Assembly (NCBI GenBank): GCA_963667255.1
Contig: OY762940.1
Span: 1,216,001-1,280,000, forward strand
Source: Candidatus Cloacimonadota bacterium
Lineage (GTDB): Bacteria; Cloacimonadota; Cloacimonadia; G963667145
Direction of reading: 5' to 3'
DNA: 64,000 nt
The position numbers and the translations under genes were made by a program. Positions 1-64,000 of this stretch are shown here, in pieces. Every line of letters starts with the position of its first letter. The stretch's first letter is position 1. The notes beneath the pieces are model-generated. The model made no database searches, was not told the DNA's origin, and worked only from the letters and a program-made list of their open reading frames with translations.

Positions 1-1146
1 TTTGATGATTTGGATTTATCAAATCCCGATATAGATATCAAAGAGTTGGGTGTTTTATACAGGGAAAGCAGTGCTTTATACAAAGAGATTAAGGAGAATA
101 AAGCTGAATTTGAAAAGCAAATTGCATTACTCAAGACGGCAAATGAGCTGAAAGATTGGGCTAAACAAGATTACGACAATGCTATGAAAATGGTAAAATT
201 CCCTGATACGCAGGGTAAACAAATCGGAGAATTGCTGTTCGGTGATTTTGTTTATGATTTGATATTGAAGGGCGTTACAGCTATCAAAACAGTTAGAACT
301 GCGTCTTCGGCAGAAAAAAAGAAAGAAAAGCAAAAATTGCGGTTTTGGTTGAAAGAAGCACAAATAAATTCAAGGCTAAATAACGGAATCACCATAAAAG
401 GAAATATCAAAAATATTTCCAATGCCCAAAAGTTAACGGGAGAACCGACAATCATATCTCTTTCGCTAACTTCCGAAAAAATTGAATTTATCAAAATTGC
501 GGGTGAACTCAACTATTTGAGCGACAAATCAACGGAAAGCTTTCTTGTTGATATGAAAGGTGTTGGGTTGAGTAACATAAAGTTAAATCAAGAAGTGTTG
601 CCACCTAAAATTAAGTCATGCTCTCTAAATGGTAAAACATCGCTGAGGGTCGTTGGTGACGATATTTTGGTTGATAATTTTACAAATATTAATGATATTT
701 TGTATTCATACGAATATGAAAAACCTGTATCCTCTCAAATGAAAGAGATAGCAGAAATAGTTGGAAGTTCTGCAAATGCCGTATGGGTAAAGGTTAATTG
801 TGAATTTACTTCCGATAAAAATGTGAGTGAAATTAGCTCCAATCTCGATGAAATTGTAAAAAATGCTTTATACAAAAAGTTTTCCAAAGAAAGCAAAAAA
901 TTGGAAGAAAAAATACGAAAAAAAATAGGTTTACAAAAAGAGCAAAAGGAATTAAGTTCACTATTCGAAAAGTTGGATAGTAGAGTGCAGTCTATCTTGT
1001 TTACATCAGAGCCGATTAGTGCCGAGGAAAAAGGCAAAAAAGAGAAAGAAATTAATGACAATTTAATAGAAAAAGGAAAGGAAATAATAGACAACAACGA
1101 GATTAAAGATAAGGCTAAAGAGTTAATAAAAGGAATAAAATTTTGA
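1..1146 (+). CDS. 5'-truncated hypothetical envelope protein (coiled-coil plus beta-rich region; possibly TIGR03545/AsmA-like)
   Basis: The frame is open from position 1, so the start lies upstream of the window. Long Lys/Glu-rich ORF; family assignment is a weak impression. Confidence 0.5.
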   Translation, partial: FDDLDLSNPDIDIKELGVLYRESSALYKEIKENKAEFEKQIALLKTANELKDWAKQDYDNAMKMVKFPDTQGKQIGELLFGDFVYDLILKGVTAIKTVRTASSAEKKKEKQKLRFWLKEAQINSRLNNGITIKGNIKNISNAQKLTGEPTIISLSLTSEKIEFIKIAGELNYLSDKSTESFLVDMKGVGLSNIKLNQEVLPPKIKSCSLNGKTSLRVVGDDILVDNFTNINDILYSYEYEKPVSSQMKEIAEIVGSSANAVWVKVNCEFTSDKNVSEISSNLDEIVKNALYKKFSKESKKLEEKIRKKIGLQKEQKELSSLFEKLDSRVQSILFTSEPISAEEKGKKEKEINDNLIEKGKEIIDNNEIKDKAKELIKGIKF

Positions 1147-2072
1147 GAAAATTACTACTTCTCACTATAACTTTTTTTTGTGCTGTTCTTTTTGCGGATG
1201 AGATAAAAAACCTGACTGATAATTTGCAGGACGAGAAATCATCTTTTTGGGATTCGTTGCAAAAAAAGCAACCGGAAAAGGATACCGAGCGGTTTTTGGT
1301 CTTGGCGAATGTCTATTTTGATATGGGGCATTACTACTCTGCAAGGAAGTATTATAAGCTCTATTTTCAAAAAGGTGATGACCATAAGGCTAAGTTTAAG
1401 ATGGCTTTGTGTGACTTTTATATAGCAGGCGGGAAAAACAAAATCACTTTTGTGAAAAGTTTTGTTAGTGACAATCCGGATAACCTTTTGAACAAATATT
1501 TAATTTTAGAAATGGGGAAATATTATTTAGAAAATAAACAGTATTGGGATGCCTGCAAAGTGTTGGAGAACAACAATCCTCATTTCCCCTATTTAAATTA
1601 TTTCAGAGCTGTTGCGTTTAAGAATTTGGATAAGCCATCCAGCAGTGCTTATCTTTTTGGCTTGGTTATCAAAAATGCCAACACTTCCAAAGTGTTATTG
1701 AAAAATGCGACAGATTTGTATATGGAAGAGATTGCCAAATTGCCTTGGCAGAGAGCAGCCAGCAGAACGAGCAGAGTGATTATGTTTATGCCGTATAGCG
1801 AAAATAAGGTGGAGTTGCTTCTGTTTTTGGCCGGAATTTATGATAAAAATTACTTTTATGCTCAATCGAACGAAATCTATTACGATTTGATTAATACCGA
1901 AAAAATGTATAAGTTATATAAGTTTACCATCAACAATAATGTGGAGTCGAAGAATTACAAAAAGGCTTTACAGGACATTGATACATATTTGGAGCTTTTG
2001 GGTGAATCCAAAGAGAAAAAGGGAATTCTAAAGATAAAAAGCGAGATTGAGGACTTGACCAAGAGTGAATGA
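1143..2072 (+). CDS. Secreted tetratricopeptide-repeat-like protein
   Basis: N-terminal signal peptide (MRKLLLLTITFFCAVLFA); TPR-like helices (LANVYFDMGHYYSARKYY, MGKYYLENKQYWDA). Confidence 0.65.
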   Translation: MRKLLLLTITFFCAVLFADEIKNLTDNLQDEKSSFWDSLQKKQPEKDTERFLVLANVYFDMGHYYSARKYYKLYFQKGDDHKAKFKMALCDFYIAGGKNKITFVKSFVSDNPDNLLNKYLILEMGKYYLENKQYWDACKVLENNNPHFPYLNYFRAVAFKNLDKPSSSAYLFGLVIKNANTSKVLLKNATDLYMEEIAKLPWQRAASRTSRVIMFMPYSENKVELLLFLAGIYDKNYFYAQSNEIYYDLINTEKMYKLYKFTINNNVESKNYKKALQDIDTYLELLGESKEKKGILKIKSEIEDLTKSE

Positions 2073-3768
2073 TATTTATTCTAAGGTGCTTGACCGTGTT
2101 GATATTGTCGATGTTGTTAGCAAATATTTGCCTCTAAAAAAAAATGGCTCCAATTACAAAGCGTGTTGCCCTTTTCATCAGGAAAATACACCTTCGTTCG
2201 TTGTAAGTCAGACAAAACAGATTTTCAAATGTTTTGGTTGCGGTGTCGCCGGAAATGCAGTCAGTTTTGTCAAAGAATACGAAAAAATCTCTTATTATGA
2301 AGCTGCTCTCAAGCTGGCACAGCAATATGGGATTAAGGTAAATGTTGATAAGTTTTCTCGACAAAAAGAGTCTAAGACGAGTTTAATTTTACAAATTTAT
2401 TCGTTAGCAAAAGATTTTTATCGCGAAAATCTTTCTTTGCATGGGAAAATGGCTGTCGAATATTTAAAGAGCAGAAGTATTTCCGAAAACACAATCAAAA
2501 CTTTTGAGTTAGGATTTTCACTAAACTCGCAAACCGCTTTATACAATTACCTGCGAAAAAACAATGTGAACAAAGATATCTTGTTGGAATCAGGTATAGT
2601 TAAGTCCAATAATAAAGGTTATTACGATTTATTTTCCAATAGAGTGGTCTTCCCTATCGTTTCTTCGACCGGTGTTACCGTTGCGTTTGGAGCTCGGGCG
2701 ATGGATAATGCGATGCCCAAATACATAAACTCTCCGACCACCGCTGTTTACCAAAAAAGCAAGGAGTTATACGGTTTCTACATTACTAAGCATGAGATAG
2801 CGAAACTTGACAAGGTGATAATTTGCGAAGGTTATTTGGATTTTTTGCGACTATATGAAAATGGTTATCACAATGCTGTGGCATCTTTGGGAACTTCTCT
2901 GACCGATGAGCAGGTCTCTTTGCTCAGGAGATATTGCAAGAATTTTTACATCCTCTATGACGGCGATGATGCGGGATTAAAGGCGACTTTGCGTGCTGCT
3001 TCCAAAGTGCTTTCTCAATCAGGGGAAGCAAAAATTGTTCGTTTGCCTACGGGAGAAGACCCCGACAGCTTTTTGCTCAAAAAAGGCAAAGAGTCTTTGG
3101 ATGGATTACTCGAGAACTCCCCTACTTATCTGCAATATTTGAAAGACAGTTTGGAGCTGTCGGAAGCGATGGAGGTTCTTTTGGAGGTTGCTGGCTCTAT
3201 CATCAACCAATTGGACAGATTTGTTTTTATCAAAAAAGTTTCGGAAATGTTTGGAGTTGAGGAGTCTGTTTTTTCCTCTCAAGTAAAAACCAAAAAAGTT
3301 TATTTTGAAAAAGACAATAATGCAAGTAAAAATCAGCTTGAAGGCTTGGAAGAAAGGTTGCTCTTGATGGTGTGTATGTCCGAGAAAAGCAAACTACAAG
3401 CTATGGTTTCGGCGTTGTCCTCGACCGATTTTTTGGTTTCTGAGTATAGAAATATCTTTGAAGAGTTGGTGACAGCGAGTGCAGATGAGACTCTCAATCT
3501 CAATGCTTTAGCTTGTCAGAGCAAATTCCCGCAGATATTTAACGAGCTTATTGTGGAGAGTGAGCAAGGAAAGAGCGTGGATTTCGAACAAGTTCTCAAC
3601 GGTTTTCGGATAAAAAAAGAGGTCAATGCAATAAAAGATTTGGACGAAAAGCTCGTCAGCCATTTGAATAGCGAAACCGATAACTCTCTAATGCAAGAGA
3701 TTTTGACGCAAAAAAAGAATGCAAAACAGAGATTGGTTGATCTTGGATATAACAAAACTAAAATTTAA
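2065..3768 (+). CDS. dnaG: DNA primase
   Basis: CHC2 zinc finger (CPFHQENTPSF...FKCFGCG), PKYINSP, TOPRIM motifs EGYLD and YDGDDAG, GEDPD. Confidence 0.97.
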   Translation: MNDIYSKVLDRVDIVDVVSKYLPLKKNGSNYKACCPFHQENTPSFVVSQTKQIFKCFGCGVAGNAVSFVKEYEKISYYEAALKLAQQYGIKVNVDKFSRQKESKTSLILQIYSLAKDFYRENLSLHGKMAVEYLKSRSISENTIKTFELGFSLNSQTALYNYLRKNNVNKDILLESGIVKSNNKGYYDLFSNRVVFPIVSSTGVTVAFGARAMDNAMPKYINSPTTAVYQKSKELYGFYITKHEIAKLDKVIICEGYLDFLRLYENGYHNAVASLGTSLTDEQVSLLRRYCKNFYILYDGDDAGLKATLRAASKVLSQSGEAKIVRLPTGEDPDSFLLKKGKESLDGLLENSPTYLQYLKDSLELSEAMEVLLEVAGSIINQLDRFVFIKKVSEMFGVEESVFSSQVKTKKVYFEKDNNASKNQLEGLEERLLLMVCMSEKSKLQAMVSALSSTDFLVSEYRNIFEELVTASADETLNLNALACQSKFPQIFNELIVESEQGKSVDFEQVLNGFRIKKEVNAIKDLDEKLVSHLNSETDNSLMQEILTQKKNAKQRLVDLGYNKTKI

Positions 3769-3786
3769 GGATATCGACCAAATAAA

Positions 3787-4395
3787 GTGAAAGAAATTTT
3801 AATAACTCTTTATAATTCAAATGTTTTTGACTATTTCATCTTGCCTCTATTTATTTTTTTGGCGAAAATAACGGAAGTCTCTATTGGAACATTGAGAATT
3901 ATTTTTGTATCCAAAAACAATAAACTTTTATCTGGAATTACTGGCTTTTTTGAGGCTTTGATTTGGCTTATTGTTATAGCAAAAATCTTTGAAAATGTTA
4001 GTAATGTTTACAGTTATTTGGCGTATGCTACGGGATTTGCTGCCGGCGTAGTTGTGGGAGTGATGGTCGAAGAAAAGCTTGCCATGGGGACTGTGCTGGT
4101 AAGGATTATAACGCAAAAAGAAGCGGATTTATTAATCGATTACTTCAAGGAAAGCAATTTTAGAATAACTTATTTTGAGGCAATATCTAATAAGGACGAA
4201 AAATCAAACATCATCTATGTTGTTGCTAATAGGATAGATATAGGGTTTTTGGTTAAGAAGATAAAGACACTAAATCCCAAAGCTTTTTACACAATTGAGG
4301 ATATAAAATTCGTGAGCGAAAAATTGGTCAAACACCACTTCATTTTTAATAAAGTTTTTAAAAGAAACTCGCTAAAGTTTTTCAAGAAGAAATAG
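3787..4395 (+). CDS. UPF0316 / DUF2179-family membrane protein
   Basis: IFLAKITEVSIGTLRII, GFFEALIWL, YATGFAAG, EEKLAMG, NPKAFYTIEDIK. Confidence 0.85.
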   Translation: MKEILITLYNSNVFDYFILPLFIFLAKITEVSIGTLRIIFVSKNNKLLSGITGFFEALIWLIVIAKIFENVSNVYSYLAYATGFAAGVVVGVMVEEKLAMGTVLVRIITQKEADLLIDYFKESNFRITYFEAISNKDEKSNIIYVVANRIDIGFLVKKIKTLNPKAFYTIEDIKFVSEKLVKHHFIFNKVFKRNSLKFFKKK

Positions 4396-4406
4396 GGCGG
4401 AAAAAA

Positions 4407-5063
4407 ATGAAAAAAATTATTATTGTAGTTGGAGCTTATGGTAGCGGGAAAAGTGAATATTCTGCCAATTTAGCATATAGAGAAGGGAAATCGGTTATTG
4501 TTGATTTGGATATAATGAATCCTTACTTTAGAACTAGAGAATTAACGGAAAGATTTGCTGCCATTGGGATTGAAGTTGTTGCTCCCGAAGGTTCATTTCG
4601 CCATACTGAACTTCCCATGCTTTCACCGAGAATACAAGCAAAAATCGAAGAAAAAGATAAGATGATTATAATGGACATTGGTGGAGACCCTTTAGGGATG
4701 AAAGTGCTCGGACGCTACAAAAAAAATCTCACTAATAGAGGTTACGATCTCAGGATGGTTGTTAACACCAAGCGTCCTCAAACCTCTTCTGTAAAAGCAG
4801 TCTTAGAGATGTTTGATGAATTTGAATACTATTCTAAAATGAAAATAACAACTTTGGTTTCCAATACAAATTTGATGGAGTATACTAATTTGGAAGTTGT
4901 CACAGAAGGAGTAAGAATTGTTTCGGAAGTTGCCAAAATGAAAGGTGTAGATTTCTTTGAATACTGTGTCTTAAAAAAGAATTGCAGGGGCATTCCAGAT
5001 AAAATTGGTGAACAAAATATTTTTATAATGGATTATTTTTTGGGCAAGCCTTGGGAAAGATGA
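4407..5063 (+). CDS. P-loop ATP-binding protein (MinD/CobQ-like, conserved in anaerobes)
   Basis: Walker A GAYGSGKS; DLDIMNPYFRTRE; DIGGDP. Confidence 0.8.
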   Translation: MKKIIIVVGAYGSGKSEYSANLAYREGKSVIVDLDIMNPYFRTRELTERFAAIGIEVVAPEGSFRHTELPMLSPRIQAKIEEKDKMIIMDIGGDPLGMKVLGRYKKNLTNRGYDLRMVVNTKRPQTSSVKAVLEMFDEFEYYSKMKITTLVSNTNLMEYTNLEVVTEGVRIVSEVAKMKGVDFFEYCVLKKNCRGIPDKIGEQNIFIMDYFLGKPWER

Positions 5064-6253
5064 ACTTACCTTTTTTTTTCTCGTTAAGATACTTAAAAGG
5101 GAAAAGTAGATTTCCAATCAGTTTATGGTCGCTATTGAGTTGTGTGGGGATTTTCTTCGGAGTGTTTTCGATTTTGGTCTCTTCCGCCTTCATGGACGGA
5201 CTCAAGCAAGTAATGATGGATTCGTTGCTACAAAGCAGAGCACATATCACTATCAAAAGCAACGCAAATCAAGTTTTTGAGCAAAACTTTATAGAAGAAT
5301 TGCAAAACGATAACGACATCCAATTTTTTTCTTTTGTAATTCGCACCCAAGGCGTCATAAAGGTAGGAAATAAGTTTCAAGGAGTGCAAATTCAAGGAAT
5401 TGATTTTGCTAAACATAGAAAAATTTTGCCTTATCTAAATTCTCTATCAATAACCAAGTTGTCTGACAATCAAATTGTTCTCGGAAATACTCTTAAAACT
5501 CGTTTGAATATTTTTGACGGAACTCCGATTTACTTTTATTCGTTGCAACACACTCAAATTACAGCATTTGGAACATTGCCTGCGATTTATAAATTTAGCT
5601 TGTCAGATGAGTATTTCTGTGATGACAAAGTTTCGGAAGGCAATTTAGTGTTTGTTAACTTATCTACAGCTCAAAGGATTGCAGGCAAAAAGCGTGCAAA
5701 ATCTTTGGAAATTCATCTGAAGAGTCCGGATAACGCTGAAGTTGTGGCGGAGAGGTTGCAAGCGAAGTTAGGAGAAGGATTTACGGTGAGCGGTTGGTAT
5801 CAGGAAGATAAAACTATTTACAATTCATTGAAGATAGAAAGTATTGCTCTCAACTTGGTTCTTTTCTTGATAGTTATTTTGGCGATTTTTAATATGAGTG
5901 GTAATTTTTTGCGGTTGGTGAGCGAAAAGAGCGGAGAGATAGGCATTTTGAAATCGATGGGACTTCAGCAATCGCAAATAAAGAAGATTTTCATCTATTG
6001 CGGACTATTGATAGCCGGCATTGGAGTTGTGGTTGGTATTTTGGTTGCCTATGTTTTCTTGCATCTGCAATACAATTATCATCTAATAAAAATTCCTATT
6101 CAAGGATTGGGTTTTGACTATTTGCCTGTAGAGATTTCGTATGTTAACGGAGTTTTTATCTTTTGTGCGGTAATACTGTCCAGCCTGTTTTTTAGTTATT
6201 ATCCGTGCCAAAAATTGAAAAAGATTGAACCGATTAAAGTGATAAAAGGATGA
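5060..6253 (+). CDS. LolC/LolE-family (FtsX-like) ABC permease
   Basis: N-terminal TM, large periplasmic domain, EKSGEIGILKSMG motif and C-terminal TMs. ATG at 5060 overlaps the upstream stop. Confidence 0.85.
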   Translation: MNLPFFFSLRYLKGKSRFPISLWSLLSCVGIFFGVFSILVSSAFMDGLKQVMMDSLLQSRAHITIKSNANQVFEQNFIEELQNDNDIQFFSFVIRTQGVIKVGNKFQGVQIQGIDFAKHRKILPYLNSLSITKLSDNQIVLGNTLKTRLNIFDGTPIYFYSLQHTQITAFGTLPAIYKFSLSDEYFCDDKVSEGNLVFVNLSTAQRIAGKKRAKSLEIHLKSPDNAEVVAERLQAKLGEGFTVSGWYQEDKTIYNSLKIESIALNLVLFLIVILAIFNMSGNFLRLVSEKSGEIGILKSMGLQQSQIKKIFIYCGLLIAGIGVVVGILVAYVFLHLQYNYHLIKIPIQGLGFDYLPVEISYVNGVFIFCAVILSSLFFSYYPCQKLKKIEPIKVIKG

Positions 6254-7224
6254 AGAATTTGAGACACAAGAAAAGAAAATTACTGTTTTTATTCGCTCTG
6301 ATTGTTTTGCTAACGGCTTTTTGGATGCCCGATTCGTCTTCGCACAAGATTAAATACATAGAGCGAAGCTCCGACAAAGTAAAAGTAGAAGAGGTTGCCG
6401 GCGAAAAATGGCTGATTTGGCTATACAATAACCCAGTCGGGAGGCTATCTACAAAAGCTATCGTTAAACGAAAATTTGTTTCCGGCTGGTATGGCAAGAT
6501 GATGGACAGTCCGAAATCGCAAGAAAAAATTTCCTCTTTCATTTCCACTTATGACATCGACACCTCGATAGCAATAATGGAAGATTTTTCCAATTTCAAC
6601 GAGTTTTTTATCAGAAAATTGAAAAAATCCGCTCGCCCGATTGATGCGATGGAAAATTCCGTTGCTTCTCCGGCTGATGGCAAAGTGTTGGCTTGGGAAA
6701 ATCTGGACGAAAGCGATTTTATCGTCAAAGGTTACAAATTTAATCTCAGCGAATATTTGCAGGATGATGAACTTGCCAAAAAGTTTGCAGGTGGCTCAAT
6801 GATGCTTTTCCGCCTTTGCCCTACCGACTATCATCGCTTTCATTTTCCTGTGAGTGGAGTTGTCGAAGAGAACAAGAAAATTGACGGGGATTACTATTCT
6901 GTATCCCCTATTGCCATAAAAAAAATCGTCGAGCTTTTTTGTTTAAACAAAAGAGAGTTGACATTAATCGGGACAAAAGATTTTGGAGACATTATCATGA
7001 GTGAGATTGGTGCCACGATGGTTGGGAGCATCATCAACACTTATGTCGGCGACACTGTTGCCAAAGGTCAAGAAAAAGGCTACTTCAAATTTGGCGGTTC
7101 TTCAGTTTTGCTTATATTTGAAAAAGGCAAAGTTACTATTGACCGAGATATTTTGGAGAATACCAAAAAAGGCTTTGAGACGAAAATTTTTATGGGAGAA
7201 AGAGTAGCTATTGGCAAAGAATAG
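6250..7224 (+). CDS. psd: Phosphatidylserine decarboxylase proenzyme
   Basis: FNEFFIRKLK, SPADG, RLCPTDYHRFHFP, YSVSP, GATMVGSI, FKFGGSS self-cleavage motif. Confidence 0.93.
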   Translation: MKNLRHKKRKLLFLFALIVLLTAFWMPDSSSHKIKYIERSSDKVKVEEVAGEKWLIWLYNNPVGRLSTKAIVKRKFVSGWYGKMMDSPKSQEKISSFISTYDIDTSIAIMEDFSNFNEFFIRKLKKSARPIDAMENSVASPADGKVLAWENLDESDFIVKGYKFNLSEYLQDDELAKKFAGGSMMLFRLCPTDYHRFHFPVSGVVEENKKIDGDYYSVSPIAIKKIVELFCLNKRELTLIGTKDFGDIIMSEIGATMVGSIINTYVGDTVAKGQEKGYFKFGGSSVLLIFEKGKVTIDRDILENTKKGFETKIFMGERVAIGKE

Positions 7225-7230
7225 CAATTT

Positions 7231-8499
7231 ATGGAGAGAAAGATGAATTTTGATCAAATTAGCAGAGAGAGTGAGTTTTACGGCAACACTTCCGCCGTGG
7301 AATTGATAGAGAAGTATGGTTCGCCATTGTATGTATATAATGAGAATATTCTGAAAAAACGCTGTCGTGAGATGATGAATCTTGTCAGATATCCGAAGTT
7401 TAAGGTGCATTATTCGGTCAAAGCTAACTCCAACTTGGAGTTAATGAAGATAATCCGCAACGAAGGTCTGTATGTAGATGCGATGTCCCCTGGGGAGATG
7501 TATGCGGAGCTAAAAGTCGGATTTAAGCCTGAGCAGATTTTGTTTATTTGCAATAATGTGTCCGCTGAAGAGATGAGATTTGCCATAGACAGAGATATCA
7601 GAGTCAGCGTTGATTCCTTGTCTCAACTGGATTTGTATGGACAATTAAATCCCGGTGGAGATGTTTTTGTGAGGATTAATCCTGGAATTGGTGTTGGTCA
7701 CAGCGAAAATGTGATTACCGGTGGCAAGAAAACCAAATTTGGTATAGAGATGAAATCTATCCCCGAGCTCAAAAATATTTTGGCAAAGCATAAACTCAAT
7801 CTTATCGGCATCAATCAACACCTCGGTAGCCATTTTATGAGTTGGTTCGAGTATATCAACTCCGTGAATGTTGTTTTGAGGATTGCCCGAGAGTTTGAGG
7901 ATTTGCAGATTATAGATTTGGGTGGTGGCTTTGGTGTGCCCTATCACAAGCAAGACAACGAACAAAGGCTCAATCTTTCCGAACTTGGCAGTGAGCTTAA
8001 CGCTCGACTTTTGCAATGGGCTAACGAATATAATAGAGAAATCGAGTTTCGTGTAGAACCTGGTCGTTATATCGTGGCGGAATGCGGTATTCTGCTTGGC
8101 ACAGTGTTTACCAAAAAAGAGAACGATTATCGGAAATACATCGGGACAAATCTTGGCTTTAACCAATTCAAAAGGAAAGTGATGTATGATTCATATCACG
8201 ATATTGAAATTTATCGCAAAAGCGAAGACATCGACCTCAATGACAGAGAAAAAGTGATTATCGTCGGCGATATCTGTGAATCGGGAGATATCATAGCTTC
8301 CGACCGCTATTTGCCGAAAATCGAAGAAGGCGATATTCTTGGCGTGATGGATGCCGGAGCCTACGGCTTCAGTATGGCATGCAACTACAACAATAGATTG
8401 CGACCAGCTGAGGTTCTCATCGATTCCGAGGGTAATGACAGATTGATAAGAAGACGCGAAACATTTGAAGATTTGATGGCGTGCTTTGTGGAAGAGTAA
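7231..8499 (+). CDS. lysA: Diaminopimelate decarboxylase
   Basis: YSVKAN (PLP Lys), KFGI, HLGS, DLGGG, EPGRY, GDICESGD, GAYG..M..NYN. Confidence 0.95.
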   Translation: MERKMNFDQISRESEFYGNTSAVELIEKYGSPLYVYNENILKKRCREMMNLVRYPKFKVHYSVKANSNLELMKIIRNEGLYVDAMSPGEMYAELKVGFKPEQILFICNNVSAEEMRFAIDRDIRVSVDSLSQLDLYGQLNPGGDVFVRINPGIGVGHSENVITGGKKTKFGIEMKSIPELKNILAKHKLNLIGINQHLGSHFMSWFEYINSVNVVLRIAREFEDLQIIDLGGGFGVPYHKQDNEQRLNLSELGSELNARLLQWANEYNREIEFRVEPGRYIVAECGILLGTVFTKKENDYRKYIGTNLGFNQFKRKVMYDSYHDIEIYRKSEDIDLNDREKVIIVGDICESGDIIASDRYLPKIEEGDILGVMDAGAYGFSMACNYNNRLRPAEVLIDSEGNDRLIRRRETFEDLMACFVEE

Positions 8500-8517
8500 A
8501 ATAGCTGATTAATTTTT

Positions 8518-8552
8518 AAAAAACGGAATTGAAACTCAATTCCGTTTTTTTT
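8518..8552. terminator. Bidirectional Rho-independent terminator between lysA and the insert
   Basis: AAAAAA-CGGAATTGA-aac-TCAATTCCG-TTTTTTTT: perfect stem with A and T tracts on both sides. Confidence 0.9.
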
Positions 8553-8633
8553 GTTATACTTGATTTAGTTTAGATATTTGGGTGGAGGGCGTTATTGGCT
8601 GTTGTATGTAGTTTAGCTTATTATATATTTTAC

Positions 8634-9917
8634 TTACTCTCCCTCATTTAGGTTAGTCTCTCTCAATAAACCTATTTCGCTTGGAATATCAAAATCATCA
8701 ACGGTTTCATTGTCATATAAGAACACAATTTTTTTTCCGCATTTATAAGCATATCCGATTTCAAGAGAGGTTTTTGTTCCTACATATTTGTCAAAGTTGC
8801 AAACTATAATCATGTCACATGTTTCAATTGCTTTTAAGTGAAGTGCTTCAACAGACCAAGTGCAACGGTTAATAATTTTATCATTTTTAAAAAGAATAAA
8901 ACCTTTCTCAGACCCAACCACTTCAGTATTTAATGGACTATCTACAGTAATACCTTGAGTTTTGAGCACGCCAATTAGCTTTGTAATTTTATCAAGTTGT
9001 TTATTAAAACTTCCGCAAATTACAACATTTTTTACCTCTTGAACATTTATTCCATCAATTAAATTTGAGTCTGAGGGAATTATTTTGTTTATCCCATATT
9101 GCATACAAATAGCTTGAGCTATTGCGGAACAAGCTCTTGCTCCATTCATCCAAGCCGGATTATTAGGCATCATATTACGCAAATCAGCAATTGTTATTTC
9201 AGAAAATATACGTTTATTCTGAATACAATAATTATCAATTGTAATCATTGATGGATGATTTTCATCATCAAAAATATTGTTTTTCTCTAAATAATATCCT
9301 GCAACGTTCATATATGTTAATTCTCCACCTGTATATATTGCAGTATCATATCTTCTATCAACAAAAGGAAGCATATTTGAAATATACTCAACTACTTCGC
9401 TTAAAGGAGTTGGGCTGTACTCTTCATTTATCGCGTTATATTTTTTTAGTATTGTTCCAACACCCAAAGATAACATTTTTCGTTCCGTTACGAAACCGTT
9501 ATTGTAAAAAATCAATTCCGTTGTTTTTCCTCCTATATTTATAATCACTAACTTATTCTTATAATCACAATTTCCTATCCATGCTTTTTCCAAATAAAAT
9601 GCCTCTAATTCATGTGAAACAATATTAAAAAAAAGTCGAGTCATAGTATAAAATTCTTCAATAAAAGCTTGCTTATTAGTAAGCTCTCTAAAAATTCCTG
9701 TAGCAAACAACTTAGTATTACTACGTGTAAGTGATAATTCTTCTATCGTTTCATTAAAAAACGAGTACATGTTTTCTTTATTCAGACTTGATAAACCTAT
9801 CGCTGAGTCAAATTCATCCTTAAAATCAAATGTTTTCGCTTTAATAAGTTTTACTCTTACCCCATCATGTGTATATATTTTTACAGTTGAAGATCCTACA
9901 TCAATTAAATATTTCAT
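8634..9917 (-). CDS. Ppx/GppA-like ASKHA-fold phosphatase domain fused to a C-terminal nucleoside 2-deoxyribosyltransferase (NDT)-like domain
   Basis: IDVGSSTVK (phosphate-1), ATGIFRE, ELEA, NIGGKTTE (phosphate-2), SLGVG, TGGE, SDSNLIDG; C-terminus VVICGS...HLKAIETCD...YVGTKTSLEIGYAYKCGK. Start placed at ATG 9917, which has an AAGGA SD. Confidence 0.75.
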   Translation of the reverse strand: MKYLIDVGSSTVKIYTHDGVRVKLIKAKTFDFKDEFDSAIGLSSLNKENMYSFFNETIEELSLTRSNTKLFATGIFRELTNKQAFIEEFYTMTRLFFNIVSHELEAFYLEKAWIGNCDYKNKLVIINIGGKTTELIFYNNGFVTERKMLSLGVGTILKKYNAINEEYSPTPLSEVVEYISNMLPFVDRRYDTAIYTGGELTYMNVAGYYLEKNNIFDDENHPSMITIDNYCIQNKRIFSEITIADLRNMMPNNPAWMNGARACSAIAQAICMQYGINKIIPSDSNLIDGINVQEVKNVVICGSFNKQLDKITKLIGVLKTQGITVDSPLNTEVVGSEKGFILFKNDKIINRCTWSVEALHLKAIETCDMIIVCNFDKYVGTKTSLEIGYAYKCGKKIVFLYDNETVDDFDIPSEIGLLRETNLNEGE

Positions 9918-9954
9918 TTTTTCATCCTTAGTTATTGTTTTTTTCCGTAATAAG

Positions 9955-12072
9955 TTAATCAATATTTTCTATTGGCCAATATTCTTTTGGAATGAATGAT
10001 AATTGCACATCCTCAATTGGCTTTTGCCAAAATGCAATTGTTTTCCTTAAGGCATATGCATAATATATTTCGCATTTTGTCGATTCCCCTATATATCCAT
10101 TATTATATTTATTACATATAAAAAGGACATCACAATCATCTATTGCTGTTAAGTGTTCATACTCTGTGTCGGGAGAAATATCTTTTTTTAACTTTCCCTT
10201 TCGATCAAATTTTGGGCTTAATACCTTAACATCTTTCATTTCTTCCATTTTTTTACTGGCTTTATACAAGTATTTAGTTCCTTTATCATGAGTAGTCCCA
10301 CTAATTACAATATTAAAAACATACGCATTTATATTTGCACTAATAGTTAAATCGTCTTTCGGAATTACTATCTTATTATTTAGCTTATCAAGAATAGTTT
10401 CAATAATTATATGTCCAAATTTGAAGCCATGTAGTCTTTTCACCATTGTTTCATCGTCATACTCTTTTTTTAAGGACTCTAAATAATTTGCAGAAAATAA
10501 CGCTTCTCTATTATGAATTTTATATTCATCTTGAGAAAGACATTGCTCATTTGCATTTTGCTTTAGTCGATATCCCATTTCATTCATAAATTTCAATTCA
10601 CCCTTTAGTATAATCGCTTGATTAATCTTTACTCCATCTAGCGATGATTCTATTTTATTTTCTATAAATTTCTTTATTTTATTAATTGAGTTATCATCCC
10701 ATACTTCCGATGCAATATTAGTGGATACATAAGTTTGAACATCTTTTATCGTTACTAATAAATTGTACTCATGATATTCTTTTCCAGAATAATATAAAAT
10801 ATCTGTGCAATGAGAACCTATATTAATTATTGCCGTCCCATCACTTAAATTTCCAAACAAACGATCAATGTTTTCAGTTGTTTTCTCTTTAGAGATAATA
10901 TTAAAATACAGATTTGTTTCTTTATAGAATTTCCGGATAACATCTTTTAACTTTTTAGGCTCATTTTCGTTAAATATTTCCCCAAATCTATAATCTACGA
11001 AAACTTTTCTCAGCATTTGAGAATCATTTTTATGTACTTTCTCTGATTGTAATAAGGATTTTACGCAAGCTATAATTTCATCGAGATGAAAATTGTCTTT
11101 AAAAACATCACAGTTATAGCTTATCATCTCAAGTTCCTTAGAATTATCTTTGTCTATAATTTCAAAAAGACGACATGATGTTGTTCCAATGTTTATAAAG
11201 TAACCTAATGGTCCAGCTACTTTTTTAGGTTTTTTATTCATATTATTTTGTTGTTTTTTTTTTTGCGTAATGCTTCCTGTTGATATGTTTCTTTTTTTGG
11301 GCAATTTATCAAATGCATTTTTTTTTAAAAACACGTGTTCTAATAATGATACAGCTGCCTTTGAAGCCATAATTTGATTTTTTTCTTTGTTCGGATTTTC
11401 TTTATTTACTCCCCAATCACAAATCGCTTTTACAATTATCCATTCGTCCATTCTTGCTTTTTTGCATGCAGCATAAGCCCCACGTCCTTCCATTTCTCCA
11501 CCAATTGCACGTGGTGCATCCTTAAAAAGTTTTTTCTTGTAGACAAGATCATCTACAACTTTATTTCCTGATAGAATCATTCCAAATTCACATTTTAATT
11601 TTCTTGAGCCACTATAGTTCTCCCATGTTTTTGAGTAATTCTTAAAAACTGATAATAATGTTTCTCCTGCCTCTGCTCTTACTCCATCAGATAGGAATTT
11701 TCCATTTGTTATTTTACCACTTTCACAATCTACCATAATTTCTGATATTAAAACATCTCCAATATGTTGCTTAGGGTTTTTTTCATTTCCGTTCTCTTTA
11801 CCAAATGCAATTCCAAGCAAAATTACAGCATCTGGTTCCCACCCTTTAATAGCCGCATTAATTGAAAATAATGCAGCTCCTGTTTTTGCTGTTCCTTTAT
11901 TTTGCAATTCAAAATGAATTATATCATAATTCCCTATTTCCCCAACATTATAAAAATTGTTATCATCGGTGGCTTTAGCCCGCTGATTCTTTTCGTAATT
12001 AAAATTTTTACAATTTAGTAATGCATTTGTTTCATGATTGTTCGCCGTTACAAGTAGAAATCGTTTCTTCAT
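9955..12072 (-). CDS. Tri-domain protein: PNP/MTA-SAH nucleosidase + degenerate Ppx/GppA-like ASKHA domain + NDT-like domain
   Basis: PNP_UDP_1 motifs LVTANNHE, GIAFG, IGDVLIS, ILSGNKVVD, GGEMEG, IVKAICDWG. Middle and C-terminal parts align by eye with the 8634-9917 protein. Start placed at ATG 12072, which has a GAGGAG SD. Confidence 0.78.
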   Translation of the reverse strand: MKKRFLLVTANNHETNALLNCKNFNYEKNQRAKATDDNNFYNVGEIGNYDIIHFELQNKGTAKTGAALFSINAAIKGWEPDAVILLGIAFGKENGNEKNPKQHIGDVLISEIMVDCESGKITNGKFLSDGVRAEAGETLLSVFKNYSKTWENYSGSRKLKCEFGMILSGNKVVDDLVYKKKLFKDAPRAIGGEMEGRGAYAACKKARMDEWIIVKAICDWGVNKENPNKEKNQIMASKAAVSLLEHVFLKKNAFDKLPKKRNISTGSITQKKKQQNNMNKKPKKVAGPLGYFINIGTTSCRLFEIIDKDNSKELEMISYNCDVFKDNFHLDEIIACVKSLLQSEKVHKNDSQMLRKVFVDYRFGEIFNENEPKKLKDVIRKFYKETNLYFNIISKEKTTENIDRLFGNLSDGTAIINIGSHCTDILYYSGKEYHEYNLLVTIKDVQTYVSTNIASEVWDDNSINKIKKFIENKIESSLDGVKINQAIILKGELKFMNEMGYRLKQNANEQCLSQDEYKIHNREALFSANYLESLKKEYDDETMVKRLHGFKFGHIIIETILDKLNNKIVIPKDDLTISANINAYVFNIVISGTTHDKGTKYLYKASKKMEEMKDVKVLSPKFDRKGKLKKDISPDTEYEHLTAIDDCDVLFICNKYNNGYIGESTKCEIYYAYALRKTIAFWQKPIEDVQLSFIPKEYWPIENID

Positions 12073-12276
12073 AAGCCATTCTCCTCTCAAAATATAGTAC
12101 CTGTCTATTTAATTTCAAATTAAAATATTTTGCATTTATGTTGTTTTGTTTTTTAATATTTATCTTAATTTCCCTTCCAAATTGTACACAACATTTAAAT
12201 AACCTCAACTGTGTTTATTTATCCAAATTGGGAGGGATAAACACAATTGCCTTTATTTTCCTTTATATTTTTATTC

Positions 12277-12306
12277 ACAATAAAAAAGTTAAGTTTTCTT
12301 TGTCAA
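12277..12306 (-). promoter_or_regulatory. Putative sigma70 promoter reading into the islet
   Basis: TTGACA (12301-12306, minus strand) followed after 18 nt by TATTGT. Confidence 0.45.
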
Positions 12307-12376
12307 CTCATATTTCCTTGACTGATTTTTCCTTTTAATCTTCTTAAAATCACTATCTAAATCAAGGAAAATTTAA

Positions 12377-12916
12377 ATGAATTGTATAGAAATTGCCCTT
12401 AAACACATTCGCCAAGATTTGTGGGATTCGTATTTTGTTCATTCTGTTTTGGTTACGCAGATGTCTTTGGAGATTGCGGAGAATTTGAATTTGGACGAAG
12501 CAATCAAACAGTTTATCCGAGAAGCTGCTATGCTCCACGATATAGGTATCGGAGAAGTGAGTATGGACAAGAAAAATCCGCAAAACAAGCCACCATACAT
12601 CACTCACGGACTCGTTGGTTTTCGGATTTTGAGCGAATTGGGCTACCCCAAGCACGCACTCGTCTGTCGCAATCACATCGGTGTAGGGCTTACCAAGGAG
12701 ATTATCTTGCGGAACGGATTTCCTTTGCCTGCTGAGGATATGACACCATCTACCTTACCTGAAGAGATAATCACTTATGCGGACTTGTTTTTTAGCAAAA
12801 GCAATCCTTTCAAAAAGAGGAGTTTTGCCGAGGTTGTGAAGAAAATAGAAACCTACGGGCAAGAGCAATTAGACAAATTTCATCAACTGCATAAAAAATT
12901 TTCTTCGCTCAAATAA
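12377..12916 (+). CDS. HD-domain (HDIG) metal-dependent phosphohydrolase
   Basis: HS..V, AMLHDIG, HGLVG, CRNHIGVG, EEIITYADLFFSK. Confidence 0.9.
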   Translation: MNCIEIALKHIRQDLWDSYFVHSVLVTQMSLEIAENLNLDEAIKQFIREAAMLHDIGIGEVSMDKKNPQNKPPYITHGLVGFRILSELGYPKHALVCRNHIGVGLTKEIILRNGFPLPAEDMTPSTLPEEIITYADLFFSKSNPFKKRSFAEVVKKIETYGQEQLDKFHQLHKKFSSLK

Positions 12917-12948
12917 AAAAGGCTTTCTCATCTTTCGATAAAAAAGCC
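12916..12948. terminator. Probable terminator hairpin between the convergent HD gene and fusA
   Basis: AGGCTTT...AAAGCCT inverted repeat preceded by an A-tract (T-tract on the minus strand). Confidence 0.6.
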
Positions 12949-12968
12949 TAAACTATTTTAAAAGCTAA

Positions 12969-15047
12969 TTACTTTTTAGCCTCTTTGTTTTTTTGGATTT
13001 CAGCCAAAATGTCATCTTCCAAGTTTCTCGGCACTCTCTCGTAACGGTCAAACTCGATAGAAAGCTCGGCTTTACCTTGGGTGTTAGACCTCAGAGCAGT
13101 TCCGTATCCGAAGATTTCTGACAAAGGAATCTCGCCAACTACGATGGCAAGGTGCTCCTCGTCTCTTGTCTCCAACACGGTTCCTCTTCTTTGGTTGATA
13201 CTTGTCAGCACCGCACCGCGAAATTCGATAGGAACATCGATGGAAACTTTCATCATCGGCTCAAGGATAGCAGGAACAGCTTTCTTGTAATTCTCTCTGA
13301 TGGCAGATTTTGTGGCAAGCTCAAAAGCAAGTTGTGAAGAGTCAACCGGATGGAAATCACCATCGTTGATGATCATCTTGATGCCAACAGCAGGGAAACC
13401 TGTGTAGTAGCCTTCTTCCATCATTGCATTAAACCCTTTTTCACAGCCTGGGAAATAGTTGGATGGAATAGCACCACCTTTGATATCTGTCTCGAAAACA
13501 TTGTCATCGCTACCACTTGGCGAGATAATTCCCATAATTTTAGCGTATTGACCGCGTCCACCAGATTGTTTTTTGTGGATGTATTCAAAAGGAATTTCTT
13601 TGGTAATGGTCTCACGATAAGCAACTTGAGGCTTGCCCACTTCCAATTCCACGCCATATTCTCGCTTCATTCTCTCGATGTAAACATCCAAGTGAAGCTC
13701 GCCAATGCCTTGGATAATCGTCTCGGAAGTCTCTTCGTCAAGGTAAGATTTGAAAGTCAAATCCTCTTTGGTAAACCTGTTCAAAGCCTTTGCCATATTG
13801 GTTTGAGACTTGTTGTCTTTTGGCTTGATAGACAAAGAGATAATCGGCTCAGGGATGTGAGAGGCACGCAATCTGTAGTGAATGCTTGGGTCGGTAAAGG
13901 TGTCGCCCAGTGCACAATCAACCCCGAAAATAGCACCGATATCGCCGGCTTTGAGCTCGTTCAACTCTATCATCTCGTCAGCGTGCATTTTGGCAAGTCG
14001 TCCGACTTTCACTTTTTTTCTGGTTCTGTTGTTGATAATCTCGTCGCCTTTTTTGATAGCACCTTGATACAGTCTGATGTAAGTCAGCTGACCGTATTGT
14101 TGGTTTTCCAATTTGAAAGCGTAAGCGACAGTAGGGTCGGACTCGTTCATACTTAACACAACGGTAGCATCATCGTTGTTCACATCGAAACCTTCGTTGC
14201 AGATTTCCGTAGGGTTTGGCAAATAACTTGTGATAGCCTCAAGAAGTGGTTGCACACCTTTGTTTTTGAAAGCGGAACCCATGAAAACAGGAGTAATCTT
14301 ATCGTTGATAACACCAAATCTAACGACTTTTTTTATCAGCTCGGGAGTTTCCGTCCCTTCCAATATGGCTTCTGCCAAATCGTCGTCCAACATGGAAAGT
14401 TCATCCAACATTTTTTCGCGATACTCTGCAGCTTGGTCAGCCAAGTCACTGGGGATATCTTCGTAGCGGATTTTTTCACCGTTTTCACCGTCAAAATATG
14501 TTGCTTTCATTTTTATCAAATCAACAATACCTTTGAAGTCATCTTCTTTGCCGATAGGGATTTGCATCATTATGGCGTTTCTTCCCAATTTTTCGCGTAA
14601 CATCTCTGTCACACGGAAAGGATTTGCTCCGATTCTGTCTAATTTATTGATAAAAGCTATATTTGGCACATTGTTGCGGGACAATTGTCTATCCACAGTA
14701 AAAGACTGAGATTGCACTCCACCAACTCCGCAAAGCACTAAGATAGCACCGTCCAAAACCCTAAGAGCGTTTTCCACCTCCACGGTAAAGTCCACATGCC
14801 CGGGTGTATCGATAATATTGATGTCGGTCTCTCCCCAACTGACATAGGTAGCCGCAGAAGCTATCGTAATTCCTCTCTCTCTCTCCAACTCCATTGAGTC
14901 CATTTTTGCTCCGACGCCGTCTTTGCCCTTAACCTCCGAGATTTTGTGTATCTTATTGCAATAGAACAAGATTCTTTCGGTAAGGGTAGTTTTGCCGGAA
15001 TCAATGTGAGCACTAATACCAATATTTCTAGTTTTTTCTAAGTTCAT
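12969..15047 (-). CDS. fusA: Elongation factor G (stand-alone copy)
   Basis: [43 protein letters not shown]. Confidence 0.97.
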
Positions 15048-15084
15048 ATAGCTTTTCCTTTTTGATTATCCATTATGTTGACAC

Positions 15085-15112
15085 AACTTTTTTTTGAGGT
15101 CTTAAAAGTCAA
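15085..15112 (-). promoter_or_regulatory. Putative fusA promoter TTGACT-N16-AAAGTT
   Basis: The same spacing and hexamer recur at three other operon heads in this window. Confidence 0.55.
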
Positions 15113-15142
15113 GAGAAATTGCCGACTAATTTGACAGCGATT

Positions 15143-15988
15143 TTATTGATTAACAGTCCTTTTGGCAGTAAAAGGTGTGGCAAATTTCAACGCTCCGGTC
15201 GGGCAACTTTTTACGCAATCCCCACACCTTATACATTCAAAGTTTTTTTGATTTTCCCTTATGTCGATGTCCATTTTGCAAACGCTTTCGCATTTATGAC
15301 AGTCTATACACTTGCTTTGTGAAAAATCAATTTGCAGAAAGGAGATTTTGTTGGTCAAAGCATATAGAGCTCCCAGCGGACAAACGGTTTTGCAAAAAAA
15401 TCGGTAATATCTGATGCTGAGCAACGAGAACATAACTAAGAGCGACACCTTGAAATAAAACAGCACACCGATTAATCTTTGCAGATTAGGGATTAGAAAC
15501 AACAGTGGAATGCCGGCTTCCAGAGTGCCTGCGGGGCAAATGTATTTGCAAAATGTTGGATTGCTGAGCCCAAACTCGTCTTGCCAAAAAATTGGTAGAA
15601 TGATAACAAAAATCAGCAAAATCAAATATTTGAAATAAGACAGTTTTTTGTTGAGCTTACTCTTAGCAGAGGGTATTTTATACAGCAAATCCTGATATAG
15701 CCCAAACGGGCAAACCCATCCACAAATTGCTCTTCCCAAGATGCCGCCAAAAAGCAGAATAAAACCCGAAGCATAAAAACTGAAACTGTATTTAAAGTTG
15801 GTGACAACCGATTGAAAAGCTCCGATTGGACAAGAGCCGGTAGCAGCAGGACAACTATAACAATTAAGCCCGGGAACGCACACTTTTTTGAAAGAGCCTT
15901 TATAGATAAGCTTGGTAAAAAATCCTTTCAGATGCAAATTTTGCAAGAGAGCAAAGAAAATTTGAACAACCGTTCTTCTATCCGACAC
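15143..15988 (-). CDS. Membrane 4Fe-4S binding protein (polyferredoxin, NapH/NosR-like)
   Basis: CVPGLNCYSCP, CGWVCPFG, FCKYICPAG, two CxxCxxCxxxC ferredoxin motifs, several TMs. Confidence 0.88.
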   Translation of the reverse strand: MSDRRTVVQIFFALLQNLHLKGFFTKLIYKGSFKKVCVPGLNCYSCPAATGSCPIGAFQSVVTNFKYSFSFYASGFILLFGGILGRAICGWVCPFGLYQDLLYKIPSAKSKLNKKLSYFKYLILLIFVIILPIFWQDEFGLSNPTFCKYICPAGTLEAGIPLLFLIPNLQRLIGVLFYFKVSLLVMFSLLSIRYYRFFCKTVCPLGALYALTNKISFLQIDFSQSKCIDCHKCESVCKMDIDIRENQKNFECIRCGDCVKSCPTGALKFATPFTAKRTVNQ

Positions 15989-16106
15989 CGATGCACTCCA
16001 AGCAGATATTGATTGCCTTCAAAAATACAGAGAGATGTTCAAGCCTGTAGAAACCGAAAACAACGAAGAGAAGAGCAATCAGAAGAAACAGAAAACCTCT
16101 TTTCAT
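15978..16106 (-). CDS. Small membrane CxxC peptide (CD1871A-family-like), 42 aa
   Basis: Hand translation MKRGFLFLLIALLFVVFGFYRLEHLSVFLKAINICLECIGVG*; sits between the TlpA and 4Fe-4S genes; absent from the ORF track. Confidence 0.85.
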   Translation of the reverse strand: MKRGFLFLLIALLFVVFGFYRLEHLSVFLKAINICLECIGVG

Positions 16107-16109
16107 TAT

Positions 16110-17096
16110 CTATTTTAAAAGTTTCTCTATGTTTCTTTTGTATCCTTCGACATCCGCTCCAACAATTATCTCTCCTACAACAACGCTGTTTCTATTTACA
16201 AAAAAAGTGGTAGGGACAGCAGAAATAAATCTCAAAACTTTATCGTTCATGCCACTGTTCGGGACAAGGTTAGTGAAGTCAATCTTGAGCTTCTTCACCA
16301 TTGATATAGCGGTTTCTTCGTTATTGTTGGCATCGATTACTATTCCCACGATAGCAAAATCTTCATATTCGTCGTTTAGCTCGATTAGCTCCGGCATCTC
16401 TTTTATACACGGATTGCAATAAGTCCCCCAAACATTTACCATAGTGATTTTGTTTTGTTTGAACAAATCCAAGGAGTTTACCGCATTTCCCTCTAAATCT
16501 TCAGCCTGAAAATCTATTTTGCCACTGAGAGAATTAGCTGGGTTTCCAGGTTGCTCGGGATTTTTCGGAGTAAATGTTTTCACAGACTTTCTTATTTTAT
16601 CAAAAATCGAAAAATATTGTTTGTATTTTTCTCCGTAATTTTCGTCTATCCCTTGGGAATTATCGGCTTTGCAAAAGAGGATATTGTATTTTTCGTTTTT
16701 TCCAATTTTTTTCAATTTGTCCCAGTTTTCAGTCTTCAAATTTTCAAATTGCGAAGAGCTATTTTCACAAACAACAATTCTACTCAAACTATAGGATTCC
16801 GCCAAAATCTGAGGTAGTGTTTCAAGACTTAACTTGTTGTCTTTCGCTAGATTTTCTCTTATTTTTTTGGCATCGTCTGGCATAAAATAGAAAGCAATCT
16901 CAAAATAATCGCCGTTGTTATCCGATTTCTGAATGGGAACGATGATGATATCTTGTGCTTTGTTCCACTCTTCGGGAATCTCAAAACTAAACCCCATGAC
17001 ATCAACGGGAATTTTGGTCATTTTGATATTGTCCGCTTTTGAGCTACAGCCCAACAAAAAAAGTAAAAATATCGAGAAGATTCTTAAAAATTTCAT
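16110..17096 (-). CDS. TlpA-family thiol:disulfide oxidoreductase lipoprotein with an extra N-terminal domain
   Basis: Lipobox LLGC; VNVWGTYCNPCIKEMP; cis-Pro AVPTTFFV. Confidence 0.87.
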   Translation of the reverse strand: MKFLRIFSIFLLFLLGCSSKADNIKMTKIPVDVMGFSFEIPEEWNKAQDIIIVPIQKSDNNGDYFEIAFYFMPDDAKKIRENLAKDNKLSLETLPQILAESYSLSRIVVCENSSSQFENLKTENWDKLKKIGKNEKYNILFCKADNSQGIDENYGEKYKQYFSIFDKIRKSVKTFTPKNPEQPGNPANSLSGKIDFQAEDLEGNAVNSLDLFKQNKITMVNVWGTYCNPCIKEMPELIELNDEYEDFAIVGIVIDANNNEETAISMVKKLKIDFTNLVPNSGMNDKVLRFISAVPTTFFVNRNSVVVGEIIVGADVEGYKRNIEKLLK

Positions 17097-17118
17097 AACA
17101 CCTCTTTTAAATAAAAAT

Positions 17119-17433
17119 TTACATCAACCCAGGGATGTTCATTCCGCCGGTAATTGCCGACATGCTTTCCTGCGATTTCGCTTCGATTTGCGATTTGGCA
17201 TCATTTATAGCCGTGATTATCATATCTTGCAACATCTCCACATCGCTGGGGTCTACAGCCTCAGGGTCTATTTTTAGCCCTGTAATGTCAAAACTTCCGT
17301 TCATGGAAACCTCTATCATTCCGCCACCGCTGGTAGCAGTAACAACGGTATTCTTGGTTTCCTCTTGAGCTTTCAAAAGTTCTCGTTGCATTTTTTGAGC
17401 TTGTTTCAGCATCTTATTTATGTTCTTATTCAT
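17119..17433 (-). CDS. ybaB: YbaB/EbfC nucleoid-associated protein
   Basis: KQAQKMQ, SGGGMIEV, IDPEAVDPSDVEMLQDMIITAINDA. Confidence 0.95.
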   Translation of the reverse strand: MNKNINKMLKQAQKMQRELLKAQEETKNTVVTATSGGGMIEVSMNGSFDITGLKIDPEAVDPSDVEMLQDMIITAINDAKSQIEAKSQESMSAITGGMNIPGLM

Positions 17434-18439
17434 CAGAAACTCTCCTTTTCATTTTTTCAAATAAATCCATATTTATGTCCAAATAGCGTTTCGCATTATA
17501 CTCCACATATTCGCAACTAACACCGTCACGGGAAATATCCACAAAATTTTCTTTTGGCAATCGGGGATTGTTGTCAACCGATTTATTTACCGGATAAAGA
17601 TTTAATTCGCTCGTTATTATTTTTTGAACTCTCTCCGAAAGAAGCAAATCAATAAATTTTTGGGCAATCTCTTTATTTGGGGAATTTTTGTATATTCCCA
17701 TACCGAAAACTTCTCTAATGCCCAAATCTTTTAACAAAATTGGCTTTAGTTTCGGATTGTAAAACGAATAACTGACACCCCCTATCCAAAGTCCGGCTTC
17801 TCTTGCCAAAACCATTCTGTGAGCGAACGACGGACTGGGAGCAATTTCGCGGATTTTATTTTGCATACTGTGCCAAAATTGCCTATGACCGCTCTGTGTG
17901 AACCGAGCGAGAGTTTTGATATAAAATCCCCTGCTGTATGCAAAATTTTCGGGATTGCACAAGATGAGTTGGTTGTTGCAAAAATCTTCTTGAAGATTTC
18001 CGAGAGTCCGAGGAACGCTTTTAATCTGTGTCGTGTCAGCCAAAATGCAAACATAATCGTAAAACAAGGGCGTGAAGTGATGAGAATTGTTAAAATCCAA
18101 ATCTTTCATACTATTGGTTTCTTCGGATTTATACACATTAAATTTATTGCTCTTAATAGCTTCTTTCAGGAACGGGTTGTTTATCCCTATTGCCACATCA
18201 AAATCCTCAGAAGAGGTGATGAGGTCGTTTATGCCTTCAAAATAGTAAAATGCCGGCTTGTATTTCAAAGAGTTTTCAACTATCTCGGTTATGGAATTTG
18301 GAAACCATTCACCAATGATGTTTTTAACGATGGCGATTCTCAATATGGGCAAGTTTTCTTGTTTTTGAACGCCTTTATTTGTTTTGGAGTTGCAACCAAA
18401 AACTATGATAAAAAGAAGTGGAAATAAAATTTTTCTCAA
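17426..18439 (-). CDS. ABC transporter substrate-binding lipoprotein (ThiB/thiamine-like)
   Basis: TTG at 18439 with a GGAGG SD gives a signal peptide with lipobox (IVFGC); DVAIGI, AQKFIDLLLSERVQK, YPVN. Confidence 0.7.
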   Translation of the reverse strand: MRKILFPLLFIIVFGCNSKTNKGVQKQENLPILRIAIVKNIIGEWFPNSITEIVENSLKYKPAFYYFEGINDLITSSEDFDVAIGINNPFLKEAIKSNKFNVYKSEETNSMKDLDFNNSHHFTPLFYDYVCILADTTQIKSVPRTLGNLQEDFCNNQLILCNPENFAYSRGFYIKTLARFTQSGHRQFWHSMQNKIREIAPSPSFAHRMVLAREAGLWIGGVSYSFYNPKLKPILLKDLGIREVFGMGIYKNSPNKEIAQKFIDLLLSERVQKIITSELNLYPVNKSVDNNPRLPKENFVDISRDGVSCEYVEYNAKRYLDINMDLFEKMKRRVSDE

Positions 18440-18440
18440 T

Positions 18441-19193
18441 CTAACCTCCAAACATTGCCGAAGCAACGATAAAATCCATAATAAGAATGGCAATGCTGGA
18501 ATAGACCACGGTGGCAGTAGCGGCAATGCCCACTCCTTCTGCACCATTTTTTGTCCTGCTACCCACGAAGCAGCCCACACTGGTGATTGCCACACCAAAG
18601 AATAGGGATTTTATCAATCCGCCCCACAAATCAAAAGGCAAAAATTTGTCCCGCATACCGCCAAAAAAGATATAGAGGCTAATACCATGATTTAGATACG
18701 ACAAAAGAAAAGCGGAGATAATGCTAACAAAATTGGACAGAATGGTAAGAATGGGGAAAACTATGGCACCTGCGACTATCTTCGGCATATAGATGAAGTT
18801 TATGGGATTTATAGACATGCTGTGTAGAGCGTCCAATTGTTCGGAAATTTTCATTGAGCCTATTTCCGCTGCGACAGATGCTCCGACTTTTCCGCTCAAA
18901 ACCAATGCTATCAATACAGGTCCCAATTCGGTTAAGGTTGTTTTTTCTATGAAAATTCCTATCATACCTTTTGGAGCTAATCCTGCTGTCTGATAGATGG
19001 TTTGCACGGCGGTAACAAAGCCCATAAAAGCGGAAGTTACGACTATTAACAAAAACGAATCGTAGCCGATAGATTTCATCTGTTTCAGGATGTAGTATTT
19101 ACGAACGGGCAGGTATTTTAAAGATTTTATAAATTCAAAGAAAAAAAAAACGAACTCTCCAAAATTATAAAAAAGCAGATATATCTTTTTCAT
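18441..19193 (-). CDS. mlaE: MlaE-family lipid asymmetry ABC permease
   Basis: ELGPVLIALVLSGKVGASVAAEIGSMKISEQLDAL; GAEGVG.A.T..VV. Confidence 0.92.
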   Translation of the reverse strand: MKKIYLLFYNFGEFVFFFFEFIKSLKYLPVRKYYILKQMKSIGYDSFLLIVVTSAFMGFVTAVQTIYQTAGLAPKGMIGIFIEKTTLTELGPVLIALVLSGKVGASVAAEIGSMKISEQLDALHSMSINPINFIYMPKIVAGAIVFPILTILSNFVSIISAFLLSYLNHGISLYIFFGGMRDKFLPFDLWGGLIKSLFFGVAITSVGCFVGSRTKNGAEGVGIAATATVVYSSIAILIMDFIVASAMFGG

Positions 19194-19210
19194 TTTAGTC
19201 TAAAAACATA

Positions 19211-20629
19211 TTAATCAAAGTCTGGTTCAGACTCCAAATTCATTTCGTCAAAATCGGATAAAGAAGTAGGTTCTGCAAAATCTTCAAATTCGTTGTGTTG
19301 CTGGTCGAGAGTCAAAAATCTTGTTTTCTCGCCCTGGAATTTCAGCCTCGTAAATCCTACTGCTCCATGACGATTTTTTGCTACTATAATCTCGGCAGTC
19401 CCTGGATATTCACATTTCTCTTTGTTGTAGTAATCGTCACGATAGATAAAAATTACTTGGTCGGCATCTTGCTCTATAGAGCCAGACTCACGCAAATCGG
19501 AGAGGAACGGTCTTTTATTGTCTCTGCTCTCTACGCTACGGTTGAGTTGAGATAGAGCTATCACATTGATGTCCAAATCTTTAGCCATAATTTTCAGACC
19601 TCTGGAAATATCGGAAATTTGTTGATATCGTTGTTCGCGTGAATTTGAACTCATCAATTGCAGGTAGTCGATAATAACCATGTCTAAACCGCCAAGTTCT
19701 GCTTTTAGTCGCATAACCTTGGAGCGAATAGAACTCAAAGTGTTTGCTCCGGCATCGTCAATATACAAATGGGATTTTGATAATATCATAGCCGCTTGGG
19801 AGATGCCTCTGAGTTTTTCGGCGTTCATTCCTTTTCCTCTATTCATGCACTCCACATCAACATTGGCAGGACCGGAAAGCATCCGTATCAAAAGCTCTTC
19901 TCCTTCCATCTCCATACTAAAAATAGCAACTTTTCTGTCAGACATATTAGTTAAATTATGGGCAAAATTCAAAGCAAGTGAAGTTTTCCCCATCGCTGGT
20001 CTTGCAGCCAAAACCAAAAATTGTCCCTTGCTAAAACCGCCGATAAGTTTGTCGATATCAGGAAATCCTGTGCTCATACCCGAGAGTTGACTTTTGCTTA
20101 AAGATTTTTCGTTTATTGTCTGGACTACTCCACCCAAATAAGATTCAGCACTTCGGAGTCCGTCACCAATTTTATTGTCTGCAACCTTGAAAACCAAAGA
20201 CTCAGCTTTTTCCACAATCTCATCAACAGGCTCATCATCAGCGTAACATTTTTCTAAAATTGTGTTGGAGACATTTATCAGTTGTCGTAGCCTTGATTTT
20301 TGGAGAACGATTTTGGTGTGATATTTTAAATTGCCACCACTCATCACCACATCGGAGAGTTGATTTAGAAAAGCTAATCCACCAATTTTCTCTAAATTTG
20401 CCTTGCTTTTAAGTTTGTTGGCAATAGTGATTATGTCCACTTCCGTGTTCTCATCAAAGAGTTCTCTAATGGCATTAAAAATCAGACGATGAGAGTTCTT
20501 GTAAAAATCCCATTCTTGTAGTTTTTCGAGAGCAATGGCAACATTTTGATTGTTAATCATCATTGCCGAGAGGATGCCAGATTCGGCTTCCAAATTGTGC
20601 GGTAAGACCTTTAAAGAGTTTTCTTCCAT
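19211..20629 (-). CDS. dnaB: Replicative DNA helicase
   Basis: PHNLEAE, AARPAMGKT, FSMEM, IDYLQL, LSQLNR, SDLRESGSIEQDAD, KNRHG. Confidence 0.97.
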   Translation of the reverse strand: MEENSLKVLPHNLEAESGILSAMMINNQNVAIALEKLQEWDFYKNSHRLIFNAIRELFDENTEVDIITIANKLKSKANLEKIGGLAFLNQLSDVVMSGGNLKYHTKIVLQKSRLRQLINVSNTILEKCYADDEPVDEIVEKAESLVFKVADNKIGDGLRSAESYLGGVVQTINEKSLSKSQLSGMSTGFPDIDKLIGGFSKGQFLVLAARPAMGKTSLALNFAHNLTNMSDRKVAIFSMEMEGEELLIRMLSGPANVDVECMNRGKGMNAEKLRGISQAAMILSKSHLYIDDAGANTLSSIRSKVMRLKAELGGLDMVIIDYLQLMSSNSREQRYQQISDISRGLKIMAKDLDINVIALSQLNRSVESRDNKRPFLSDLRESGSIEQDADQVIFIYRDDYYNKEKCEYPGTAEIIVAKNRHGAVGFTRLKFQGEKTRFLTLDQQHNEFEDFAEPTSLSDFDEMNLESEPDFD

Positions 20630-20638
20630 AATCTCAAG

Positions 20639-21268
20639 TTATACAGTTTCTAAAAATTTTTGTAGGTTTTGCAAATCAATCCAAGCCAACTTTTTCCACT
20701 CATTTCGCCTCAAAAGAGCGGACGGATGATATGTAACAAAAGTGGGAATATTGCTGAAAGAGTGAACTTTTGTTCTCAAATCTTGCATTTTGTCGTCCAA
20801 CCCCAACAGAGAACTTGCAGGAACTTTTCCCAATAAGAGCAAAGCTTTCGGTTTAATTTGTTCTAATTGAGCATACAAATTTGGAATACATTTTTCGACC
20901 TCTTCCGGGAAAGGATTTCTATTTTCCGGAGGACGACATTTGACCACATTGGAAATAAAAACATCCTTTCTATCGATGTTTATTGCCTCCAACATTTTTG
21001 TAAGCAATTTACCGGACCTTCCCACAAAAGGCTTTCCCGAACGGTCTTCTTCTTCGCCAGGAGCTTCCCCAATTATAAACAAATCGGCATTAGGATTGCC
21101 CTCTCCAAACACAATATTCGTCCTTGTTTTAGCCAAAGAACACGCTTGGCAAGCACACTCCGCATTCTTGGATGGAGAAAAATGCCAATGATTGACCCCG
21201 GCGAGTTTCAGCTCTTCAAAATACTGCAAAAATTGTTTGTTAGGATTCAACAATTTCCTCTTCGGCAC
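20639..21268 (-). CDS. Uracil-DNA glycosylase family 4
   Basis: CxxC N-terminal cluster, GEAPGEEED, PFVGRSG, KCRPPENR, TYHPSALLR. Confidence 0.93.
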   Translation of the reverse strand: MPKRKLLNPNKQFLQYFEELKLAGVNHWHFSPSKNAECACQACSLAKTRTNIVFGEGNPNADLFIIGEAPGEEEDRSGKPFVGRSGKLLTKMLEAINIDRKDVFISNVVKCRPPENRNPFPEEVEKCIPNLYAQLEQIKPKALLLLGKVPASSLLGLDDKMQDLRTKVHSFSNIPTFVTYHPSALLRRNEWKKLAWIDLQNLQKFLETV

Positions 21269-21470
21269 TTTCTACATCATCGATAGAGTATTCTGGAATA
21301 TTATCGAAAGCTACATGTTCTATAGCTGTATGAGCAATTTTCTTCTTAAATTGTTCTCTAATCACAGAAGGTAATTTGCGTAATCTCTCAGCCTCTTTTT
21401 CTGCGGCTATCAAGAAAAGATAGTTCTTGTTAAGTCCTTCCAAAACTTGGCTTACTCTTTTATCAAACAT
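21240..21470 (-). CDS. rpoZ: Probable RNA polymerase omega subunit (divergent)
   Basis: Lies directly downstream of gmk (conserved gmk-rpoZ linkage); N.Y...IAA.KEA.RL...K....A+E+ pattern; 76 aa. Confidence 0.6.
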   Translation of the reverse strand: MFDKRVSQVLEGLNKNYLFLIAAEKEAERLRKLPSVIREQFKKKIAHTAIEHVAFDNIPEYSIDDVESAEEEIVES

Positions 21471-21487
21471 ATTAGGTATCTCCTACA

Positions 21488-22087
21488 TTATTCAAAATGA
21501 ACATCAATTAGATTAGAAATTTTATTCTCTTCGGCTTCGATAATTGAGTTAGTTAATCTCACCGCTTTTGACAGTTCATTATTGATAACCAAATAGTCAA
21601 ACTCTTTTATTCTTTTTAGTTCCGTCATCATACTTTGCTTGCGAACCAAGATATCTTGCGGGGAGTTCTGCCCTCTTTTTTTGATACGAGCAAGCAATTC
21701 ATCGACAGAAGAAGCCATAATAAAAATAGAAACAGAACTTAAATCTTTATGTTTTTTTATTTGCTCCGCCCCTTGCACATCTATGTCGAGCAAAATGTGC
21801 TTGCCGGCATCCAACCTATTTTGAACATACTTTTTTTCTGTCCCGTAATAATCGGAATGAACTTTGGCAAACTCCAAAAAGTCTTTGTTGGCAATTTTTT
21901 TCTCAAACTCCTCTTCAGAGATGAAAAAATAGTCAACACCATGCACTTCATCGGTGCGAGGCTTGCGAGTAGTAAAAGAGATAGAGAACTCCAAATCGTC
22001 GCGAACTTTGAGAAGTTCATGACAAATAGTACTCTTCCCTGCTCCCGACGGAGCGGCTAAAATAAAAAGAAGTTTTTTATTTTTCAT
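21488..22087 (-). CDS. gmk: Guanylate kinase
   Basis: APSGAGKST, SFTTRKPR..EVHGVDYFF, YYGT, LDIDVQGA; ATG 22087 overlaps the upstream stop. Confidence 0.96.
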   Translation of the reverse strand: MKNKKLLFILAAPSGAGKSTICHELLKVRDDLEFSISFTTRKPRTDEVHGVDYFFISEEEFEKKIANKDFLEFAKVHSDYYGTEKKYVQNRLDAGKHILLDIDVQGAEQIKKHKDLSSVSIFIMASSVDELLARIKKRGQNSPQDILVRKQSMMTELKRIKEFDYLVINNELSKAVRLTNSIIEAEENKISNLIDVHFE

Positions 22088-22467
22088 TCTTTTATCATCA
22101 AGCAATAGTCATCACTTTTGTAAAAAAAATCAAACTCGCTGGGGTCGTCCACTTTGTAACGAAGTAACCAGCCGTTTTCATACGGAGAGGAATTAATTAA
22201 CCCCGGTTCGTTGTCCAAATCTTCGTTTATCCTCTCAATGATCCCGCTAACAGGCGAAATAATTGGCTTTAATCCGTCCTTGGTGCCGATGTATCCGCAG
22301 ACCTCACCCTTTTCAAATTCATAGCCAATCTTAGGTAATTCCACAAAACCGATAATTCCGTATTTCTCTTGAATATATTCAGTTAAGCCTAAATAAACAA
22401 CATTATCTTCAAAAACTTTAAGCCAATGATGGTTCTCTGTATAAAAGAGATCCTCTCTGATTTCCAT
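22084..22467 (-). CDS. Glycine cleavage H-protein-like (divergent lipoyl motif)
   Basis: YTENHHWL, GLTEY.Q, SPVSG.I..IN..L...PGLINSSPYENGWL. Confidence 0.8.
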   Translation of the reverse strand: MEIREDLFYTENHHWLKVFEDNVVYLGLTEYIQEKYGIIGFVELPKIGYEFEKGEVCGYIGTKDGLKPIISPVSGIIERINEDLDNEPGLINSSPYENGWLLRYKVDDPSEFDFFYKSDDYCLMIKE

Positions 22468-22714
22468 AGGAAATCTCCTTCCCTACACGATGCAAACAAA
22501 ACACAAACAATTAAAATTTTATTTGAGTAAAAATTTTTCGACCTCTTGTTTTGTCAAATTTTAAATCTTTCTCTTTTTTACATATTTTTTAAGTGATTGA
22601 AGACAATGTAAATAAAAATTTAGCTTAAGAGAGAAACAAAATCCAAATCAGCAAAAATTTAAAATTTAGGCTTAGAATGCTTGACATTTTCGACGGCTGG
22701 ATTTTCCCGATGAT

Positions 22715-23326
22715 ATGAGTATTTTAATAAAATTATTGGGAATTCTCCTATTTATCCCACTACATGAGCTGGCACACGGATATACTGCGTATGTTTTGGG
22801 AGATGACACCGCAAAGAGAGCGGGAAGGCTTACGCTAAACCCAATCAAGCATATAAGCGTAGTTGGGGCAGTTTTGCTTTTTTATGCCGGATTTGGATGG
22901 GCAAAGCCCGTGCCAATCAATCCGATGAATTTCAAGAATGTAAAGCGAGATATGGCGATAACAGCTGCCGCCGGACCTCTGATGAATTTTTTCTTGGCTG
23001 TCTTGCTGGCTTTTGTTTTCAATAAACTTCGCTACATTCTTGTGGCAAACACATTTAACACTTACCTGCTAACTTTCATCTATATCGGTATTCAACTGAA
23101 TGTAGGTCTCGGGATTTTCAACTTGATTCCTCTGCCTCCGCTTGACGGGAGCAAAGTATTGGGAGGATTTTTGTCAGATTCCGCTTTCGCTCGATACACC
23201 CTCAACGAAGAAAAGGGGATAATTTTACTTTTGGTGATTTTTGGACTCGACTACTTGTTCGGCATCAACATCCTTCATTATGTGATTTATCCGCCGATTA
23301 GGCTGATAATGTCAGCGTTGATTTAA
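22715..23326 (+). CDS. Site-2 protease (M50 family)
   Basis: HELAHG, GRLTLNP, FGWAKPVP, AGPLMN, FNLIPLPPLDG. Confidence 0.93.
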   Translation: MSILIKLLGILLFIPLHELAHGYTAYVLGDDTAKRAGRLTLNPIKHISVVGAVLLFYAGFGWAKPVPINPMNFKNVKRDMAITAAAGPLMNFFLAVLLAFVFNKLRYILVANTFNTYLLTFIYIGIQLNVGLGIFNLIPLPPLDGSKVLGGFLSDSAFARYTLNEEKGIILLLVIFGLDYLFGINILHYVIYPPIRLIMSALI

Positions 23327-23327
23327 G

Positions 23328-26270
23328 CTATTTTATTTCCAAATACGCAGTCTCAATTTTTGCAAACCCATACATTTTTTCTAAAATGGCACGGTAAACT
23401 TCCAATTGATTTTCGTTGGTAATCTCGCCGGTTTTATACTCTACCACAAACGCATCCTTGTTGTCGTGAGAAACCATAAGCCTGTCTATCCTATGCTCTT
23501 TACCTTCAGCTATTATCGGCATTTCACAGAGGATATTCCCCCATTTTTGCTTGTCATACAACCAAGGATTTTTAGAAACTTGCTTATCTAAAACGAGCAA
23601 GTAATTTTTCCATTTCAAACCAAATTTTTTAAGAGTCATTTTGTGGGCTAATCTTTTCTCTTTTTCAGTGTTCCGCTTTATGAAGCTCAAATAGTAGTGA
23701 ATCATCTCCCCGAATAACAAATTTTCTCTATTGCTTTTTTGTGTAGTCTTTGTTTCGTAACTGATTGATAAATCTAAAGATTGCTCGTTCCACTTGTCCG
23801 ACGACTTTTTGGCTTCATTAGTCTTTTTTGCAATTTCGCATACACCTATTTTTGCACTAAAAACTTCATCTGTTTTTTCGACAATTTCACTATCAGCAAA
23901 GCCGCTCATCAACTCATAAGACAACCTTTCTAAGATATTCAAATCATCATCTCCACTTTTTCCCATATCAAAATTGGTAAAAATAAAGAGATTTTTTACC
24001 GCTCTCGTGAGAGCAACATAAACAAGATTCAATATTTCCAAATCATTTTTTTGTTTCACATTATAGACATCTTCGAGCAAATTTTTATAACTGTATGTCA
24101 AAATACTATCTTCAACTTCAGAGAAGTCTGAATTATAAAAGATATAATTTAACAGTTCGGGAGTATTATTTTTTCTATTTGAGCAATCCATAAAATAGAA
24201 AACGGTATCAAATTCCAGTCCTTTGCAAGAATGAATCGTAATCAAATTAATAGCATTTTTATTGACTTCATCCACTTTTTTTAGCTTGTCTTTGTTCTCA
24301 TCAAAATATTCTATAATTTGTGGAATATTGTTGTCGATTTCGCTCAATATTTTTGCCAAAGCCAAAATATTTTTTTGGTCGTTCCCGTCGGAGAAATAGT
24401 CTAAATAATTAAATTTCCTTATAAACTCGGAAAAAATATCAGTCGAGTTTTTTATTTTGTATTCATCTTGTAACTCTTTGTTTTCCAAAATATTTTTGAT
24501 TTTCGTTCCATCCAAGAATAAAGGTGCACCTTTCAAAAATTGATAGAGGGAGTATAAATCATCATAAGCTTGGAATTTCAAGAAATAGATAAATGGCTTG
24601 ATAGCTTTGTGCTCCAAAAGTGAGTCCGCTTGCTTTTGATAGGTTTCAACGCCATTGGCTTTCAGAGTTTCTGCAAAAAAAGACAATTCGTTATTTTTTC
24701 TCGCTATTATGGCACATTTTGACAAATCGATTTCGCTATTTTTGAGAACAGGAACTATGTTTTCGTTTACAAAAGAAGTGATTAAATCTTTCAGTTTTTC
24801 TTTTTTAGCTTCACTCTTTTTTATCTCAAAATTCACAAAACCTTCAGCCTTGAGAGAAGAATTTACCGCTTGATAATTCCACAAATCACCATAATTTTTG
24901 CTAAAAAGATTATTGACCGAATTTACAATATTGACACTACTCCTGTAGCTCGTGTTCAAAACCAAAGACTCACAATTTGGCAAGATGTCAGCCATTTTGT
25001 CCAAGAGTCTCTGCTCTCCGCCTCGCCAAGAATAGATAGCTTGTTTGGTGTCTCCCACGATAATTACAGAGCCATTTTTCTCTTTTATTGCGTTAATTAT
25101 CGGCAGTAAATTCAAATATTGACTGACCGAAGTGTCTTGAAATTCGTCTATCATCAGGACTTTAGGCAAAACATCAAGAAATTGCCAATATTCTTCTTTT
25201 AATTTGCCTGAGTTGGTTAAGAAATTTCCTTTGGAGAAATAGTCTTGCAAAATTCTCCCGAAATCAGCAAAAGTTAATCTTCCATCAATCTCTTCGGTGT
25301 AATAATTTTGGGCTTTTACCGCCAAATCCAAGAGTTGATTATGCTCGATATAAGCCTTGGTTTTTATTAGAAAGTTGCTAAAAATTTTTTGAAATTCCGA
25401 GTATGCCTCTTTAAATTTTTCCAAGGTCTCGAGATTATCACATTTAATTTTTTTCAAAAAAGGCGATTTCTTCCAAATATCGTTCCCAAAATTATTGAAA
25501 GCTTCCAAATAAAATTGCTCATCTTTAGTGATTTTGGAAAAGTCAACGGCAAAATCTTCGGAAAGGACTCTCAATCCTTTTTCTAAAAGAGTTCGAAAAG
25601 GCTTGAGAAACATTTTGTCTGCAGGAATTGGATTGTTGGGACTCACGGCTGAAGCAACAAATTGCAAATCGGATAAACCTTTTTTTAGCTTGTCCAACTC
25701 CTTTTCGTATTCTATATTCTTGCTTTGAAATTCTCGCAAATTTATAGAAAGCAATTCATTTACAAATTCCGAAAATTTGTCTAACTTCTTATCTTGTCTA
25801 TCGATAAAAAATTTGTGGGATTCTCTCAAAGCGAAAATTTTTTCCAATACCTCTTCTCTTTTTTGGGACGACAACGAAGAAGCAACGGAAAAAGAAGAGT
25901 CGCTTATCTCCTGCGATATTAGGCAATTAAAAAGAGATTGCAAATAGCTGTCGAGGGTGTAAACTTTGAGTTTGCTTTTGTCGAAGAGCAGATAGTCGCT
26001 AAAAGAGCTTAAATATGAAAAATCGTCCGCAGACAATTCTAAATTGCAGATATTCCTCAAGTTTTCTTGCAGATCTTTATCGTTCGGGCAATTTTTGAGG
26101 AAGTCAAGAATCCGCTGTTTTATCTCGCTCGTCGCTTTCACGGTGAATGTCATCACCAAAATATCTTCGGGCTTGAGGGCTCTATCTTGCAAAAGAGCCG
26201 CTAAAAATTCTAAGGCGAGACGATAGGTTTTGCCTGTGCCTGCAGAAGCGGAGATGACTTTGCTTTTCAT
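23328..26270 (-). CDS. UvrD/AddA(RecB)-type helicase with a C-terminal PD-(D/E)xK nuclease
   Basis: ASAGTGKT, TFT, IDEFQDTS, VGDTKQAIYSWRGG, YRSS, TIHSCKGLEF, YVALTRA; C-terminal RIDRL...VEYKTG...Q..Y. Confidence 0.88.
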   Translation of the reverse strand: MKSKVISASAGTGKTYRLALEFLAALLQDRALKPEDILVMTFTVKATSEIKQRILDFLKNCPNDKDLQENLRNICNLELSADDFSYLSSFSDYLLFDKSKLKVYTLDSYLQSLFNCLISQEISDSSFSVASSLSSQKREEVLEKIFALRESHKFFIDRQDKKLDKFSEFVNELLSINLREFQSKNIEYEKELDKLKKGLSDLQFVASAVSPNNPIPADKMFLKPFRTLLEKGLRVLSEDFAVDFSKITKDEQFYLEAFNNFGNDIWKKSPFLKKIKCDNLETLEKFKEAYSEFQKIFSNFLIKTKAYIEHNQLLDLAVKAQNYYTEEIDGRLTFADFGRILQDYFSKGNFLTNSGKLKEEYWQFLDVLPKVLMIDEFQDTSVSQYLNLLPIINAIKEKNGSVIIVGDTKQAIYSWRGGEQRLLDKMADILPNCESLVLNTSYRSSVNIVNSVNNLFSKNYGDLWNYQAVNSSLKAEGFVNFEIKKSEAKKEKLKDLITSFVNENIVPVLKNSEIDLSKCAIIARKNNELSFFAETLKANGVETYQKQADSLLEHKAIKPFIYFLKFQAYDDLYSLYQFLKGAPLFLDGTKIKNILENKELQDEYKIKNSTDIFSEFIRKFNYLDYFSDGNDQKNILALAKILSEIDNNIPQIIEYFDENKDKLKKVDEVNKNAINLITIHSCKGLEFDTVFYFMDCSNRKNNTPELLNYIFYNSDFSEVEDSILTYSYKNLLEDVYNVKQKNDLEILNLVYVALTRAVKNLFIFTNFDMGKSGDDDLNILERLSYELMSGFADSEIVEKTDEVFSAKIGVCEIAKKTNEAKKSSDKWNEQSLDLSISYETKTTQKSNRENLLFGEMIHYYLSFIKRNTEKEKRLAHKMTLKKFGLKWKNYLLVLDKQVSKNPWLYDKQKWGNILCEMPIIAEGKEHRIDRLMVSHDNKDAFVVEYKTGEITNENQLEVYRAILEKMYGFAKIETAYLEIK

Positions 26271-26277
26271 GCCAAAT

Positions 26278-28977
26278 CTAATGTGCGTCCAGCCAATTAT
26301 CGGCAACCTTTATGTCAACAGTCAGCTTAATCCCGCAATCGAACTCGTATTCCATCTCTTTTTTTATCAAAGGCAGAAGATTTTCGATATCAGATTTCGG
26401 AATTTCAAAAACTAACTCGTCATGCACTTGAAGAACCATTTTTGCATTCTCGGGCAAAACCTTTTGCAATTTTGTCATCGCCAGTTTTATGATGTCGGAA
26501 GCCGTCCCCTGAATAGGCATATTGACGGCAATCCTCTCAGCTTGAGCCTTGAGTCTGCTGTTAGTGGACAAAATATCCGGCAACTGAAGTTTTCGTCCAA
26601 AAAAAGTCCGCACCGACTCTTCGTGAGTAGCTTGCTTAATCTGATTTTCGATAAAATCTTTAACCGTTTTAAATTTTTCAAAATACTTTTCGATAAAGGA
26701 TTTTGCTTCAACAACCGAAATTCCGGTCGATTTTGCCAAAGATTTTGCTCCCATACCGTAGATAATCCCGAAATTTATTGTTTTCGCCAAGGCTCTTTCC
26801 GTTCTTCCAATCTCGTTCCCCTCAAAAATCAATTTTGCCGTTTGCATATGCACATCTTCATTATTTTTGAATGAGTTTAGCAAAATCTCATCTTGGCATA
26901 ACGCTGCTAAAATTTTCAACTCCATTTGCGAATAGTCGGCAGCTACGATGCAATATTGGTCGTTTTGGGCAACAAACGCTCTTCTGATTTTCTTGCCTTC
27001 ATCGGATTTTACGGGAATATTTTGCAAATTTGGATTTGAGCTGGATAGTCTGCCTGTGGAAGTAATTGCTTGATTAAAATTGGTATGAACCCTCTTCGTT
27101 ACGGGATTAATCAGCTTTGGCAGAGCGTTGATATAGGTTGAAAGCAACTTGTTTATCGTTCTGAATTTCAAAATTTCTTTCACAATTTCGTGCTCGTTAA
27201 TCAGGTTTTCCAAAACAGCTTCGGAGGTAGAAAAGCCGGTTTTTGTTTTGGCGGTAGCTGTTAAACGCAGTTTTCCAAACAAAATTTCCTGCATCTGTTT
27301 TGGAGAGTTCAGGTTGAACTTTTCGCCTGCCAAATCGTAAATATTTTTTTCACAAACAATTATCAGTTGCTCCAACTCTCCTCTTTGCTTTTGCAAAACG
27401 GTTTTGTCTATATACACACCGTTCAATTCCATTTGTGCCAACACCGGAACCAAAGGCATCTCAATAGTCGTAAACAATTCGTATAGTTGCAAATCGACCA
27501 ATTTGGATTTGTATTTTTTATACAATTTGCAAGTTATAAAAACATCTTCACAAGAGTATTCGGCAGCTTTTGTTGGGGAAATCTCGCTAAATTTTGCACC
27601 GCTTGTTACAGCGGAAAACTGTATCATCTTCTTGCTAAATTCCTGAAAAGCACAATCTTCCAAGCTCAATCCGCCTCTCCCGGGCTTCATCAGATAAACA
27701 GCAATCATCGTATCAAAATATATCACATTTTTGGGCGAAAATTCATTTTGGGTTAGAAATTTTAAGTCAAATTTAAGATTGTGCCCGATGAGGGTTTTGT
27801 TATTCAATTTGTCGAAAATTGAGTTTAACTCATTATTTGTCCATGTGATGCCTTGGTGCAGGATTGGGAAATAAAAAGATTTTTCATCAAGAAAACAAAA
27901 GCTGATGCCCACAAGCTCATCTTGGAAAGGGTCAAGCCCGTTAGTCTCGGTATCTATCACAACTATCTCTTCTTCTCCAAGCCTATCTAACAATGTTTGC
28001 AACTTTTTTGGGGTATCAATTAGCTCGTAATCAAAACTAAAATATTCATCGCTATTTGGTTGACTGGAAGGCTCATCAAACAATGTCAGCTGGACATTTG
28101 AATAATTTTTGGGAATCTCTTTTGGAGCGAATTTGCTAATCCTCTCTGCCAAATTCCACAATTGTTGCTCTTTTAAATAAGCAGACAAATCTTTCAGCTT
28201 TTCCGTGCTGAACGCTAAGTTGAGATTGTCAAATTGCAAATCTGTGACAATAGTGGCTAACTTTTGGGACAAAAAAGCGTTCTCTTTGTTTTCAATTAGT
28301 TTATTTTGCAGAGAACTCGGCTTTATTTGATCTATATTTTCATAAATATTTTCCAAACTTGAAAATTCCAGCAAAAGCTTTTCCGCACCTTTTTTGCCTA
28401 CTCCTTTTATCCCGGGAATATTGTCCGCACTGTCCCCCATTATCGCCAAATAATCAATCATTTGAGCGGGTAAAATCCCCAGCTTGTCTTGGACGAAATT
28501 TATATCAATCAGAGAGTTTTTGCTCAGGTCGAACATCGTCACGCTCTCATCTATCAGTTGAAAGAAATCCTTATCTCCGGAAACAATCACGACCTCATAA
28601 TCTTTTTTCATTTTCGTGGCGAAAGAACCGATAATGTCGTCAGCCTCATACCCGTCTTTTTTCAGATTCTCAATATTTAGAGATTGGAAAATTTCTTGAA
28701 TGATTTTGACTTGAGAGATTAAATCTTCTGGCATCGGAGGTCTATTTGCTTTGTATTCGTGATAAACATCGTTGCGGAAAGAGCCACCTTTTTGGTCAAA
28801 AGTAACAGCGAGTTTGTCTGGTTTGAAATCTTTAATAAAGCTAAAAAACATATTGAAAGTGCCATAAATAGCACTTATATTTTCGCCTTTGTCGTTGGTC
28901 AGCGGATTGCGAGAAAAAGCGTAATGTGCTCGATAAACCAAAGCACTACCGTCAATTATGTAAATCTTCTCTCTCAT
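26278..28977 (-). CDS. polA: DNA polymerase I
   Basis: 5'-exo (IDGS, YKANR, GYEADD, SGDKD, GDSADNIPG), 3'-5' exo (DTET, HNLKFD), polymerase (TGRLSS.NPNLQN, ADYSQ.E, K..NFG..YG, QVHDEL). Confidence 0.97.
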   Translation of the reverse strand: MREKIYIIDGSALVYRAHYAFSRNPLTNDKGENISAIYGTFNMFFSFIKDFKPDKLAVTFDQKGGSFRNDVYHEYKANRPPMPEDLISQVKIIQEIFQSLNIENLKKDGYEADDIIGSFATKMKKDYEVVIVSGDKDFFQLIDESVTMFDLSKNSLIDINFVQDKLGILPAQMIDYLAIMGDSADNIPGIKGVGKKGAEKLLLEFSSLENIYENIDQIKPSSLQNKLIENKENAFLSQKLATIVTDLQFDNLNLAFSTEKLKDLSAYLKEQQLWNLAERISKFAPKEIPKNYSNVQLTLFDEPSSQPNSDEYFSFDYELIDTPKKLQTLLDRLGEEEIVVIDTETNGLDPFQDELVGISFCFLDEKSFYFPILHQGITWTNNELNSIFDKLNNKTLIGHNLKFDLKFLTQNEFSPKNVIYFDTMIAVYLMKPGRGGLSLEDCAFQEFSKKMIQFSAVTSGAKFSEISPTKAAEYSCEDVFITCKLYKKYKSKLVDLQLYELFTTIEMPLVPVLAQMELNGVYIDKTVLQKQRGELEQLIIVCEKNIYDLAGEKFNLNSPKQMQEILFGKLRLTATAKTKTGFSTSEAVLENLINEHEIVKEILKFRTINKLLSTYINALPKLINPVTKRVHTNFNQAITSTGRLSSSNPNLQNIPVKSDEGKKIRRAFVAQNDQYCIVAADYSQMELKILAALCQDEILLNSFKNNEDVHMQTAKLIFEGNEIGRTERALAKTINFGIIYGMGAKSLAKSTGISVVEAKSFIEKYFEKFKTVKDFIENQIKQATHEESVRTFFGRKLQLPDILSTNSRLKAQAERIAVNMPIQGTASDIIKLAMTKLQKVLPENAKMVLQVHDELVFEIPKSDIENLLPLIKKEMEYEFDCGIKLTVDIKVADNWLDAH

Positions 28978-30167
28978 TTTTTAACCAATTTGACGAGTTT
29001 AATAGCTTTCTTGTCCGATTTTTCAACAGTCAGTTGGCAATCGCCTATTCTGAGATTATCGCCGATTTTGGGAATAGATTCCATGGTAAACAAAATAAGT
29101 CCGGCAATAGTGTTATAATCTTGGTTCTCAGGCAAATCCAGTTTATATTCTTCGTTCAGATAGTCAATTTCAGCTTTCCCATTTATCAAAAATGAGTCGC
29201 TATTCAGCTGCTTGACCAAGATTTCGTTATCCAAATCGTATTCGTCTTCAATCTCGCCGACCAACTCTTCTAAAATATCCTCAATAGTTACTATCCCCGA
29301 AGTGCCACCATAAGAATCGACAAGCACACAAAAAACGCTTTTGTTGCTTTGCATATTTCGCAAAAGTTTATCAATTTCAATATTGTCGGGAGCAAAATGC
29401 GGTTTTCGCATTATGTCTTGAATACTCTTTTTATCAACCTTCAACAAATCGTATAAAGTCAGCACTCCAACGATTTTGTCGATAGTTTCCAAATAGACGG
29501 GAAACCTCGTATATCCGCTTTCTTTCGCCAGATTTATAGCCTCGTGCAACTGTTCTTCTTGATTGATGGCGACAATGTCAGTTCGCGGTGTCATTATCTT
29601 TCGAGCTTCCACCACAGAAAATTCTAACCCTTCTTGTATTAAATCTTCTTTAGTTTCTTCGTCTTCATCATCCAGGATGCTGGCTAATTGGTAAGGCAAT
29701 ATCTTCTCTTCCAAGATTTTCTCGTCACCCTCCAATTTTTTTATTAGTTTTGAGATAAATAAGCTGAACGGATAAAATAGCTTGTAGAAGAACAAAAAGA
29801 AAGGTAAGGATTTTTTAACTAACTCCTCGGAATACTCTTTATACAAAATTTTGGGTAAACTCTCAGCAAAAATCACCATAAATCCCGAGAGAAAGAGCGA
29901 CAAAATCTCTGAAGAATAGGGTAATCTCAAATTTTGCGAACAATAATATGTAAACAGCGAAGCGAGGGCAATATTGGACAGATTGTTTCCTATGAGAACA
30001 GAAGAGATGACTTTTTCTATATTCAAGCACAAAGAGTAAACTTTTTTGGAAATTTTGCTTTTTTCGGCGTCGAGCTTGAGAGCAACTTTGTCCAAGGTTA
30101 AAAACCCAGTTTCCAATCCCGAAAAAAAAGCGGAAAGACAGAAGAATAAAAACAGGAGATAAATCAT
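28974..30167 (-). CDS. HlyC/CorC (CNNM-CBS-CorC) family transporter
   Basis: SAFFSGLET, LIGNN, MTPRTDI, GYTRFPVY, VDSYGGTSGIVTIEDILEELVGEIEDEYD. Confidence 0.92.
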   Translation of the reverse strand: MIYLLFLFFCLSAFFSGLETGFLTLDKVALKLDAEKSKISKKVYSLCLNIEKVISSVLIGNNLSNIALASLFTYYCSQNLRLPYSSEILSLFLSGFMVIFAESLPKILYKEYSEELVKKSLPFFLFFYKLFYPFSLFISKLIKKLEGDEKILEEKILPYQLASILDDEDEETKEDLIQEGLEFSVVEARKIMTPRTDIVAINQEEQLHEAINLAKESGYTRFPVYLETIDKIVGVLTLYDLLKVDKKSIQDIMRKPHFAPDNIEIDKLLRNMQSNKSVFCVLVDSYGGTSGIVTIEDILEELVGEIEDEYDLDNEILVKQLNSDSFLINGKAEIDYLNEEYKLDLPENQDYNTIAGLILFTMESIPKIGDNLRIGDCQLTVEKSDKKAIKLVKLVKK

Positions 30168-30871
30168 TTTTTTCGGCTAAATCGCAATCTCCAAACCATA
30201 AAAATTGCTTCAAAAACAATGCTTTTACTCATCTTTGATTGCCCTAGCGTCCTGTCTGTGAACACAATGGGAATCTCTTTTATTTTGAAACCCTTTCTCC
30301 ATGCTTTGTAATTCATCTCAATTTGAAAAGAGTAGCCTTCAGCATGAACTTTGTCTAAATTAATAGCTTTCAGAACTTTTGCTCTAAAACACTTAAAACC
30401 GCCGGTTGGGTCTTTAATCTGCATTCCCGTGAGAAACCTGACATAAAAAGATGCTCCATAACTCAAAAACAGCCTTTTCAGTGGCCAATTGACGATGTGC
30501 ACTCCCTTTATGTAGCGAGAGCCTATTACTAAGTCAGCATCATTGCACGCTTCCAACAATCGGGGAATATCGCTTGGGTCGTGAGACAAATCTGCATCCA
30601 TCTCCATGATATACTCGTATCCCTTTTTCAAAGCGAATTTGAACCCGCGAATATAAGCAGAACCAAGTCCCATCTTTCTCGGTCTCACAATCAAATTAAT
30701 TCTTGGGTCTTTGTCCGCTAATTCCTGCACCAATTCGTAGGTTTTGTCAGTGGAATTATCATCAATAATCAAGATATCCAAATCGCTTTTGGCTTCAAAA
30801 ACTTTAGCAAACAAAGATTCAATATTGCATCTTTCGTTATAGGTAGGGATAATAATTAGAGTATTATTCAA
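30164..30871 (-). CDS. Polyprenol-monophosphomannose synthase (GT2, DPM1-like)
   Basis: IIPTYNE, DDNS.D, GLGSAY, MDADLSHDP, GSRY, DPTGGFK. Confidence 0.9.
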   Translation of the reverse strand: MNNTLIIIPTYNERCNIESLFAKVFEAKSDLDILIIDDNSTDKTYELVQELADKDPRINLIVRPRKMGLGSAYIRGFKFALKKGYEYIMEMDADLSHDPSDIPRLLEACNDADLVIGSRYIKGVHIVNWPLKRLFLSYGASFYVRFLTGMQIKDPTGGFKCFRAKVLKAINLDKVHAEGYSFQIEMNYKAWRKGFKIKEIPIVFTDRTLGQSKMSKSIVFEAIFMVWRLRFSRKK

Positions 30872-32168
30872 AGTAACCTCTCTTCATATTTTCGTTGCTT
30901 TCCACCAAGGCTTTGATAGGCTCTAAGGCATTAATGGAACGAGTTTCGAGAACTTTCAAAATAGTTCCTCCTCCTGTGAAAAAATAGTAGTTAGGGTCAT
31001 CGTCTGCCTTACGGAAAAGATTGGGCAGTCCCAATTTAAATTCCTGGTTCGTGTCGCCACCGCCATAGAGTTTATGAGCTTTTTTATTCCCGTCGATAGC
31101 TGTGTACAGGGCTATACTCCCCTCCAAATAATGAGGACTAAAACCCATAACAGCATTAACAAAAATAGTTTTTGCAGAAGACAAAGCAGCTTTTATATCG
31201 TCCTGTTCGACAAACGAAGATGCCGCATCTACTATGTAACCAACCTTTTTTCTTTTTTGCAAATCTTCCAAGGTCACCTCTTTCCAGTCAGCTTCATCTT
31301 TCCCTGCCAATTTATCAGCTTCGACGAGATGCCTGATAAGAAGTATCTTGTGCTCATCATCTTTAACCGCTTGTATAAATTTTTTAGCTTGCTCTTTTTG
31401 CTCTGGCAAAACTCCCGCAATATCCAAATCGTATTTTGCCGCAATGTATGTATTGTAAATATGACCACCCAAAATCAAATGGTCAACTGTTTTGATAATA
31501 GAGGTCAAAGTCTCTATCTTCGTGTCAAATTTCATTCCGGCAATCACGGCAATCATCGGCTTTTTTGGTTTCAATACACTCTTCAGATTTTGAACTTCAT
31601 ATTGCATCAGATATCCTGCGTAGGACGGAAGATACTTGGCAACTCCGCAAGTTGAGGCGTGTGCCTGCCACGAACCAAAAGCATCGTTGACGAAAATATC
31701 AGCCAATCCCGCCAATTGTCTGCTCAGGATATCCTCTTCCTCTCCACCCGCTTCTTCGCCTTCAAACCAACGCGTATTGGGCAAATATATACCACCAATT
31801 TTCCGTTTTTGCAGTTGTCTTATCAACAAGTTAATCGAAGTATCAATCGTTTTAATGGATTTACCAAAGTCAATTTTGGGAATTACAAATTTTGTATAAA
31901 GCCTATTTTCCAAATATCTGACAATTGGCTCAACGGAGTCCATCTCCTTAATCTGAATACTACCATCTTTGCTGCGAGGACGACCAACATGACTCATCAA
32001 AATAAGCCTTCCGCCTCTCTCAACGATGTTATAAAGAGTTCCGATTGTTCTGTTAATTCTTTCAGGGTCTTTTATCTCTCCCTTTTTCAAAACATTATGG
32101 TCAACTCGAACCAAAACAGTTTTGCCTCTTACATCTGCATCTTGCAACTTGGCGAATCTGATATCCAC
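30864..32168 (-). CDS. pgk: Phosphoglycerate kinase
   Basis: VRVDHNV, SHVGRP, NTRW, FVNDAFG, GGGDT, TGGG. Confidence 0.9.
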   Translation of the reverse strand: MDIRFAKLQDADVRGKTVLVRVDHNVLKKGEIKDPERINRTIGTLYNIVERGGRLILMSHVGRPRSKDGSIQIKEMDSVEPIVRYLENRLYTKFVIPKIDFGKSIKTIDTSINLLIRQLQKRKIGGIYLPNTRWFEGEEAGGEEEDILSRQLAGLADIFVNDAFGSWQAHASTCGVAKYLPSYAGYLMQYEVQNLKSVLKPKKPMIAVIAGMKFDTKIETLTSIIKTVDHLILGGHIYNTYIAAKYDLDIAGVLPEQKEQAKKFIQAVKDDEHKILLIRHLVEADKLAGKDEADWKEVTLEDLQKRKKVGYIVDAASSFVEQDDIKAALSSAKTIFVNAVMGFSPHYLEGSIALYTAIDGNKKAHKLYGGGDTNQEFKLGLPNLFRKADDDPNYYFFTGGGTILKVLETRSINALEPIKALVESNENMKRGYFE

Positions 32169-32169
32169 A

Positions 32170-32511
32170 TTAGACTCCTTTTACAATTTTTAAGTAAATT
32201 TCTTTGGAATTAATATCGGTTATTTTTTTCTTGGAAACAAAATCATCATAATAATCGCTGAACCTTTCGGCGTATCCTCGGGTAACCCATTCTTTCATTA
32301 GTTCTTCTCCCGACAACTTTTCATTGCAATCTTTCCCGAAATATTCCAAACATTTCAGTTGGATTAACATCCTTATATTTGGTTGCATTCTTGTCAGGAA
32401 CTCCTTCAAAATACAATTATCGGAAGTGCAATCATCATGGCAAAGATTTTTTAAAAAACTACGATATTCATCTTTCGAGTAAGTGAGCATAATCTTGTCC
32501 TTTCTCAACAA
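32170..32511 (-). CDS. Hypothetical protein (Cys-containing)
   Basis: ORF fills the gap in a tightly coupled minus-strand operon; start uncertain. Confidence 0.55.
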   Translation of the reverse strand: MLRKDKIMLTYSKDEYRSFLKNLCHDDCTSDNCILKEFLTRMQPNIRMLIQLKCLEYFGKDCNEKLSGEELMKEWVTRGYAERFSDYYDDFVSKKKITDINSKEIYLKIVKGV

Positions 32512-33166
32512 ACACTGGATTTAATTCCAAAGTTTCCCAAAATATCCTTCTGTCTTTGGAAAGACAAATAATCTTCTTGGAGTTAATAGCCACCTTGTAT
32601 AAATCAAGAAAAGTAGAGTTTTTTAAATCAGGATCATCTTTGGTAGCAATGATATCGTAACTCTCTTTCAACCTTTTGATTTTCGAATTAAACGGCATAT
32701 CAATTAGAATCTTTTCTTTTTTGTCAGAAGCAATCTTCAAATTTTTTAAAATATTTTTCTCTTCTATTTCCAAAGAAAAAAGCCTAACAAATGTCGGGAG
32801 AACCTCTTCCCAAGGAGAGAATTTGAAATTGCATATTTTTTCGTCTTTGCTCAAAATAAGAGAATTTTTAAAAAACGAAAGCTTTTTCTTCTCTTGAGCC
32901 AAATCAAGAATGATAACATCAGTTTCATCACTGGGAATAAAGTTTATAAACTTTAGATTTTCTAAGGAAAAACATGCATCCCAAAAATCTTTGAACTCAA
33001 TATCGCTAATAATTGTTATCTCATTGAATTTATTATGCCAAGAGTTTAAATAAGATAGAAAATTCAAATTCTCATAAAAATCCAAGCCAAGCAAAACAAT
33101 GACTTTGTTTCTGTTTTTTATCAGAGAACCAAAATCAATTTTTTTTGGTTTAAACAGCCCAAACAT
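32468..33166 (-). CDS. Hypothetical protein
   Basis: 232-aa ORF overlapping both neighbours in the operon. Confidence 0.6.
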   Translation of the reverse strand: MFGLFKPKKIDFGSLIKNRNKVIVLLGLDFYENLNFLSYLNSWHNKFNEITIISDIEFKDFWDACFSLENLKFINFIPSDETDVIILDLAQEKKKLSFFKNSLILSKDEKICNFKFSPWEEVLPTFVRLFSLEIEEKNILKNLKIASDKKEKILIDMPFNSKIKRLKESYDIIATKDDPDLKNSTFLDLYKVAINSKKIICLSKDRRIFWETLELNPVFVEKGQDYAHLLER

Positions 33167-33847
33167 AATTTTTCGGATTTTCGTAATAGTCTATTTTCTT
33201 GTTGTTCAGATGTGCGATGGCGTCGGAATTTTTCTCTACACACTCTCTGTCGTGAGTTATGATAATAGAGGTATAATCGCCCTTTTCGTGTATGGAATTA
33301 ATGAGTTCGATTATTCCTCTCGAAGTTTTTGGGTCAAGACCAGTCGTCGGCTCATCGTAAATAATATACATCGGGTCTAACACTATCGACCTTGCCAGTG
33401 CCACCCTTTTCAGCATTCCACCCGACAACTCCGAAGGCATTTTGTCCAACTCCTTTTCTTGTAAACCAACCATTGCCAATTTATCGAGAACTATCTCTCT
33501 TATTTTGCTTTCTGTAAAATCTTTACGATGCTCAAAAAGAGGCAAAGCTATATTTTGATATACATTAAAAGAGTCCAAAAGAGCAGAACCTTGAAAAGCA
33601 TTGACAAATTTTTGCGAACTTCAAAGACACTTTTGCCTTTGATTTTCCCCAACTCCATTCCTTCGATAGTAATCTTGCCAAAAGTCGGCTTTAGCAACCC
33701 GATAATGCACTTTACCAAAACACTCTTCCCAGAGCCACTCTCCCCAACAATTACGGTTCGCTTGTTTTTTTTGATGGTTAAATTTATTCCATCTAAAATC
33801 GTTTGCCCCGAAAGAACAACAGATAAATTTTCGATTTCAATCATCAA
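33150..33847 (-). pseudogene. mlaF: MlaF-family ABC ATPase interrupted by a one-base frameshift (pseudogene or sequencing error)
   Basis: Walker A GESGSGKS lies in the 5' ORF; LSGGM, YDEPTTGLDP and ITHD lie in the 3' ORF. One extra T in the run at 33594-33597 restores MLFQGSALLDS. Confidence 0.85.
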
Positions 33848-35202
33848 TTACAGAGTTTATCCAATTCAATTCTGAATATGTTTTCCAATTCCTCAACTCG
33901 TTTTTGGCTATTAGCTTCAAACCGCATAACAAGCACCGGCTGAGTATTAGAGGCTCTTATCAACCCCCAACCATCTTCAAAATTTACTCTAACACCATCA
34001 ATACCTATGCAATCGTATTTTTTATTTATAAAGGACAGTTTGATTTTTTCAACAATCTCAAATTTTTTGCTATCTTCACAGTCAAATCTAATTTCCGGAG
34101 TGCTGTAAAGCGTAGGTAAATCTTCCAACAACTCGCTGACACTTTTTTCACTTTTGCTCAAAATCTCCAAAAATCTACACGAAGCATAAATGGCATCGTC
34201 AAACCCAAAATATCTGTCTTTAAAAAAAATATGCCCGCTCATTTCGCCACCGAATTTTATGCTGTCCTCACTCATTTTTTTCTTAATCATTGAGTGACCG
34301 GTTTTATACATAATAGCTTTTCCGCCGTGAGTGACAACATCATCATAAAAATTTTTGGAGCATTTTACATCGGCAACCACTTTTTCTCCGGGGTTGCTTT
34401 TTAGAAAATCCCGAGCAAAAATATTAAGAATTTGGTCTCCAAAAAGCATATTCCCCTTTTCGTCAATCACGCCGATTCTGTCCGCATCTCCGTCCAAACC
34501 AATTCCAATACTGTAGCCCGAGTTTTTGACTTCCGTTATCAAATCTTTCATATATTCGGGAACAGTCGGATCGGGATGATGATTGGGAAAAGTTCCATCC
34601 TGCTCACAAAAAAGCTCTTTTACTTCCGCTCCTATTCCTTTCAAAATAGCTGGAGCTATCGGTCCACCTGCTCCATTGCCGGCATCTATCACAACTTTTA
34701 CGGGTTTTTGCAGTTTAAAACGAGAAATCAAATCTTTGATGTAAAACTCAACGATGTCAGTATTTTTGGTCAGCTTTCCATCTCCATTTACAAAATCTTC
34801 GCTGGCAATAAAAGAGTAAATTTGTTGTATCTCATCCCCAAAGATGCTACCCGTGCAACCAATATTCATTTTGAACCCGTTAAACTCAGGAGGATTGTGG
34901 CTTCCAGTAATCATCACACCTGCATCAATGTTAAGATGTTGGATAGCCCAATACAAACAGGGGGTGGCCATAATGCCAGCATCAACTACATCGATTCCTG
35001 ACTCTATCAGCCCTTTGCTAAACCTCTCAATATACAAAGGAGACGAAAGTCTGGCATCGCCACCGATTACACAAGTTTTAAAATTTCCTCTTATCAAATA
35101 AGATCCAAAACCTCTACCCAAAAGATAGACTGTTTCAGGGGTTAAGTCTTTATCAACAACCCCACGGATGTCGTATTGACGAAAAATTTCTTTATTTATC
35201 AT
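33844..35202 (-). CDS. Phosphomannomutase/phosphoglucomutase
   Basis: FRQYDIRG, TGSHNP, DGDADR, GEMSGH, RASNTQP. Confidence 0.95.
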   Translation of the reverse strand: MINKEIFRQYDIRGVVDKDLTPETVYLLGRGFGSYLIRGNFKTCVIGGDARLSSPLYIERFSKGLIESGIDVVDAGIMATPCLYWAIQHLNIDAGVMITGSHNPPEFNGFKMNIGCTGSIFGDEIQQIYSFIASEDFVNGDGKLTKNTDIVEFYIKDLISRFKLQKPVKVVIDAGNGAGGPIAPAILKGIGAEVKELFCEQDGTFPNHHPDPTVPEYMKDLITEVKNSGYSIGIGLDGDADRIGVIDEKGNMLFGDQILNIFARDFLKSNPGEKVVADVKCSKNFYDDVVTHGGKAIMYKTGHSMIKKKMSEDSIKFGGEMSGHIFFKDRYFGFDDAIYASCRFLEILSKSEKSVSELLEDLPTLYSTPEIRFDCEDSKKFEIVEKIKLSFINKKYDCIGIDGVRVNFEDGWGLIRASNTQPVLVMRFEANSQKRVEELENIFRIELDKLCN

Positions 35203-35217
35203 AGTTTTATAATCCCA

Positions 35218-35442
35218 TTAATTGGTAAAAAAGTCGAAAATATTTCCCAAAGTTGAGGTTTGACCTTTGTAAAATTCAGAATATTTACATCTCGTGCAGG
35301 TAACTACAGTAAATTTTTTGTTTTGCACATCAAAAATCTTGCTCAATCCACCACCTGTCGCTGCCATTTGGTCTATCTCGCACTCTTTATTTCCGCATTT
35401 CGGACAAATATATTCTTGATTCAAGGTTCCCTCCTTATTCAT
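35218..35442 (-). CDS. Small zinc-ribbon putative nucleic-acid-binding protein
   Basis: CPKC...SKIFDVQNKKF...CTRCKYSEFY. Confidence 0.85.
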   Translation of the reverse strand: MNKEGTLNQEYICPKCGNKECEIDQMAATGGGLSKIFDVQNKKFTVVTCTRCKYSEFYKGQTSTLGNIFDFFTN

Positions 35443-36044
35443 AAATCTAAGTTTTCAAAATATTTTTCAATTATTGGCGATATCTTCTTTAACGCCTCTT
35501 TTCTGTGGCTTATTTCATTTTTTTGCTCGCTACTCAACTCACTAAAAGTTTTGTCATAACCATCGGGAATAAAGATGTTGTCATAACCAAATCCTCTCGT
35601 CCCCTTTTCTTCAAGAGCAATTTTACCCTTCATTCTTCCTTCGCACTGTCCAACGATTTTCCCATCAGCATCACAAAGGGTAATTACGGTCGCAAAATAA
35701 GCCTTCCTGTTGGTTTCCCCAGCTAATTCTCGCAACATCTTGGCTCTGTTGTCGGCAAAGCTACAACCTTCTCCTGCGTATCTGGCAGCAAAAATTCCTG
35801 GTTGCCCATCCAAAGCATCAACGAACAATCCCGTATCGTCAGCAATAGCCGGCTTCTTGATAGTAGTGGCAACTATGCCAGCTTTTTTAAAAGAGTTCCC
35901 TTGCAAACTATCTTGGTCTTCATCAATTTCGGGCAAATCAAAATCCAAAGCCGACAAAATTTCGTAGCTTGTTTTACCCAGTATCTCCTTGATTTCTTTC
36001 ACTTTATGCAAGTTGCCAGTGGCAAGGACAAGTTCTGCTTTCAC
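35439..36044 (-). CDS. rdgB: dITP/XTP pyrophosphatase (HAM1 family)
   Basis: ATGNLHK, ADDTGL.VDAL.G.PG, GFGYD, ISHR. Confidence 0.95.
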   Translation of the reverse strand: MKAELVLATGNLHKVKEIKEILGKTSYEILSALDFDLPEIDEDQDSLQGNSFKKAGIVATTIKKPAIADDTGLFVDALDGQPGIFAARYAGEGCSFADNRAKMLRELAGETNRKAYFATVITLCDADGKIVGQCEGRMKGKIALEEKGTRGFGYDNIFIPDGYDKTFSELSSEQKNEISHRKEALKKISPIIEKYFENLDL

Positions 36045-36050
36045 TGTAGC

Positions 36051-36863
36051 CTATTTCTTCTTCTCTTTAATTTTCTTGTTAAGATAGTCGATGTTGCTTT
36101 CCAGCACTTTCACATTCAAATCGTCAGGATTAATGCTAATCAAAATTTTCAAAGCCTTCCGATAGTTGCTCAGAGATTTTTTATACTCCTTGTTATTCAT
36201 ATAGGCAAGCCCCAAATTGTTGTAATCAACCGCTGTAACTATATTATCTTCGCCCAAGTTTTGTCTGTCGATTTCCAGAGCCTGACTAAAAAACTTAATG
36301 GCGTTAGGGAAATCCGCATTATCTCTGTAAATCTCTCCCAAGTTTGTCAAAGATGCCGCCATTCTCGCAAAATCGTCTCTGCTTTTTTTAGGCAAACCTT
36401 TCAGGATTTCCAAGCACTTCATCAAGTTAGCACCAGCCAATCTGTATTTTTTTTCTTCCAAATACACGCCGCCAACATTGTTGTAAAAACTTGCCAACAC
36501 AGCACTTGGAGTTTCTCCATTCAACTTTTTATACAAAGTAAGAGCCTTTTCATAATACTCTTTTGCCTTTTCGTATTGTTTGTCAGAACCGTAAGCACCA
36601 GCAATATTGTTAAACAAAACGATGTATAACTGGTGGTCATCTTCTACAGTGCGACCATAGTAAAGCAAAGCGTTTTCATATTCAGCAATCGCTTCCTTGA
36701 TTTTTGCATTGTTTTGATATTGCATACCTTTGCGAACAGATTCACTGGCAACTGCCAACCATTTTTCTTGATTTACATTATAATAAACTTTTACCCCTGC
36801 AAAAACAAGAGCAACCAAAATAATTATAGAACCCAAAATCCATAACAATTTTTTATTCATCAT
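36051..36863 (-). CDS. Membrane-anchored tetratricopeptide-repeat protein
   Basis: N-terminal TM; repeated NN(I/V/L)G.AY....Y..A..YY.KAL units. Confidence 0.88.
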   Translation of the reverse strand: MMNKKLLWILGSIIILVALVFAGVKVYYNVNQEKWLAVASESVRKGMQYQNNAKIKEAIAEYENALLYYGRTVEDDHQLYIVLFNNIAGAYGSDKQYEKAKEYYEKALTLYKKLNGETPSAVLASFYNNVGGVYLEEKKYRLAGANLMKCLEILKGLPKKSRDDFARMAASLTNLGEIYRDNADFPNAIKFFSQALEIDRQNLGEDNIVTAVDYNNLGLAYMNNKEYKKSLSNYRKALKILISINPDDLNVKVLESNIDYLNKKIKEKKK

Positions 36864-37335
36864 TTCCTCCCTTAAAATTCACAAAATTTTTAATCTTCCT
36901 TAATATTTTCCCTGAAGTTTGCTTATTTGCCAAATCCACTACTTTCTTAACGAGCTGTAACATATCCTCTTCTCCGCTCCAATTATCCAAAATTATTTTG
37001 CTGTCAACCTCTTTGAACAAACTGTCGAGAGCAAAAATCGCCACCATCAAATCGTCCAAAAAGCCAACAAAAGGAATGAAATCGGGAATAATATCGATTG
37101 GCAACAAAAAATAAGCAGCTATCGCCGACATAAAGAGCTTGTTGGCAACGGAAAGCCTTTTTTCCAAAGACAACCTGCCAATCAATACAAAAATATCAGG
37201 CAACAAAAAAAGGTAATCACTCAAATTGGAAGTGTCGTCAGACGATTTCCTTTTAATCGTAAATTTCTCCCGCAGTTTTTCGTAAAATTGAAATTTTCTC
37301 GATTCCTTAAGAAAGATTTCTTTGCTTGTATCCAT
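36853..37335 (-). CDS. YkvA/DUF1232-family membrane protein
   Basis: AYFLLPIDIIPDFIPFVGFLDD; ATG 37335 has a GAGG SD. Confidence 0.88.
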   Translation of the reverse strand: MDTSKEIFLKESRKFQFYEKLREKFTIKRKSSDDTSNLSDYLFLLPDIFVLIGRLSLEKRLSVANKLFMSAIAAYFLLPIDIIPDFIPFVGFLDDLMVAIFALDSLFKEVDSKIILDNWSGEEDMLQLVKKVVDLANKQTSGKILRKIKNFVNFKGGNDE

Positions 37336-37357
37336 ATTTGTTATTCCCTCGTTAAAT

Positions 37358-38296
37358 TTATTTATATTCACAGACAACTTTTGCCCCTTCCTTGTTGATA
37401 GCTGAGCAATACGATTGAGAATTGATATTCAGACTGTCAAATTTTTTGCCTATTTCGTTACAAATATTTTCGGCTATTTTTTTATTTTTACTCATCACGA
37501 AAATAGATGGTCCAGAGCCCGAAATCCCGCAACCAATCGCTCCCATTTTTAGTGCCATCTTTTTTATCTCAACAAAAGCGGGAATTAACTTCGCTCTATA
37601 TGGCTCTACCAAAACATCTTGTAAGCCGAAACTTATCATCTCTTCGTTCCCTTGACTCAACCCTAAAAGCAGTGACGACAGATAACCGGTTTGTTTCACA
37701 ACATCTTCCATCGGGATTGACTTAGGCAAAACATTTCTGGAATCAGCAGTTTTTATCTCTATGTCGGGATGAACAACGCCTACAAATAAATCCAAATTAA
37801 AATCAATTTCGTGAATTTGCAAAGGATTGTATGAGCTAACGGAAACTATTCCTCCGAGTAACGATGGCGAAACATTATCCGCATGAGCACTGCCACAAGC
37901 TATTTTCTCTCCTTGCATAGCAAATTGCACCAACTCCTTTTTTGAGAGAGGTTCTCCAAGAAGAATATTTGCAGCAAAAACTCCTGCTACAGAAGAAGCG
38001 GAAGAAGAGCCTAATCCACTGCCTATAGGCATCTTTTTGTGGATTTCAACTTCAAACCCTTCCTTACAATTCATATAATCCAAATACGCTTGGATGGCAA
38101 CCGTCGCACAATTCTTTTCCGCCTCCAAAGGCAATCTGCCTTCGTCTCCCTCTATCTTGGTTATGACAAGCCCCGAAGAACTCTTTTTGGTCAAAACGAC
38201 CTCGTCTCCAGGATAATCTATAGCCAACCCTAATAAGTCGTAACCGGAATTTAAATTGGCAACCGTCGCCGGTGCAAAAACTTTAACTTTATTCAT
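37358..38296 (-). CDS. thrB: Homoserine kinase
   Basis: PATVANL..GYD, PIGSGLGSS, HADNV, SGSGPS. Confidence 0.95.
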   Translation of the reverse strand: MNKVKVFAPATVANLNSGYDLLGLAIDYPGDEVVLTKKSSSGLVITKIEGDEGRLPLEAEKNCATVAIQAYLDYMNCKEGFEVEIHKKMPIGSGLGSSSASSVAGVFAANILLGEPLSKKELVQFAMQGEKIACGSAHADNVSPSLLGGIVSVSSYNPLQIHEIDFNLDLFVGVVHPDIEIKTADSRNVLPKSIPMEDVVKQTGYLSSLLLGLSQGNEEMISFGLQDVLVEPYRAKLIPAFVEIKKMALKMGAIGCGISGSGPSIFVMSKNKKIAENICNEIGKKFDSLNINSQSYCSAINKEGAKVVCEYK

Positions 38297-38442
38297 AAAA
38301 CTACCTAAAAAAGATATATGCGAAAAACAAATGCTGAAAAATCACTATAAAGCAAAAAGCTCAATTCAAAATTTAATGTCAAGTTTCTTTAAGCTCTTTT
38401 TGTGCTGAAAATTTTCATTGATTTTCTGGATAAATTTGTATT

Positions 38443-39180
38443 TTAATATTCAACATTCTCCAAATACAATCCGTTTGGCGGAGCACAGAATTTATATCGA
38501 GCGGAATTATCTTTGCCATTTAAAATTTCCGATATTTTCTCCGGCTCTGCTCTCTCTTGGTGCAAGATAAAACAAGTGCCTACAATCCTTCTCACCATGT
38601 TGTGCAAAAATCTATTCCCCGAAATTTTCAAAATCCAATAATTCTCGTGCGGGCAAATAAATGCTGAGAAAATATAACAAACATTGCTTTTTATGGCAGG
38701 ATTGATTTTACAGAAATTACTGAAATCGTGCTCACCCTGAAGAAGTTCCAAATACTTGTTGATTAGTTCGCAATCAAGTTCCGCAAAATTGAAACAAGAG
38801 AAATACCTGTGGTTAAAAGCCGTCAATTTGTTGGTGATTTTGTATTGATAGGTTCTCTTTTTTGCGTGATATCGTGCGTGAAAATCGTTTGCCACTACAT
38901 CAACCTTGTTGACTCTAATATCGGCAGGAAGCAAGCTATTTAGGGCGTTTTGCAGATTTTGAGGATTTATGGCGTCAATGGGAAAATCTGAATGCACGGG
39001 CTGGCACAAAGCGTGGACTCCGGCATCAGTCCTGCCACTGGCAACTATCGGAACATTTTGTTTGCAGATTTTGCACAGAGCAACTTCCACAGCCTCTTGA
39101 ACGGAGACACCATTCGGCTGATACTGCATTCCCACATAGTCTGTCCCGTCGTATTCCAATATTAACTTCAACCGTCTCAC
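38443..39180 (-). CDS. truA: tRNA pseudouridine(38-40) synthase
   Basis: YDGT.Y.G.Q, SGRTDAGVHA, FHARY, FLHNMVR. Confidence 0.96.
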   Translation of the reverse strand: MRRLKLILEYDGTDYVGMQYQPNGVSVQEAVEVALCKICKQNVPIVASGRTDAGVHALCQPVHSDFPIDAINPQNLQNALNSLLPADIRVNKVDVVANDFHARYHAKKRTYQYKITNKLTAFNHRYFSCFNFAELDCELINKYLELLQGEHDFSNFCKINPAIKSNVCYIFSAFICPHENYWILKISGNRFLHNMVRRIVGTCFILHQERAEPEKISEILNGKDNSARYKFCAPPNGLYLENVEY

Positions 39181-41912
39181 TGAATCTCCTCGCTCAAGGC
39201 TTGCTTTATCTTTGACGGCAACTCTTTGTAGTCAACAAGTTCCGATTTTGTCGGCAAAATTATTTTGAAATAGTTTCCGTAACTTTTGGTAAAAATCCTA
39301 TTGTCGTAGCTGACCAGCACTCCATTGTCGCTCTTACTGCGAATCAATCTGCCAAAACCTTGCTTATATTTGAGCAGAGCGTTCGGCAACATATAATGAG
39401 TAAAAGAGTTTTTGCTTTCGTTTTGCAGATACTCCAAGTTCGCCTCCACCAAAGGGTCAGTGGGGACAGCAAACGGAAGTTTATATAAAATCAGAAGTTG
39501 GAGAGACTCTCCGGCGATGTCGATTCCTTCCCAAAAAGAGTTGGTAGCCAACAAGATGCTTGTTCTCGTATCTCGAAATTCTTCCAACAAGGATTCCCTG
39601 CTTTTACTTCCGTCTTGCGATAAAATCAGCCTGTTTTGCAAATTTACCCCTAAAAAATCTCTGGCTTTCCGTACATCAGATAACGAAGTAAATAGGATTA
39701 AGCTCCCAACTTCGTTTTCGTGTAAAATGCTCACGATGTTGGAAAAAATTTGTTTCTCTCCTGTTTTTGTTCCCGGCAAATCAAGCCCGCTGGCGACAAA
39801 GACCTTGCTTTGTTTCTCATAATCAAAAGGCGAATTAAACAATTGTTTTGCAACTCTATTTTGATTTTCTACCAAATTCAACCCCATCTTAGTGCTGAAA
39901 AAATCAAATTTCCCGCGTAAGGCGATAGTCGCAGAACAAAAAATTAGCGACTCTGCCCTATCGTATAAAATCTCCTTTATCTTCTGGTCGATTTGGATAG
40001 GAGTGTAGTTTACAGACAAAGAATAAAAACTCTCTCCGCCAGACAACCACAAGCAATTGTTAGCATAATCGGGATTCATCAATGTTGTAAAAAAGAGCAA
40101 ATAATTTTGGCACTCCTCTTTGATGTTTTTTAGTTTCTCCTTTACCGTATCGTAATCGACAAAAGTTGCTTTATCTTGCAAATCCACAAGGCTACATAGA
40201 AGGAGCAAATCGGAAAAAATTCTTTGAAAATCTTGGGAGCTTTTTGCCAAAGCCTTTTCCGCTATCATCTTCTTCAATCTGAATTTACCATAATTAGCGT
40301 TATCCTTGAAATGCAAAAACAGTTCCCTGTAAAAATCTTCTACCGAGCTAATTTGGCTTACTTCCTCAATTAGCTTTTGCAAAACATTTTCAAACTCTTT
40401 TTTGTCATCGGCAGAAACGCTGCTACCAACCAATTTCGATTTTATAAGCGGAACAATTCCTTTTTGAAATTTGTTTTTCTTGTTGTGGATGGAATCAAAA
40501 AACTTGGACAACTCCCAATAACTTATCTGTAAACCCAGATGAGACAACGCAACTCCATGAAAATTGTGGGCTTCATCTATCACAAAATTTTCCGCTGAGT
40601 TCAGTGTCGGCATACCGAGGAGCAACTCTATCACCAAGAGCGAATGATTGACTATGACCAAATCGCTTTTTTTGGCCAACGCCTTTGCTTTATACAGATA
40701 GCAATCTTTGTAAAACGAGCATTTTCTGTTGGTGCAAAAATTGGAATCACTGCAAATCTTGCTCCACAATCTGGACCCCTGACTAAACCCTGAGTGATAA
40801 CTAATGTCTCCCGTATTGGTAAACCAAATCCAAGGCAAAATTAAAAACATCTGTGCAAATTCACTTTCCGATAAATCAAAACTATCATTTTTTTGCTGAT
40901 TGAATTTACTCAAACACAGATAGTTAGACCTGCCTTTCAGCAGACAGGCTTTAAAATTAATCGGCAAACTATCTACCAAAACCGGCAAATCCTTAGTCAT
41001 CAATTGCCTTTGCAAATTCATGGTGTTCGTCGAGATGACAACTTGCTTGTCTGTAGACTTGCTATAGATAATGGACGGAACTAAATACGCCAACGATTTT
41101 CCCGTTCCCGTTCCGGCTTCCGCAAGTAAAATCCTGCCATTTTCAAAAGCATCAAGAACATTTTCCGCCATCATTATTTGAGATTTTCTGACTTGATAAA
41201 AATCAAATTTCTTGCTCAAAAGACCGTTTTCCTCAAAAAAATCGTCGATTTCTATTTTTTTTTCTTCGGAAACAATGTGTTCAAAATAGTTGATATCTTC
41301 TTGATATTTGCTGAGATTGGACTTGGTTAATATGCTTTGAGACAACAGAAATCCCGACATTTCGTCCAAAAAATCTATTCCGTGAACACCACCCTCTTTG
41401 CCGAAATCGTGCATTAATTTACACAATTCGGGTGTAAATTTATCTTGAACATAGTCCAAAATTTTTACCGTTAGCCTTGCGAAAAATTTGTTTTTTTCTT
41501 TTAGATTTTGCGATGAGGGGATTGTTAGCCCAAAATTTTTGCTCAAAGATTCTAAGGAGTGAGAGGTTAAAAACGGCAAAATAGACCTGCAAATCCACAG
41601 AAAGTCTTGCAATCCGTTTTCCTGTAAAAATGGGCTTAGCTCCTGATTTGCAAAAACAAAGAGAGGAAACCCATCTGCTTTCCTTTGAATAGCTTCTATC
41701 GTTTCGTCTATTTCAAGTTCGCCAAAGTAGCTTACTTTTTTTATATCACTTTCGGGGAAATTCAATTCGAAAGATTTAGATGAATAAAAAGCATTTTTTG
41801 ATATTCTACCCTTTTTGTAAAAAAACAGATTGAAAAATGCAGGAAAATTTTTGTTGTCGGAAGACGCAATCTCGACCACCCAAAAAGCGAAATCGTCAGT
41901 AAACCTCATCAT
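39177..41912 (-). CDS. dinG: DinG/YoaA-family Fe-S ATP-dependent helicase
   Basis: EAGTGTGKS, KGRSNYLC, VNHSLL, IDEAH, SAT, FWEGID, QGFGRLIR. Confidence 0.9.
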   Translation of the reverse strand: MMRFTDDFAFWVVEIASSDNKNFPAFFNLFFYKKGRISKNAFYSSKSFELNFPESDIKKVSYFGELEIDETIEAIQRKADGFPLFVFANQELSPFLQENGLQDFLWICRSILPFLTSHSLESLSKNFGLTIPSSQNLKEKNKFFARLTVKILDYVQDKFTPELCKLMHDFGKEGGVHGIDFLDEMSGFLLSQSILTKSNLSKYQEDINYFEHIVSEEKKIEIDDFFEENGLLSKKFDFYQVRKSQIMMAENVLDAFENGRILLAEAGTGTGKSLAYLVPSIIYSKSTDKQVVISTNTMNLQRQLMTKDLPVLVDSLPINFKACLLKGRSNYLCLSKFNQQKNDSFDLSESEFAQMFLILPWIWFTNTGDISYHSGFSQGSRLWSKICSDSNFCTNRKCSFYKDCYLYKAKALAKKSDLVIVNHSLLVIELLLGMPTLNSAENFVIDEAHNFHGVALSHLGLQISYWELSKFFDSIHNKKNKFQKGIVPLIKSKLVGSSVSADDKKEFENVLQKLIEEVSQISSVEDFYRELFLHFKDNANYGKFRLKKMIAEKALAKSSQDFQRIFSDLLLLCSLVDLQDKATFVDYDTVKEKLKNIKEECQNYLLFFTTLMNPDYANNCLWLSGGESFYSLSVNYTPIQIDQKIKEILYDRAESLIFCSATIALRGKFDFFSTKMGLNLVENQNRVAKQLFNSPFDYEKQSKVFVASGLDLPGTKTGEKQIFSNIVSILHENEVGSLILFTSLSDVRKARDFLGVNLQNRLILSQDGSKSRESLLEEFRDTRTSILLATNSFWEGIDIAGESLQLLILYKLPFAVPTDPLVEANLEYLQNESKNSFTHYMLPNALLKYKQGFGRLIRSKSDNGVLVSYDNRIFTKSYGNYFKIILPTKSELVDYKELPSKIKQALSEEIQ

Positions 41913-42946
41913 AGGATAATCATGGCATCGCCGTAACTGAAAAATCTATACCCATCATCAACAGCCTTTTTATACGCATTCATTGTGTTTTGATACCCTG
42001 CAAATCCAGCAACCATCATAATCAGCGTAGATTCTGGCAGATGAAAATTGGTAATCATCCCGTCAATTATGTTAAACTTTTCCCCGGGATACAGGAAAAT
42101 ATCTGTCTCTTTTTCTCCGTGAGCAACAAACTCTCTTGGGTCAAAAAAGCTCTCCAAAGTTCTGACAGAAGTAGAACCAACAGCAATAATGCGATTTCCT
42201 TTGCTCTTCGTTTCCCTAATAAGCGTTGCCGTTTCTTCGCTAACCCTGCAAAACTCTTTATGCATTTTGTGATTTAAAATGTTTGGTGTATTTACCGGCA
42301 AAAAAGTTCCAAGTCCAACATGCAAAGTCACAAAAGTTTTTTTAACACCTTTACTTTCCAGTTTGTTGAGCAGCTCTTCCGTAAAATGCAAACCTGCCGT
42401 AGGAGCAGCTACAGAACCATCCTCTTTGGCATAAATCGTTTGATATCGCTGCTTATCCGCCTCGACTGCATCTCGCTTAATATAAGGAGGCAACGGCATT
42501 TTGCCGATTTTCTCTATCCAATATTTAACAGTATTCCCATCGGGAGAATACAGTTTAATGACATTAGTTTGTCCGTTCTTGCTGATGACTTCGGCTTTCA
42601 AATCAAACCCAAGATTTATTATAGAGCCTATTTTTAATCTCGAAGCTGGTCTCAACAAACATTGCCAAGTATTGTTTCCCAGCTCCTTGAGCAAAAATAT
42701 CTCAATCTTGGCACCGGTAGTTTTATGCCCAAAAAGCCTTGCCGGAATTACTTTGGTTTGGTTTAAAACGAGTAAATCGCCAGAATGCAGAAAATCAATA
42801 ACTTCGGGGAAAATACAATTTGTGCACTTTCCGGTGTCTCTTTGCATATGCATCAACCTGCAACTTCCTCTATTTTGTGGGGGATTTTGAGCAATTTGAT
42901 TTTCCGGAAGATTGAAAAAATAGTCTTTTGTATTCAAAAAATTCAA
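41909..42946 (-). CDS. queA: S-adenosylmethionine:tRNA ribosyltransferase-isomerase
   Basis: MPLPPYI, YQT.YA, AAPTAGLHFT, LHVGLGTF, NFHLP, FSYGDAM. Confidence 0.97.
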   Translation of the reverse strand: MNFLNTKDYFFNLPENQIAQNPPQNRGSCRLMHMQRDTGKCTNCIFPEVIDFLHSGDLLVLNQTKVIPARLFGHKTTGAKIEIFLLKELGNNTWQCLLRPASRLKIGSIINLGFDLKAEVISKNGQTNVIKLYSPDGNTVKYWIEKIGKMPLPPYIKRDAVEADKQRYQTIYAKEDGSVAAPTAGLHFTEELLNKLESKGVKKTFVTLHVGLGTFLPVNTPNILNHKMHKEFCRVSEETATLIRETKSKGNRIIAVGSTSVRTLESFFDPREFVAHGEKETDIFLYPGEKFNIIDGMITNFHLPESTLIMMVAGFAGYQNTMNAYKKAVDDGYRFFSYGDAMIIL

Positions 42947-43716
42947 TTTCTGTCCAGTTTTCTTAAAACAGCTTTAAACTTGCCGAATAGAAATTTGCTC
43001 TCAAGCAAAATCGGGATTTTCTCTTCATCAGCAGTCAAATATATCACAATCTTGCCCTCGTTTTTAAATAATGCGTTATCAGCCAAAATAGGTCGTATCT
43101 TATAGCACTCTATTTTTTTGTCGAACAAAGGAGAGTAAACTTTCTCTTTGCCCATAAACAGCACTTTAGCAAAATAGTTGTCGCCGTCCGCTGTAACATT
43201 TATGTAAAAAGGCTCTTTCTTTTTGGTGAACTCATCCAAATCTTTTAATCGCGTTAAATAGAAGGCGGACAAAATATCCAAGGTATTTTCGGGTATTTTC
43301 ATCACGGATTTTATATATTTTCCCTCTTCAAAATCGTATTTTTCGTAAAAACTTAAGAGTTTATTGTGGAAATAGTAATGAACCCGCTTTTGCCTGTAAC
43401 TACCTTCTTTAAGGTCTTTGCTAAATTTGAGCGACAATAAACTTTCTTGGCTCCAAATCGAGGTAATGGTGTCTCTGACTTTGTAAAAAGCGTCAAAAAA
43501 AGAGTTCGATTTAGCCGAAGATTCTATCTTATAAACCGCAACCGGCTCGTCCTGAATTAACTGCTCACAATAAACATCTTTCGTAATGCTGAGAGTAGCT
43601 TCTCCAGCAGTGATAAATCCGTATTCCAAGGAGAATGTTAGCTTTTCAGGAGTTTCAAAAGAAAAAATACTACCAAAAACCAAAATTTCCAGTAGTATTA
43701 GTGTTAATTTTTTCAT
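42943..43716 (-). CDS. DUF3108-family exported protein
   Basis: Signal peptide; E.L.F...YGFITAG.A, FYKVRD, DILSAFY..R, D..KIP. Confidence 0.8.
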   Translation of the reverse strand: MKKLTLILLEILVFGSIFSFETPEKLTFSLEYGFITAGEATLSITKDVYCEQLIQDEPVAVYKIESSAKSNSFFDAFYKVRDTITSIWSQESLLSLKFSKDLKEGSYRQKRVHYYFHNKLLSFYEKYDFEEGKYIKSVMKIPENTLDILSAFYLTRLKDLDEFTKKKEPFYINVTADGDNYFAKVLFMGKEKVYSPLFDKKIECYKIRPILADNALFKNEGKIVIYLTADEEKIPILLESKFLFGKFKAVLRKLDRN

Positions 43717-43723
43717 AAAAATA

Positions 43724-43750
43724 CTCCTCAGAAATAATATTTCCGAGGAG
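43724..43750 (-). terminator. Hairpin after the bS22-like gene (terminator and/or RBS-occluding stem)
   Basis: CTCCTCGGAAAT-att-ATTTCTGAGGAG on the minus strand, followed by TATTTTT. Confidence 0.6.
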
Positions 43751-43760
43751 AAGTTAAATT

Positions 43761-43856
43761 TTATCTATTCTTCTTTTTATGTCTATCTTTACGAAGTCTT
43801 TTCTTTCTTTTATGTGTGCTTATTTTGTTCTTTTTCCGTTTTCTTCCACAAGGCAT
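43761..43856 (-). CDS. Small basic ribosomal protein, bS22/AURKAIP1-COX24 (mS38-like) family, 31 aa
   Basis: Hand translation MPCGRKRKKNKISTHKRKKRLRKDRHKKKNR*; AGGAG SD; absent from the ORF track. Confidence 0.85.
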   Translation of the reverse strand: MPCGRKRKKNKISTHKRKKRLRKDRHKKKNR

Positions 43857-43871
43857 CTATCTACTCCTAAA

Positions 43872-44159
43872 CTAAGATTTATTACTTTTTATCACATCGT
43901 CTTTGAACGACTTGGAAAATTTAAAAGTAGGCACAACACGAGCAGGAATATCAACTTCCACACCAGTTTTAGGATTTCTGCCTATACCTGACTTGCGAAT
44001 CTTATTTTTAAAAGTTCCAAATCCTCTAATTTCAATATGGCTACCTTCTTTTAAACTCTCGATAGTTGACTCCAAAAATGCATCAACAACAATCGCTACA
44101 TCTTTTCTTATTATTCCAGTATCTCTAGAAATTTTTTGAACTAAATTTGCTTTCGTCAT
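43872..44159 (-). CDS. HU/IHF-family DNA-binding protein
   Basis: MTKA.LV, IEIRGFGTF, GRNPKTG, VPTFK. Confidence 0.95.
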   Translation of the reverse strand: MTKANLVQKISRDTGIIRKDVAIVVDAFLESTIESLKEGSHIEIRGFGTFKNKIRKSGIGRNPKTGVEVDIPARVVPTFKFSKSFKDDVIKSNKS

Positions 44160-44191
44160 AATTTCTTCCTTTATCTAATTTCTTTCATCTC

Positions 44192-44219
44192 AACTTTTTA
44201 TCCACCTAACTTTTGTCAA
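44192..44219 (-). promoter_or_regulatory. Putative HU/IHF operon promoter TTGACA-N16-AAAGTT
   Basis: Recurrent motif seen at several operon heads. Confidence 0.55.
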
Positions 44220-44280
44220 GACAAAAAAAACAACTAACTAATATATTAACAAAATGTTAAACAGGAAATCACAAATTTCA

Positions 44281-44313
44281 AAAAATGGTGACCTTCTGTC
44301 AAGACCACCATTT
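44281..44313 (-). terminator. Rho-independent terminator after ptb
   Basis: AAATGGTG...CACCATTT stem with a T-tract on the minus strand. Confidence 0.7.
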
Positions 44314-44323
44314 CCAACTATTT

Positions 44324-45232
44324 TTACCCCAAAAATGTAGCCAAAGCTATAGAAAACAGCTTGGTTTGGGTGCTATCGCCTCTCGAAGCCAAGATACAAG
44401 GAACGCTTGTTCCCATTACCACGGCAGCAAATTTGCTTTCTGTAAACCTGGAAATTGTCTTATAAAAAACATTCCCTGCTTCTATGGCGTTGAAAAGCAA
44501 ACAATCCGCATCGCCGGCAACTTCGGATTTTACTCCTTTAATCTCGGCACACTCTTTGCTCACAGCCACATCCAATGCCAAAGGTCCATCGATGATGCAA
44601 TTTTTTATTTGTCCTCTGTCAGCCATTTTTGAGAGCATCGCAGCCTCCACACAAGAAGGGATTTTGTGTTGCATCTTTTCAATCGCGGTAATAGGAGCAA
44701 TCTTTGGTTTTGCTACACCGAGAGCCCGTGCAAACTTTGCCAAATAGTTCGCAATCGCCACTTTTTGCTCAAAAGTCGGAGCAGGCAAAACCGCACCATC
44801 GGAAAACATCAGAAGTTTGTGATAAGAAGGATTGTCAACGATACCAATATGCGAAAGAACAGATTTGGGAGGCAACAATCCCTTTTCTTTGTTCAAAAGA
44901 GCCCTAAGGTAGTTGTCTGAGGAAATAAGTCCCTTCATTATTATATCGCCTTTACCTTCTCTTATCAGCGAAACAGCTTTTTCTCCGGCAGGAATTTCTT
45001 CAGGCTCGTCCACTATTGTAAAAATCGAAGAGTCGATTTTCTCCTTTTGGCAAACCTCAATAATTTTGTTTTTATCTCCAACTAAAGTAACTTCCACAAT
45101 TCCTAAAGCGATAGCTTTACTGGTGGCTTCTATGGAATGTGAATCTTGCCCAAAAGCAACAACCAGTCTTTTTTTTGTGGTCGCTTTCGCAGCCTCTTCT
45201 AGAGCCATATCCAAGCTTGTGATTTGTTTCAT
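44324..45232 (-). CDS. ptb: Phosphate butyryltransferase / phosphate acyltransferase
   Basis: IMKG, SD......P, DGPLALDVA, VAGDAD, IEAGN, SRGDS. Confidence 0.88.
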   Translation of the reverse strand: MKQITSLDMALEEAAKATTKKRLVVAFGQDSHSIEATSKAIALGIVEVTLVGDKNKIIEVCQKEKIDSSIFTIVDEPEEIPAGEKAVSLIREGKGDIIMKGLISSDNYLRALLNKEKGLLPPKSVLSHIGIVDNPSYHKLLMFSDGAVLPAPTFEQKVAIANYLAKFARALGVAKPKIAPITAIEKMQHKIPSCVEAAMLSKMADRGQIKNCIIDGPLALDVAVSKECAEIKGVKSEVAGDADCLLFNAIEAGNVFYKTISRFTESKFAAVVMGTSVPCILASRGDSTQTKLFSIALATFLG

Positions 45233-45296
45233 CTCTACTCCTTAATAGATATCAAATTTGCAAGCAATAAAAAAAACCGATTTGCAAATGTCAAAT

Positions 45297-45329
45297 AAAA
45301 AAGCCGACAGAAAAATTAATTCTGTCGGC
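45297..45329 (-). terminator. Rho-independent terminator after oadB
   Basis: GCCGACAGAA...TTCTGTCGGC 10-bp stem plus T-tract on the minus strand. Confidence 0.88.
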
Positions 45330-45350
45330 ATAAATTTACTAATTTCAAAT

Positions 45351-46583
45351 TTACTTAATCAGAGCAAGCAATACACCAGCTGCAACAGCTGAACCGATAA
45401 CTCCTGCAACATTAGGTCCCATAGCGTGCATCAGCAAGAAGTTTGAACGATTTTCCGCTTGTCCAACTTTGTTCACCACACGAGCAGCCATAGGCACGGC
45501 AGAAACGCCGGCAGCACCAATGAGAGGATTTACCTTGCCACCACTCATTTTGCACATAACTTTACCGAACAAAACACCAGCGGTAGTTCCCACGATAAAT
45601 GCTATCAAGCCGAGAATCAAAATTCCAATTGTGTTGAAATTGAGAAAATTCTCAGCTGCCAACTTACTACCAACACCAAGTCCCAAGAAGATGGTAACGA
45701 TGTTCATCAACTCGTTTTGAGCAGCCTTACTCAATCTGTCCACAACTCCGCACTCTTTCAACAAGTTACCAAAAGCAACCATACCGATGAGCGGTGTAGC
45801 TGATGGCAAGAATAAAGCACAGAGAGAGAGCAAAATAAGAGGGAACAGGATTTTTTCCAGCTTCTTAACAGGTCTCAAAGTTTCCATCTTAATCATTCTT
45901 TCCTCTTTGGTGGTAAAGAATTTCATAATAGGCGGTTGAATAATCGGAACCAAAGCCATATAGGAGTAAGCCGCAACAGCTATCGGACCAAGAAGGTCAG
46001 GTTTCAATCTGGATGTAACGAAGATTGATGTAGGACCATCCGCACCACCAATGATGCCGATAGAGCCAGCAGCAGCCAAATCAAATCCATCAAATCCTAT
46101 AGAAGGGATAGCCGGCAAAAGCAAAGCACCCAATAAAGCAAAAAAAATACCGAATTGAGCGGCTGCACCCAAAAGCAAAGTTTTGGGGTTAGCAATCAGC
46201 GGACCAAAGTCGGTCATAGCACCAATCCCCATAAAAATCAACAGCGGGAAAACACCTGTTTTGATACCAACAGCATAAACATAATGTAAAATCCCCTCAG
46301 CTTCGTTAAATCCCGCAAAAGGGATGTTCGAGAGAATTGCTCCAAAAGCCATCGGAACCAAGATAAGAGGTTCAAAACCTTTTTTGATGCCAAGGTAAAG
46401 CAAAACAAAGCCAACCAAAATCATCACAAAGTTTTTCCAACCAGAATTTACAAGAAATCCTCTTAAGCCGGAACCTTCGTATAAATCGATGAATCCTCTC
46501 CCTACTGAGATACCTTCATTTGCCAAAAGCGTTGAACAAGTGAGCATCAATGCCAAGGCAATAACTAATTTTTTTAATTTCAT
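45351..46583 (-). CDS. oadB: Na+-translocating decarboxylase beta subunit
   Basis: [57 protein letters not shown]. Confidence 0.96.
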
Positions 46584-46605
46584 AAGCCAAAATCCTAAAA
46601 ATAAT

Positions 46606-48459
46606 TTAATCTATTACAAACAGAGGATCGCCTTCGGCTACAGTATCTCCTTGCTTAACCAAAATTTCTTTGATAGTTCCTGCTCTTTCAGCAAAAATAT
46701 CGTTTTCCATTTTCATAGCTTCCAACACCAATACAACAGTATCAGCAGAAACACTATCACCAACCGAAGCGTTAATTGACGCAATTTGTCCAGCGATAGG
46801 TGAAGTTACACTTCCGGCAACAGCACCGGCAGCAGGTTTAGCAACTGGAGCAGCAGCTACAGGGGCAACTTTTTTCGCAACGACATTAGGTACAGATTTT
46901 GTCACAGGAGAAGCAGATTTTACAATCGGTGCTCCACCTTCAGATTTAACGGTTACTTTATAGTCTTTACCGTTTACAGTCACAATTAAGTTTTCAGACA
47001 TCTTAACTCCTTTTAATACACTTTCATTTTTATTTATTTTTTCTTTAATTTCTTCGTCTTTAATATAATAAATTGCCTCTTTGGCTTCTCCCTTCAGAAA
47101 AGCAATACCTTTCTCTTTGCAAGTAGCGGCGATGAAAATATTTTCATCATTGACACTAAGCCCATTATCTTTCAGGACTTTCTTAGCCAAAGGAACACCA
47201 TCTTCCAAAATATCCAAAGGATTGTTTCCTTCAAAAGGTTTCTTTCCGAGTTGCTTTTCAGCAAGAGCAACGATTTCAGCATCAGCAGGTCTGGGGGTTT
47301 TGCCGAAGTAACCAAGAACCATATTCCCATAGCCATCTGTAATTTTCTTCCATCTACCTTGCACTACATTTGTGAACGCTTGTTGAAAATAGAACTGACT
47401 AACGGGAGTTACACTGGTCCCAAAACCACCCTTGGCAACCACCTCCGACATCTCCTCAATCACTTGAGGGAAAAGATGCAAGGTGTTTGTATCACGCATC
47501 ATCATAGTGTTGGCAGTGAGAGCTCCGCCCGGCATAGGCGACAAAACAATATTAGCCGCAGTCTGCTTAGCCTCCAAAGGCATCATATACTTTTTCATGC
47601 AATCTTCAAAGACTTTACGAGATTGCAAAAGCTTTTTATAATCGATGTCCAAGGTGTAATCAGTGCCTTTCAGAATATGCCAAATAGACAAAATATCTGG
47701 CTGACCAGTTCCGCCGGAAACAGGAGATTGAGCCAAATCTATGCCGTCAATTCCAGCTTCAATAGCAGCCATTATACAGTTAGCACCTATCCCCGCCGTA
47801 GCATGAGTATGAAACCACAAAGTTGCTTTGTCTCCCAGTTTTTTCCTTGCTTTAGCTACAGTTTCATAAACTATCTTGGGGGGACAAGTTCCCGATGCAT
47901 CCTTGAAAACCAAAGAATCAAACGGAATCTTTTTATTCAAAATATCATCAAGTTTTTCCATATAGAAATCGGCTGTATGCACTCCTGAATCTATCAATCC
48001 AGGAGCAAGCCCCATAAGAGCAATAGAAATCTGATGATGCAGTCCCTCTTTGGAAATGCAATTACCTGAATAATTGAGATTTTCTATGTCGTTCAAAGCA
48101 TCAAAATTTCTAATATGGGTTGTGCCGTGCTTTTTAAAAAGCTTCGCATGCATCTTGATAATATCTTTCGGTTGCTGAGAGAGCCCGACAACATTGATAC
48201 CTCTAGCCAAAGTTTGCAGTTTAACTTTTTTCCCCACAGCATCGCGAACTTTATCCATCATATCAAAAGCGTTCTCATTACAATAAAAGAACAAACTTTG
48301 GAAACGAGCTCCGCCTCCAAACTCAAAATGCTCTATACCCGCATCTACAGACGCTTTGACAGCTGGCAAAAAATCCTCGGTTTTTACACGAGCACCATAC
48401 ACAGATTGGAATCCATCCCGAAAGGATGTATCCATAAATTTAATCTTTTTCAAAGACAT
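46606..48459 (-). CDS. oadA: Oxaloacetate decarboxylase alpha / PycB-type carboxyltransferase with a biotinyl domain
   Basis: RDGFQS, GGA.F, FDALND, KD, HTH, PGG, VTPVSQ; C-terminal EAMKM biotin motif. Confidence 0.9.
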
Positions 48460-48475
48460 AACTTAAACTTCCCTA

Positions 48476-48694
48476 CTATCTTCGGCAAGCTACAGCAGCA
48501 CTAATAACGGCAATCAATTCATCATCTTGACTTGCGTTATTATTTCCTCCTGAACTCAAAGGTGCGGAAGCAAAACAAGACTGAAATTTCTGAATCAATG
48601 CAGAACTTGCAACCATCGATAAACAAATAACAACTAAAAACAGAAATACAATTCCTGTTCCCAATATCATAATATTAACACCATCTATAAACAT
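48476..48694 (-). CDS. oadG: OadG-family decarboxylase gamma subunit
   Basis: G.GIVFLFL TM, ELIAVISAAV C-terminus; heads the oadGAB operon. Confidence 0.88.
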   Translation of the reverse strand: MFIDGVNIMILGTGIVFLFLVVICLSMVASSALIQKFQSCFASAPLSSGGNNNASQDDELIAVISAAVACRR

Positions 48695-48723
48695 CTCTAC
48701 TCCTAAATATTTTTTTTCAGCAT

Positions 48724-48751
48724 AACTTTTTTATGCCAAAAATGTTGTCAA
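48724..48751 (-). promoter_or_regulatory. Putative oadGAB promoter TTGACA-N16-AAAGTT
   Basis: Recurrent motif. Confidence 0.55.
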
Positions 48752-48825
48752 ACCTTTTTCGTTATATTTTAAACAATTATCTAATATATAAGTTATTGTG
48801 ATTTTTTTTGATTTTCCTAAATAAA

Positions 48826-49503
48826 TTATGCAAAGAAATAGCCGAGAATTCCGGCTAAAACAAGAGAAGGCAGCATATTTATTACGGGTATTTTTTTTAA
48901 CTCTAAAATGTTCAATCCCAACCCTAAAAGAATAACACCACCGACTGTCCCTATCAAATTGACAACCGAAATTGACAAGAAGTTGCCAAAAAACATCACC
49001 AATAAAGTCAATAATCCTTGAATTATAAAAATGGCAAACGAAGAAAAAATAACCCCTCTACCGAAAGATGCAGCCAAAAAAATCGAAGTTATTCCATCCA
49101 TTATCGATTTTGTAAAAAAGAGTGTCGGCGTTTTGCCACTACCCTCTTCCAATGCACCCAAGATTATCATGGAGCCAGTGCAAAATAGGAGAGTTGAAGC
49201 GATAAATCCCTCGGCAAAACTGTTTCCGTTTCCTCCGAATTTCTTTTGCAAAAATTCCGCAAATCTATTCAGATAGTCTTCCAATTTTAATAATTGCCCG
49301 ATGATTGAACCAAAAATCAGAGACAAAACCATAAGAATAATTTGCTCCACTTCCAACGCCATTTTTATTCCCAAGAAAACAACAAAAAGCCCGATAACTT
49401 GAAAAATGATTTCTGTCGATTTTTTGGGAAGTCTCGATTTTAGCAAAATTCCAAGAACAGACCCTACTAAAACAGTTGCGGTATTTACTATAGTTCCTAA
49501 CAT
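48826..49503 (-). CDS. DUF554-family membrane protein
   Basis: GTIVN, LLFCTGSM, KSIMDG, NMLPSL. Confidence 0.9.
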   Translation of the reverse strand: MLGTIVNTATVLVGSVLGILLKSRLPKKSTEIIFQVIGLFVVFLGIKMALEVEQIILMVLSLIFGSIIGQLLKLEDYLNRFAEFLQKKFGGNGNSFAEGFIASTLLFCTGSMIILGALEEGSGKTPTLFFTKSIMDGITSIFLAASFGRGVIFSSFAIFIIQGLLTLLVMFFGNFLSISVVNLIGTVGGVILLGLGLNILELKKIPVINMLPSLVLAGILGYFFA

Positions 49504-49515
49504 ATATCCTGCCTG

Positions 49516-50415
49516 TTATTTCTTATCCAAGCTAAGAGTTACAATCTTGTCCACCAGCGACTCAAAGCTCATCCCAATTGCATTGGCTGACATCGGCACT
49601 AGCGAAGTATCCGTCATCCCCGGTAGAGTATTTATTTCCAGAAAATAGAATTTTTCCCCATCATATCTAAAATCAATTCGGGAATAAACTTCTGCTCCGA
49701 CAGCTTTATAAACTAAAACTGCGAGCCGTTGGATTTCCTCAGTCTCTTCTTTCGTTATCTCAGCGGGAATTATATAGTCAGTAGAACCTTTGGTGTATTT
49801 ATTTTCAAAATCGAAAAATCCGTATTTTGGCTTTATCTCTATTACCGGCAAAGGTTCATCGTCCAAAATTGGAACTGTTAATTCTCTGCCCTTGATAAAC
49901 TCCTGACAAATCACGGAAGAGCTATATTGAAAAGCGGTTTTGAGAGCAGGTAAAAATTGGTTTTCGCTTTCAACCACAGTTATTCCTACAGAAGAACCTG
50001 CATCGTTGGGTTTGACCACTATTGGATATTTCCCTTCCCAATTCTCGCTTTCACTGTGAAAAATTTTCCCTTCTATTATAGGCACGCCATAGTATCCGAC
50101 CAAGCGTTCACAAAGATATTTATCCATAGCAACAGCACACGCTTTGGAATCTGAACCCGTATATGGTATCTTCTCCAACTCCAATAAGCCCTGCAGTAAG
50201 CCGTTTTCTCCCTCTCCACCGTGCAAAGCGTTAAAAACCAAATCAGCATTAAATTTCTTAATCTCGTTAATCAACTCAAAATACGAATATTCGGAAGGGT
50301 CTATTAAAGAAGTTTCGTGGTTAAGTGCTTGCAACGCCGTATTAATAGCTTTGCCACTCTTGTAAGAAACCTCTCTTTCGGACGACCTACCTTTATACAA
50401 AATTGCTATTTTCAC
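49516..50415 (-). CDS. ddl: D-alanine--D-alanine ligase
   Basis: SSEREVS..SG, LHGGEGE.G, PYTGS, KP...GSS.G, EINTLPGMT..S. Confidence 0.96.
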   Translation of the reverse strand: MKIAILYKGRSSEREVSYKSGKAINTALQALNHETSLIDPSEYSYFELINEIKKFNADLVFNALHGGEGENGLLQGLLELEKIPYTGSDSKACAVAMDKYLCERLVGYYGVPIIEGKIFHSESENWEGKYPIVVKPNDAGSSVGITVVESENQFLPALKTAFQYSSSVICQEFIKGRELTVPILDDEPLPVIEIKPKYGFFDFENKYTKGSTDYIIPAEITKEETEEIQRLAVLVYKAVGAEVYSRIDFRYDGEKFYFLEINTLPGMTDTSLVPMSANAIGMSFESLVDKIVTLSLDKK

Positions 50416-50499
50416 CTTTTCTCCAATAAATTTAACTAATTCTCATCTTCGGGTGCAATTTTTATTTGCAAATAAAATAAGTAAACCTTTAAAACAAAC

Positions 50500-50531
50500 A
50501 AAAAAGGCGAATTTAATTAAATCCGCCCTTT
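50500..50531 (-). terminator. Rho-independent terminator after groL
   Basis: GGGCGGATTT-aatt-AAATTCGCCT-TTTT on the minus strand. Confidence 0.8.
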
Positions 50532-50551
50532 ATATTCTTTGCTAAATTATA

Positions 50552-52207
<1,656 letters not shown>

Positions 52208-52220
52208 CTAAAATTTGTTT

Positions 52221-52247
52221 TTAGCAATCTAAATGATATAGTGCTAA
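52221..52247. promoter_or_regulatory. CIRCE element (HrcA operator) upstream of groL
   Basis: TTAGCAATC-N9-TAGTGCTAA versus consensus TTAGCACTC-N9-GAGTGCTAA (one mismatch per arm); TTGACA promoter at 52268-52273. Confidence 0.9.
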
Positions 52248-52290
52248 TTTTTTTATCTAATAAATGCTGTCAAATAATTTCTCACAAAAC

Positions 52291-52330
52291 AAAACATCTG
52301 CTCCAAAATTTCTTTTAGAACAGATGTTTT
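52291..52330 (-). terminator. Terminator after the tRNA pair
   Basis: AAAACATCTG...CAGATGTTTT inverted repeat. Confidence 0.75.
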
Positions 52331-52345
52331 ATATATTCAAAAAAA

Positions 52346-52421
52346 TGGTACTCCCGTAGGGATTCGAACCCTAGACCCACTGATTAAGAGTCAGTTGCTC
52401 TACCAACTGAGCTACGGAAGT
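52346..52421 (-). tRNA. tRNA-Lys (CTT)
   Basis: ACTTCCGTAGCTCAGTTGGTAGAGCAACTGACTCTTAATCAGTGGGTCTAGGGTTCGAATCCCTACGGGAGTACCA; cloverleaf with encoded CCA. Confidence 0.97.
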
Positions 52422-52428
52422 ATAAATA

Positions 52429-52503
52429 TGGCATCCCGTAGGGGAGTCGAACCCCTGTTGCCAGAATGAGAATCTGGAGTCCTAACCACTAGACGAACGG
52501 GAC
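52429..52503 (-). tRNA. tRNA-Glu (CTC)
   Basis: GTCCCGTTCGTCTAGTGGTTAGGACTCCAGATTCTCATTCTGGCAACAGGGGTTCGACTCCCCTACGGGATGCCA. Confidence 0.97.
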
Positions 52504-52555
52504 AATCTAAAATTTTGTGCTCAATATTTTTGCAAACGATTTTGTGTCAAATCTT

Positions 52556-53107
52556 TTATTGCAACCTTAAAAGAGAACCGGCTTTAATAAAGTTTTTATC
52601 TCCAATATTGTTCAACTCAACCAAGCTTTCTTGAGTCTTAGCTGTTTCTTTAGCAATAGTGGAAAGATTGTCGCCAAGGTCAACTTTGTAAAAATTGCCA
52701 CTACTAACGGGCTTTACTTTGCTTGCCGGTATTTTCAATTCCATTCCTGCAGGGACAATATTCGGATTTTCAATTCCGTTCATCTCTGCAAGTTGCCAAA
52801 CATAAACATCGTATTTTTTGAAACACAAATCGTATAGACACTCACCCGAATTAATACGATAAACACCTTCACTTTGCACTGGCTCAGGTGCTTGAACCAC
52901 TTCAGCCTCTGCCAATTGCTCTTGCTCTTCCACTGGTGTTACACTCACCACTTCTACTTGTTGCTCTTTTTGGTCTTGTGCCACCTCCACAACTACTTCT
53001 TCCTTAGTATTATCAACAGTCGAAACTGGGGTAGCATCAATTGGCTTTTTTGCTGCACAACCAATTATTATCAAAAAAGCAACCAACAAAACTAAAAATT
53101 TTTTCAT
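52556..53107 (-). CDS. LysM-domain lipoprotein (two LysM repeats)
   Basis: Lipobox IIGC; YRINSGECL...LAEMNGIENPNIV..GMELKIP and YKVDLGDNLSTIA...LVELNNI. Confidence 0.88.
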   Translation of the reverse strand: MKKFLVLLVAFLIIIGCAAKKPIDATPVSTVDNTKEEVVVEVAQDQKEQQVEVVSVTPVEEQEQLAEAEVVQAPEPVQSEGVYRINSGECLYDLCFKKYDVYVWQLAEMNGIENPNIVPAGMELKIPASKVKPVSSGNFYKVDLGDNLSTIAKETAKTQESLVELNNIGDKNFIKAGSLLRLQ

Positions 53108-53148
53108 CTTTTCCTCCACTCTAATTTTTCTTATTTCCCATTACTTAA

Positions 53149-54171
53149 TTAAACTTCAACAATCCAACCATCCGGAGCTTCTACATCGCCGAATTGTATT
53201 CCTGTCAATTTATTATAAAGACCAGTTGTTACCGGTCCCACTTCCGTTTCCGAATAAAAAACATGCAAATTTCCTTTATAGCTAATCCCGCCTATGGGAG
53301 TGATAACTGCGGCTGTTCCGCAAGCTCCCGCTTCTTTGAACTCAGATAAGTTATCGATAAAAACATCTCGTTCTTCGGTTTTCATTCCCAAATATTCTCT
53401 AGCCACATGCAATAACGAAGACTTTGTGATACTTGGTAAAATAGAGGGAGATTTAGGAGTAACAAACTTGTTGTCTTTGGTTATTCCGAAGAAATTTGCG
53501 GCACCAACTTCTTCTATCTTGGTATGAGTTGCAGGGTCCAAATAGATGCAATCAGCAAATCCGGCTTCGGCACTATTTTTGTGAGGGAGCATACTGGCTC
53601 CGTAATTGCCCCCTACTTTCACCGCACCTGTTCCCATTGGAGCTGCACGGTCATAATCAGAAATATTAAAATTAACTGGAGCAAGGCCACCTTTAAAATA
53701 TGCACCAACCGGAACACAAAAAATACAGAAAACATACTCAGGAGCTGGCTTCACGCCTATATTCGCTCCATCACCAAACATAAACGGACGGATATACAAT
53801 GTTCCCCCACTACCGTAAGGAGGGACATATTCTGCATTTGCTCTTACGACCTCTTTGCACGCTTCAACGAACTTTTCCTCTGGATATTCCGCCATCAGAA
53901 CCCTTTGACAAGATCTAATCATCCGTTTTGCATTTTCCTCGGGACGAAACAAAACAACCTTATTTTCTTTTGTTTTATAAGCCTTCAACCCCTCAAAACA
54001 GCTTTGTCCGTAATGAAGTACCGTTGCTGCAGCATGGATAGTCAAACTGTCATCATCCACCATTTTTCCGTTGTCCCACTTACCCTCTTTGTAACGCGAA
54101 ACAAACATCTTATTGGTTTTCAGATAATCAAAGCCAAGACTATTCCAATCAATTTTCTTACTCATATTCAC
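53149..54171 (-). CDS. ilvE: Branched-chain amino acid aminotransferase
   Basis: LHYGQSCFEGLKAY, LYIRP, KVGGNY, EVGAANFF, ILPSIT, CGTAAVITP. Confidence 0.96.
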   Translation of the reverse strand: MNMSKKIDWNSLGFDYLKTNKMFVSRYKEGKWDNGKMVDDDSLTIHAAATVLHYGQSCFEGLKAYKTKENKVVLFRPEENAKRMIRSCQRVLMAEYPEEKFVEACKEVVRANAEYVPPYGSGGTLYIRPFMFGDGANIGVKPAPEYVFCIFCVPVGAYFKGGLAPVNFNISDYDRAAPMGTGAVKVGGNYGASMLPHKNSAEAGFADCIYLDPATHTKIEEVGAANFFGITKDNKFVTPKSPSILPSITKSSLLHVAREYLGMKTEERDVFIDNLSEFKEAGACGTAAVITPIGGISYKGNLHVFYSETEVGPVTTGLYNKLTGIQFGDVEAPDGWIVEV

Positions 54172-54186
54172 CTCTGATTTTTACGA

Positions 54187-54214
54187 AACTTTAAAGCTAA
54201 TAACTAATCGTCAA
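54187..54214 (-). promoter_or_regulatory. Putative ilvE promoter TTGACG-N16-AAAGTT
   Basis: Recurrent motif. Confidence 0.5.
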
Positions 54215-54297
54215 GTTTTTTTCCTCTTTCCAAGTTTCCCTATCAAAAAATAACCGCAAAACAATTTTGTTTTCAACAAGTTTAATGAATTTAGGAT

Positions 54298-55140
54298 TTA
54301 CAAATCGTTTTTGCCAAACTCATACACTCTGCCACAAAACTGACAAGTAGCTCGAATTTTACCCTTTTCTTTTAAAATCTCTTCTATCTCATCTTTGCCC
54401 AAAAGCATTATTCCGCTTTTAAATCTCTCGGCACTGCAATCACATTCATATCTCGCCGTGAAGGTGGACAAAATTTTTGCATCATCCACAACAAATTTTT
54501 CTATAATTTCCTGAACTGAATAGCCTATATCCATCAAATCCGTAAAATTCGGAAACTTCTTCATTTTTTGTTCCAAACAGGCAATAGTCTCATCATCCGC
54601 ATCGGGCAACAACTGAACTATAAAACCACCGGCTTGCAAAATTTCCGCTTTCTCGTTAATCAATACACCGAGCACAACAACCGAAGCGATTTGTTGCGAT
54701 TGCATCAGAAGGTAAGCAACATCTTGGGCAATCTCGGAAGTTTGCAACTCCACATGCCCGTTATATGGTCGCTTCAAGCCCTCATCTTTAATAAGTGTCA
54801 GCGTGCCTTTCCCTATCGCTTTGGGGATGTTAAAACCTTTGCCATTCGTATTTGTTACCTCTTGCGAAGAATTGGAAATAGTGCCTTTGACCCTTCCATC
54901 TTGAGTAGCAACAACTACGATATTCCCCAAGAGTCCGTCGCCGCTTACTTTTAGCGTCAGCTTATTTTTTTTGCTCTTCAACTGTGCACCCAAGAGTAAT
55001 CCGGCTGTCAGTAACCGTCCCAAAGCGACACTGGCGGTGATAGATAAGTTGTGCGTTGCCTGTGCTTTCCTGACTGTTTCCGTCGAATTTACAGCCAAAA
55101 AAGCAAGACCTTTCCCCGTGCCTCTTATCAATTTATCCAT
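54298..55140 (-). CDS. hslO: Hsp33 redox-regulated chaperone
   Basis: ALGRLLTA, SQQI.S, AGGFIVQLLP, CDCS...CQFC zinc motif. Confidence 0.94.
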   Translation of the reverse strand: MDKLIRGTGKGLAFLAVNSTETVRKAQATHNLSITASVALGRLLTAGLLLGAQLKSKKNKLTLKVSGDGLLGNIVVVATQDGRVKGTISNSSQEVTNTNGKGFNIPKAIGKGTLTLIKDEGLKRPYNGHVELQTSEIAQDVAYLLMQSQQIASVVVLGVLINEKAEILQAGGFIVQLLPDADDETIACLEQKMKKFPNFTDLMDIGYSVQEIIEKFVVDDAKILSTFTARYECDCSAERFKSGIMLLGKDEIEEILKEKGKIRATCQFCGRVYEFGKNDL

Positions 55141-55152
55141 ATCGAGTTAACC

Positions 55153-55674
55153 TCAATCACAATACTTAATCCTACCGTAAGCAATTATATCCCCTGAACT
55201 CACATCTGCCGTATCACGAACGACCTTTAACTTGGTAGAACTGGCGTGTATAAACTCAACTTTATTATCAGCAATTCGGCAAACAATCCCTCCATGAGTC
55301 GGCAAAAGTTTATTTGTTCCGATGAAAATAATATCGCCCAAATCCACATTGCTCACAGACAGCAAATTCGTGTTATACAAAAACAGAGACTCAATGTTGG
55401 CGTCCGAAACAACTCCACCGGAACTATTCACAAAAATATTTTTCTTGTTCAAAGCAGTTTGATAGCTATACACTATCAGCCCCGAACAGTCAAAACTACT
55501 TGGTCCGTCACTACCCAGAGAGTATGGGCAACCTAACTTCCCAATAGAAATTTGCACAGCCTTACTTCTAATGGTAGAATTAGCCTCAGTTTGACTATTG
55601 TCGGAAGAGTCAGACGAAATGAAGTTGCATCCGAACAAAGCAAAAATGCAGATAAAGGGAATAATTTTCTTCAT
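55153..55674 (-). CDS. NlpC/P60-family peptidase lipoprotein
   Basis: Lipobox LFGC; LGCPY..G..GPSSFDCSGL; GDIIF; H.GI; FIHAS. Confidence 0.88.
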   Translation of the reverse strand: MKKIIPFICIFALFGCNFISSDSSDNSQTEANSTIRSKAVQISIGKLGCPYSLGSDGPSSFDCSGLIVYSYQTALNKKNIFVNSSGGVVSDANIESLFLYNTNLLSVSNVDLGDIIFIGTNKLLPTHGGIVCRIADNKVEFIHASSTKLKVVRDTADVSSGDIIAYGRIKYCD

Positions 55675-56444
55675 CAACAATAAGGTCTGATAATATCGAA
55701 CAGCGAATCCATTTGCTCGAAATCAAGCATCGTGCTGGCATCACATAGAGCTTTTTTTGGATTGGGATGCACCTCCACAAATAGTCCAGAAACAGCACCT
55801 GTAGCCAAAGCTGCCGAAGCCAATGGTAAAGCGTATTGCGGTGTCCCCCCGCTAACCGCCCCACTGGACGGCTCTTGCATAGAGTGTGTCACATCGTAAA
55901 TCACAGGATATCCGTAAGAATTCATCTTCACAAAATTCCTGAAATCCACCACAAGATTGTGATATCCGAAACTCGTTCCTCTCTCCGTTAGCAAAATTTT
56001 GTCGTTTCCCCCACATTTCTTGATAGCCCCTTTCATATCTTCCGCCGCCATAAATTGAGCTTTTTTGATGTTGATAATTTTATCGGTTTCCGCAGCCGCT
56101 TGCAAGATAGATGTCTGACGAGACAGAAACGCAGGAATTTGCAAGATATCCGCCACTTCTGCCGCCAAAGCAGCTTGTGATGGCAAATGAATATCGGTTA
56201 CTATAGGAAGGTTGAACTCGCTCTTTATTTTTTGCAAATTGCCCAGACCCTCGTCAATACCGGGTCCAGCATAAGATTCGGCACTGGTTCTATTTGCTTT
56301 CTCAAACGAAGACTTGAAAACCACCGGACAAGGGCAATTTCTCACCAAATACTCAGCCACTTGCCTACCAACTTCCAAACTCTCCAAAACACACGGTCCT
56401 GCCAACAAAAAGAACTTGTTCTTCAATAAGTTATAATCCAACAT
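55674..56444 (-). CDS. kdsA: KDO 8-phosphate synthase
   Basis: AGPCVLES, KANRTS, QIPAFL, NIKKAQF, TERG..FGY..LVVD, DVTHS. Confidence 0.95.
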   Translation of the reverse strand: MLDYNLLKNKFFLLAGPCVLESLEVGRQVAEYLVRNCPCPVVFKSSFEKANRTSAESYAGPGIDEGLGNLQKIKSEFNLPIVTDIHLPSQAALAAEVADILQIPAFLSRQTSILQAAAETDKIINIKKAQFMAAEDMKGAIKKCGGNDKILLTERGTSFGYHNLVVDFRNFVKMNSYGYPVIYDVTHSMQEPSSGAVSGGTPQYALPLASAALATGAVSGLFVEVHPNPKKALCDASTMLDFEQMDSLFDIIRPYC

Positions 56445-56445
56445 C

Positions 56446-57207
56446 CTATGCTCCTTGACGAACATTCAATCCCTGTTCAACCAAATAATTTTTGATTTGA
56501 GGAATTGTTAATTTTTTGTAATGTAGCAACGAAGCCAAAAGCAAAGCATCCGCTTTACCCTCTTTCACTCCTTGCACAAAGTGCTCTAACTTGCCGGCAC
56601 CTCCAGAAGCAATCACTGGCACGCTGGAAATGCTGCTGACTCGTTCCGTGAGTTCGATGTCATATCCCTGATTTGTGCCGTCAGCGTCTATCGAATTTAG
56701 CAAAATCTCTCCTGCTCCCAAATCGATAGCTTTTTTTACCCATGAAAACACATCCAAGCCTGTGTCTACGCGACCACCGGCTACAAAGCAATTCCAACTG
56801 TCTCCCGTGCGTTTTGCATCGACTGACAACACTATACATTGGCTACCGAAAGAGTTCGCCGCTTCTTTTATCAAATCGGGATTCTTAATCGCAGCAGAAC
56901 AAATACTCACTTTGTCAGCTCCTGCCAAAAGTGCTTGGCGAATGTCCTCACAACTGCGGATGCCACCTCCAACAGTCAGCGGGATAAAAACAACCTTAGC
57001 AATCTTCTCCACCACATCCAAAAGAGTTTGCTTACTCTTGTAAGTAGCACCTATGTCCAAAAAAGTCAGTTCGTCCGCACCTTGCGAATAATACTCTTTT
57101 GACAACTCAAGCGGATCGCCCGCATCCTGAATCTCTTTAAAACCTGTTCCCTTCACCACTCTGCCATCTTCCACATCCAAACACGGGATAATTCTCGTTG
57201 TTAACAT
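56446..57207 (-). CDS. hisF: Imidazole glycerol phosphate synthase cyclase subunit
   Basis: True start MLTTRIIPCLDV at 57207; GADELTFLDI, PLTVGGGI, GAGEILLNSIDADGT..GYD, IASGGAG. Confidence 0.95.
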   Translation of the reverse strand: MLTTRIIPCLDVEDGRVVKGTGFKEIQDAGDPLELSKEYYSQGADELTFLDIGATYKSKQTLLDVVEKIAKVVFIPLTVGGGIRSCEDIRQALLAGADKVSICSAAIKNPDLIKEAANSFGSQCIVLSVDAKRTGDSWNCFVAGGRVDTGLDVFSWVKKAIDLGAGEILLNSIDADGTNQGYDIELTERVSSISSVPVIASGGAGKLEHFVQGVKEGKADALLLASLLHYKKLTIPQIKNYLVEQGLNVRQGA

Positions 57208-57389
57208 AAAAATCCTTCCATCAGTTTTCACACTGAAATAATCTGTATCAAGCAAACTGCAAATCAACAATAATGGTGTCAATAAATTATCGGAAGAAAG
57301 TTTGAACACAAAATATAAGTCAACAAAACAATTGACATCTTCCCTTGCAAATAAGTTTTCACTGGATATTTTTATTATAAGGAGCATTA

Positions 57390-58988
57390 GTGAACGATTT
57401 TGAACAACTCGGATTAAACCACGAAATTTTAAAAACATTGCAGGCTTTAGATTTCACTACACCCACAGCTGTGCAAGCTGAAGCCATACCGCAAATTTTA
57501 GGCACAAATAACGACCTGATTATTTTATCACAAACAGGTTCTGGGAAGACCGCTACTTTCGGATTGCCGATGGTGCAGTCATTTGACAACACAAAGAAAA
57601 AAATACAATTTTTGATATTAACTCCTACTCGCGAGCTTGCCAAGCAAGTCTCACAAGAGTTAAAGGATTACTCCGCCAACACGGGCAGTTTCATAATAGC
57701 CAACATTCTTGGAGGAGAAGATGTCCAAAAGCAAATACAATCCATTCGCTCTCAACCCACTGTAATCGTGGGCACTCCGGGAAGAGTTTTGGAGTTGCTC
57801 AACCGAAAAATATTGGATTTGTCGGAGATAGACACATTGGTTTTGGACGAAGCAGACAGAATGTTGGAAATGGGCTTTTCCGAAGAGTTAAACGCCATCA
57901 TCCAATTCTTAAATCCTGATAAAAGGACTTTGCTCTTCTCCGCCACTATGAACAGGCAAGTGGAAAATTTGGCATCAAGTCAGTATATGATAAACCCCCA
58001 AAAAATAGTAATCGGGAAACAAAATAAATCTAATATCGACATTACTCACGATTACTATCTGTGCTCGGCAAAGCTTAAGCCGGATGTCTTAATGAGAATT
58101 TTGGATTATTATCCTGAGTTTTACGGAATAGTTTTTTGCCGAACCAAGCAAATATCCGAAGACCTCACCAAAATCTTGCAAAGAAAAAATTACAGTGCAG
58201 AGATTTTTAACAGCGATTTGTCTCAATCTGACAGAAGCAGAGTGATTAACAGTTTCAAAAACAAAAAAACTACTGTGCTGATAGCTACAGATTTGGCGAG
58301 CAGAGGCTTGGATGTGAAAAACCTCACACATGTTGTTAACTTTTCTCTGCCGGACAATACCGAAGACTACATTCACAGGAGCGGAAGAACAGCCAGAATT
58401 GGCAAGAAAGGGATTTGTCTATCCATCATCAGTCAGCGAGAAAAGAAAGCTCTGAATTTTCTTCAACAAAAATTAAACATATCCATTGTAGAGCAAAAAA
58501 TTCCCACGGGAGAACAGGTCTGCCAACATAATCTGCTACAACTCAAAAGAAAAATAGAATCTTTCCAACTTCCACCAGAGTTTGAAGGTTATGTTCAGGG
58601 TATTTATGACAGCTTCAATGAATTTTCCAAAGAAGAGTTAATCTGCTCGTTTGTCGGTTCACATTTGGCGGATTTATGGGAAAGATATCACAAAATTCCG
58701 GATTTGAATATAAGTGAAAAAGTTAATTTTGATATGCTTAAAATCAACTTGGGAAGCGATGACGATTTTCTGTTGTCCGACCTTTTCTCTCTGATGAAAT
58801 CCGCCCAAAAAAACACAAAGTTGGGTAAAATTAAGATAAAGAGAAAAGAAACCGATGTAGAGGTTGACGCTCAATTTTCGGACAAAATTGTCAAAAGCCT
58901 TAACAGTAAAAAGTTCGCTCATTTGCCAATCAAGGCTTGGAAAACTGTTCACAAGAAACGAAACAAAAAAGGCAGAAATTTCTCTTGA
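57390..58988 (+). CDS. DEAD-box RNA helicase (DeaD/CshA-like)
   Basis: Q motif, QTGSGKT, PTRELA, TPGR, DEAD, SAT, RGLD, HRSGRTAR. Confidence 0.95.
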   Translation: MNDFEQLGLNHEILKTLQALDFTTPTAVQAEAIPQILGTNNDLIILSQTGSGKTATFGLPMVQSFDNTKKKIQFLILTPTRELAKQVSQELKDYSANTGSFIIANILGGEDVQKQIQSIRSQPTVIVGTPGRVLELLNRKILDLSEIDTLVLDEADRMLEMGFSEELNAIIQFLNPDKRTLLFSATMNRQVENLASSQYMINPQKIVIGKQNKSNIDITHDYYLCSAKLKPDVLMRILDYYPEFYGIVFCRTKQISEDLTKILQRKNYSAEIFNSDLSQSDRSRVINSFKNKKTTVLIATDLASRGLDVKNLTHVVNFSLPDNTEDYIHRSGRTARIGKKGICLSIISQREKKALNFLQQKLNISIVEQKIPTGEQVCQHNLLQLKRKIESFQLPPEFEGYVQGIYDSFNEFSKEELICSFVGSHLADLWERYHKIPDLNISEKVNFDMLKINLGSDDDFLLSDLFSLMKSAQKNTKLGKIKIKRKETDVEVDAQFSDKIVKSLNSKKFAHLPIKAWKTVHKKRNKKGRNFS

Positions 58989-59110
58989 CTTTGACCTTTG
59001 ATTATAAATTTTTTCTCATAATTGCATAGAGAATGTTGCGGGGATTTGTTCCATATTGCACCGCAACATAAAAAAATAAATAGAAGTAATGCTAAAAAGG
59101 AGCTTTAAAA

Positions 59111-60259
59111 ATGAAAAAAAGTCTTTTCACTAGTGAATCGGTAACTGAAGGACATCCCGACAAGATTTGTGACCAAATCTCGGATTCCATTCTTGATGCC
59201 ATTTTCTCTCAAGATTCGGAGGCAAGAGTCGCTTGCGAAACTTTCGTAACTACAGGTATGGCACTGGTAGGTGGCGAAATTACCACCAGCTGTTATGTTG
59301 ACATCCCATCTGTAGTGCGGGAAACCCTAAGAAAAATCGGCTACACCAATGCGGATTACGGCATAGATGCCAAAACATGTGCTGTGATTACCACTATCGA
59401 CAAGCAATCTAGAGACATAGCTATGGGCGTGGACGAATATTCCCAACACGAACAAGGAGCGGGAGACCAAGGAATGATGTTTGGTTACGCCTGCAAAGAG
59501 ACCAAAGAGCTGATGCCTCTACCTATTATGCTCAGTCACAAACTCACCAAAAAACTTTCCGAAGTTCGCAAATCGGGAGAGTTGACCTATCTGAGACCTG
59601 ACGGCAAATCACAAGTAACTGTCGAATATTTGGACGACAAGCCTGTCAGAGTTGAGGCTGTAGTTATCTCCACTCAACACGACCCCGAAGTTACTTTGGA
59701 ACAAATTCGTGAAGACATTTTGGCGAAAGTGATTAGACCCGTTATAGACAAAAACCTCTTGGATGAAAACACCAAATTTCACATCAATCCTACGGGAAGA
59801 TTTGTTTTGGGTGGACCTCATGCAGATACAGGACTGACCGGTAGAAAAATCATCGTGGATACATACGGTGGCAAGGGTAGCCACGGGGGTGGCTGTTTTA
59901 GCGGGAAAGACCCGTCAAAAGTTGACAGAAGTGCTTCATATATGGCAAGATACATTGCCAAGAATATTGTCGCTGCCGATTTTGCCGATAGATGCGAAGT
60001 GGAACTCGCATATGCCATCGGAGTTGCCAACCCTGTTTCCGTTTTGGTAGATACCTTTGGCACTGGGAAAGTTGATGACGAAAAATTAGTGGAAGCCGTG
60101 AAAAAAGTGTTTCCTCTCAAACCTGCCGAACTTATCAAGCATCTGAATTTGAAAAGACCTATCTATGCCGAAACAGCCAGTTACGGTCACTTCGGTCGCG
60201 AGAATTTCCCTTGGGAAGCTACCGACATGGTGGACAAATTGAAAAACGCTTTGAAATAA
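59111..60259 (+). CDS. metK: S-adenosylmethionine synthetase
   Basis: [48 protein letters not shown]. Confidence 0.98.
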
Positions 60260-60260
60260 G

Positions 60261-60845
60261 ATGCTGGCAAACCATCTGAAAAAATTTGAAGAACTGAAAT
60301 ACAAAGGGACACTAAGTGTCCCTTCTCTTTCTCTGCCTACAACCAAAAAGCACATCAGCCTCATCGGATTTATGGGCGTTGGTAAAACTACCATTTGCAA
60401 CGCTTTGGATACAAAAGGTTTGGATTTGGATTTTTTGATAGAGAAAGAGGCTATGCTAAAAATCTGCGACATCTTCAAAACCCACGGAGAGTCACATTTT
60501 CGCGAGTTGGAACTGAAAGTCCTAAAATCTGTAAGCAACCTGAGCGAGCCGATTTGCTTGGCTACCGGAGGTGGCATCATCACTCAAGAGCAAGCCAGAA
60601 AAGAGTTGCAAGAGAACTACTATAACATCTTCCTCTACTTGCCTTTGGAGACCATCGTAGGAAGGGTAAACTCCGACAAGAGAAGACCTTTGTTCTCTCA
60701 AGAGTTGGACAAACTGGAACAGCTTTTTATTTATAGATTGGATTGGTATCTCGAAGTTGCCGACTTGACCATCGACACGCGAGAATTTTCTACGGAAGAA
60801 ATTGCTAAATTAATTTTGTATTTGCTCGCAAAAATTAATCGATAG
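60261..60845 (+). CDS. aroK: Shikimate kinase
   Basis: GFMGVGKTT, DLD, GESHFRELE, ATGGG, RPL. Confidence 0.92.
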   Translation: MLANHLKKFEELKYKGTLSVPSLSLPTTKKHISLIGFMGVGKTTICNALDTKGLDLDFLIEKEAMLKICDIFKTHGESHFRELELKVLKSVSNLSEPICLATGGGIITQEQARKELQENYYNIFLYLPLETIVGRVNSDKRRPLFSQELDKLEQLFIYRLDWYLEVADLTIDTREFSTEEIAKLILYLLAKINR

Positions 60846-60850
60846 TTGCC

Positions 60851-62903
<2,053 letters not shown>

Positions 62904-64000
62904 CTAAACTCCTTCAGCCGTAAAATTCGTATTTTTTACCCTATCTATCAATTTGTCCGCATCGTTGTAAAAAGAGAAAAACATCAACGACATTATCAGG
63001 AGAAAGCCGACATATTGCAACTTCATTTGGATGCTCTCGGAAACGGGCTTCCTCAATATTCCCTCCAAAACTGCGAACAAAATCATACCACCGTCCAAAA
63101 TCGGAATAGGAAGCAAATTCATCACACACAACACCACATTGATGAAAGCGATGAAAACAAAAATGGAACTCGCACCTTTATTGGAAAAGCTCTTCGCAGA
63201 CTGAGAAATCATTATTGGTCCAGACAAATTGTCCGCCAAGTCAAGCGGATTTACCACCAATTTATACAACCCATAATAGTTTAGCCACACTGCAGAACCG
63301 GTCGCAAACAAACCGTTCTCTATAGATGTGAGGAAGCCGTAGGGAGCCTTGTTAAATGTAGCAAGAGGAGCGGTAATCCCAAATAGATATTTGCCCGAAA
63401 CTGGATCTTGTATAGGCTCAATCTCTCTTGTCAAAATCTGATTTCCCCGTGAAAACATCACCTTTACGCTTCCCGCTCCAATGATAACAAGCCCAATATC
63501 GTGCCAAGAAACTATCTCTTTGTCCTCAATTTGTAAAATCTTGTCGCCCTCTTTCAATCCCGCTTGATAGGCAGGCATACCCACAGCGACCTCGCCTATT
63601 ACAGGCTCAACAGCAGGATTTACGGAGAATTTGTCATCTATGGTAACAGCGAGCAAATCGCCATCTCTATTCACAATAAATTTTTTAGCATTCTCGCCTA
63701 TCTCCGACCAACTCCTTATCTTTTGACCATCAGCCTCCACGACAACATCACCTCGTTGAAAGCCCTGAGCGTTTTCGTTGATAACAGGCAAAAAATCTTG
63801 GTAAGAGACATTGAACATGAACGACATCACAAAAAATAGAGCCGCCACCAACAGATTAGCAAAAGGACCGGCAAAAGCTATGATAGATTTTTGCCACCAC
63901 GATTTACCAGAAAAAGAGTCCGGCTCAGCCGAAGCCTCTTTGATATTCTCGCCAAACATCTTAACATATCCGCCCAGAGGTATCAGAGATATTCGGAAAT
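62904..64000 (-). CDS. rseP: RIP metalloprotease RseP (5'-truncated by the window edge)
   Basis: The frame stays open to the window edge (RISLIPLGGYVKM); AGPFAN, PDZ domains, NLLPIPILDGG. Confidence 0.92.
   Translation of the reverse strand, partial: FRISLIPLGGYVKMFGENIKEASAEPDSFSGKSWWQKSIIAFAGPFANLLVAALFFVMSFMFNVSYQDFLPVINENAQGFQRGDVVVEADGQKIRSWSEIGENAKKFIVNRDGDLLAVTIDDKFSVNPAVEPVIGEVAVGMPAYQAGLKEGDKILQIEDKEIVSWHDIGLVIIGAGSVKVMFSRGNQILTREIEPIQDPVSGKYLFGITAPLATFNKAPYGFLTSIENGLFATGSAVWLNYYGLYKLVVNPLDLADNLSGPIMISQSAKSFSNKGASSIFVFIAFINVVLCVMNLLPIPILDGGMILFAVLEGILRKPVSESIQMKLQYVGFLLIMSLMFFSFYNDADKLIDRVKNTNFTAEGV

Follow-up and report, generated by a model that had tools for sequence, protein, structure and literature searches.

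Two adjacent genes on the minus strand of a 64,000-nucleotide stretch of Candidatus Cloacimonadota DNA (the window) raise the question of what is achieved by a pair of proteins in which, according to a first-pass annotation, an active enzyme stands beside an ancient, inactive paralogue that gates an effector. Gene A (9955..12072) encodes 705 residues from the ATG at 12072, immediately 5' of which lies an RBS-like GAGGAG, and its product comprises a PNP/MTAN-like effector, a linker, a pseudo-ASKHA domain and an NDT-like domain. Gene B (8634..9917) encodes 427 residues that form a fusion of an intact ASKHA domain and an NDT domain; its start is most likely the ATG at 9917, not the in-frame TTG at 9962 that overlaps the stop of gene A, and the 427-residue form is identical to database protein P0003. 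Residues are numbered from these two start codons (A M1 at 12072, B M1 at 9917).

Together, A and B are a two-gene module on a small, horizontally acquired island of foreign DNA. The GC content of this islet is 0.297 vs 0.384, and GC is below that of the flanks in 11 of 12 other loci. The islet is present in none of 40 relatives, including five of five congeners, in which the site is empty or occupied by other genes; terminal repeats bounding it were sought and none was convincing. Its flanks in the window are housekeeping genes (lysA, fusA), without a defence island, and a terminator-like hairpin (8518..8550; a perfect 15 bp, with A/T tails) lies between B and the convergent lysA. The region upstream of A (12091..12306, minus strand) holds two sigma70-like consensus matches (10/12), which are weak evidence for a promoter given that 35 such sites were observed in the region against 23.5 expected by chance.

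Paralogy and the catalytic residues of A and B

The claim that A and B are paralogues was borne out. All 16 of the motif blocks quoted in the annotation are present and collinear on the minus strand (11196-10054 in A, 9905-8745 in B), and the alignment is significant, with an ASKHA plus NDT module common to both proteins. BLASTP of A residues 288-680 against B gives 101/420 identities (24%, E 2e-17), and HHalign of the A family (51 sequences) against the B family (107 sequences) gives a probability of 100 and an E of 2.8e-41 over 386 columns. The local-alignment score of 207 compares with 41.4±6.4 (maximum 63) over 200 shuffles, and by part the scores are 132 vs a maximum of 58 for ASKHA and 92 vs a maximum of 48 for NDT; shuffles and profile comparison together rule out a compositional artefact as the source of the likeness. 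A C-terminal PxE motif is invariant in both families. In fold searches, the model of B (pLDDT 93.7) matches Ppx/GppA first (1t6d, Z 18.4, rmsd 4.2, 287 aligned) and NTPDases second (Z 13.1), with residues ~296-423 matching NDT/MilB/ThsB/RCL folds (Z 11.7-9.6), and the model of A (pLDDT 84.2) matches MTAN with its N-terminal part, 1t6d being ranked 29th by Foldseek (E 9e-14). How ancient the split is can be judged only in part, as the A proteins form a single clade on a long stem and a duplication within the lineage of paired B is compatible with the tree, which comprises 43 hand-picked rows, was made in quick mode, is unrooted and leaves out the short-B proteins described below.

The ASKHA domain of B (residues 1-293, 9039..9917) retains D6, K13, T73, R77, E105 and E134 in the window protein, as the annotation had it, but the annotation missed that the phosphate-2 Asp is replaced by N127. 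This Asn occupies the position equivalent to E. coli D143 in 106/107 members of the B family and in 85/88 of a further count, with Asp in none, whereas the Aquifex Ppx counterpart reads DQGGGSTE, with the phosphate-2 Asp; E105 is kept in 107/107 and E134 in 104/107. The catalytic acids of E. coli Ppx are E121, D143 and E150, mutation of which leaves residual activity (PMC5417653, available text). B has in common with Ppx/GppA (Aquifex 1t6d, E. coli Ppx/GppA) and NTPDases the ASKHA fold, DxGS, AT..R, the catalytic Glu (E105) and GGxTE, but differs from Ppx/GppA in this Asn and in a C-terminal NDT domain instead of HD-like domains. It scores 35.9 bits against Pfam PF02541 (cut-off 27) and 42 bits against NCBIfam Ppx/GppA (cut-off 307), and the low NCBIfam score together with N127 rules out a canonical Ppx identity.

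The C-terminal domain of B (residues 294-427, 8637..9038) is NDT/DNPH1-MilB N-glycosidase-like and carries CGS303, E357, H360, D368 and E386, the equivalence to residues of known enzymes being set by alignment; the last four are each found in 107/107. The domain reaches 21.9 bits against Pfam, below the cut-off of 28.8, the best PDB sequence match of its profile is a CMP N-glycosidase, and its structural scores are Z 11.7 for NDT, 10.2 for MilB and 9.9 for ThsB; the PADLOC ThsB model matches B at E 0.03. The fold and the arrangement of CGS, ExxH, Asp and nucleophile Glu are common to DNPH1/Rcl, MilB and nucleoside 2-deoxyribosyltransferases, as described in the accessible part of PMC10603095, from which B differs in its ASKHA fusion and as a distinct subfamily below the Pfam cut-off. 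A short variant of B (260 aa), in which ~160 residues, half of ASKHA (lobe II), are deleted and an eroded lobe I is retained, keeps the NDT site intact in 12/12 cases. Given that the site is kept without half of ASKHA, the indispensable chemistry of B is likely that of its NDT domain, a putative DNPH1/MilB-like N-glycosidase. The contrast of an active with a dead ASKHA, the catalytic residues being present in B and lost in A, is therefore not the whole switch, since ASKHA activity in B is dispensable in this sub-lineage.

The ASKHA domain of A (residues 288-583, 10324..11211) is without equivalents of D6, T73, R77 and E105. The losses named in the annotation are all seen in the window protein, where N294 stands for D6, AT..R is absent and T398 stands for E105. 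Across the 51 members of the family, position 294 is N, S, Y or H and never Asp, Thr398 is found in 48 and the R77 position is unconserved. The label of pseudo-enzyme does not hold in an absolute sense: among 18 distant homologues, a Glu aligns at the E105 position (398) in two and an Asp at 417 in six. In the NDT-like domain of A (residues 584-705, 9958..10323), G592, H640 (49/51) and D648 (51/51) are conserved, the latter two each in 18/18 distant homologues, and E668 and E637 are variable. That both proteins keep the NDT Glu is correct in the window (A E668, B E386) but not family-wide, A having this Glu in 45/51 and in 12/18 distant homologues; E637 is present in 29/51 and 1/18. The window's own A retains both glutamates and so may still be catalytic in its NDT domain. 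Judged by these patterns, the NDT domain of A looks like a second decaying site and the better candidate for a ligand pocket. A non-catalytic ASKHA gate, as first proposed, is consistent with the residue loss and with swappable effectors carried on the core as a gate would carry them.

Effectors, gene order and neighbours

The effector domain of A (residues 1-255, 11308..12072) is a PNP_UDP_1/MTAN-fold nucleosidase; MTAN structures top the fold search, and E14, GEME192-195 and ICD219W are each found in 30/30. It matches the PADLOC PN-superfamily effector model weakly (E 2e-7 for the window protein, with homologues reaching 2e-16), and it shares with the Cap17-clade ATP nucleosidases, to which it is likened by domain content, a PNP domain, D219 (30/30) and an immune-type fusion. 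A linker predicted at low confidence (residues 256-287, 11212..11307; pLDDT <50 at 264-284) is the junction at which effectors are swapped. The N-termini of 50 A homologues, with classes assigned from Pfam and sequences, are PNP in 31 (two truncated), PRTase-CE, deaminase, TIR and an unknown helical domain in one each, and none in 15; a profile search adds, among ten long new matches, SIR2, caspase, calcineurin-like plus PNP, and SMEK (twice). Two loci without an effector (L033, L090) have in common a TIR/NDT-like third gene directly upstream (36% identity, E 5e-34), and at three other effector-less loci with upstream context present (L004, L092, L093) no obvious partner effector was found. 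Given the fusion, across bacteria, of one core to many different known immune killer domains, A and B very probably have a role in defence, likely as an uncharacterised abortive-infection anti-phage system. A match to a known defence system was ruled out, as no PADLOC model covers the A/B core; the pseudo-ASKHA plus NDT core also matches no NCBIfam defence model, and the profile of the A core has no PDB sequence match.

At this locus, in 8/8 genome loci and in 14/14 metagenome loci, some of them near-duplicates, the gene immediately after A is of the B type. The neighbours of A loci include Gabija, a type II RM MTase, AbiD, AbiL, ZacBC and PADLOC candidates, in a tally of 54 selected proteins without background control, and integrase, T4SS and relaxase genes also occur nearby; four loci (L001, L003, L014, L091) have no known defence gene in their neighbourhood. 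The distribution is sporadic: among 401 genomes sampled from the order to which one A-bearing genome belongs, full A is found in that genome only, the 31 others being weak partial matches, nearly all of them NDT-only. Carriage of the pair by phages or plasmids was ruled out by searches in which relatives of A or B were absent from IMG/VR, relatives of B from INPHARED (B query only) and A from the PLSDB plasmids, where the matches to B are six Streptomyces short-B genes only.

A tentative mechanism and its alternatives

A wiring like that of Metis, the likeliest mechanism although possible rather than probable, would have A bind an aberrant nucleotide and fire its effector, and B remove the basal level of that nucleotide. 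The observations in its support are the paralogy, the residue patterns, the obligatory order of A then B, the co-variation of A and B distances, the swapping of effectors, the setting of the islet and the house-cleaning genes found near solo B. The NDT domain of B would be an active nucleoside-monophosphate N-glycosidase, perhaps fed by ASKHA stripping phosphates, with a modified or damaged nucleotide as its substrate, and A would retain the binding pocket (H640, D648, GS) as a sensor, perhaps with a rewired ASKHA cleft. Phage-driven DNA breakdown or distortion of the nucleotide pool could then overwhelm B, upon which the PNP domain of A would destroy ATP/dATP and the infected cell would die.

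It is also conceivable, but unlikely, that B makes a signal, the product of its NDT domain being bound by A either as an infection-triggered on-switch, as in Thoeris, or as a constitutive hold-off until the phage removes it, as in Panoptes. An enzyme with a receptor-effector whose effectors are swappable is the layout of Thoeris and CBASS, the NDT domain of B aligns structurally not only with NDTs but also with TIR domains and ThsB (Z 9.9), and its residues are invariant even in short B. Three points argue against a signal: first, the NDT and MilB scores equal or exceed that of ThsB; second, B is without an added phage-sensing domain; third, the closest relatives of B are solo genes that lack A, keep the same NDT residues and have house-cleaning neighbourhoods. 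The wider family of B consists of solo genes, mostly in CPR/DPANN, and 21 of 71 solo-B loci lie within two genes of NDT, MPG, Ham1, guanylate kinase, YfbR, NUDIX or ASCH, the other 50 having no such neighbour. House-cleaning genes make up 27/233 near and 9/636 far from solo B, an enrichment that is circular, the near genes having been the source of the seed families, and in which kin are not independent.

A guard or antitoxin arrangement, the variant put forward in the annotation, is doubtful to a similar degree. A and B would form a heterocomplex through NDT dimer surfaces in which B restrains the effector, and A would be freed once a phage protein had bound, inhibited or degraded B. In the dimers of DNPH1 and MilB, the partner chain contributes to the active site (PMC10603095, in the portion available), the PxE motif is invariant in both proteins, and the eroded lobe I of short B could be a scaffold. 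Furthermore, A and B are never separated and their distances are correlated (Mantel r 0.91 for 11 pairs, 0.70 once L033 is removed, p 2e-4), a strict co-divergence for which physical binding of A to B would be at least as good an explanation as a common ligand. However, a pure antitoxin needs no full catalytic constellation, which is kept in 107/107 B proteins and 12/12 short B, and short B with its eroded lobe also occurs in Streptomyces without A, where its homologues adjoin a UDG-family glycosylase and a methyltransferase in four of the four regions viewed.

It is improbable that A is rewired and not dead, its ASKHA cleft or NDT domain performing another reaction and the core, or the NDT domain of B, being a nucleotide-draining effector, with the fused domains as add-ons. 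The polar invariants of the A cleft are as strict as a catalytic site (R301, D360, K490, E492, H554 and E558 in 51/51; K490, E492 and H554 in 18/18 distant homologues), the N-terminal domain is absent in 15/50 homologues, and the effector proposed for type VIII Thoeris, ThsI, is a CMP-hydrolase domain in the available text of 10.64898/2025.12.03.692087; nevertheless, the presence of eight effector types on a single core suggests that this core is regulatory, a separate TIR/NDT-like gene stands at two effector-less loci, and of the 293 ASKHA columns fewer reach ≥95% conservation in A (33) than in B (55). Just as improbable is a non-defence role in which the pair would be a mobile cassette for nucleotide salvage or detoxification, its PNP, ASKHA and NDT domains working in one pathway. 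In favour of such a role, the solo relatives of B look metabolic, PNP, NDT and deaminase share nucleosides as their substrates, and the flanks in the window are housekeeping genes; against it, the place of PNP on this core can be taken by SIR2, TIR, caspase, SMEK or PRTase-CE, the pair is sporadically distributed, and several of its loci are situated among defence genes.

Relation to known systems and meaning

The preferred reading, in which A would sense what B clears, is closest in its proposed two-gene logic to Metis (10.1101/2025.11.05.686725), whose MisB removes basal m6dAMP, and Vesta (10.64898/2026.09.04.749371), each of which, as far as the available texts go, pairs an aberrant-nucleotide sensor-effector with a remover of the basal level. 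These differ in using a PUA sensor, a calcineurin effector and a HAD phosphatase, against pseudo-ASKHA/NDT and ASKHA-NDT here, and, unlike in Metis and Vesta, the sensor and the clearer are here paralogues. The Metis domain set (PUA m6dAMP sensor, calcineurin or TM effector, HAD phosphatase) was not found in A/B; one A homologue, P0197, carries a calcineurin-like domain. Detocs and the Cap17-clade ATP nucleosidases (10.1101/2023.01.24.525353, available part) resemble the pair in a PNP effector with an intact catalytic Asp and in swappable effectors, and the effector-less paralogous module DtcB of Detocs, proposed there as a buffer against autoimmunity, can be likened to B; domain searches found neither the histidine-kinase-like sensor nor the receiver domains of Detocs in A or B. 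Thoeris, including type VIII with its CMP-hydrolase effector ThsI, likewise combines, in the part of the source available, a flavodoxin-like glycosidase gene with a receptor-effector gene and variable effectors, but B looks like an NDT-subfamily fusion rather than a TIR, and here the putative receptor and the enzyme are paralogues. Outside bioRxiv supplements and subscription papers, either of which could list the operon, literature searches gave no account of a defence role for a Ppx-NDT pair.

More tentatively still, it is suggested that a nucleotide-pool sanitising enzyme widespread in CPR/DPANN (ASKHA phosphatase plus N-glycosidase) was duplicated and that one of the copies was turned into an immune receptor, its ligand being the molecule that the other destroys. 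A and B would then represent a new defence family of the signalling type, in which at least eight effectors are interchangeable and the danger nucleotide is a dNMP/NMP, modified or damaged, that is not m6dAMP. The swapping of effectors (SIR2, TIR, PNP, caspase, calcineurin, SMEK, PRTase-CE) is a signature of the main bacterial signalling defences, and a new sensor core would imply a new danger signal. Owing to the paralogy of A and B the model is directly testable, as the substrate of B should be the ligand of A. If true, the model would show clearly how a house-cleaning enzyme can become its own alarm, and the pair would offer a handle on an uncharacterised CPR/DPANN nucleotide enzyme, since the identity of the ligand would also reveal the substrate of that enzyme.

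Paralogy and active-site residues of A and B

A (9955-12072, minus strand, 705 aa) and B (8634-9917, minus strand, 427 aa) lie between lysA (7231-8499), their convergent neighbour, and an HD-protein gene (12377-12916). The two proteins are real paralogues, as the first-pass annotation had proposed: every motif pair that it quoted was found, in collinear order, BLASTP aligned the two across 420 columns with 24% identity (E 2e-17), and the A-family and B-family profiles aligned with a probability of 100 across 386 columns. The pairwise score of 207 exceeded all 200 shuffles (maximum 63), as did the scores of the ASKHA domains alone and the NDT domains alone, and the predicted folds are shared, B forming a Ppx/GppA-like ASKHA domain followed by an NDT-like domain and A joining an MTAN-like PNP through a disordered linker to ASKHA and NDT. 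A 31-bp imperfect inverted repeat (74%) is found upstream of A (window 12197-12258), between two promoter-like matches.

Among 107 aligned B homologues, drawn from the best 120 of 747 matches, the ASKHA residues K13, T73, R77 and E105 are each present in 107, D6 in 105 and E134 in 104, and the NDT residues E357, H360, D368 and E386 in all 107. The proposal that B is a Ppx-like active enzyme holds for D6, T73, R77 and E105 but not for the phosphate-2 Asp, a position of Aquifex Ppx that N127 occupies (106/107). Given this replacement, and given that D143, together with E121 and E150, is described as required by E. coli Ppx (PMC5417653), B is not a canonical Ppx but a Ppx-like enzyme with altered chemistry. 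A short B of ~260 aa is present in 4/14 metagenome A loci; the 12 such proteins aligned lack ~160 residues of ASKHA lobe II, with K13, T73 and R77 missing or unconserved, while E105 is kept in six and all NDT residues in 12. What all versions of B have in common is the NDT domain, not ASKHA catalysis. The top PDB sequence match of the NDT profile is a CMP N-glycosidase (4jen, E 7e-4). In the 500-600-aa B homologues P0004-P0007, P0013, P0015 and P0020, the NDT region is duplicated and nested.

The claimed loss of ASKHA catalytic residues from A is upheld across 51 sequences: position 294 (B D6) is never Asp, the equivalent of T73 is Asp in all 51, that of R77 is unconserved and that of E105 is Thr in 48. 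The domain has also gained invariant R301, D360, K490, E492, H554 and E558. However, a set of 18 more distant A-type proteins, partly shared with the loci set, includes exceptions that count against a strictly dead domain, with Glu at 398 (B E105) in two, Asp at 294 in one and Asp at 417 in six. The catalytic-type NDT Glu, said to be kept in both proteins, is present in all 107 B homologues (E386), but in A the nucleophile E668 is present in only 45/51 (Gln in four, His in two) and 12/18 of the distant set. E637 is found in 29/51 and 1/18, H640 in 49/51 and 18/18, and D648 in 51/51 and 18/18. In DNPH1, an Asp and the nucleophile Glu are reported to drive cleavage, the base being contacted by a His and water activated by an adjacent Glu (PMC10603095). 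The alignment suggests that the NDT domain of A is a pocket retaining binding as catalysis relaxes.

Effectors on the A core and linkage to B

Of 50 A homologues, 31 carry a PNP (two N-terminally truncated), one each a PRTase-CE, deaminase, TIR and unknown helical domain, and 15 have fewer than 60 residues ahead of the core, although some of these starts may be mis-called. Searching 1.8 billion representatives with a profile added ten long A proteins: three with PNP, one with a degenerate PNP-like domain, one with calcineurin-like and PNP domains, two with SMEK, and one each with caspase, SIR2 and helical domains. Different effectors are thus swapped on a constant A core. The SMEK-core proteins P0203 and P0205 bear a second B-like NDT at the C-terminus and are possible one-gene versions of the system. 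PNP residues E14, GEME and D219 are kept in 30/30, and immune PNPs are reported to cleave ATP/dATP, requiring an Asp like D219 (10.1101/2023.01.24.525353). Two loci with effector-less A, L033 and L090, share a homologous TIR/NDT-like gene directly upstream of A, which was not seen at effector-less L004, L092 and L093; this TIR/NDT-like and coiled-coil gene (L033:7950-8705, L090:470-1333) is a candidate effector in trans.

A genome scan gave 242 B-type loci, and in the best 80 of these A lies directly upstream of B in eight (Clostridia, a Thiotrichaceae MAG, Enterococcus), one locus ends at a contig edge and the others are solo, chiefly in CPR/DPANN, and include loci that have only the ASKHA domain or a split-off NDT. 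B is directly downstream of A in 14/14 metagenome A loci among the matches listed, within which L081-084 and L086-087 are near-duplicates. In an unrooted, quick-mode tree of 43 chosen rows, A forms a single clade on a long stem and ten paired B proteins form another, with the B of L033 placed apart. A tree that groups A with paired B survives the AU test (p-AU 0.85) and has a log-likelihood 16.5 higher, so the paired-B lineage may be the origin of A. Distances within A and B correlate (r 0.91; 0.70 without L033). A changes about as slowly as B (mean 1.60 against 1.44) and is therefore under selection.

The B family outside the pair

In 21/71 solo loci, B has a nucleotide house-cleaning gene or a separate NDT gene no more than two genes away, the house-cleaning types being methylpurine glycosylase, Ham1, guanylate kinase, YfbR-like nucleotidase, NUDIX and ASCH. 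Genes of this set number 27/233 near solo B versus 9/636 far from it, a comparison with circular seeding and related genomes. Solo B is also fused to an adenylate-kinase-like domain (L030:9104-11239) and to NUDIX (L078:5130-6506, adjoining purA), and a short-B homologue is carried on six Streptomyces plasmids, where all four regions viewed have a SAM methyltransferase and a UDG-family glycosylase ahead of it. These neighbours and fusions of solo and short B link the family to damaged or modified bases. A was sought on plasmids and gave no match.

The plasmid short B has a lobe-II deletion identical to that of A-paired short B. At loci L114-L117 (~4500-12500), the order is SAM methyltransferase, UDG-family glycosylase, short ASKHA-remnant-NDT, AMP-binding protein, ketosynthase(s) and thioesterase, a conserved operon, possibly a cluster for DNA/base modification or for a genotoxin, with self-protection.

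Six solo loci (L026, L028, L046, L047, L053, L055) have an NDT gene divergent from B, with Gln at the nucleophile position in five and Asp in one; dead NDTs recur beside the B family. The divergent protein, of ~200 aa with an RHH-like C-terminus as read from its sequence, is a candidate nucleotide-sensing repressor.

Genomic setting and role of the pair

The islet, the insertion holding A and B, has a GC content of 0.297 versus 0.384 and was found in 0/40 relatives, and the pair falls below its flanks in GC in 11/12 other loci. The lysA-HD site in five congeners (G001-G005; L109-L113) is empty in three and occupied in two, by a transposase and a RelA/SpoT-like gene in G001 and by a three-gene cluster, read from sequence as chitinase-like, in G002; insertions at this intergenic site (window 8500-12376) vary between genomes. 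PADLOC, run on 54 selected proteins (49 of them neighbours, five A homologues), identified Gabija beside L088, an RM methylase, AbiD and PDC-M03 beside L087, ZacBC at L093, PDC-S15 at L090, PDC-S01 at L085 and AbiL at L022. L002, L004, L022 and L033 have Pfam matches to integrase, T4SS or relaxase genes, and at several A/B loci nothing defensive was found nearby. Two further genes recur near A/B, one AAA/NTPase-TPR and one ATP-grasp (L004:740-5192, L088:2490-5907).

The role of the pair is very probably defence. Its most economical model, plausible though short of probable, is drawn by analogy with Metis, in which m6dAMP from phage-degraded DNA is reported to activate MisA, its basal level being removed by MisB (10.1101/2025.11.05.686725); Vesta is described as having a similar logic. 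B would be the clearing enzyme, in a MisB-like role, and A the receptor, B's own eroded paralogue. This Metis-like model is favoured because it explains together the paralogy, the house-cleaning ancestry, the kept pocket, the swapping of effectors and the tight linkage. It is unlikely that B makes the signal, and just as unlikely that B acts as a guard or antitoxin that holds A in check by binding it. It is improbable that A is a rewired enzyme or that the NDT is itself the effector (compare ThsI), and a metabolic cassette is scarcely to be expected.

No entry covering the A core was found in PADLOC, NCBIfam or the PDB, and no Ppx-NDT defence pair in searches of openly accessible papers, the main texts of defence preprints included. 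A and B are a real enzyme/pseudo-enzyme pair, and probably represent a new defence family with a logic of an already known kind.
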